This document shows, in pieces, positions 1-39,567 of a stretch of 39,567 nucleotides of DNA. Within the stretch, counting starts at the first letter, position 1. Each line of letters opens with the position of its first letter. Under the pieces are notes generated by a model. That model searched no databases. It saw nothing but the letters and a program-made list of their open reading frames with translations, and had not been told where the DNA came from. Origin of the DNA: Alphaproteobacteria bacterium (GTDB lineage: Bacteria > Pseudomonadota > Alphaproteobacteria > Caulobacterales > Caulobacteraceae); the NCBI GenBank assembly GCA_018895795.1, contig JAHINZ010000243.1, positions 1 through 39,567 on the forward strand. The letters are read 5' to 3'. A program made the translations under genes and the position numbers.

Positions 1-38
1 GAGATGTAAGGATGGCTCCCTCCGGCGCGGAGTGGGGC
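1..38. repeat. End of family-C branched palindromic element (truncated by window edge)
   Basis: GAGATGTAAGGATGGCTCCC...GGGGC matches the end of the copy at 39391-39429 and the reverse complement of 34004-34046. Confidence 0.8.
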
Positions 39-47
39 GGCGCGCGA

Positions 48-168
48 TAAATCCTCCCCCTGAAGGGGGAGGGGTCGGCGAAGCCGACGGAGGGGGTAGG
101 GCTGCTGAGTCTCTGCGGTCTTCCCCCGCCGGCCTGACGGCCGCCTCCCCCTTCAGGGGGAGGACTTA
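48..168. repeat. CIR-like palindromic intergenic repeat (family A)
   Basis: Arms TCCTCCCCCTGAAGGGGGAGG / CCTCCCCCTTCAGGGGGAGGA, internal hairpins, GAGTC (CcrM GANTC) at 107-111 in the centre. Confidence 0.8.
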
Positions 169-211
169 CTGCGCGCTCTATCCTCTGCGTTCAGCGAATC
201 GACTGTAGCGA

Positions 212-224
212 AATCAATGACTTA
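212..224 (+). promoter_or_regulatory. IHF consensus site
   Basis: AATCAATGACTTA matches WATCAANNNNTTR exactly, in an AT-rich patch. Confidence 0.45.
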
Positions 225-272
225 CAATTTTCTCGCGCTCGCGTATCCCCGGCTCCAGAACCTGAGGGATAC

Positions 273-683
273 TGATCCCACCCAGAAGCAAGGGAAGGGA
301 CGTCGGCCGGCGACCTGATGGGCTTCTGGGGGTGGTCGAGCGGGTTGAGAGGGCGGGTGACGTAAACCCGCCTATCGGGGATTGGCCAAGGTCCCCGCCC
401 GTCCGAAGGCTCGCTCCGGGTCCTCCGGAATCGATGTGGCTTGCAGCCCCAGGGCTGGGTCCGTCGCGAGGAGGCAAGATCCGGGTGGGGCATAAGGCTG
501 AAAAGGCCTGCGCGCCCCGGCCAGAGGGATAACGATCACGCGGAGCGTCTGTCTTCGTCGAAACGGTACTTACAAACTCAATATTCCGGGCGAGGCCCGG
601 ACGCTCCGCGACCCTTCCCACACCTTCAGCGGGTTTCCGCGTGAAGCGGCGCAGCCGTGTCCTTGTCCGGACACGACGGATCA
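273..683 (+). ncRNA. Candidate large structured non-coding RNA (family unknown)
   Basis: More than 10 helices, closing stem TGATCC/GGATCA, pseudoknot GGGAAGGG/CCCTTCCC, G-U wobbles favouring the + strand; no credible ORF. Confidence 0.6.
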
Positions 684-733
684 CCTCGCCCCTTTGACCG
701 GCCGTTAAGCCGTGAACGCTAGGCTCCCCGCCC

Positions 734-2293
734 ATGAGCAGCCCCACCCGCCCCTCCGCCGGCGTCACGCCCGAGCAACTGGCCACCCTGAGCCATGAGT
801 TTCGCACGCCGCTGAACGGCGTGCTGGGCATGGCGCGGCTGCTGGAAGGCACCCGCCTGACCGCCGAGCAGCGGTCCTATGTCACCGCCCTGCGCGAAAG
901 CGGCGACCACCTGCTGTCGCTGGTCAATGACGTGCTGGACTTCGCGCGGCTGGGGGCCACGGCGATCGATCTGACCCTGGCGCCGGTCGATATCGAGGGC
1001 CTGCTGCGCCAGGTGGCCGAGCTGATGAGCCCCCGGGCCCACGAAAAGGGCGTCGAGATCGCCTGGGCCGTGTCGCCGGGCCTGCCGACCATCCTGGCCG
1101 ACGAGGGCCGTCTGCGGCAGGTGCTGCTGAACTATGCCGGCAACGCCATCAAGTTCACGACGGTCGGCGGCGTGCTGCTGACCGCCGCCGTGACCGGCGA
1201 AGGCCGGGTGCGCTTCTCGGTGGCCGACACCGGGCCGGGCGTCGCGCCGCAGGCCCGCGCCAAGATCTTCGAGGCCTTCGTCCAGACCGACGCCAGCCAC
1301 AGCACCCAGCTGGGCGGGGCGGGCCTGGGCCTGGCCATCGTCACCCGTCTGGCCCGCGCCATGAGCGGCGAGGTCGGGGTCGGCGGCGAGGTCGGCCAGG
1401 GCGCCGACTTCTGGTTCGAGGCCCCGTTCGAGACCGTCCCCACGCCGCGCCGCGACCTGCCGCTGGCCGGCTGTGTGGTGGCCGTGGCCTCGCCCAATCC
1501 CATCGTCCGGGTCGCCACCGCCCGCCAGATCGAGGCGGCGGGCGGCCGGGCCATCGTCGCCGCCGACACGGCCGCCGCCCTGGCGGCCGCCCCGCCCGCC
1601 GCCGTGCTGCTGATCGACGCCGCCCTGGCCGGACCGCGCGGCGCCCTCAGGCCCCCCGCCGATCGCCGCGCCGTGGTGCTGCTGACCCCCGAGCAACGCG
1701 GGCGCATCGACCGGCTGAAGAGCGCCGGGTTCAGCGGCTATCTGATCAAGCCCCTGCGCGCCGCCTCGATCGTCGCCCAGGTGCTGCAGGCCGGCGCCCA
1801 GACCGCCGCCACGCCCATCGCCGAGCGCCACGCCGAGGACGACCGCGTCGCCCCGGCCTCGGCGCCGGGCGTGCGGGTGCTGCTGGCCGAGGACAATCCG
1901 ATCAACGCCCTGCTGGCCCGCACCCTGCTGGAGCGCGAGGGCTGCAAGGTCGATCGCGTCGCCGGCGGCGACCAGGCCGTCGCGGCCCTGTCCAGCAACA
2001 GCTATGACCTGATCCTGATGGACCTGCGCATGCCGGGCCTGAACGGGGTCGACGCCACTCGCGAACTGCGCGCCCAGGGAATCACCGCCCCGATCGTGGC
2101 CCTGACCGCCGACGCCTTCGACGAGGACCGCCGCGCCTGTCTGGCGGCCGGCATGGACGACTTTCTGGTCAAACCCCTGACCCACGCGGCCCTGCGCGAC
2201 GTGCTGACCCGCTGGACCGGCCCCGCCACCCGCCCGGCCGCGCGCCCGGCCGGCTGGACGAAAGCCGCGACGCGCGCCAAGGTCGCCGGCTGA
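734..2293 (+). CDS. shkA: Soluble hybrid histidine kinase ShkA (HisKA-HATPase, pseudo-receiver, receiver)
   Basis: H-box SHEFRTPLNG at the extreme N-terminus with no sensor/TM domain; N/G boxes; degenerate REC1; EDDR linker motif (1835-1846); REC2 LLAEDN...DLRMP. Confidence 0.9.
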   Translation: MSSPTRPSAGVTPEQLATLSHEFRTPLNGVLGMARLLEGTRLTAEQRSYVTALRESGDHLLSLVNDVLDFARLGATAIDLTLAPVDIEGLLRQVAELMSPRAHEKGVEIAWAVSPGLPTILADEGRLRQVLLNYAGNAIKFTTVGGVLLTAAVTGEGRVRFSVADTGPGVAPQARAKIFEAFVQTDASHSTQLGGAGLGLAIVTRLARAMSGEVGVGGEVGQGADFWFEAPFETVPTPRRDLPLAGCVVAVASPNPIVRVATARQIEAAGGRAIVAADTAAALAAAPPAAVLLIDAALAGPRGALRPPADRRAVVLLTPEQRGRIDRLKSAGFSGYLIKPLRAASIVAQVLQAGAQTAATPIAERHAEDDRVAPASAPGVRVLLAEDNPINALLARTLLEREGCKVDRVAGGDQAVAALSSNSYDLILMDLRMPGLNGVDATRELRAQGITAPIVALTADAFDEDRRACLAAGMDDFLVKPLTHAALRDVLTRWTGPATRPAARPAGWTKAATRAKVAG

Positions 2294-2324
2294 TACGGGG
2301 CGCTCCCCGTCACGGGGACGCCGC

Positions 2325-4019
2325 ATGACAGACCAGCCCGCCAACGCCCCGCAGAAGAAGACCCTTCTGCAGACCCTGGCCTTCTTCGGCGAGCGTCGCA
2401 GCCTGGTGATGCTGGGCCTGGGGTTCGCCTCGGGCCTGCCCTACATGCTGATCTTCGACACCCTGTCGCTGTGGCTGCGCGATGCGGGCCTGTCGCTGGC
2501 GGTGATCGGCTTCTTCAGCCTGGCGACCCTGTCGTTCTCGTTCAAGTTCCTGTGGGCGCCGCTGATCGACCGCAGCAAGATCCCGGTTCTGCACCGACTG
2601 GTCGGCCATCGCCGCGCCTGGATGCTGGCCTGCCAGGCCGTGATCATTCTGGGTCTGCTGGCCATATCGGGGGTCAATCCGGCGACGAACCTGCCGCTGA
2701 TGGCGGCCATCGCCGTGATCGTCGGCTTCGCCACCGCCACCCAGGACATCGTCATCGACGCCTGGCGCATCGAGGTGGTCGACACCGAGCGCCAGGGCCA
2801 GATGGCCGTCGCCGTGCAGTGGGGCTATCGCGGCGCCATGATCATGGCCGGGGCCGTGCCGCTGCTGCTGGCCGAGCGCTTCGGCTGGAACATCTCCTAT
2901 CTGGCCATGGCCGGCGCGATGGTCATCGGCGTGATCTCCACCCTGCTGGCCCCGCGCGAGCAGGCCCATGTCATCCGCCCGATCCATACCGACGGCGTCG
3001 TTCAGCCCAAGGCGCTGGAGATCGGCGAATGGCTGGTGCGCCTGACCATCCTGCTGGTCGGCGCCCTGCTGGTCGGCTCGGGCCTGTCGGGCGACGCGGG
3101 CCTGCTGTCCAAGTTCGTCGGCGGTGACGCCCTGGACGCGGCCTGGAAGGCCAAGCCCAACGGCGTCTGGCTGCAGCTGGCCGGCGTGATCGCGGGGCTG
3201 GGCGTGATCGTCGTCGCCGCCTGGCCCATTCCCAAGGTGAAGACCAAGCCCGGCGTCTATCTGTCGACCGCCCTGGGCTCGCCCCTGATGGAGTTCCTGA
3301 CCCGGTTTTCGGGCGTGGCCGGCCTGATCCTGGCGACCATCTGCGTCTATCGGGTGTCGGACTTCGTGCTCAACATCATGAACCCCTTCTATCGCGACAT
3401 GGGCTTTTCGCTGACCGAGATCGCCGAGATCCGCAAGGTGTTCGGCATCATCGCCTCGATGGGCGGGGTGTTTCTGGGCGGGGTCATCGTGGCGCGGTTT
3501 GGGCTGATGCGGGCCCTGATCGTCGGGGCCTTCGCCCAGCCGATCAGCAATCTGATGTTCGCCTGGCTGGCCATGAGCGGCCACAGCGTGCCGATGCTGT
3601 TCTGGGCGATCTGCATCGACAATGTGGCCGGCGGCGTCGCCGGCACCGCCCTGATCGCCTATATGTCCAGCCTGACCTCGGCCGGGTTCACGGCCACGCA
3701 ATATGCGCTGTTTTCATCGCTCTACGCCCTGCCCGGCAAGCTGATCGCCTCGCAGTCGGGGCGGATCGTCGAGGCGTCGGCGAAGGCGGCGGAGGTCGGC
3801 GGTCCGATCGGCGCGCTGAAGGGCCTGTTCACCCGCCTGCCGCCGGAAAGCTTCACCGCCGCCGGGGCCAAGCTGGGGGTCAGCGCCCCGGCCATGGCGG
3901 CCGGCTACACCGCCTTTTTCATCTACACGGCGCTGATCGGCGTGGTGGCGATCGTGCTGTCGTTCCTGGTCGCGGCGCGGCAGGGGGATATCGGCAAGGT
4001 CGAAGAGACGGCCACGTAG
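2325..4019 (+). CDS. ampG: AmpG-family muropeptide MFS permease
   Basis: LGFASGLPY, KFLWAPLID, ATQDIVIDAWRIE, TATQYALFSS motifs. Confidence 0.9.
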   Translation: MTDQPANAPQKKTLLQTLAFFGERRSLVMLGLGFASGLPYMLIFDTLSLWLRDAGLSLAVIGFFSLATLSFSFKFLWAPLIDRSKIPVLHRLVGHRRAWMLACQAVIILGLLAISGVNPATNLPLMAAIAVIVGFATATQDIVIDAWRIEVVDTERQGQMAVAVQWGYRGAMIMAGAVPLLLAERFGWNISYLAMAGAMVIGVISTLLAPREQAHVIRPIHTDGVVQPKALEIGEWLVRLTILLVGALLVGSGLSGDAGLLSKFVGGDALDAAWKAKPNGVWLQLAGVIAGLGVIVVAAWPIPKVKTKPGVYLSTALGSPLMEFLTRFSGVAGLILATICVYRVSDFVLNIMNPFYRDMGFSLTEIAEIRKVFGIIASMGGVFLGGVIVARFGLMRALIVGAFAQPISNLMFAWLAMSGHSVPMLFWAICIDNVAGGVAGTALIAYMSSLTSAGFTATQYALFSSLYALPGKLIASQSGRIVEASAKAAEVGGPIGALKGLFTRLPPESFTAAGAKLGVSAPAMAAGYTAFFIYTALIGVVAIVLSFLVAARQGDIGKVEETAT

Positions 4020-4032
4020 TCAACATCGCATC

Positions 4033-4086
4033 CAAATCTTGTCATCCCGGCCGTAGCGCAGAGGCTATCCGGGATGACAAGATTTG
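4033..4086. repeat. REP-like hairpin between convergent genes (possible bidirectional terminator)
   Basis: Perfect 18-bp inverted repeat CAAATCTTGTCATCCCGG / CCGGGATGACAAGATTTG. Confidence 0.75.
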
Positions 4087-4103
4087 TAGAACGTGAAGGG
4101 GCC

Positions 4104-4934
4104 TTAAACCCCCAGGCACACCACCTGGGCCACGCGCAGGTCGCGGCGCAGGCCGTCGGCGACGCGGCCATAGTTCTCGGTGGTGATCGCCTCGCCCATG
4201 GCGGTATCGGCGCCGTGGCGACGACGCGGGCCCAACAGGGTCTTCAGGGTCTCGGGGGCCGTGGTGTAGATGCGGCCCCGGCGGGGGCTTTCGGCCACGG
4301 TGACGCCGATCACCCGGCCGGCATTGTCGAGGGCCGGCGCGCCCGACAGGCCCGACAGGGTGCCCTTCAGATTGTCGGTGCGGCCCACCTCGGCCCAGAC
4401 CAGAACCGGTTCGGTGCGCGCGCCGCGACCGTGGACCACCAGGTTCTCGCGGCCCAGCAGGCGCGAGGCGGCCTCGCCGGGATGGCCCTGAGGGAAGCCG
4501 GGATGATAGGCGCGAGCCCCGCGCCGCAGCGGCTCGCTGAGGCCCAGCGGCACGGCCGGCGCCCCGCCCTCGGTGGTCAGGATGGCGGCGTCGGCGTTGG
4601 GATCGATGGTGATCTTGGCCGCCACGCCGCGGCCGTCGGCCACGACGATCGCGGCGGACTTACAGCCGTCGACCACGTGGCGGGCGGTCAGCCAGACGCC
4701 GTCATCGCCGACCGAAAAGGCCGTGCCCGAGCCCGGTTCGGGCTTGGAGGGCACCTGGACGACGATGGACGGATCAAACGGCGAGGCCGGTCCCAGCGGC
4801 AGGCCTTCCTCCCCCGGGATCGGCGGCGGCGGGGCGGGCGCGTCGGAGCGCTCCTGGCGGCCGACCGCGACGATCAGCAGGGCGCTGACGGCGGCGGCGT
4901 AGACGAGCCAGTCGGGAAGCTTGGGGAAATGCAC
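4104..4934 (-). CDS. Membrane-anchored trypsin-like serine protease
   Basis: N-terminal TM; LTARHVV (His), DAAIL (Asp), GLSGAP (Ser). Confidence 0.85.
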   Translation of the reverse strand: MHFPKLPDWLVYAAAVSALLIVAVGRQERSDAPAPPPPIPGEEGLPLGPASPFDPSIVVQVPSKPEPGSGTAFSVGDDGVWLTARHVVDGCKSAAIVVADGRGVAAKITIDPNADAAILTTEGGAPAVPLGLSEPLRRGARAYHPGFPQGHPGEAASRLLGRENLVVHGRGARTEPVLVWAEVGRTDNLKGTLSGLSGAPALDNAGRVIGVTVAESPRRGRIYTTAPETLKTLLGPRRRHGADTAMGEAITTENYGRVADGLRRDLRVAQVVCLGV

Positions 4935-4959
4935 GGGACCAGGCCCTCGTCCTTCCCGC

Positions 4960-5388
4960 TCAACCCGCCACGGCGGCGGCGAGGATCAGGGCGGTGGCCA
5001 GCTTGGCGCCGACCAGCAGGGCGGCGGCGGCGACCTCGCCCTCATGGATGCGCTCGGGCAGGCCTTGCAGCACCATGTCGGTGACGCGGAACACCAGCAA
5101 TTGCACGGCGATGGTGGCCGCGCCCCAGATGACGATCTCGATCACCGAGGTCGAGGCCATCAGCGACACCGCCAGCGGAATGGCCAGGCCCACCATCACC
5201 CCGCCCAGCGACAGGGCGGCGGCGGAATTGCCCTCGCGGATCAGCTTGATCTCGCGGTGCGGGGTCAGCATGGCGTACAGCGCCGTGCCGACGATCAGCA
5301 TCAGCATGGTGACGCCGGCATGCATCAGGGTGACGGGAAAGCCCGTGGCGAAGGCCTGGACTTCGGGTGACTGAAGCTGAGACGGCAT
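4960..5388 (-). CDS. DUF350 membrane protein
   Basis: Four hydrophobic helices, TPHREIKLIREGNSAAA motif; start taken at ATG 5388. Confidence 0.85.
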   Translation of the reverse strand: MPSQLQSPEVQAFATGFPVTLMHAGVTMLMLIVGTALYAMLTPHREIKLIREGNSAAALSLGGVMVGLAIPLAVSLMASTSVIEIVIWGAATIAVQLLVFRVTDMVLQGLPERIHEGEVAAAALLVGAKLATALILAAAVAG

Positions 5389-5482
5389 GAACGCAATGAC
5401 CCTTGGAACGGATGAGGTGATCACTATCACGGGTTTATGGGGGTGCGTAGTGGGGGCGCTTCACTGCGCGAACCCGCCCCCT

Positions 5483-5615
5483 ATCCGCTCTTCCCGGCGA
5501 AGGCCGGGACCCAGATCGAACCCCTAGGTGGGGACGGCCTGGCGATGCCGCAGGCGAATCATCCCCAGACGCTCAGGCTGAATCTGGGCCCCGGCTTTCG
5601 CCGGGGAGAACGGAT
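5483..5615. repeat. CIR-like palindromic repeat
   Basis: Arms ATCCGCTCTTCCCGGCGAAGGCCGGGACCCAGAT / ATCTGGGCCCCGGCTTTCGCCGGGGAGAACGGAT; two GAATC sites. Confidence 0.8.
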
Positions 5616-5628
5616 TGAATTGGAGGTC

Positions 5629-5880
5629 CTAAGTTAAACTCAGCGGCTTCTTGTCTTGTCGTCGATGGCGGCGCGCTACATGTCGCGCCCAGAACCAGCC
5701 CGCGACCGACGTCACAAGGCCCACGGGCGCCACCATGGCTAAGAAGAAAATCTCCGGATAGCTTTCCGATGGCAGCCCTTCGAGCGCCCACATCCAGTTC
5801 GTCAGCCCAAAGACCAGTCCAAGGGCGAGCATGACAACGCCCAAGCCCAGCGGACCAAACTGGACGAGCCGCCGCCTCAC
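5629..5880 (-). CDS. Small two-TM hypothetical protein
   Basis: Two hydrophobic stretches and a basic tail; start overlaps the rlmN stop (GTGA). Confidence 0.55.
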
Positions 5881-7091
5881 GCCCCCTCGTCGTCCTCATC
5901 ATCCAGCACGCCCGCCATGGCCGCCATCGACAGCTGACGCAGCGCCGAGGCGCGGACCTTCTCGCTTTCGCTCTTCAGCTGGCCGCAGGCGGCGAGGATG
6001 TCGCGGCCCCGGGGCGTGCGGATCGGCGAGGAATAGCCGGCCTTGTTGAGGATCGCGCCGAAGGCCTCGATGGTCGCCCAGTCGGAGCACTGATAGTCGC
6101 TGCCCGGCCAGGGATTGAACGGGATCAGATTGACCTTGGCCGGAAGGCCCTTGATCAGCTTGACCAGGGCGCGGGCCTCATCGGGGCTGTCATTGATCCC
6201 CTTGAGCATCACGTATTCGAAGGTCACCCGGCGGGCGTTGCTGAGGCCGGGATAGGCGCGGACGCCCGCCATCAGCTGGTCCAGCGGATATTTCTTGTTC
6301 AGCGGCACCAGCACGTCGCGCAGGGCGTCGTTCGTGGCGTGCAGGCTGATGGCCAGCATGGCCTGGGTCTTCTCGCCCAAAGCCTGCAGCTGCGGCACGA
6401 CGCCCGAGGTCGAGACGGTGATGCGGCGCCGCGAGATGGCGATGCCCTCGTTGTCGCTGATGATCTCGATGGCGTCGGCCACCGCGCCCATGTTGTAGAG
6501 CGGCTCGCCCATGCCCATGAACACGATGTTGCTCAGCAGGCGCTCGTCCTTGTCGGACGGCCATTCGAGCAGGTCGTCCTTGGCCACCTGCACCTGGGCG
6601 ACGATCTCGGCGGCGGTCAGGTTGCGCACCAGGGCCTGGGTGCCGGTGTGGCAGAAGCTGCAGTTCAAGGTGCAGCCCACCTGGCTTGAAACACACAGGG
6701 CGCCGGCCCGGCCGACCGACGGGATATAGACCGCCTCGACCTCGATGCCGGGGGCCATGCGGATCAGCCACTTGCGGGTGCCGTCCTTGGAGACCTGGCG
6801 CTCGACGATTTCCGGCCGCGCGATCGAGAACACCTCGGCCAGACGGGCGCGGGTTTCCTTGGCCACATCGGTCATCATGGCGAAATCGGTGACGCCGCGA
6901 TGGTGGATCCAGCGAAACACCTGGGTGGCCCGCATCTTGGCCTTGCCGTGCTCGGCCACGCCCGACTCGGTCAGGGCGGCGATCATCTGCGGCCGGGTCA
7001 GACCCGACAGATTGATCAACGGCTTGGGGGCCTCTTTGGAAGAGGGAGGCGCGGCGCCGGAGACGCGCGACAGATCAAGGGTGACGCTCAA
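5877..7091 (-). CDS. rlmN: Dual-specificity 23S rRNA/tRNA m2A methyltransferase RlmN
   Basis: [18 protein letters not shown] radical-SAM motif, [15 protein letters not shown]; start taken at TTG 7091. Confidence 0.95.
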
Positions 7092-7172
7092 GGGGCGGTC
7101 CGGGGGCGGGGATTTATGGGATCGGAGGCGGGATATAGCACTGGACGGGGGTTTTTCCAAAGATGCCCGTCG

Positions 7173-7278
7173 ACTCGCCCCCTCCGCGCCTTCGGCGCTC
7201 CTCCCCCGGAGGGGGAAGATGACCTCGTCTTCCCCCTCCGGGGGAGGACGGCTGCGTAGCAGCCAGGAGGGGGCAAGT
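7173..7278. repeat. Family-A repeat, swapped-arm form
   Basis: ACTCGCCCCCTCC...GGAGGGGGCAAGT; near-identical to 20157-20261. Confidence 0.8.
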
Positions 7279-7330
7279 GGTCGCTACACTTCCTCTAGAC
7301 ACCCCCACCCCGCAGGCCCATATCCGCCTC

Positions 7331-8581
7331 ATGCGCACGCACGACGCCGATGTGATCATCGCCGGAGCCGGCATGGCCGGTTCGACCCTCGCCTTGGCCT
7401 TGGCCTCGGGCGGCCTCAAGCCCCTGCTGGTCGATCCCCAGCCCTTCGAGGCCCAACTGGCCCCGACCTTCGACGGTCGCTCCTCGGCCATCGCCTATTC
7501 CAGCTTTCGCCAGTGGCGCACGATCGGGGCGGGCGAGGCCCTGGCCCCGCACGCCCAGCGCATCGAGCAGATCCTGGTCACCGACGGCCGCACGCCCGGC
7601 GCCGCCGCGCGCAGCGCCTCGCCGGCCTTCCTGCGCTTCGACTCCAGCGAGATCGCCGACCGCTCGGACGGCGAGCCGCTGGGCTATCTGATCGAGAACC
7701 GCCAGATCCGCGCGGCCCTGTCGCAAGCCGTGACCGAAAAAGCCATTCCGGTGATCGCGCCGATGGCCGTCGCCAATCTGCGGGTCGACGCCGCCGGCGC
7801 CCGCCTGACCCTGGCCGACGGCCGGGTGCTGTCGGCGCCGCTGGCGGTCAGCGCCGAAGGTCGCGGGGCCAGCCTACGCAAGGCGGCGGGCATCGGCGAG
7901 ATCGGCTGGAGCTATGGCCAGAGCGGCGTGGTCGCCACCGTCAAGATGCAGCGCCCGCACGAGGGCGTGGCCCACGAATATTTCCTGCCCAGCGGCCCGT
8001 TCGCCATCCTGCCGTTAACGGGCAACCGCGCCAGCCTGGTCTGGACCGAAAGCACGGCCCGGGCCGAGGCCCTGCGCGGCGCGCGGCCCGAAGCCTTCCA
8101 CGCCCACCTGATGCGGCGGTTCGGCGAGTTTCTGGGCGAGGTCGAGATCGTCGGTCCGATCTTCGTCTATCCGCTGTCCCTGGCCCTGGCCGAGCGCATG
8201 GTCGCCCCGCGCCTGGCCCTGATCGGCGACGCGGCCCACGGCGTGCACCCGATCGCCGGCCAGGGCCTGAACCTGGGCCTGAAGGACGCGGCGGCGCTGG
8301 CGGAAGTGCTGGTCGAGGCGATGCGCGGCGGCGAGGATATCGGCAGCGACGTGGTGCTGGAGCGCTTCGCCCGCTGGCGGCGGTTCGACACGGTGACCAA
8401 CGCCCTGGCCTTTGACGGCTTCGTGCGGCTGTTCTCGAACGACAATCCGATCCTGCGGGTCGCGAGGGGCATCGGCCTGGCGGCGGTCAATCGCATCGCC
8501 CCGGCCCGGCGGTTCTTCATGCACGAGGCCGGCGGCGCGGTCGGCGACCTGCCCCGGCTGCTGCGCGGTCAGGCGCTCTGA
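7331..8581 (+). CDS. UbiH/UbiF/VisC-family FAD monooxygenase (ubiquinone hydroxylase, UbiL-like)
   Basis: GAGMAG FAD motif, DGRSSAI, GDAAHGVHPIAGQGLNLG. Confidence 0.9.
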   Translation: MRTHDADVIIAGAGMAGSTLALALASGGLKPLLVDPQPFEAQLAPTFDGRSSAIAYSSFRQWRTIGAGEALAPHAQRIEQILVTDGRTPGAAARSASPAFLRFDSSEIADRSDGEPLGYLIENRQIRAALSQAVTEKAIPVIAPMAVANLRVDAAGARLTLADGRVLSAPLAVSAEGRGASLRKAAGIGEIGWSYGQSGVVATVKMQRPHEGVAHEYFLPSGPFAILPLTGNRASLVWTESTARAEALRGARPEAFHAHLMRRFGEFLGEVEIVGPIFVYPLSLALAERMVAPRLALIGDAAHGVHPIAGQGLNLGLKDAAALAEVLVEAMRGGEDIGSDVVLERFARWRRFDTVTNALAFDGFVRLFSNDNPILRVARGIGLAAVNRIAPARRFFMHEAGGAVGDLPRLLRGQAL

Positions 8582-8722
8582 AGGCTCCGTCAGTCCTACC
8601 CGAGCATGACGGTGTGCGCGTCAACGGCGCATCCGGCGTCGACGACCAAAGCGGACCTGCCGAATAGCTCAGATGGGTGGAAGTCAGACCTTGGCCGGCG
8701 TGACGCTGCTCCCGTCAGAGAT

Positions 8723-9178
8723 TCACTTGGCGAACTTATTGATGAACCAGAGTGGGACCGGATCAAGAAAGTAGCCGGAAGAGCCTTTCGAATTGTTCGA
8801 AATGCACCACGACCAACGTTCGTCCAGCCAGCGTTTTGTACCCGGATGAGACATTGCCCAATCAGGACTGATCCCTTCGGCCCATGGCCCGCCATCGCGT
8901 AAAAGATATTTCATCGGCCGGCCATCGCCGGGCTGCCTGTAAAGTCCGCACGAGGTCTGGCCGTAGCTATGCAGGGTAGAGACCGTCACCTTGCGCCCAT
9001 AGAGTTGATAGAGGCGGTGATGGGCTATGAGCCCAAGCGGGACATCGAGCGCGGATGGCGCCAGGAAACCCACCAGCACGATTGGAATCAGGAAGATCGT
9101 CGGAAAACCACGGCGCGGCTGGGGCTGCCAACCTGGACCCGACTTGAGCGCATTTGCTTGTAAATCGACCATTCCCAT
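8723..9178 (-). CDS. Orphan membrane-anchored hypothetical protein
   Basis: AT-richer ORF with one hydrophobic segment; no recognisable family. Confidence 0.45.
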   Translation of the reverse strand: MGMVDLQANALKSGPGWQPQPRRGFPTIFLIPIVLVGFLAPSALDVPLGLIAHHRLYQLYGRKVTVSTLHSYGQTSCGLYRQPGDGRPMKYLLRDGGPWAEGISPDWAMSHPGTKRWLDERWSWCISNNSKGSSGYFLDPVPLWFINKFAK

Positions 9179-9371
9179 AAACTAGAGCTTGCCGCCCCGG
9201 TGGCAAGTCAAGGCCCGCCCAGGCTCGTGCGCAGCCATCAGCCCCGGCCCCGAATCCAGACATTCAGATTGCGACCGCCAGACTTCGCCGGTCCCGGTGA
9301 ACACCAAGCCTTCTGGCGAGATCGACGGTCGGAGGTTAGACCTCAAACGATACGTCGGCTCTTGCGCCGCC

Positions 9372-9578
9372 CTATTCGCCGTCTTCCAGCGTGCGGGCTT
9401 CTTCCGGCAACATGATCGGCACGCCGTCGCGGATCGGATAGGCCAGCTTGGCCGTGCGGCTGACCAGTTCGCCGCGGGCGCGGTTGTAGTCGAGCGGCGC
9501 GCGGGTGATCGGGCAGACCAGCACCTCCAGGAGGCGCGGATCGATGTCGGCGGGCGGCGGCGTGGGCGTGGCGGTCAT
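9372..9578 (-). CDS. Trm112/YcaR-family protein
   Basis: LLEVLVCP...[12 protein letters not shown]. Confidence 0.9.
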
Positions 9579-9623
9579 GACCGCTTCTGTACCGCCGGTG
9601 TTTGTCGCTGAATAGAGGGGACG

Positions 9624-10301
9624 CTACTGGATCGAGGGCGGCTCGTCATCGTCGCCGACCGCCGCGTCGATCTCGAGCAGCGCCACCAGGGTTTGCCGCC
9701 GGTCGGCCAGGGTCGGGGCCTCCAGCAGGGCCTGTTTTTCCATCGGCTCGAACGGCAGGGCCATGGCCAGGCTGTTGATCAGGGCGTCCGAGGGGGCGTT
9801 TTCGGCGCTGGTCCAGTCGATGGCCAGGCCCCGGTGGTCGAGATACCGCCGCAGGGCGGCCAACAGCGTCGCGGCGGCGCCCGGCGATCGATCCGGCTCC
9901 GGGTTCTCGCGCAGATCGGCCTCGAAGGCGGAAAAGTCGGCGCGCACCTGACGATAGGGCGACATCACCGACAGCTCGGCCCCAACCCGAAAGCGGCACA
10001 CCCCGGTCAGGGTGACCAGGTAACGGCCGTCGCCGGTCTCGGCGAAGCTGGTCACCCGGCCCGCGCAGCCGATCGGGGCCAGGGTCGGATGATGCGCCTC
10101 TTCATCCCGGGCGTCCTGGCCCTGGGTCTGGATCATGCCGATGATCCGCTCGCCCGACATGGCGTCGTCGAACATGTTCAGATAGCGCGGCTCGAAGATG
10201 TTGAGCGGCAGCTGGCCGCCGGGCAGCAACAACACCCCGTCCAGCGGGAACACCGGGATCACCAGCGGCAGATCGCTCAGCTTTCGAAACAGGACCGACA
10301 T
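9624..10301 (-). CDS. LON peptidase substrate-binding (N-terminal) domain protein
   Basis: IPVFPL, LPLNIFEPRY, EKQALLE. Confidence 0.9.
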   Translation of the reverse strand: MSVLFRKLSDLPLVIPVFPLDGVLLLPGGQLPLNIFEPRYLNMFDDAMSGERIIGMIQTQGQDARDEEAHHPTLAPIGCAGRVTSFAETGDGRYLVTLTGVCRFRVGAELSVMSPYRQVRADFSAFEADLRENPEPDRSPGAAATLLAALRRYLDHRGLAIDWTSAENAPSDALINSLAMALPFEPMEKQALLEAPTLADRRQTLVALLEIDAAVGDDDEPPSIQ

Positions 10302-10309
10302 GGCGGCTC

Positions 10310-11218
10310 CTAGCTGAAAAGAAGGGTCGAGAGCCGCTTGCGGCCGGCCTTGGCGACTTCCGACATCGCGCCGGCCGCCTCGAACACCATCAGCAATTGC
10401 TTGCGCGCCGCATCGTCGTTCCAGGTTCGCTCGCGGGCGATGATGGTCAGCAGATGGTCGGCGGCGGCCTGCAGGTGACCGGCGCCGGCCAGGGCCTTGG
10501 CCAGTTCGAAGCGGGCCTCGTGGTCGTCGGGATCAACGGCCAGGCGTTGCTCGAACGGCGCGGTCTCGGACGGGGCGTCGGCGGCCAGGGCCAGGGCGGC
10601 GCGGACGCTTTCCAGTTCGGGATCCTTGGCGTTGGCCGGGGCCATGGCCGCCACCTCGGCCGCGCGCTCCAGGTCGCCGCCGTCGAGATAGCAGCGGGCC
10701 AGGCCGCCCAGCGCCTTGACGTTTTCGGGATCCAGCCGGAGGGCCTCGGCGAAGGCCTGGGCCGCGCCGCCGATTTCGCCCAGGTCCAGCGACTCCTTGG
10801 CCATGGCCAGCAGGGCGTCGAGGTCGCTCTGGGCCGGCGGGCCGGAAAGGCGGGCGATGAAGGCCTTGATCTCGCTCTCGGGCACCGCGCCCTGGAAGCC
10901 GTCGACCGGCTGGCCGTTGACGAAGGCGTAGACGCTGGGGATCGACTGCACGCGCAGCTGGCCCGAATAGCCGGGGTTCTTGTCGACATCGATCTTGACC
11001 AGCTTGACCGCCCCGCCGGCCGCCGCGACGGCCTTTTCCAGAGCGGGCGTCAGCTGACGGCAGGGACCGCACCAGGTGGCCCAGAAGTCGACGATGACCG
11101 GCTGGGTCTTCGACGCCTCGATCACGTCGGCCATGAAGCTGGCGTCCGTGCCGTCCTTGATGTGTTCGCTTTTGCCGCCAGCTTGAATGGGGGCGGGCTT
11201 GGCGCCGATCAGGTTCAT
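10310..11218 (-). CDS. cnoX: Chaperedoxin CnoX/YbbN (thioredoxin plus TPR)
   Basis: WCGPC active site followed by TPR-like helices, C-terminal RKRLSTLLFS. Confidence 0.9.
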   Translation of the reverse strand: MNLIGAKPAPIQAGGKSEHIKDGTDASFMADVIEASKTQPVIVDFWATWCGPCRQLTPALEKAVAAAGGAVKLVKIDVDKNPGYSGQLRVQSIPSVYAFVNGQPVDGFQGAVPESEIKAFIARLSGPPAQSDLDALLAMAKESLDLGEIGGAAQAFAEALRLDPENVKALGGLARCYLDGGDLERAAEVAAMAPANAKDPELESVRAALALAADAPSETAPFEQRLAVDPDDHEARFELAKALAGAGHLQAAADHLLTIIARERTWNDDAARKQLLMVFEAAGAMSEVAKAGRKRLSTLLFS

Positions 11219-11297
11219 CGGAAGTCTCTCATGGAAGTCAGAACGCTTTGCAGCCGAAGATGGTCCTTCGACGCGACAACCGCAATCGCCGGTTCGC

Positions 11298-11804
11298 CTA
11301 GGAGGCGACCGACATCGCCGCGAAATCGACGATCATCGGCGTCACGCCCAGCGCCGATAGAAACGCCCGCAAACCCGCTTGCGACACCGCGGTCGTGGCG
11401 TCGTTGCCCAACGGGTGAAAATTGACCGGGTCGGCCTTGGCCAGGGCCGCGTCGAGCACGAACCGTACGCGGTGGTCGACGTCGTTGATCAGGCCAAAGG
11501 CCGTGACCGAGCCCGGCGTCACGCCCAGGGTCTCGACCATCATCGCCTCGGGGCCGAACGACAGCCGGCCCGAGCCGATCACCGTGTGCAGGCGCTTGAG
11601 GTCAATCACCGTCTCGCCCAGGGCCGAGATCAGCCACAGCTGACCCTTGGCGTCCTTCAGGAACAGATTCTTGGTGTGCCCTCCGGGCAGGGCCGCCTTG
11701 ATCTCCAACCCCTCCTCGACGCGGAACACCGGCGGGTGGTCGAGTGTGGCGTGCTCAATGCCGTGGGCGTCGAGAAAGGCGAACAGGTCGGCGCGGGTCT
11801 TCAT
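11298..11804 (-). CDS. YbaK/ProX (PrdX) aminoacyl-tRNA deacylase
   Basis: [23 protein letters not shown] motifs. Confidence 0.9.
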
Positions 11805-11879
11805 GCGGGCTCTCTAGACGGGCTTGCCTTCACAGGGCTAGAGCAGAAGCTAGGGATCAAGGAAAGAGACGAGCGCGGC

Positions 11880-12623
11880 ATGGAACTGGAGTGCTATCCC
11901 ACCGAGAACCGTCCGCCCGAGATCGTGCCGGGTCGCCCGCAGCGGGCCTGGATGGATCATTTCGCCGACCGCCATCCCTATCGCTGCCTGCCGCTGTCGA
12001 TGGCCAACACCTCGGGCTGGGAAATCCTGTGCCCGGTCGGGTTCACCGCCACCTGGGACGGCGGCGCGCACCAGGACTGTATCAAGTTCCAGCCCGACCA
12101 CCCCTATCCGGGCTTCGGCGACTTCGTGAAGTCGCACTTCTCGCGCGGCACCGTCACCTTCCATACCGGCTATCTGTTCCGCACCCCGCCCGGCTGGTCG
12201 ACCTGGATCATGGGCCCGCCCAACCACATCAAGGACGGCATCCAGCCGCTGAGCGGCCTGGTCGAGACCGACTGGCTGCCCTTTCCGTTCACGATGAACT
12301 GGCTGTTCACCCGCCCCGGCACGGTGCGCTTCGAAAAGGGCGAGCCGTTCTGTTTCATGATGCTGGTGCAGGACAAGGCGATGGACAATGTCCAGCCGGT
12401 GATCCGCTCGATGAACAGCAATCTGGACCTGCGCCGCCAGTACGACACCTGGGCCGAGAAGCGCACCGAGTTCAACAGCCTGATCTTCAAGCGCGATCCC
12501 GAGGCCACCAAGGAGGCCTGGCAGCGCTTCTATTTCAAGGGCGAATATCCCGAGGAAGTCGCCGCCGAGGCCCCGTCGCACCATGTCAACAAGCGCCGGC
12601 TGAAGGCCCCGAAGCTGGGGTGA
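11880..12623 (+). CDS. DUF6065-like protein
   Basis: RAWMD, YRCLPLSMAN..GW, ETDWLPFPFTMNW; start taken at ATG 11880. Confidence 0.75.
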   Translation: MELECYPTENRPPEIVPGRPQRAWMDHFADRHPYRCLPLSMANTSGWEILCPVGFTATWDGGAHQDCIKFQPDHPYPGFGDFVKSHFSRGTVTFHTGYLFRTPPGWSTWIMGPPNHIKDGIQPLSGLVETDWLPFPFTMNWLFTRPGTVRFEKGEPFCFMMLVQDKAMDNVQPVIRSMNSNLDLRRQYDTWAEKRTEFNSLIFKRDPEATKEAWQRFYFKGEYPEEVAAEAPSHHVNKRRLKAPKLG

Positions 12624-12949
12624 AACGGGTCCTGTTCGTGTGCGGCAAGAACCGGCTGCGCAGCCCCACGGCCGAGCAGATTTTCTCGACCTGGCCTGGA
12701 ATCGAGGTCAGCTCGGCCGGCGTCAACGCCGACGCCGACGCCCCCCTGACCGGCGAGATGGTTGCCGAGGCCGACATCATCTTCGTGATGGAGAAGGCCC
12801 ATCGCGCCAAGCTGACACGGCGGTTCAAGACCCACCTGAAGTCGGCCCGCGTCATCTGCCTGGATATCCCGGACGACTACGCCTTCATGGATCCCGAGCT
12901 GATCAGGATCCTGAAGGCGCGGGCGACACGGTTCCTGCCGAACCGATAG
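12620..12949 (+). CDS. Low-molecular-weight protein tyrosine phosphatase family protein
   Basis: VLFVCGKNRLRS (CX5RS), LDIPDDY; GTG start overlaps the upstream TGA. Confidence 0.85.
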   Translation: MKRVLFVCGKNRLRSPTAEQIFSTWPGIEVSSAGVNADADAPLTGEMVAEADIIFVMEKAHRAKLTRRFKTHLKSARVICLDIPDDYAFMDPELIRILKARATRFLPNR

Positions 12950-12953
12950 ATCC

Positions 12954-13015
12954 TCAGAGAACTCTGCTTGACAGAGTTCGACATGTCTTATAACTCTGAA
13001 ACTCAGAGCACTCTG
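12954..13015 (+). promoter_or_regulatory. Promoter with tandem palindromic operators
   Basis: TTGACA at 12968-12973 lies inside ACTCTG-N5-CAGAGT (12961-12977); second ACTCTG-N5-CAGAGC at 12993-13009; further half-sites. Confidence 0.65.
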
Positions 13016-13039
13016 ATCACCTAGAACGGAGAAGTCATC

Positions 13040-13618
13040 ATGGCTATTACGCCAAACGAGGCGGCCGCCGCGCTGTCAGAGATTGAGAACACCACACGCC
13101 GGGGCATGACCCTGCGCGGCTATCGCGTTGCGGGCCCGATCCTGATGGTTTGGGGCCTGATCTGGGCGGTCGGCTATGTCGCCATGGGGGTTCTGCCCGT
13201 TGAGCGGTGGGGACCCGTATGGTTCATCCTGGACTTCGTCGGGGCGACCGTAACGATCATCATGACGGGGCGCGGTTATGCGCGCCGAGCCACCGCGGTC
13301 AAGGCGGCGGTTCCAGCAGGCTTACCCTGGAAGCTGGCGCTGGGCATGGTTGGCACGGCGGCTTTCGTGCTCGGGGTCGTCGCGATCTTTCCCCAGGGCG
13401 AGACCGCCGCCTATCTGGCCCTGCCCGGCTTGGTGACCGGCATGATTTACATGTCCATAGGCCTGTGGTCGGGCCTGCGCTACGCCTTGATCGGCCTGGC
13501 CGTGTTTGCCGCAACCCTGGTGGGTTTCTTCGTCTTCAGGTCGGACCTGGCCTTCTGGATGGCCGGCGTGGGCGGCGGCGCCCTGTTTCTGTCGGGCCTT
13601 TGGCTGAGGAAAGCCTAG
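13040..13618 (+). CDS. Multi-TM hypothetical membrane protein
   Basis: About six hydrophobic helices, GGAG RBS, in an operon with a wHTH regulator. Confidence 0.8.
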   Translation: MAITPNEAAAALSEIENTTRRGMTLRGYRVAGPILMVWGLIWAVGYVAMGVLPVERWGPVWFILDFVGATVTIIMTGRGYARRATAVKAAVPAGLPWKLALGMVGTAAFVLGVVAIFPQGETAAYLALPGLVTGMIYMSIGLWSGLRYALIGLAVFAATLVGFFVFRSDLAFWMAGVGGGALFLSGLWLRKA

Positions 13619-13619
13619 G

Positions 13620-13931
13620 ATGGCCGCCCAGTCCGAAGATCTGATCCACCAGCCCCTGCGCCTGAAGATCATGGCCGCCCTCTATGCCGAGCGCGACGTC
13701 GATCCACTGGACTTTCCGCGCCTGAAAGCCATCACCCAGGCCACCGACGGCAATCTAGGCAGCCACCTGACGACGCTGGAAAAGGCCGGTTATGTGGCGC
13801 TCGCGAAGGACTTCGTCGGCAAGCGCCCCAGAACACGCGTCGCCCTGACCGGGGAAGGCCGCAAGGCCTTCCGCCGCCATGTCGAGTATCTGCGCGAGGT
13901 GGTCGAGGGGGTCGGAGACGACGCGCCCTAA
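13620..13931 (+). CDS. Winged-helix transcriptional regulator (ArsR/MarR-like, HTH_34)
   Basis: [29 protein letters not shown]...LT..GR. Confidence 0.85.
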
Positions 13932-15277
13932 GCCGCCTTCACCGCCGAGACGATCGACTTGACCACCTTCTTGACCAGGGCCGGATCGTCGCCCTCGGCC
14001 ATGATGCGGATCAGGGGTTCGGTGCCGGAAGGACGCACGACGATGCGGCCGGCGCCGTTCAACTGGGCCTCGCCGTCGGCGATGGCCTGCTTGACCGTCG
14101 TGGCTTCCAACGGCTTTCCGGTCCCGGTGAAGCGGACATTTTCCAGCAGCTGCGGCACGGGCTCGAACTGCCGGCCCAGGGCGCTCATCGGCTGACCGGA
14201 CTCGATCATCACCGCCAGCACCTGCAGGGCGGCGATCAGGCCGTCACCGGTGGTCGAGAAGTCCGACAGGATCACGTGGCCCGACTGCTCGCCGCCCAGG
14301 TTGAAGCCGCCCTCGCGCATGCGGGCCATCACATGGCGGTCGCCGACGCTGGTGCGCTCCAGCGTCAGGCCGTGCTCGGCCATCAGCCGTTCCAGGCCCA
14401 GATTGGACATCACCGTGGCGACGACGCCGCCGGCCTTGAGCTTGCCGGCCTTGGCATAGGCCAGGGCGATGATGGCCATGATCTGATCGCCGTCGACGAC
14501 CATGCCCTTCTCGTCGCAGATCACCAGCCGGTCGGCGTCGCCGTCCAGGGCGATACCGATATCGGCGCGGTATTCGCGCACCAGCTTGGCCATCGCCTCG
14601 GGATGGGTCGAGCCGCACTCGGCATTGATATTGGTCCCGTCCGGCGTAACGCCGATCTCGATGACCTCGGCGCCCAGCTCGTAGAGGGCGGTGGGCGCCA
14701 CCTTGTAGGCCGCGCCATTGGCGCAATCGATGACGATGCGCAGGCCCGACAGGCTCATATTGCGCGGGAAGGTCGCCTTGATGATCTCGACATAGCGGGC
14801 CTGGGCGTCGTCGATGCGCTTGACCCGGCCCAGGCCGCGCGGCGGGGCCAGACCCTCCTGCAGACCCTCGTCCATCAGGGCCTCGATCTTCAGCTCCTGG
14901 TCGTCGGACAGCTTGTAGCCGTCGGGGCCGAACAGCTTGATGCCGTTGTCGGCGAAATCATTGTGGCTGGCGCTGATCATCACGCCCAGATCGGCGCGCA
15001 TCGAGCGGGTCATCATCGCCACGGCCGGGGTCGGCAGCGGGCCGAACAGCCGCACATCCATGCCGACGCTGGCGAAGCCGGCGACCAGGGCCGGCTCGAT
15101 CATGTAGCCCGACAGGCGGGTGTCCTTGCCGATCACCACCAGATGACGGCGGTCGTCCTGCGAGCGGAACAGCTTGCCTGCGGCCAGGCCGACCCGTAGG
15201 GCGACCTCGGCGGTCATCGGATGCTGGTTGGCCTGACCGCGAATGCCGTCGGTGCCGAAATAGGCGCGCTTGCTCAT
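13928..15277 (-). CDS. glmM: Phosphoglucosamine mutase
   Basis: [34 protein letters not shown]. Confidence 0.97.
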
Positions 15278-15438
15278 GGTCGTGTTCTGGTCTCGGTTGG
15301 GTCTTAGTTAGAGCGCGAAACGATCGGAAATGCAGATTTATGAGGGGTGGGCGTGAGTGAATGCTAAAGCCCGGCCTCAAAATCCTGTCTTGATTGTCTT
15401 TAGTCTCCGTCGACCCGTTCTACAAAGGATCATGGCCC

Positions 15439-17283
<1,845 letters not shown>

Positions 17284-17313
17284 CCTTTCAGGCCGAGGCG
17301 CCGGAGAAGACCC

Positions 17314-17775
17314 ATGACGATCACCATGACGCCGATCGGCCGGGTCGAGGGCGGCCGCGACGTTCCGGAAGACGATGATTGGGGCCAGAGCCGCGCCAAG
17401 ATCGCGCTGGACCCCGCCCGCTTCACCGCCGAGGCGCTGATGGGGCTGGAGACCTTCAGCCACGCCGAGGTGATCTATGTCTTCGATCGGGTGACCGACG
17501 ACCAGATCGTCACCGGCGCCCGCCATCCGCGCGGCAACCCCGCCTGGCCGAAGATCGGCATCTTCGCCCAGCGCGGCAAGAACCGGCCCAATCGGATCGG
17601 CGTCACGGTCTGCAGGATCGTGGCGGTGGACGGCCTCCATCTCGAGGTGGAGGGCCTGGACGCCATAGACGGTACGCCGGTGCTGGACATCAAGCCGATG
17701 ATGGCCGGCTTCGCGCCGCGCGGCGAGCACCGCGAGCCCGACTGGGCGCGGGAAATCATGGCGACCTACTGGTAG
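17314..17775 (+). CDS. TsaA/TrmO-like SAM-binding protein
   Basis: GIFAQRGKNRPNRIG, GLDAIDGTPVLDIKP. Confidence 0.85.
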   Translation: MTITMTPIGRVEGGRDVPEDDDWGQSRAKIALDPARFTAEALMGLETFSHAEVIYVFDRVTDDQIVTGARHPRGNPAWPKIGIFAQRGKNRPNRIGVTVCRIVAVDGLHLEVEGLDAIDGTPVLDIKPMMAGFAPRGEHREPDWAREIMATYW

Positions 17776-17779
17776 GCGG

Positions 17780-18241
17780 CTAGCGCCCTTTCAGGTCTGG
17801 GCAGGCGTCGGGCTCGACGGTCCAGCTCAGATCGGCGATGCGCCAGGCGCCGTCCTGCTTGACCAGGGTGAAGATGTCGACGCCGCAGTGGCTGGTGACG
17901 CCGCTCTTCTTGAACTCGTAGGGGCCGGTCACGGTGGCCAAGGCGCCGCGCCGTACGATCTGGGGCGACCACATCCGCTCATCCAGGCCGGGCTCGATGT
18001 GCTGGCCAAACGAGTCTTCGAACAGGACGCGGCGGACCTGGACCGCGCCGTTCAATGCCGGTCGCAGGGACGTGAACCGGCCGTCGGGCAGCATCGTCGC
18101 GCGCATGGCCGCCGGATCGGCCGCCGCCAGCCCGTCGAAAAAGGCCTGGACGACGGCCAGCGTCGCCGTGTCCTCCGGGTCGGTCACGGCGGGCGGGGTC
18201 GCGCCCAGGGCGGCGACCAGCAGGGTGGCGAGAAGGGGCAT
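17780..18241 (-). CDS. Secreted NTF2-like (DUF4440-type) protein
   Basis: Signal peptide; SHCGVDIFTLVK..GAWRI. Confidence 0.75.
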   Translation of the reverse strand: MPLLATLLVAALGATPPAVTDPEDTATLAVVQAFFDGLAAADPAAMRATMLPDGRFTSLRPALNGAVQVRRVLFEDSFGQHIEPGLDERMWSPQIVRRGALATVTGPYEFKKSGVTSHCGVDIFTLVKQDGAWRIADLSWTVEPDACPDLKGR

Positions 18242-18262
18242 GGTCGGTTCCGCGCTGACGCT

Positions 18263-18898
18263 TCAGGCCCCCAGCATGCCCCAGCAGATCCCGACCTGGC
18301 CACCCCAATACAGGAACCACACCGCCCAGGCGGTCAGGCGCGGCGAGCCCAGCAGCTTGGCGCCCTTGAACAGGTCGAAGGACAGGATGGCGTCGGAGGC
18401 CATGAAGGCGACCGCGCCGACGGTGGCGGGCCAGAAGCGGTGCGGCAGCAACAGGCTGGAGACCACCATGCAGACGATGGCGGCGACATAGGCGATCACC
18501 GGCAAGCGCAGGGGGCCCAGCGACGACCACAGGGCCCGCAGCATCAGCCCCGCGGCAGAACCGACCGCCAGGGCTCCGATCCAGAAGGCCGTGCCGGGCG
18601 ACGCGCCATAGGTCCCAAACAGCGGCGTATAGATCACGTGGCCGACCAGGAAGGCGGCCAGGCCGAACGGCAACCAGCGCTTAGGGTCTCCGGCCAGAAA
18701 AAGATCGCCCAGGGTGCAGAAGGCCAGGGCGATGGCCAGCAACACGCCGCCACCTTCCAGATAGGCGATCAGGGCCAGGGACCCGACGGCGCAGCCCTTG
18801 ATCAAGGTGCGCAGGGCCGAAGGCTCGCGCTGGCTGAAGATCAGGCCATAGACCAGGGCGCTGGCGCCCGACAGGGCCCAGAGCCGCGGGTCAGTCAT
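18263..18898 (-). CDS. YhhN/lysoplasmalogenase-family membrane protein
   Basis: LGDLFL, GLAAFLVGH, FMASD, LYWGGQ. Confidence 0.85.
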   Translation of the reverse strand: MTDPRLWALSGASALVYGLIFSQREPSALRTLIKGCAVGSLALIAYLEGGGVLLAIALAFCTLGDLFLAGDPKRWLPFGLAAFLVGHVIYTPLFGTYGASPGTAFWIGALAVGSAAGLMLRALWSSLGPLRLPVIAYVAAIVCMVVSSLLLPHRFWPATVGAVAFMASDAILSFDLFKGAKLLGSPRLTAWAVWFLYWGGQVGICWGMLGA

Positions 18899-19295
18899 CG
18901 GACGAGAGTCTGGCCAGGAAGGCCTTGGCGGCGTCCCGATGCCGGGGCTTGAGGTTCTTGCCGACGATGGCGATGACGGCGGCGATCACCGCCGCGTCGT
19001 CGGTCAGGCCCAGGGCCGGCAACATGTCGGGAATGACGTCGGTGGGCAGGACGAAATAGGCCAGGGCCGCCATCATCATGCCCTTGGCGGCGACCGGGGT
19101 GGTCGGATCACGGGCGCACCACCAGACCGAGAGGGCGTCGGCGGCGAACGGGATCTTGGCCGCGACCCTGCGGATCTTGGGCAGGAAGCCGCGCGCCACG
19201 CGTTCTTCGTTGACCCGCACCGTCGCCGGGACCAGGGCCTTGGCCGGATCGAGGATCTGGTTGACGTCGGGGGACGGTTTGGCGTCGGCGCTCAT
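18891..19295 (-). CDS. YkvA/DUF1232-family protein
   Basis: LAYFVLPTDVIPD..LGLTDD. Confidence 0.85.
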   Translation of the reverse strand: MSADAKPSPDVNQILDPAKALVPATVRVNEERVARGFLPKIRRVAAKIPFAADALSVWWCARDPTTPVAAKGMMMAALAYFVLPTDVIPDMLPALGLTDDAAVIAAVIAIVGKNLKPRHRDAAKAFLARLSSDD

Positions 19296-19349
19296 CGGTT
19301 TACACCCTGTTCAACAACGCACTTAAACGCAAACCCCGAGGAAACGTCC

Positions 19350-20132
<783 letters not shown>

Positions 20133-20156
20133 TACAGGAAAGCGGAGGGGGTGGTA

Positions 20157-20261
20157 ACTTGCCCCCTCCGCGCCTTTGGCGCTCCTCCCCCGGCGGGGGA
20201 AGATGATTCATCCGCCCCCTCCGGGGGCGGACGGTCGCGTAGCGACCCGGTGGGGGCAAGT
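20157..20261. repeat. Family-A repeat, swapped-arm form
   Basis: Homologous to 7173-7278; central GATTC. Confidence 0.8.
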
Positions 20262-20280
20262 GACCGCCCCCATCCGCAAC

Positions 20281-20874
20281 CTACTTCTTCGGCGTCGGCA
20301 GGATGATGCTGCTGGCCAGGTTCTTCATGATCTCGCGGGCGTCGAAGGCCCGCGGATCACCCTCGGGCTTGGCGCCCTTGTGCAGGACAACCTCGGCGCC
20401 GGCCTCGAACTTCTCGATCGTCCGCACCTGGGTGCGGTCATAGAAGAAGGGGTCCCCCCAGAAGGGGTCCCAGCTGCGCCAGCCATAGCTGGGGCCGAAA
20501 TAGCGCCACGACGGACGCCAGTAGCCATAGGGATAGCCGTAGCCGAAGCCCGGACGGGCCAGCGGATCGGGATCCAGCACCGTGCGCGCCGTCCGGTCGG
20601 TGCGGCGGTCGGCGGTCTCGAACCAGTCATAGCCCTGCTGCACGGTCAGCTCGGCGGCGCGGTACAGCAGATAACGCTCGACGGTTTCCCGCGAGGTCAG
20701 GCTGTTGCCGGCGAAGCTGACGCGATAGCGGTCGGTCTCCAGGCGAAGTTCGGAAAAGCCGCCCGTCACCGCGCCGGACGTGGTCTTGGGTTGGTAGGGG
20801 GTCGCCGTCGCGCAGGCCGAGAGTCCGGCCGCGACGACCAGAGCCGCGACGAGGGCGGTTTTCTTGAGGGACAT
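20281..20874 (-). CDS. Lipoprotein (CC0125/CC1285-like)
   Basis: Lipobox LSAC, TPYQP, YRVSFAGN, LYRAAELT. Confidence 0.8.
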   Translation of the reverse strand: MSLKKTALVAALVVAAGLSACATATPYQPKTTSGAVTGGFSELRLETDRYRVSFAGNSLTSRETVERYLLYRAAELTVQQGYDWFETADRRTDRTARTVLDPDPLARPGFGYGYPYGYWRPSWRYFGPSYGWRSWDPFWGDPFFYDRTQVRTIEKFEAGAEVVLHKGAKPEGDPRAFDAREIMKNLASSIILPTPKK

Positions 20875-20980
20875 CTCTGACGCTCCTTGGGGCATACGCG
20901 CGTGCCTGAAGCTTAACTCTGGAGACGCTTTGTGGTTTCGCCAAGGCGTTTGATGTCGGCGTTGCAATCGAAGTCGACCA

Positions 20981-21610
20981 TCAGCCTCGTGAAACGATCA
21001 GGATCGCGGCGCAAATCAGCAGCGCGCCGACGATGAAGGCGAAGCCTCGGCGGAAGGTCGGCTCGTTCATCCGCATCGACAGCGCCGCCCCGCCCAGGCC
21101 GTAGGAACTCATGCTGATCAGATCCATGCCGATCATCGCGCCCGCGAACATGATCAGTTGTGGGACCAGCGGCCTTTGCACATCGATGAACGGCGGCAGG
21201 ACGGCGGTGAAGAACAGCAGCACCTTGGGATTGGCGATCTGCACGGTGAAGCCGTCCACGAAGGCCGACTTGCCGGCCCTGACCGTGGCGACGGCGTGAC
21301 TCTCGATGTTCTTCCAGCCGGCCCATAGCGACTTGAGGCCCAGCCAGACCAGATAGGCGGCCCCCGCCAGGGCCAGGATGTGGAACGCCAGGGGAAAGGC
21401 GATGATCAGGGCGCCCAGGCCCAGGGCCGAGCCCGCGAACCAGATCAGGCTGGCGCAGTTCATGCCGATGACGCCGGCCAAGGCAGCGCGCTTGCCCTTT
21501 TCCACGCCGGTGGCGATGGCGAACAGGTTGGCGGGCCCCGGCGTGACAGCCATGACCGACATGGTGGCCAGGAAGGCGCCGTAGCGGGCGGGATCGACGG
21601 GAAGAGCCAT
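20981..21610 (-). CDS. LysE/RhtB-family translocator
   Basis: TPGPAN, GAAYLVWLG, ANPKVLLFF. Confidence 0.9.
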   Translation of the reverse strand: MALPVDPARYGAFLATMSVMAVTPGPANLFAIATGVEKGKRAALAGVIGMNCASLIWFAGSALGLGALIIAFPLAFHILALAGAAYLVWLGLKSLWAGWKNIESHAVATVRAGKSAFVDGFTVQIANPKVLLFFTAVLPPFIDVQRPLVPQLIMFAGAMIGMDLISMSSYGLGGAALSMRMNEPTFRRGFAFIVGALLICAAILIVSRG

Positions 21611-21651
21611 GCTCAGGCTATAGGCGAGCCCCTTCCCGTCGAAAAGTCGGA

Positions 21652-22056
21652 TCAGGCGCCGATGACGGCCAACATCCAGATCGCCCGTCCCAGGGCGCCA
21701 AACAGCAGCACCGCCGTCGCCAGGGCCTGGATCATGAAGCCCAGCTCGCGCTTGTCGGCCGAGGCGGCATAGCCCAGGGCGTAGAGGATCCGGCCCACGA
21801 TCCAGATCGCGCCGACGATCGTGGCGACCATGTCGTTCCAGTAGATCGCGAACAGCCACAGCGACGGCAGGAAGATCGGCAGCCATTCCAGCGTATTGGC
21901 CTGGACGCGAATATGCCGCTCCAGCTCGGGATCGCCGGTCATGCAGGGCGCGTGGATGCCGCACTTCTTGCGCGCCCCGCCGACCCTGACGCCCATCCAG
22001 ACATAAACGAGTAGGGCCACCAGCGTGACGACGGCGACCCAGGAATGCGGCTGCAT
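21652..22056 (-). CDS. MAPEG-family protein
   Basis: RVQANTLE, GRILYALGY. Confidence 0.9.
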   Translation of the reverse strand: MQPHSWVAVVTLVALLVYVWMGVRVGGARKKCGIHAPCMTGDPELERHIRVQANTLEWLPIFLPSLWLFAIYWNDMVATIVGAIWIVGRILYALGYAASADKRELGFMIQALATAVLLFGALGRAIWMLAVIGA

Positions 22057-22298
22057 GTGTGTTTCTCCCCTGCGGCCCATCGGACGGGGCCTTGAACCGG
22101 CAAGCTTAGCCAGCTTCGCGCGATTTGCATCCGCCCGTTGTCGGCGTCGCGGATTTGGCCCGTGGGGCCCCTTGGGGTATGTGCGCGTCGAGCGAGGCCT
22201 CGTCCTCGCGATCGGCCCGGCCTTCCGGCCAGGGAACCGACCGCGGGGCAAGAGCGCTTCTGTTCCAGGAATGACCCCTCATCGCGGAGGCCCAGGCC

Positions 22299-22499
22299 AT
22301 GCGAGTGAACGCCACGCCGATCGCCCAGATCGACTACAGCCCCGAGCACGGCAAGCTGTTCGTCACGTTCCATGACGGCGACGAATATGTCTATGTCGGG
22401 GTGCCCGAGCGGGTCAGCACCGCCTTTGTGCGCTCGCCTGTGAAGGGCCGCTTCTTCCAGCGGATCATCCGGGATCGTTATCCGTACAACCGGATGTAA
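22299..22499 (+). CDS. KTSC-domain protein
   Basis: IDY...LFVTF.DG..YVY.GVP...SPVKGRFF..IRDRY; GGAGG RBS. Confidence 0.85.
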   Translation: MRVNATPIAQIDYSPEHGKLFVTFHDGDEYVYVGVPERVSTAFVRSPVKGRFFQRIIRDRYPYNRM

Positions 22500-22536
22500 A
22501 ACACGCGGCCCGCGCCTAGGGCGAGGCCAAGGTAAT

Positions 22537-22992
22537 TTGCAGCTCTGGGTAGAATTGGCTACGCTCCCGGTCTTGGATGCTGACCAGCCTCTTACTGCCG
22601 ATGCCTTTCTCAGGATGGCGGAGGGCAAGCGCATTGTCGCACTTGCGATGGCGGACCATAAATTCGCCTGTCGCGAAGCTTGGATGGCAGCCGGCTTTGC
22701 CGTTGAGTTCTCCCTCAAGGCGCTGATAATCCGGCGCGAACGCCTAAATGCTTGGCCCTCCAGAGAGGCGCGGCCTGATCTTTATACCCATAATTTGCGC
22801 GGACTTTTCGAAGCTGCGGGTGTTGACCTCACGCGTACGCCGCGAGCCCTGCGTGGCTCGATTCGCACGGTTCTGGATTGGATCCGCGCTCACGAGTATA
22901 GTTCCGGAAGAATGAGCCGCGCCAATGCACGCAGCATGGTGTCGGCAGCATTCGATCGAGAAGGAGTGGTCGCGTGGCTGGGCAGCCTGTGA
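22537..22992 (+). CDS. HEPN-domain protein (start uncertain)
   Basis: AGFAVEFSLKALI and THNLRGL resemble the HEPN E..LKA...HxL signature; AT-richer codons. Confidence 0.6.
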   Translation: MQLWVELATLPVLDADQPLTADAFLRMAEGKRIVALAMADHKFACREAWMAAGFAVEFSLKALIIRRERLNAWPSREARPDLYTHNLRGLFEAAGVDLTRTPRALRGSIRTVLDWIRAHEYSSGRMSRANARSMVSAAFDREGVVAWLGSL

Positions 22993-23471
22993 TCGAGATG
23001 GAACGGCGACTTAAAGGCGGCCGGGAGTATCTCTCGGCCTTGAAAAAGCTCGGCTTTATACCGGATGCGCTTCTGTGGGCCGGCGTCGGCGACCAAGCGG
23101 CTAACGGGGCCATGGAATTGCTAATTGTCACCAGTTGGGTCGATGAAATTGGCCCAAAGGCGATCTACGATCTTCTTTTTGAAGCTTATGACGCCAGCGC
23201 CACGCCGAAGGACATCGACCCCTTCATCGTAACCCTTTTCAGCCCCCAAACGCAGATCGCGATCGACCTCAAAAACGCGATCTACACGTTGCGGTCAGAT
23301 GCACAGGCAAAACCCTCGAAGGGGGCCAGACCGGTGCTGGTTCTGGGTATGATGGATTACTACACAATCCCGTCATGGATCATTTTTTCGCGGCGATCGA
23401 AGTCCGATCACTTCGACACCCTGCGCCGCTTTCACGCTTTCCAGAACAACGTGGCTAAGCTCGCCGCCTAA
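22974..23471 (+). CDS. Hypothetical protein, possible divergent nucleotidyltransferase-fold partner of the HEPN protein
   Basis: Overlaps the HEPN stop; AGGAG RBS at 22962; LLIVTSWVDEIGPKAIY motif. Confidence 0.65.
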   Translation: MAGQPVIEMERRLKGGREYLSALKKLGFIPDALLWAGVGDQAANGAMELLIVTSWVDEIGPKAIYDLLFEAYDASATPKDIDPFIVTLFSPQTQIAIDLKNAIYTLRSDAQAKPSKGARPVLVLGMMDYYTIPSWIIFSRRSKSDHFDTLRRFHAFQNNVAKLAA

Positions 23472-23545
23472 AGCGGGGGCCGCTCGTGCGTTGATGACCC
23501 TAGGCGCGCCGCCGACTGAGCCGGCGCGCCCATAGACCTGTCGAC

Positions 23546-24769
23546 CTAGCGCCGATCGCGCTTGGCCAGCACGCGCAGGCGCAGGGCGTTGAGCTTGATG
23601 AAGCCGCCGGCGTCGCGGTGATCGTAGGCGACCTTGCCTTCCTCGAACGTCACCAGGTCCTGGTCGTACAGGCTGTAGGGGCTGGTGCGGCCGATGATGG
23701 AGACATTGCCCTTGTAGAGCTTGATCCGCACCTGGCCGGTGACCTTGGCCTGGCTGTAGTCGATGGCCGCCTGCAGCATCTCGCGCTCGGGGGCGAACCA
23801 GAAGCCGTTATAGACCAGCGATGCGTATTTCGGCATCAGCTCGTCCTTCAGGTGCATCGCGCCGCGATCGAGCGTGATCGACTCGATGCCGCGGTGGGCG
23901 GCCAGCAGGATGGTGCCGCCGGGGGTCTCATAGACGCCGCGCGACTTCATGCCGACGAAGCGGTTTTCCACCAGGTCCAGGCGACCGACGCCATTGTCGT
24001 GACCCAGCTGGTTGAGCTTGGTCAGCAGCGTGGCCGGCGACATCGCCACGCCGTCGATGGCGACCGGGTCGCCCTTCTCGAAGTCCATCGTGAAGACGTG
24101 CGGGGTGTCGGGGGCGTCTTCCGGCGCGATGGTGCGCATGTGGACGAATTCGGGGGCCTCGACGGCCGGATCTTCCAGCACCTTGCCCTCGGACGAGGAG
24201 TGCAGAAGGTTGGCGTCGACGCTGAACGGCGCTTCGCCGCGCTTGTCCTTGGCGATCTGGATCTGGTGCTTCTCGGCGAACTCCAGCAGGGCCTCGCGCG
24301 ACTTGAAGTCCCACTCGCGCCACGGGGCGATCACGTGGATGTCGGGCTCGAGGGCGTAATAGCCCAGCTCGAAGCGGACCTGGTCATTGCCCTTGCCGGT
24401 GGCGCCGTGGCTGACCGCGTCGGCGCCGACCTTGCGGGCGATCTCGATCTGCTTCTTGGCGATCAGCGGCCGGGCGATCGAGGTGCCCAGCAGGTACTGG
24501 CCTTCATAGACCGTGTTGGCGCGGAACATCGGGAAGACGTAGTCGCGCACGAACTCCTCGCGCACGTCCTCGATGAAGATGTTCTCCGGCTTGACGCCGG
24601 CGGCCAGGGCCTTGGCCCGCGCCGGTTCGATTTCCTCGCCCTGGCCCAGGTCGGCGGTGAAGGTGATGACCTCCGCGCCGTACTCGGTCTGCAGCCACTT
24701 GAGGATGATCGAGGTGTCGAGGCCGCCCGAATAGGCGAGAACGACCTTCTTCACGGGCTTGGCGGCCAT
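23546..24769 (-). CDS. argG: Argininosuccinate synthase
   Basis: [34 protein letters not shown]. Confidence 0.98.
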
Positions 24770-24855
24770 GGGCGGGGATCCTTCCGGAGAAACACAAAGT
24801 CGCGCGCGTTCAAGGGCGCCGGGGGCTTCGGGTCAAGACCTAATGGGCGGGGCGC

Positions 24856-25218
24856 CTAAAGGCTGCCGTCGTCCCGAAGGGTCTTGAGGGCGAACCGCAG
24901 GTGCAGCAGGTGGGCCAGGGCCAGCATCGCCGCCAGGGTGGCGCGGGCGCACAGCACCATCGCCGCCTCCAGCCCCCGCACCCGGAAGGTCGCGCCCGAC
25001 AGGGTGAAGGCGAAGATCACCGCCATGGCGACCGCCGGGATCAGCAGCAGGCCCACGGCCTTGGGGGCGCGCCAGACGGCCTTGTCGGCAAAGCCCCACT
25101 GGATCGGCACGGCCACGCCCGCGGGGATCCGCCGCCAGGCGGCCAGGGCCGTCGAGGCGATGATCGCCAGGGCGGCGATGGACAGGCCGTCGCCGAGGAT
25201 CCGCAGGGCGGTCTCCAT
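24856..25218 (-). CDS. Small three-TM membrane protein (DUF1648-like)
   Basis: VPIQWG motif, hydrophobic helices, starts 4 bp after the kup stop. Confidence 0.7.
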   Translation of the reverse strand: METALRILGDGLSIAALAIIASTALAAWRRIPAGVAVPIQWGFADKAVWRAPKAVGLLLIPAVAMAVIFAFTLSGATFRVRGLEAAMVLCARATLAAMLALAHLLHLRFALKTLRDDGSL

Positions 25219-25222
25219 CGCC

Positions 25223-27181
25223 CTAGACCGTGACCTGCGCGCCCAGCTCGACCACGCGGCCGGGGGGGATCTTGAAGAAGTCGGTCGGATTGGCGGCGTT
25301 CTTCATCAGGAAGATGAACACCTTGTCCTGCCACAGCGGCATGCCGCTGTTGGCCGACGGCACGATCGAGCGGCGGCCCAGGAAGAAGCTGGTGGCCATG
25401 ATGTCGAACTTCAGCCCCTGCTTGCGGCACACCGCCAGCGCCTTGGGCAGGTTGGGGCTCTCCATGAAGCCGTAGGTGATGACCACCTTCTTGAAGTCGT
25501 CATTGACCTTCTCGATCTTGACCCGGTCGTCCTCGGCCACCCGCGGCGTTTCGGCCGTGCGGACGGTCAGGATGACGTTGCGCTCGTGCAGAACCTTGTT
25601 GTGCTTGAGGTTGTGCATCAGGGCGACCGGCGTCATGTCGGGATCGGAGGTCAGGAAGATCGCCGTGCCGGAGGCCCTGTGTGGCGCGCGGGCCCGCAGG
25701 ATCTCCATCAGATCCACCAGCGGCACGCTGTCGCGACGGGTCTTGTCGGTCAGGATCTGGGCGCCCCGCGTCCAGGTCCACATGATCAGCACCAGCAGAG
25801 CGCCGAAGGCCAGCGGCAGCCAGGCGCCGTCGGGGATCTTCAGCATGTTGGAGGCGATGAACACCAGGTCCAGCACCGCCAGCGGCACCAGCAGCAGAGC
25901 GGTCTGCCACAGGGTCCACTTCCACACCTGGCGGATGACCACATAGGCCAGCAGGGTGTCGACGAACATCGCGCCGGTCACGGCGATGCCGTAGGCGCTG
26001 GCCAGCTTGTGCGAGCTCTGGAACATCAGCAGCAGGATCAGCACGCCAACCAGCAGGAAGGTGTTGACGGCCGGCACGAAGATCTGGCCGGCCTGGGTCT
26101 CGGACGTGCGCTTGATGTCGATGCGCGGCAACAGGCCCAGTTGCACGGCCTGTTGGGTCATCGAAAAGGCCCCGGTGATCACCGCCTGCGAGGCGATGAC
26201 CGTGGCCATGGTGGCCATGATCAGCACGGGCCAATAGGCGAAGGTCGGGACCATTTCCCAGAAAGGATTATGCCGCGCCGACGGATGGTCCAGCACCAGA
26301 GAACCCTGGCCCAGATAGTTCAGGGCCAGACACGGGAAGACCAGCCACAGCCAGGCGGCGCGGATCGGCGCCTTGCCGAAATGGCCCATGTCGGCATAGA
26401 GCGCCTCGGCCCCGGTCACCACCAGGAACACGCTGCCCAGGATCACGAAGCCCAGAAAGCCGTTCTCGAGCAGGAAACGCAGGCCATACCAGGGATTGAA
26501 CGCCCGCAGGATCGACAGGTCGTCGGCCAGGTGCCAGGCGCCGAGGGCCCCCAGGATCAGGAACCACACCGCCGTGATCGGGCCGAACAGCGCCGCCATG
26601 CGGTGCGTGCCCTTGGCCTGAACCATGAACAGCATGATCAGGATGCCGGCCGAGATCGGCAGGATGTAGGGCGTCAGGGCGTGACCGACGTGCGGCGCGT
26701 CCTTCAGGCCCTCGACCGCCGACAGCACCGAGATGGCCGGGGTGATGATGCCGTCGCCATAGAACAGCGCCGCGCCGATCACGCCCAGGAAGAACACCGC
26801 CACCGAACGCTTGCGCCCGGCCTTGCCCAAAGCCTTCTGGGCCAGGGCCATCAGGGCCAGGGTGCCGCCCTCGCCCTTGTTGTCGGCGCGCATGAAGAAG
26901 ATGACGTATTTGATCGTCACGAACAGGGTCAGGGTCCACAGCACCAACGACACCACCCCCAGCACCGCGTGCTCGATGCCGGTGGTGTTGTGGGAGTGGG
27001 CCAGGGCTTCACGCAGGGCGTAGAGCGGGCTGGTGCCGATGTCGCCGAACACCACGCCCACGGCGCCGAGCGCGAGCGCCATGAAGCCGTGACCCTTGGG
27101 GTCATGGCCGGCCTGCTGCGGAATGTCGGAAGAGGCGGGGTCGCTGTCCAAGGACGGCGCGCTGGAGGCTTCGGAAGCCAT
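25223..27181 (-). CDS. kup: Potassium transporter Kup
   Basis: GVVFGDIGTSPLY, GEGGTLAL, EALYADMGHFG, YGFMESP. Confidence 0.97.
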   Translation of the reverse strand: MASEASSAPSLDSDPASSDIPQQAGHDPKGHGFMALALGAVGVVFGDIGTSPLYALREALAHSHNTTGIEHAVLGVVSLVLWTLTLFVTIKYVIFFMRADNKGEGGTLALMALAQKALGKAGRKRSVAVFFLGVIGAALFYGDGIITPAISVLSAVEGLKDAPHVGHALTPYILPISAGILIMLFMVQAKGTHRMAALFGPITAVWFLILGALGAWHLADDLSILRAFNPWYGLRFLLENGFLGFVILGSVFLVVTGAEALYADMGHFGKAPIRAAWLWLVFPCLALNYLGQGSLVLDHPSARHNPFWEMVPTFAYWPVLIMATMATVIASQAVITGAFSMTQQAVQLGLLPRIDIKRTSETQAGQIFVPAVNTFLLVGVLILLLMFQSSHKLASAYGIAVTGAMFVDTLLAYVVIRQVWKWTLWQTALLLVPLAVLDLVFIASNMLKIPDGAWLPLAFGALLVLIMWTWTRGAQILTDKTRRDSVPLVDLMEILRARAPHRASGTAIFLTSDPDMTPVALMHNLKHNKVLHERNVILTVRTAETPRVAEDDRVKIEKVNDDFKKVVITYGFMESPNLPKALAVCRKQGLKFDIMATSFFLGRRSIVPSANSGMPLWQDKVFIFLMKNAANPTDFFKIPPGRVVELGAQVTV

Positions 27182-27466
27182 TCAATGTCTCCGGGCGTCC
27201 CCTCTCGCAAAATGCGCGAGGCGGGCCCATATCGATCAAGCGCGGCGCGATACACCCAATCTGATCCGGGTTCAATCGCGCTGCAACGCGGCGCTAGGGC
27301 CTTCCTTGACGAACGACAAGCAGAAAAGGCCTTGGGCCCCGATATTGCGATGCGTCTTACCGCCGTCAAACCGAGGACAGTCTGGTGAACCGCGCTTCGC
27401 AAGCATTTGAGCGCGTGACGAGTTTTTGATTGAACGCGCGCGCGGCGCCCTTACGTTCTGGTAGAG

Positions 27467-27892
27467 ATGTCCGACAGCCAAAAATTTCCCGTGGCGGCCC
27501 ACGCCCTCGCCTATCTGGCGCACAAGGAAGCCTTTTCGGCGGATCGCGCGGTGGCGAGCGCCGAGCTGGCCGCCTCGATGCCGACCAATCCCGTCGTCGT
27601 GCGACGCGTCACCGCCATGCTCGGCAAGGCCGGGCTGATCGCGGCCCGGGCCGGCGCCAATGGCGGGACCTGGCTGCTGAAGCCCGCCAGCGAAATCACC
27701 CTGGACGTCGTGCTGCGGGCCGTGAACGGCTGCGCCCACCTGGGCGTGGCCCCACCAGGGGTCAAGGGCTGCCCGGTCGGCGAGAAGATCCCCGACGCCG
27801 TCCGCGCCGCCATCACCGCCGCCGACACGGCCGCCGCCGAGCGCCTGGGCCTGATCACCGTGGCCGACCTGCTGGCCGACGCGGCGGGCTGA
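27467..27892 (+). CDS. Rrf2-family transcriptional regulator
   Basis: SAELAASMPTNPVVVRR, GANGG, EITL..V, CPVG. Confidence 0.9.
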   Translation: MSDSQKFPVAAHALAYLAHKEAFSADRAVASAELAASMPTNPVVVRRVTAMLGKAGLIAARAGANGGTWLLKPASEITLDVVLRAVNGCAHLGVAPPGVKGCPVGEKIPDAVRAAITAADTAAAERLGLITVADLLADAAG

Positions 27893-27897
27893 AAATA

Positions 27898-27922
27898 CCC
27901 TTCTCCCTGTGTGGGAGAAGGG
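27898..27922. repeat. Solo family-A hairpin / possible terminator
   Basis: CCCTTCTCCC-TGTGT-GGGAGAAGGG, same core as 34249-34390. Confidence 0.6.
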
Positions 27923-28046
27923 ATTCACCCCAACTGACCCCCCCTCAGAAAAACTGCACCAGCATTTGTTGCTGATCTCCTGGCGAAGCTGAAAAGCGAT
28001 ATTACGTAATCGCTACAGTTTCAGTTCCTAAACAGGGGATATCCTC

Positions 28047-28652
28047 ATGACCACCGTCGCCATCGTTTATCATTCCGGTTACGGCCATACCGCCGTCCTC
28101 GCCGACAAGGTCGCCCAGGGCGTCCGTGACGCCGGCCAGACCGCCGTGCTGCTGCCCATCGAAAGCGCCGCCCAGGACTTCGCGCCGCTGATCGAGGCGG
28201 CGACCAAGGCCGACGCCATCGTCTTCGGCGCTCCCACCTACATGGGCGACGTCTCCGGCGTGTTCAAAGTGTTCGCCGACGCCACCGCCGGCGTCTTCTT
28301 CACCGGCGGCTGGAAGGACAAGCTGGCCGCGGGCTTCACCAATTCGCACAGCTTCGCCGGCGACAAGGGCCACGCCCTGGCCAGCCTGACGATCCTGGCC
28401 GCCCAGCACGGCATGAACTGGGTCAATCTCGGCGTCCCGTCGCCCACCGTCGTCGCCGCCGAACGCGGGCCCGACACCCTCAACCGGGTCGGCTCGTTCA
28501 TCGGCCTGGCCGCCCAGAGCGACAACGCCTCGCCCGAGATCACCCCGCCGGCCGGCGATCGCGAGACCGCCCGCCTGCTGGGCGAGCGTATCGCCAAGGC
28601 CGCCCTGCGCTGGACGCAAGGCGCCGACGCGGTCCTCGACAAGGCCGCCTAA
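28047..28652 (+). CDS. WrbA-like flavodoxin family protein
   Basis: YHSGYGHT, FGAPTYMG, WKDKLAAGFTNS. Confidence 0.9.
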   Translation: MTTVAIVYHSGYGHTAVLADKVAQGVRDAGQTAVLLPIESAAQDFAPLIEAATKADAIVFGAPTYMGDVSGVFKVFADATAGVFFTGGWKDKLAAGFTNSHSFAGDKGHALASLTILAAQHGMNWVNLGVPSPTVVAAERGPDTLNRVGSFIGLAAQSDNASPEITPPAGDRETARLLGERIAKAALRWTQGADAVLDKAA

Positions 28653-28847
28653 ACCCGCACTCGCTCGCCGCGCCCCTCCCCGGCGAGAGAGCCGTCACGC
28701 AGCGTGAGCCCGCGCCGTGACCCGAAGGGGCGCCGATTCCCCGGCGCCCCTTCCCCCTTTCCCGCGCACGCTTTCCCGCGCCTTGAACCAAATCGCGGGT
28801 CGTGCTGGTCTTCAGCGAAGTTTCGCTTTCGCATCGGACACGCCCCC

Positions 28848-29648
28848 ATGGCCCGTCGCCTCGCCCTGATCACCGGCGCCTCCGCCGGCATCGGGGCCGC
28901 CTTCGCCCGCATCCTGGCCAGCCATGGCTATGACGTGGCCCTGACCGCGCGTCGCGCCGATCGCCTGGAGGCCCTGGCCGCCGAGATCCGCCTGCGCTAC
29001 GGCGTCGAGGCCTACGCCATCCCCGCCGACCTGGCCGATCCCGCCGGGGTCGACGCCGTGCTGGCCGGGGTCGAGGCCCAGGGCCGGGTGGTCGACGCCC
29101 TGGTCAATAACGCCGGCTACGGCCTGCCTGGGACCTATGCGACCACCGCCTGGAGCGACCAGGGCAAGTTCCTGCAGGTGATGCTGACCTCGGTCTGCGA
29201 ACTGACCCACAAGGTGCTGCCGGGCATGGTCGAGCGCCGGTTCGGCCGCATCGTCAATGTCGCCTCGCTGGCCGGCCTGGTCCCCGGCGCGGCCGGCCAC
29301 ACCCTGTATGCGGCGACCAAGGGCTTTCTGGTGAAGTTCTCCCAGAGCCTGCACCTGGAGAACCTGGCGACCGGGGTCCATGTCTCGGCCCTGTGCCCCG
29401 GCTTCACCTATTCGGAATTCCACGACGTCAACGGCACCCGCGCCCAGGTCAACCAGGGCGTGCCCGACTGGTTGTGGATGGGCGCCGACGAGGTGGCCGC
29501 CACCGGCTACGAGGCCGTCGAGGCCAACCGCCCGGTCTGCGTGCCCGGCGCGCCCAACAAGACCATCGCCGCGATCGCCAAGATTCTGCCGGACGACTGG
29601 GCCCTGGCCTTGATGGCCAACCAGGGCGGCAAGTTTCGGAAGGTCTAG
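28848..29648 (+). CDS. SDR-family oxidoreductase
   Basis: TGASAGIG, NNAGYG, YAATK; start taken at ATG 28848. Confidence 0.9.
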   Translation: MARRLALITGASAGIGAAFARILASHGYDVALTARRADRLEALAAEIRLRYGVEAYAIPADLADPAGVDAVLAGVEAQGRVVDALVNNAGYGLPGTYATTAWSDQGKFLQVMLTSVCELTHKVLPGMVERRFGRIVNVASLAGLVPGAAGHTLYAATKGFLVKFSQSLHLENLATGVHVSALCPGFTYSEFHDVNGTRAQVNQGVPDWLWMGADEVAATGYEAVEANRPVCVPGAPNKTIAAIAKILPDDWALALMANQGGKFRKV

Positions 29649-29656
29649 AACGGCCG

Positions 29657-30271
29657 CTAGGGACCGCAGGTCCAGAGGCCGGAGATCACGCGGCGGGCCC
29701 CATCGGCCCGGTCATAGGTCAAGGTCGCGGGATAGCCGGGCGATTCGCCGCCGCCGACCGGCTTGGCGTCCGTCAGCGCCACGGACACGGTCTTGCCACG
29801 TCCCACAAAGGTGGCGCCCTTCAACATCGCGCCAAATCCGCCCCCATCCTTGGCGCCGACCTGCTCGACATAGTCGACAACCTTGACCACGCCTTGAGCC
29901 GAAGCCTTGGAGCCGACATCCCCCTTGGCCACCAGAAGCGGCGATTGCGTGGGCGAGGCGAAGCTGCAACCCAACTCCCCCGACAGATTGGCGGCTTGCA
30001 GGTCGGCGGCGGACAGGGCGTTCAGGATGATCGGCGAGCCGTCGCCGCCGACTGTATCGCCGGCGGGCGTGGCGTCAGCGCCGGTCGCGGGGGTCGGCGC
30101 GACGGGCGCGGTGGGCGCTGGGGTCGGCGCGGGTGGCGCGCCCTCCGACTGATCTTCGGGCGCGGTCGGCCCGGAGCAGGCCGCCATGACGAGCGCGATC
30201 ATCGCCGCCACGGGCGCGCGACGCCAACGGTAAGGCGTGGCGGGAACGCGTGATGCTTGGACGTCAGACAT
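29657..30271 (-). CDS. Hypothetical lipoprotein
   Basis: MAAC lipobox-like motif, Pro/Ala/Thr linker, Cys pair (GELGCSF, GLWTCGP). Confidence 0.7.
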   Translation of the reverse strand: MSDVQASRVPATPYRWRRAPVAAMIALVMAACSGPTAPEDQSEGAPPAPTPAPTAPVAPTPATGADATPAGDTVGGDGSPIILNALSAADLQAANLSGELGCSFASPTQSPLLVAKGDVGSKASAQGVVKVVDYVEQVGAKDGGGFGAMLKGATFVGRGKTVSVALTDAKPVGGGESPGYPATLTYDRADGARRVISGLWTCGP

Positions 30272-30375
30272 CTTCACCCTTCGGTCTGGCGGCGGCCCCG
30301 CACTTCGCCGGGCCGCCCTCGTAGACGCAACGCCACCCCCGCCGATTCGTTTCCGCGCCAGGATGGAGGTCGCGC

Positions 30376-31071
30376 CTATTTCCCGGCGGCGTACGGCGCC
30401 CTGGCGTCCTGAAGGACAAGTCCTCGCGTCGCGTCGCCCACCCCGGTCAGCACGAACTGCACCGCCAGGGCGCACAGGATCAGGCCCAGCACGCGCACCA
30501 CGATGCTCATGCCGATCCGGCCCAGGGCCCGGCTGATCAGGGGCGCGGCCCAGAACACCGCCACCAGCACCACCGACACCGCCGAGATCACCGCCACGCC
30601 CAGGCCCAGACCCGCCCAGCCGAACCGCTTGGCCTCGGCGGCGTAGATGATCACGGTCGAGATCGCGCCGGGCCCGATCAGCAACGGCATGGCGAACGGC
30701 ACGATCAGCCGCTCGAAGCGCTGCTTGGCGTAGACCCGGGCCGACTGGCCCTCGATCCCCTCGGCCGCGTCGGCGAACATGGTGGTGAAGTCGTCGCGCA
30801 CCATGTCCAGGCCCAGGATGAACAGGATGATGCCGCCGGCGATGCGGAAGGCCGGCATCGAGATGCCGAAGAAGGCCAACAGGCCCACGCCGCTGAAATA
30901 GAAGAAGATCAGGAAGGCGGCGACGAACAGCCCGATATAGACGGCCACCATCCGCCGGCCCGCGGCGGCCGCGCCCAGGGTGGCGGCGGCGAACAGCGGC
31001 ACATTGCCGATCGGGTCGATCAGGGCGAACAGGGCGACGAAGAAGTTGACGGCGAGTTTGGCCTCGGTCAT
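30376..31071 (-). CDS. MarC-family membrane protein
   Basis: LIDPIGNVP, FRIAGGIILF, VPFAMPLLIGPGAI. Confidence 0.92.
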   Translation of the reverse strand: MTEAKLAVNFFVALFALIDPIGNVPLFAAATLGAAAAGRRMVAVYIGLFVAAFLIFFYFSGVGLLAFFGISMPAFRIAGGIILFILGLDMVRDDFTTMFADAAEGIEGQSARVYAKQRFERLIVPFAMPLLIGPGAISTVIIYAAEAKRFGWAGLGLGVAVISAVSVVLVAVFWAAPLISRALGRIGMSIVVRVLGLILCALAVQFVLTGVGDATRGLVLQDARAPYAAGK

Positions 31072-31158
31072 TCGACGTCCCTACCTTTATCAAAGCGCCC
31101 GATCTTCGCCTGTCTTACGGTGAAGCGGGGCCGCGCGCCAACCCCTGGGGACAAGACC

Positions 31159-31848
31159 ATGACCGCCGACTCGCGCCTGATCGTCCCGCTGGACCTGCCC
31201 ACCGTCGACGAAGCCCGCGACATGGTCGAGCGGCTGGGCGACGCCGTCAGCTTCTACAAGATCGGGTTGGAGCTCTTGGCCACCGGCGGCATGGGCCTGG
31301 CCGCCGAACTGAAGGCCCAGGGCAAGTCGGTGTTCCTCGACTGGAAACTGCACGACATCGGCGCGACGGTGGAGCGCTCGGCCCGGGTGCTGGCCCAGGC
31401 GGGCTGTGATCTGCTGACCGTCCACGCCGAGCCGCAGGTGATGCGGGCGGCGGTGCTGGCGCGCGGCGGGTCGGATCTGAAGATCCTGGCGGTCACCGTG
31501 CTGACCAGCCTGACCGACGCCGACCTCAACGAGATGGGCTACGCTTTTGGGGCCCGCGACCTTGTCGAGCGCCGCATCCGTCAGGCCCTCGACTGCGGCG
31601 TCGACGGCGTGGTCTCCAGCCCCCATGAAGCGGCCTTGGCCCGCGAGATCGCCGGCCCAGACTTCCTGGTGGTGACGCCCGGCGTGCGCCCCTTCTGGTC
31701 GGCCAAGAACGACCAGGCCCGCGCCGCCACCCCCGAAGCCGCCCTGCGCGCCGGCGCCAGCCACCTGGTCTGCGGTCGGCCGATCACGGCCGCCAATGAC
31801 CCGCGCGAGGCGGCGCTGAAGGTGATCGCGGAGATGGCGGGGGTTTGA
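31159..31848 (+). CDS. pyrF: Orotidine-5'-phosphate decarboxylase
   Basis: FLDWKLHDIGATV, VTVLTS, TPGVRP, GRPI. Confidence 0.96.
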   Translation: MTADSRLIVPLDLPTVDEARDMVERLGDAVSFYKIGLELLATGGMGLAAELKAQGKSVFLDWKLHDIGATVERSARVLAQAGCDLLTVHAEPQVMRAAVLARGGSDLKILAVTVLTSLTDADLNEMGYAFGARDLVERRIRQALDCGVDGVVSSPHEAALAREIAGPDFLVVTPGVRPFWSAKNDQARAATPEAALRAGASHLVCGRPITAANDPREAALKVIAEMAGV

Positions 31849-31853
31849 AGCGG

Positions 31854-32031
31854 CAGATGCTCCCCCCTTGGGGAAGCTGTCGCCCCCGGGACCGGCCAGA
31901 GGCCGGCCCGAGGATAAACTCCGCGACTGAGGGGGCGGCGCGGGCCTAAGCCGACCTGGCGCGATCTGGATTGTCGCCGAGCAGCCCCCTCCGGCCCTCT
32001 GGGCCACCTCCCCCAAATGGGGGAGGATCTG
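31854..32031. repeat. Family-A CIR-like repeat with internal insertion
   Basis: Arms CAGATGCTCCCCCCTTGGGGAAG / CTCCCCCAAATGGGGGAGGATCTG, between convergent pyrF and ggt. Confidence 0.75.
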
Positions 32032-32035
32032 GCCG

Positions 32036-33730
32036 CTACTTCACCACCACCGCCACGCCGCGCGCCCTAGGATCCGCCGCTGGAACCGGCGTGCGACCCA
32101 CCACCTGAATGGCCTCGATATCGCCGTTATAGTCCTGGTCCTCCACGACATAGCCCAAGGCCTGCAGGCCCTGGCGCAGCTCGGCGGAGGCCGGCGCATA
32201 GGGCTCGAAGAAGATCGTGTCCTTCGGCAACAGTTGGTGGTGGAAGCGCTGGGCCTTCTGGGCGTCGGCCAGGGGCAAGCCGAAGTCATAGACATCGGCC
32301 AGCACCTGGAACACCGAGGTGAAGATCCGCGAGCCGCCCGGCGTGCCGATCACCATGGCGACCTTGCCGGCCTTGGTCAGGATGGTCGGGGTCATTGACG
32401 ACAAAGGCCGCTTGCCCGGCGCGATGGCGTTGGCCGAACCGCCGACCACGCCGAACATGTTGGGCGCGCCAGGCTTGGCCGAGAAGTCGTCCATCTCGTC
32501 ATTGAGCAGGAAGCCCGCCCCCTCGACCACCACGCCCGAGCCGAACCAGCCGTTGAGGGTATAGGTGTTGGACACCGCATTGCCCCAGCGGTCGACGACC
32601 GAGAAGTGGGTGGTCTGCGGCTTTTCCAGGCCCGGGACCACCGCCAGGGTCGGCGAAGGCTTGGCCGGGTCGATCTCGCCGGCCCGGCGGGCCAGATAGG
32701 CTGGGGCGATCAGGGCCGCGACCGGGACCTTCACGACGTCCGGATCGCCCAGATATTCGGCGCGGTCGGCGAACACCCGCTTTTCGATCTCCGAGACGAG
32801 ATGGACGTACTGGGGGCTGTTCAGCGGCGCGCCCTTGAACAGCTTGGCGGCGTCCTGCTTCATCAGCAGCAGCTGCATGAGGGCGATCCCGCCCGAGCTG
32901 GGCGGCGGGGCGGTGATCACCTCATAGCCGCGCCAGCTGGCCTGAAGGGGCTCGCGCCAGACGGCCTTGTAGGCGGCCAGGTCGGCCTTGGTGATCAGGC
33001 CCTTGACCGGTCCGCGCGCCATCTGGGCGACGATCAGCGCGGCGGTCTGGCCCTCGTAGAAGGCCTTGTCGCCGCCCTTGGCGATGCGGGTCAGGGTGTC
33101 GGCCAGGGCCGGCTGGCGGAACACCTGGCCCGCCTTCAGCCCGCCGAAATGGGCCTCGAAATTGGTCTCTTGTCCCTTCTGGGCGAAGGGCGCGCGGCTG
33201 CCGTCCAGGATGCCGATCAGCTGCGGGGTGACCAGAAATCCGTCGCGGGCGTAGCCGATGGCCGGGGCCAGCACCTTGGCCCAAGGCAGCTTGCCGAACC
33301 GCTGGTGGGCCATGGCCATGCCGCGCACCGTGCCCGGCGTGCCGACGGCCAGGGCGCCGTATTGGCTGAGCGCGGCGATCGGCTCGCCGTCCGGGCCCAG
33401 ATACATGTCGGCCTTGGCGGCGGCCGGGGCGGTCTCGCGGTAGTCGAGAAAATAGGGCTTGCCGTCGACCAGCAGGGTCATGAACCCGCCGCCGCCCAGA
33501 TTGCCGGCCTCGGGATAGGTGACGGCCAGGGCGAAGGCCGTGGCCACCGCCGCGTCGACGGCGTTGCCGCCGGCTTTGAGGATCCGCTCGGCCGCCAGGG
33601 CGCCGTAGCGGTCCGGCGAAGCGACCGCGCCGGCGGTGAGGGCGGGCTGGGGCGGCTTGGCCAGAACCGGCGGCGCGGCGAACAAGAAGGCGGCGGCGAG
33701 CGCCGCGCTGAACCGGGCTAACAGACGCAA
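32036..33730 (-). CDS. ggt: Gamma-glutamyltransferase
   Basis: Signal peptide, GGNAVDAA, TTHFSVVD autocleavage site, KRPLSSMTP, GTPGGSRI. Confidence 0.95.
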   Translation of the reverse strand: MRLLARFSAALAAAFLFAAPPVLAKPPQPALTAGAVASPDRYGALAAERILKAGGNAVDAAVATAFALAVTYPEAGNLGGGGFMTLLVDGKPYFLDYRETAPAAAKADMYLGPDGEPIAALSQYGALAVGTPGTVRGMAMAHQRFGKLPWAKVLAPAIGYARDGFLVTPQLIGILDGSRAPFAQKGQETNFEAHFGGLKAGQVFRQPALADTLTRIAKGGDKAFYEGQTAALIVAQMARGPVKGLITKADLAAYKAVWREPLQASWRGYEVITAPPPSSGGIALMQLLLMKQDAAKLFKGAPLNSPQYVHLVSEIEKRVFADRAEYLGDPDVVKVPVAALIAPAYLARRAGEIDPAKPSPTLAVVPGLEKPQTTHFSVVDRWGNAVSNTYTLNGWFGSGVVVEGAGFLLNDEMDDFSAKPGAPNMFGVVGGSANAIAPGKRPLSSMTPTILTKAGKVAMVIGTPGGSRIFTSVFQVLADVYDFGLPLADAQKAQRFHHQLLPKDTIFFEPYAPASAELRQGLQALGYVVEDQDYNGDIEAIQVVGRTPVPAADPRARGVAVVVK

Positions 33731-33856
33731 GACAACGGCCTCCCTGGGATGAGAGCCCGACGTTAGTCGATACTGGCCGCGCTAGAAGCCCTGACAACGA
33801 AGGACGCCGCGATTTTCGGCGGGAGCGGGACGGAATGGAGCACATTCCCTCAATCA

Positions 33857-33993
33857 ACCGTCGTTCCCGCCCTTGTGGCGGGAACCTCTGGTTCAGCTGA
33901 ACCGTGAGCCGCCAGCGAAGTGCGCGCGCACTTCGCCCCTCCCGCACCTGCGGCGGAAAGAGGGGTTCCCGCCACAAGGGCGGGAATGACGGT
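33857..33993. repeat. Family-B palindromic repeat
   Basis: Arms ACCGTCGTTCCCGCCCTTGTGGCGGGAACC / GGTTCCCGCCACAAGGGCGGGAATGACGGT; second copy at 39451. Confidence 0.85.
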
Positions 33994-34003
33994 GCGTTTA
34001 CTG

Positions 34004-34184
34004 GCCCCATCTTCGCCCTCCGCGAAGGGAGCCATCCTTACATCTCACGGCGAGACGATCGCCGGACTGTAGAGGTTGCTCAAGGACGACGCCCTCGCGT
34101 CGCCGCGGAGCGGCTGGCCGCAGGCCAGTCCTTGACCAACCTCTACAGTCCGGCACGCTGCAGCCTCCAAGAGATGTAAGGATG
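34004..34184. repeat. Family-C branched palindromic element
   Basis: CATCCTTACATCTC / GAGATGTAAGGATG terminal inverted repeat plus an 18-bp inner stem. Confidence 0.85.
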
Positions 34185-34199
34185 AGCGGGACGCGAGGC

Positions 34200-34249
34200 G
34201 TCCGCTTTTTGGCAATGAGCCAAAGGCCGCTTTCGACCCAAGCGGACAT
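34200..34249. repeat. Short GTCCGC/GCGGAC hairpin repeat (family D)
   Basis: GTCCGCTT...CCGCTTTCGACCCAAGCGGAC. Confidence 0.55.
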
Positions 34250-34390
34250 AGATCCTTCTCCCCTTGCGGGAGAAGGTGTCGGCCGAAGGCTGACGGATGA
34301 GGGGTCGAAAGTCCTGTCCGGCAGGGCCGAGAGACCCCTCATCCGACCTGCTACGCAGGCCACCTTCTCCCGCAAGGGGAGAAGGGTCTA
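34249..34390. repeat. Family-A CIR-like repeat
   Basis: TAGATCCTTCTCCCCTTGCGGGAGAAGGTG / CACCTTCTCCCGCAAGGGGAGAAGGGTCTA. Confidence 0.85.
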
Positions 34391-34488
34391 AAGCCCGCCC
34401 ACCACCCGTTGGAGACCCCCGCGAAGTCCGGTAGGGACGCCGGCCTGATTTCCGTTCCCGCCCGTGCGATCGGGGAGACGCCCAGCCC

Positions 34489-34704
34489 TCAGAAATCCAC
34501 CGCCACGCCCTTACGCTCCCAGTCGCCGTAGCGGGTCGGCTCGGGGCCGTCGCGGCCGCCTTTTTCCTCGGCCATGGCCACGGCCTGAGCGGCGGCGCGG
34601 CGCTCGGCGGCTTCGGCCAGGGCGCGCTGGGCGGCGGGGGGCAGCACCTTGTCGGGGGCGGGGGCCAAGGCCTCTGGGTTCGGGGTGTTTTCGATCTCGG
34701 ACAT
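34489..34704 (-). CDS. DUF1674 (SDHAF4-like) protein
   Basis: EKGGRDGPEPTRYGDWERKG motif. Confidence 0.9.
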   Translation of the reverse strand: MSEIENTPNPEALAPAPDKVLPPAAQRALAEAAERRAAAQAVAMAEEKGGRDGPEPTRYGDWERKGVAVDF

Positions 34705-34783
34705 GCCGTTCCGATAGCATGAAGCCCGCGCCAAATCATCCAAGCCCCTTGCGCTTGGTCGCGTCACAAGGCACGGCGGGGCG

Positions 34784-36067
34784 GTGACTCAGGAAATCAA
34801 TGACGGCCTGCCCGCCCGGGAAGCCGCGCTAACCCTCATGGACGCGGCTCTGTCGCGTCGCGGCGGCCTCGACGAGGCGGCGTCGGCCCACGGCTTCCGC
34901 TTTCTGGAGCCGCGCGAGCGCGCCTTCGCCCGCGCCCTGGCCATGGCCGCCCTGCGCCGGCTGGGGCCGATCGACCGCGCTTTGTCGACCAAACTGCAGA
35001 AGGAGCCGCCGCCGCGCGTGCGCAACCTGCTGCGCCTGGGCGCGGTCCAGGCCTTCTATCTGGAGGTCCCCGCCTTCGCGGCCGTGGCCACCACCGTGGA
35101 GATGGCCGGCATCAACAAGACCAGCCGTCCGTTCAAGGGCCTGGTCAACGCCGTGCTGCGCGGCCTGCTGCGCGACGGCCCGCCGTCCGATGATCCCGAA
35201 CACCTGGCTCCGCCGTGGCTGTTCACCCGCTGGACCGCCGCCTGGGGCCCGCAGACCGCCCGCCTTGTCGCCGCCGAGATCGCCAACGAGCCCGCCACCG
35301 ACCTGTCGCTGAAGGATCCGGCCCTGGCCGAGTCCTGGGCGCAGCGGCTGGAAGGCGAGATCCTGACGGGCGGCACGCTGCGTCTGGCCCGCAAGGGCGA
35401 CGTCGCCGCCTGGCCCGGCTTCGAGGAAGGCGGCTGGTGGGTGCAGGACGCCGCCGCCGCCATCCCGGCCCGCCTGCTGAACATCAAGCCCGGCGACACC
35501 GCCGTCGACCTGTGCGCCGCGCCCGGCGGCAAGAGCCTGCAACTGGCCGCGGCCGGCGCGATCGTCACCGCCGTCGACCGCTCGGCCGCCCGGCTGGAGC
35601 GCCTGACCGACAATTTCCGCCGCATGGCCCTGACCGCCGAGGTCGTGGTCGCCGACGCCGGGGCCTGGGACGACACGCGCACCTTCGACGCCGTGCTGCT
35701 GGACGCCCCCTGCTCGGCCACCGGCACCTTCCGCCGTCACCCCGACGTGCTGTGGGCCGCCCGGCCCGGCGACGTGGCCAGCCTGGCCGCCGTCCAGGCC
35801 CGCCTGCTCGACGCCGCCGCCGACAAGACCAAGATCGGCGGACGCCTGGTCTATTGCGTCTGCTCGCTGGAGCCCGAAGAGGGTGAAGGCCAGGTCGAGG
35901 CCTTCCTGGCGCGCCGCCCAGACATGCGCCTGGACCCCATCGCCTCGGAAGAGGCCGGCGCCCCCGCCGCCAGCCTGACCGCGCGCGGAACCCTGCGCCT
36001 GCTGCCCCATCAGCGGGACGGCGGCCAGGACGGCTTCTTCGCGGCCCGGTTCGTCCGACACGGTTAA
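34784..36067 (+). CDS. rsmB: RsmB/NOP-family RNA m5C methyltransferase with NusB-like N-terminal domain
   Basis: VNAVLR, WVQD, DLCAAPGGK, LLDAPCSATG, DGFFAARF. Confidence 0.88.
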   Translation: MTQEINDGLPAREAALTLMDAALSRRGGLDEAASAHGFRFLEPRERAFARALAMAALRRLGPIDRALSTKLQKEPPPRVRNLLRLGAVQAFYLEVPAFAAVATTVEMAGINKTSRPFKGLVNAVLRGLLRDGPPSDDPEHLAPPWLFTRWTAAWGPQTARLVAAEIANEPATDLSLKDPALAESWAQRLEGEILTGGTLRLARKGDVAAWPGFEEGGWWVQDAAAAIPARLLNIKPGDTAVDLCAAPGGKSLQLAAAGAIVTAVDRSAARLERLTDNFRRMALTAEVVVADAGAWDDTRTFDAVLLDAPCSATGTFRRHPDVLWAARPGDVASLAAVQARLLDAAADKTKIGGRLVYCVCSLEPEEGEGQVEAFLARRPDMRLDPIASEEAGAPAASLTARGTLRLLPHQRDGGQDGFFAARFVRHG

Positions 36068-36127
36068 CCGCCAAGCGCGGCAACGCGTTCGCTTGTCGCG
36101 CGAGGCTTGCGCGGTTAAGCCAGGGGC

Positions 36128-36790
36128 ATGACCGCGTTCCCGATCATCGCCCCGTCCATCCTCGCCTCGGATTTCGCCAAGCTCGGCCAGGAGGTCGCCG
36201 CCATCGAGGCGGCCGGCGCCGACTGGGTGCATGTCGACGTGATGGACGGCCACTTCGTGCCCAACATCACCCTGGGCCCCGACATCGTCAAAGCCATCCG
36301 GCCGCACGCCAAGATCCCGTTCGACGTGCATCTGATGATCAGCCCGGCGGATCCTTATCTCGAGGCGTTCCGCGCCGCCGGCGCCGACATCATCAGCATC
36401 CACCCCGAGGCGGGGCCGCACCTGCACCGCTCGCTCAAGCGCATCCGCGAGCTGGGGGCCAAGGCCGGGGTGGTGTTCAACCCCTCGACCGGCCTGGACC
36501 ATGTCGAGTGGATCCTGGAGGATGTCGACCTGCTGCTGGTCATGAGCGTCAATCCGGGCTTTGGCGGCCAAAGCTTCATTCCCGGCCAGCTGCGCAAGGT
36601 GGAAGCCCTGCGCGGGATGGTCGACAAGGCGGGCCTGGACATCATCATCGAGGTCGACGGCGGCGTCACCCCGGCCACCGCGCCGCAGTGCGTGTCCGCC
36701 GGGGCCACCGCCCTGGTCGCCGGCTCGGCGGTGTTCAAGGGCGGTCCGGCCGCCTATGCCGGCAATATCCGCGCGCTGAAGGGCGACTGA
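36128..36790 (+). CDS. rpe: Ribulose-phosphate 3-epimerase
   Basis: IAPSIL, HVDVMDGHFVPN, MSVNPGFGGQ, EVDGG. Confidence 0.97.
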   Translation: MTAFPIIAPSILASDFAKLGQEVAAIEAAGADWVHVDVMDGHFVPNITLGPDIVKAIRPHAKIPFDVHLMISPADPYLEAFRAAGADIISIHPEAGPHLHRSLKRIRELGAKAGVVFNPSTGLDHVEWILEDVDLLLVMSVNPGFGGQSFIPGQLRKVEALRGMVDKAGLDIIIEVDGGVTPATAPQCVSAGATALVAGSAVFKGGPAAYAGNIRALKGD

Positions 36791-36798
36791 TCAAGCGG

Positions 36799-38541
36799 AT
36801 GGTCGCCAAACGCCTCGCTCGCGGCATGCCCAGGCTTCCCGCCGTTCCGCGCGGCGGCGTCCTGACGCGAGCGATCGGCGCCAATCTCAAGACCCATGTC
36901 GAGCGCGAGTGGTTCGGCTCGCCGCCGCACCGCCTGCTGCTGTCCCTGCCCAAGCCGCGCGGCCTGGCCGCCCACCCCCACGATCCGCGCCCGATCGACG
37001 CCGAGCACGGCAAGAAGATCCTGGCCGGCGTCATGACCCTGTCGGGCGGCGCCCTGCGGCTGGGCGAAACGGGCGATCCGTTCGACACCCCCAGCCCCAC
37101 GCGGCGCTTCGCCCTGGCCCTGCACCGCTTCGACTGGCTGCCCGACCTGGCCGCCGCCGGCCCCCAGGACGGCAAGAATGACGGGGCCCGGCGGGCCCTG
37201 CGCCTGCTGGACGACTGGCGGCGGGTGTTCGGGGCCTGGAACGCCTTCAGCTGGAGCGGCGAGTGCCTGGAGCGGCGGGTGTTCCACCTGGCCTGCGCGG
37301 CCCGCGCCCTGGCCGCCGAAGGCTCCGACGCCGAGGTCGCCGACCTGACGCTGGACCTGGCCCGCGGGGCTCGACAGCTGTTCAAGGCCTCCGACGCCCC
37401 CGAACGCGGGCTGGAGCGCGCCGTGGTTGCCACGATCGCCGGCTGCGTGCTGGCCGGCCCGCCCGGCGATCGGCTGATCGACAAGGGCCTGAAGATCATC
37501 GCCACCCAGATCGACCGCGTGGTGCTGGGCGACGGTGGTCACGCCAGCCGCTCGCCCGAGGCGGGGCTGGAGCTGCTGTTCGACCTGCTGACCCTGGACG
37601 ACGCCCTGGGCCAGCGCGGCCGCCCCTCGCCCGAGGCGGTGTCGCGGGCCATCGATCGCCTGGCCTCGGCCACCCGCTTCTTCACCCTGGCCGACGGGCA
37701 TCTGGCCGCCTTCCACGGCGGCGAGGCCGTGCCCGGGGCCCGGATCGCCGCCGCCCTGGCCCATGACGACGCCGGCCCGCGCCCGCCCAACTCGGCCGCG
37801 CACGCCGGCTATGAGAAGATGCAGGGCGGCAGCCTGCAGGTGATGGCCGACACCGGCCCGCCGCCGATCGGCCCGCTCAGCCGCGCCGCCTGCGCCCAGC
37901 CGGCCGCGCTCGAGATCGTCTGCAACAAGGACCGGCTGATCACCAGCTGCGGCTGGAGCCCCGAAGCCGGCGGGGCCCAGGCCTTTCGCCTGTCGGACGC
38001 CGCCTCCACCGTCTCGGTCGGCGACGGCTCGGCCGGCCGACCGCTGTCGGGCTTCCGCGCCCAGGCCCTGGGCCCGTGGCTGGTCGACGGCGCCACCGCC
38101 GTGCAGGTCACCCGCCACGACGCCGACAACGGCGTGTGGCTGGATATCAGCCATGACGGCTGGCGGCGGCTGGGCCTGACCCACGCCCGCCGGCTGTTCC
38201 TGGACATCGCCCATGACGAACTGCGCGGCGAGGACAGCCTGCTGCCCCTCATCCCCGGCGACCCCGCCGGCCCCCGCCGCTACCTGCCCTTCGCCGTCCG
38301 TTTCCACCTGCACCCCGACGCCCGCGCCTCGATCGCCCGCGACGGCAAGAGCGTGCTGATCCGCGGCCCGTCCAATGTCGGCTGGTGGCTGCGCAATGAC
38401 GCGGTGGACGTCGAGATCGCGGCGTCAGCGCACTTCGATCATGGCCAGGCGCGCAAGGCGGGCCAGATCGTGCTGAAGAGCCAGGTGCGGCCGGAGATTG
38501 GCGCGAAGATCCGCTGGAAGCTGACGCGGGCGGAGGGGTAG
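36799..38541 (+). CDS. Heparinase II/III-family protein
   Basis: LHRFDWL, DGGHASRSP, HDGW, VRFHLHP; start taken at ATG 36799. Confidence 0.8.
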   Translation: MVAKRLARGMPRLPAVPRGGVLTRAIGANLKTHVEREWFGSPPHRLLLSLPKPRGLAAHPHDPRPIDAEHGKKILAGVMTLSGGALRLGETGDPFDTPSPTRRFALALHRFDWLPDLAAAGPQDGKNDGARRALRLLDDWRRVFGAWNAFSWSGECLERRVFHLACAARALAAEGSDAEVADLTLDLARGARQLFKASDAPERGLERAVVATIAGCVLAGPPGDRLIDKGLKIIATQIDRVVLGDGGHASRSPEAGLELLFDLLTLDDALGQRGRPSPEAVSRAIDRLASATRFFTLADGHLAAFHGGEAVPGARIAAALAHDDAGPRPPNSAAHAGYEKMQGGSLQVMADTGPPPIGPLSRAACAQPAALEIVCNKDRLITSCGWSPEAGGAQAFRLSDAASTVSVGDGSAGRPLSGFRAQALGPWLVDGATAVQVTRHDADNGVWLDISHDGWRRLGLTHARRLFLDIAHDELRGEDSLLPLIPGDPAGPRRYLPFAVRFHLHPDARASIARDGKSVLIRGPSNVGWWLRNDAVDVEIAASAHFDHGQARKAGQIVLKSQVRPEIGAKIRWKLTRAEG

Positions 38542-38544
38542 GGG

Positions 38545-39228
38545 GTGCTGCTTCAGGACCGCTACCTCACCCGTACACTTAGAATTCGATACGCTCACGG
38601 ACCCGGCAGCGCGATCATGATCTGCGTGAGAGGAAGGGGCTATCTAGTCACGGCTCGCCACGTAGTCGAAGGCATTCAGGCTGGCGAGAATATCGAATTC
38701 CGGGTCGATGACGTGTGGATGCCCATCCCTATTAGGCAGGCGAAGCTCAGCGAACTTGATGACATCGCCATATTGATTTCCGATAACGTAAATGAACAGG
38801 GCCTCGACGAGGCGCTAATTTCAGGGCTCCTAACTGTAGGTCAGCCAGTCGCCTACTGTGGCTTTCCGCTTGGCTTGGAGGGTGTGGCTCCTGCTGGCCA
38901 TCGCTGGCCTATCCCGCTGGTCAAAGCAGCAACTTACAGCGGCTCAATACTGCAAAACGGCCGCATGGTTCATCTCTTCGATACGTTGAACAACAAGGGC
39001 TTCAGCGGAGGACCAATATTCGCTCAGGATCCGGCAGGTATGGTGAAGCTCGCCGCGATAGTTTCTGGGTATCATTTTGACCGGCATTTGGATGTGATGC
39101 GTCGCGCGGAGGGCGGGGTGTTTGAGCCCGTGCCCGATTTCGCCGTGCAACCGAACAGCGGCTTCATGAAGGCCGTTCCTATTCCGCGCGCTTTAGAGCT
39201 CGTCGCGGAGATAGAGAATGGCGAGTAG
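38545..39228 (+). CDS. Cytoplasmic trypsin-like serine protease (AT-richer insertion)
   Basis: LVTARHVV (His), DDIAIL (Asp), NKGFSGGP (Ser); no signal peptide. Confidence 0.8.
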   Translation: MLLQDRYLTRTLRIRYAHGPGSAIMICVRGRGYLVTARHVVEGIQAGENIEFRVDDVWMPIPIRQAKLSELDDIAILISDNVNEQGLDEALISGLLTVGQPVAYCGFPLGLEGVAPAGHRWPIPLVKAATYSGSILQNGRMVHLFDTLNNKGFSGGPIFAQDPAGMVKLAAIVSGYHFDRHLDVMRRAEGGVFEPVPDFAVQPNSGFMKAVPIPRALELVAEIENGE

Positions 39229-39238
39229 CTTCTCATGC

Positions 39239-39429
39239 GCCCCAGCGCAGAGCCAGCCTTACATCTCTTGGAGGCTGCAGCGTGCCGGTCTGGACAGGTT
39301 GGTCAAGGACCGGTCTTCGACCGGCCGCTCCGCGGCGGCCCGCAGGGCCGTCCTTGAGCAACCTGTCCAGACCGGCGATCGTCTCGCCGTGAGATGTAAG
39401 GATGGCTCCCCGCGGCGCGGAGGCGGGGC
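39239..39429. repeat. Family-C branched palindromic element (inverted relative to the 34004 copy)
   Basis: CCTTACATCTC / GAGATGTAAGG, inner stem GCCGGTCTGGACAGGTTG / CAACCTGTCCAGACCGGC. Confidence 0.85.
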
Positions 39430-39450
39430 GGGACGCTCATCCAATAGATC

Positions 39451-39567
39451 ACCATCATTCCCGCCCTTGTGGCGGGAACCCCTGGTTCAGCTGGCGCGTG
39501 AGACGCCAGCGAAGGGCGCGCGCCCTTCGCCCCTTCCGCACCTGCGGTGGACAGAGGGGTTCCCGCC
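39451..39567. repeat. Family-B palindromic repeat (truncated by window edge)
   Basis: Closely matches 33857-33973. Confidence 0.85.

Follow-up and report, generated by a model that had tools for sequence, protein, structure and literature searches.

Few large bacterial RNAs have a conserved tertiary fold, and many of those that do have turned out to be ribozymes or the RNA component of programmable nucleases. The HEARO/OMEGA RNAs (IscB, IsrB, and TnpB; IS200/IS605) are pseudoknotted and multicopy, often lack an ORF, and in a minority of copies lie near a small nuclease gene. We analyzed a stretch of 39,567 nt from a member of the Caulobacteraceae (GCA_018895795.1, contig JAHINZ010000243.1, positions 1 to 39,567), referred to here as the window; coordinates are those of the window, and features are on the + strand unless stated otherwise. 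An initial annotation of this DNA had proposed a structured noncoding RNA at positions 273 to 683. This region proved to be a copy of an ORF-less element that is dispersed in the genomes of Caulobacter and its relatives.

The element resembles the HEARO/OMEGA systems in that a large pseudoknotted RNA is predicted in many dispersed copies, many of them without an ORF, with a small nuclease gene near a minority of copies and the RNA flush with the element end. It differs in that no Rfam HEARO match was obtained, TnpB was found in 1 of 18 carrier genomes, and the nearby nuclease belongs to the DUF559 family. Like the palindromic repeats of the REPIN/RAYT, BIME/RIB, CGTC REP, and CIR1-4 types, it is a dispersed, nonautonomous intergenic repeat found in mosaic arrays, with an IHF site between inverted arms and a candidate mover gene between cognate palindromes. 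The known units are simple hairpins of 20 to 200 bp, however, whereas the element spans ~500 bp and combines a promoter with a covarying tertiary fold. In a review, the Caulobacter CIR1-4 repeats are described as two-armed units of ~110 bp with a conserved GANTC site (PMC2229807). Size and fold set the element apart from that description. CIR3/4 may overlap with one module of the element.

The IS110/IS1111 bridge and seek RNAs also are noncoding RNAs carried by mobile elements, REPs are the targets of some IS110 members, and one IS110 adjoins a copy of our element on contig C58. The element differs from this group in its pseudoknotted 380-nt fold, in having no guide match to its flanks, and in having no linked DEDD recombinase; both IS110 copies in the genome of the window have noncoding ends of their own. 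In size, in the coaxial stack of helices P4 and P5, in the T-loop-like hairpins of a variable domain, and in a nested double pseudoknot, the predicted RNA recalls RNase P RNA, group I and II introns, and HDV-like ribozymes, but its strand order is different, it has none of their catalytic signatures and no Rfam match, and its distribution is multicopy and patchy. OLE, GOLLD, ROOL, and raiA likewise are large, conserved, and of unknown function; here the differences are the lack of an Rfam match, the dozens of chromosomal copies with a promoter module, and the lack of copies in the phage and plasmid sequences searched. The literature searched, which included few subscription papers, held no description of the RNA class or of a link between DUF559 and palindromes. 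Nothing relevant was found in the accessible parts of two papers (PMC10085705 and PMC8987985), and a sequence search of the accessible supplement of a Caulobacter ncRNA study gave 0 matches (PMC5988900).

Copy number and distribution of the element

Profiles of the individual modules identified ~39 dispersed copies in the genome of the window (25 5' modules, 39 3' modules, and 29 left modules), and a search of the same genome gave 43 matches to the stretch (40 of 66 candidates were scored). The earlier remark that the stretch is unlike the repeats of the window holds within the window, but genome-wide the stretch is itself a repeat. A 3' module lay 178 to 241 nt behind 18 of the 25 5' modules, and each of the remaining 7 had a contig end no more than 260 nt away; for 20 of 21 lone 3' modules, a contig start was at most 227 nt away. 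Five near-complete relatives carried 42, 54, 9, 21, and 18 copies.

By BLAST, the element was found in 47 of 201 genomes of the family. With a covariance model built on the 3' module, it was detected in 36 of 150 family genomes, which cover 8 of 27 genera of Caulobacteraceae, in 1 of 120 genomes from other families of the same order (L210), and, with strict filters, in 0 of 149 other families of the class. Named records with the element were mostly Caulobacter and Brevundimonas among the matches listed. L210 represents a distant class, in which the strands of pseudoknot A (see below) are wholly different yet complementary. This class was present in 1 of 101 genomes of L210's own family, and further members accounted for 4 of 22 metagenome pattern matches, the other 18 failing the pairing or loop filter. 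Of the 119 pattern loci, 9 were excluded because they did not match the 3'-module profile. The phage and plasmid collections searched contained no element match; two viral pattern matches were dropped (5' module absent and chance-level score), and a second viral pattern gave 0 matches.

The lack of a credible ORF in the window copy extends to the family, since none of the 133 two-module loci contained an ORF of its own apart from one IS630 insertion. That insertion explains a 1.16-kb gap in one copy that we had considered as an ORF-bearing autonomous form. An IS630-family element with two overlapping frames (L090:1410-2455) is inserted at CTAG in the variable domain of a Brevundimonas copy.

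The Rfam 15 covariance models gave no match at gathering score in the window, and a relaxed scan (E of ≤10 for the window) returned chance-level matches only, here and in seven homologous loci. ARAGORN found no tRNA or tmRNA. The initial annotation had noted the lack of RNase P, tmRNA, SRP, and 6S signatures and had suggested a possible undescribed large class; the absence of an Rfam match, together with the covariation described below, makes an undescribed class of large structured RNA element with a long-range pseudoknot a well-supported reading.

Predicted RNA and its covarying core

When the region from 273 to 683 was folded against shuffled sequences, the + strand gave a z score of -3.30 (reached by 0 of 100 shuffles) and the - strand gave -1.53, in line with the strand preference proposed earlier. 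The proposed ends at 273 and 683 have to be replaced. The predicted RNA runs from ~280 to ~659 (~380 nt; z score of -2.74), with a purine at 280 in 104 of 107 copies and the alignment of copies ending at ~659. Across the family, the length between profile ends was 265 to 580 nt.

The structure was analyzed in 107 nonredundant copies. Top mutual-information pairs, ranked with no correction for phylogeny, include helix pairs, and many high-scoring nonpairing columns reflect subfamily structure. In a 29-row alignment built from BLAST hits, seven helices were 94.3% paired, with two-sided changes at 26 of 45 pairs. This result was reached by 0 of 500 shuffles, and slid controls gave 41 to 52%, a comparison biased in favor of the fold because the fold was derived from the same families.

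All 14 segments checked from the helices of the initial annotation pair fully in the window, and the central ones were borne out across copies. The 5' module (281-330) comprises P1, one strand of a pseudoknot (292-299), P3, and loop L3. P1 (281-289/322-330) is 88 to 100% paired per position, shows two-sided changes at 6 of 9 pairs, and encloses P3 (301-304/317-320 in the window copy). The long-range pairing of 292-299 with 612-619, here termed pseudoknot A, has a core (293-299/612-618) that is 92% paired, with two-sided changes at 5 of 7 pairs; a search for homologues with covariation at this very pairing had been suggested as a check, and both were found. P4 (332-338/533-539), a helix absent from the earlier list, is 99% paired with two-sided changes at 5 of 7 pairs, and it closes a variable domain (339-532). 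Stacked on P4 is P5 (540-547/602-609), the part of the previously noted 10-bp helix 539-548/601-610 in which two-sided changes were seen. P5 holds the motif CGAAACGGT (559-567), a G-poor loop (568-584), and hairpin 586-600, which also had been predicted and which shows two-sided changes among copies. Compensatory changes thus support a predicted core of P1, pseudoknot A, P3, P4, and P5.

CGAAACGGT is near-invariant across copies, BLAST-derived alignments included, with an invariance that is inflated by the search pattern used to gather copies. The loop behind it is 13 to 19 nt long, contains 2.9% G, and is unrelated to the flanks (85 copies). We considered this loop as an OMEGA- or IS110-type guide and rejected the idea, as its matches to its own flanks were no longer than those to the flanks of other copies. 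A second pseudoknot, B (313-315/565-567), is likely: its three pairs can form in 81, 97, and 100% of the 107 copies, with almost no covariation, and one extra pair is seen in subfamily B and in the distant class. Positions 564-566 alternatively could pair with 586-588. An alternative pairing of L3 (309-313 with 555-559), which was 32 to 87% paired and showed no covariation, was replaced by pseudoknot B.

Outside the core, agreement with the initial annotation was mixed. The variable domain falls into at least four classes that are swapped among copies. Helix 338-346/408-416 holds in one subfamily only (72%), and most copies pair 340-344/394-398 instead as the inner helix of the domain. The domain also contains T-loop-like hairpins at 352-372 and 495-509, the second supported by two-sided changes. 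Helix 446-451/486-491 competes with 488-490/516-518, which covaries. Helix 508-513/649-654 is not conserved (52% of cells paired), nor is hairpin 656-675, which lies past ~659. The closing stem 273-278/678-683 pairs in the window, but a perfect partner was present in only 2 of 104 copies, and its 5' half overlaps the -10 box described below. The 3' end (624-659) consists of two hairpins (624-646 and 647-657) and the right end, after which the copies stop aligning. No terminator-like site was found at the RNA 3' end.

A group I intron or IStron was rejected as an identity for the element, since the 2 nt between P5 and the 3' strand of the pseudoknot leave no room for a P7 and no Rfam match was obtained. 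A group II intron was rejected as well; domains V and VI were found neither in the derived structure (by eye) nor by Rfam. Group IIC introns insert just behind hairpins, and a compact, ribozyme-like core with near-invariant junction bases and hairpins directly upstream could point to a self-processing ribozyme or to a retro-type element that spreads through an RNA intermediate and inserts in the same way. The upstream gene is co-oriented with the element in 70 of 109 copies, which would allow read-through. We consider such an element unlikely: the derived structure contains no group I P7 or group II D5/D6, none of the 133 copies has its own ORF, and sequence upstream of the predicted start is copied along. 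A reverse transcriptase was found in 6 of 18 carrier genomes and is absent from the other 12, from the genome of the window, and from the genome with 54 copies.

The same fold could act as single-stranded DNA during transposition, as the ends of IS200/IS605 or REPINs do. Its location among REP-like palindromes and several three-base loops closed by C-G would suit this role. However, the copies show many one-sided changes of the G-U type on the + strand only, and they contain T-loop-like hairpins and long-range pseudoknots; in addition, P1 is immediately preceded by a -10 box and a purine start. These features speak against it. The Y1 HUH transposase was found in none of six carriers (0 of 1 for the genome of the window, which is 87% complete, and 0 of 5 near-complete carriers; a control C. 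vibrioides genome was positive). We therefore regard the single-stranded DNA reading as very unlikely. Y1 transposase, TnpB, and reverse transcriptase do not track the element. RRXRR was found in 0 of 18 carriers, in a search whose control gave no signal anywhere.

The family forms a natural series from minimal (~290 nt) to expanded versions with strong covariation. This series, the covariation itself, and up to 54 copies per genome in a genus with a model organism make the element directly testable. The minimal copies L034, L035, L068, and L020 are 286 to 297 nt long. In Brevundimonas copies L111, L075, and L076, the variable domain is enlarged by 150 to 200 nt of extra hairpins. Subfamily B (genome G000, contigs C60, C311, C333, C239, C474, and C364) has a larger variable domain, an ACGGTC motif behind the G-poor loop, and a second ACGGTC just before P4. 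6S RNA often is located downstream of a zapA-like gene, and copy L026 (G103), which occupies such a position, has a normal 3' part and an unrelated 5' region. In L079, the 3' module is followed by an inverted duplication of the same module at the contig end, which is probably an assembly artifact.

Predicted promoter module and neighboring genes

A left module (160-267) is conserved upstream of the copies. It comprises a palindrome (160-185), an A/T-rich, G-poor stretch, and a second inverted arm, and it contains a site at 212-224 that exactly matches WATCAANNNNTTR, the IHF consensus. With at most one mismatch, this consensus occurred upstream of 31 of 83 copies, in 28 of them at one position (±1), and downstream of 1 of 83. 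The genome of the window has 25 exact IHF sites, of which 6 lie in a left module. Next to the module is a predicted sigma70-type -10 box (268-273); among 107 copies, A269 is present in 105 and T273 in 103. The RNA likely is made from this promoter of the element's own. Sigma54-type spacing in some left modules was considered and dropped, as it is not conserved (by eye). In genome G000, a left module is directly followed by a gene on contig C444 and by a truncated RNA on contig C375; at these two places the promoter module may have been co-opted.

Metatranscriptome contigs matched the RNA region of relatives, with a depth of up to ~190 in data set X4. The profile was the same in a run whose kind is not recorded, one X4 contig reaches across the left module, and the contigs are indistinguishable from DNA. 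A sequencing-run search yielded small word shares only. In Caulobacter strain NA1000, the murI-ftsK interval is 1,082 nt long with a 351-nt hypothetical ORF; since it matches L094 (1,085 nt, with the same open frame), NA1000 likely has a copy there. The NA1000 start-site list contained nothing at the predicted starts of this copy and of a putative parE copy (12 of 20 supplements were searched), and the accessible data of two studies list no RNA or start in the murI-ftsK interval (Schrader 2014, PMC4117421; Zhou 2015, PMC4287350). According to the accessible text, the start-site map uses uniquely mapping 38-nt reads only (Zhou 2015, PMC4287350). As the first 38 nt are common to 8 of 13 copies in the C. 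vibrioides genome that holds L094, the absence of listed starts weighs little, and the same circumstance makes the element easy to miss.

The initial annotation had offered a cis-regulatory role toward the gene that follows the element in the window, an shkA-like hybrid histidine kinase (734-2293; HisKA, HATPase_c, and Response_reg domains). The element lies directly upstream of shkA here and at 5 of 29 other shkA loci, and some copies end near a co-oriented gene, so read-through may affect neighbors incidentally. A leader or riboswitch for shkA or for any gene that happens to follow is nevertheless barely plausible. A riboswitch or 5' leader would be co-oriented upstream of related genes, and we observed 74 co-oriented against 61 oppositely oriented downstream genes (simple codon-score gene calls) and unrelated neighbors; no neighbor gene was shared among 133 copies. 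Among the best 30 of 56 matches to shkA loci (two of which have <130 nt of upstream sequence), the element was present in 6, including the window, and absent from 24 of 29 relatives, and the two closest shkA orthologues lack it. A promoter block of shkA's own (694-725), with a TTGA-N7-TTAA box and a -10-like hexamer, lies outside the element, and a similar block precedes shkA orthologues with or without the element (by eye). In C. crescentus, shkA is listed as leaderless (Schrader 2014, PMC4117421, accessible part) and its transcription start is its ATG (Zhou 2015, PMC4287350, accessible part). With the element dispersed among unrelated neighbors, shkA cis-regulation is unsupported, and shkA appears to be a neighbor only. 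Many Caulobacter genomes carry differing inserted DNA between shkA and the upstream ChlI/ComM-like ATPase gene (L158 to L187), and this interval looks like an insertion hotspot.

Upstream cassettes, DUF559 genes, and likely spread of the element

Two kinds of repeat precede the window copy. Positions 1 to 32 are the tail of a ~170-bp long-hairpin repeat on the + strand, cut by the contig start and matching 39391-39427, and positions 40 to 176 hold a palindrome cassette without a gene (REP/CIR-like), an inverted repeat with the arm type seen around the DUF559 gene at L323 (by eye). Across copies, the order of modules is fixed: a long hairpin, a palindrome cassette with or without a nuclease gene, the IHF/promoter region, and the RNA. 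This long-hairpin repeat was found within 800 nt upstream and co-oriented in 22 of 134 copies and downstream in 0. Perfect hairpins of ≥9 bp occurred upstream of 72 and downstream of 20 of 125 copies, compared with 139 of 800 gene ends. An abutting upstream block was common to another copy in 14 of 25 copies of the genome of the window. At three loci of genome G095, a composite of 1.25 kb, 83 to 91% identical, runs from a long hairpin through a palindrome-DUF559-palindrome unit and the left module to the RNA, and it ends at the RNA 3' end.

In five genomes, 6 of 27 DUF559 genes lay within 1 kb upstream of a copy (distances counted by hand), 5 of them co-oriented, where ~0.2 would be expected; within 1 kb downstream, the count was 0 of 27. 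All 17 DUF559 genes that were cut out had palindromic arms on both sides (by eye). Against a tight partnership, only 6 of 144 copies adjoin a DUF559 gene, and no RNA lies near 21 of the 27 DUF559 genes. Of 201 family genomes, 166 contain DUF559, among them members of genera that lack the RNA; DUF559 presence does not track the RNA, and no DUF559 match was obtained in the RNA-carrying genome G089 (90% complete). For GIY-YIG genes the link was weaker (1 of 35 short upstream ORFs, and two genes within 1.6 kb upstream).

When 127 loci were compared with the genome of the window, 11 were syntenic and empty, and none was syntenic and filled except for 8 self hits; the rest were without an orthologue on one side (74), ran into contig ends (19), or were rearranged (15). 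We found neither a target duplication nor a clear terminal repeat. As for the hallmarks of a MITE, the ends match over at most 5 bp, imperfectly, and the empty sites are too diverged for a duplication to be read. Module identities among 10 copies of the genome of the window were weakly correlated (-0.07 to 0.49; one copy was mis-split). At the proA site, the element is present in five of six genomes, and these orthologues have swapped modules and different cassettes upstream. Divergence among these five is 1.4% for the 70-nt 3' core, 20.6% for the loop, and 20.1% for the four-fold sites of proA. Given the low divergence of the core relative to the four-fold sites, resident copies look selected, or could have been homogenized by gene conversion.

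We put about even weight on the following explanation: the element would be a large two-domain RNA with an IHF-assisted promoter that forms the right-hand module of a cassette copied as DNA, with a palindrome-flanked DUF559 nuclease as the probable protein partner. The two pseudoknots would hold the 5' module against the conserved junction at CGAAACGGT. Copying at the DNA level is suggested by the promoter and cassettes, which lie upstream of the predicted start and travel along, and by the 12 of 18 carriers that have no reverse transcriptase. Nuclease cuts at the palindromes might start copy-in repair or transposition, template switching would explain the mosaic modules, and the RNA might act as a scaffold in a nuclease RNP through which the element is spread or retained. 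The window copy would then be a gene-less derivative served in trans. A Vsr-like nuclease is not known to have strand-transfer activity, which counts against DUF559 as a mobility partner, and clustering of cassettes and RNA could also come from shared, tolerant landing sites.

A more specific version of this explanation gives the RNA an active part in movement: it would bind the 113-amino-acid DUF559 nuclease, and read-through at its 3' end would guide the RNP to cut empty sites, so that the cassette is copied or retained. The lack of a terminator and an RNA end flush with the element would let read-through serve as a locus-specific guide. This version is improbable in our view; if true, it would amount to an OMEGA-like logic achieved through an unrelated fold and nuclease family, unnoticed in C. 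crescentus.

It is also possible, although we are doubtful, that the copies are a host-useful family of trans-acting RNAs (a protein sponge or RNP scaffold) amplified by hitchhiking on palindrome cassettes and without a role in spread. The low divergence of the proA-site core, which gene conversion could mimic, and a -10 box kept in nearly every copy would agree with this. Conservation across species and a likeness of only 90 to 93% between copies within one genome are as compatible with a host function as with recent selfish spread. The copy number of 1 to 54, the complete relatives without the element, sites that come and go, and the strict polarity relative to mobile-looking cassettes argue in the other direction.

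The upstream repeats have features of their own. CGTC REPs are reported to have no dedicated transposase (PMC3733652). The DUF559 genes, flanked as they are by cognate palindromes, are a candidate mover for such alphaproteobacterial palindromic repeats. The arrangement of DUF559 genes and palindromes is RAYT/REPIN-like with a different class of enzyme. Among DUF559 (Vsr-like) genes L308 to L324 (G188, G064, G095, G163, and G120), each subfamily has a different family of palindrome arms, and three DUF559 copies of G163 score identically. Gene-less doublets of DUF559-type arms are abundant, with examples in the window at 40-176 and 34249-34390. An IS110-family element on contig C58 of G000 (L189:760-1890), with a 5' noncoding region of its own, is divergently oriented and adjoins a palindrome cassette and an RNA copy. 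The long-hairpin repeat occurs in the window at 39243-39423, 34016-34183, and 1-32 (z score of -8.9), with 15 matches to its tail in the genome, and a second long-hairpin subfamily lies upstream of the copies on C60 and C234. A conserved closing stem and internal loops surround a hairpin whose length varies, and the repeat may be a structured RNA in its own right or the end of an element.
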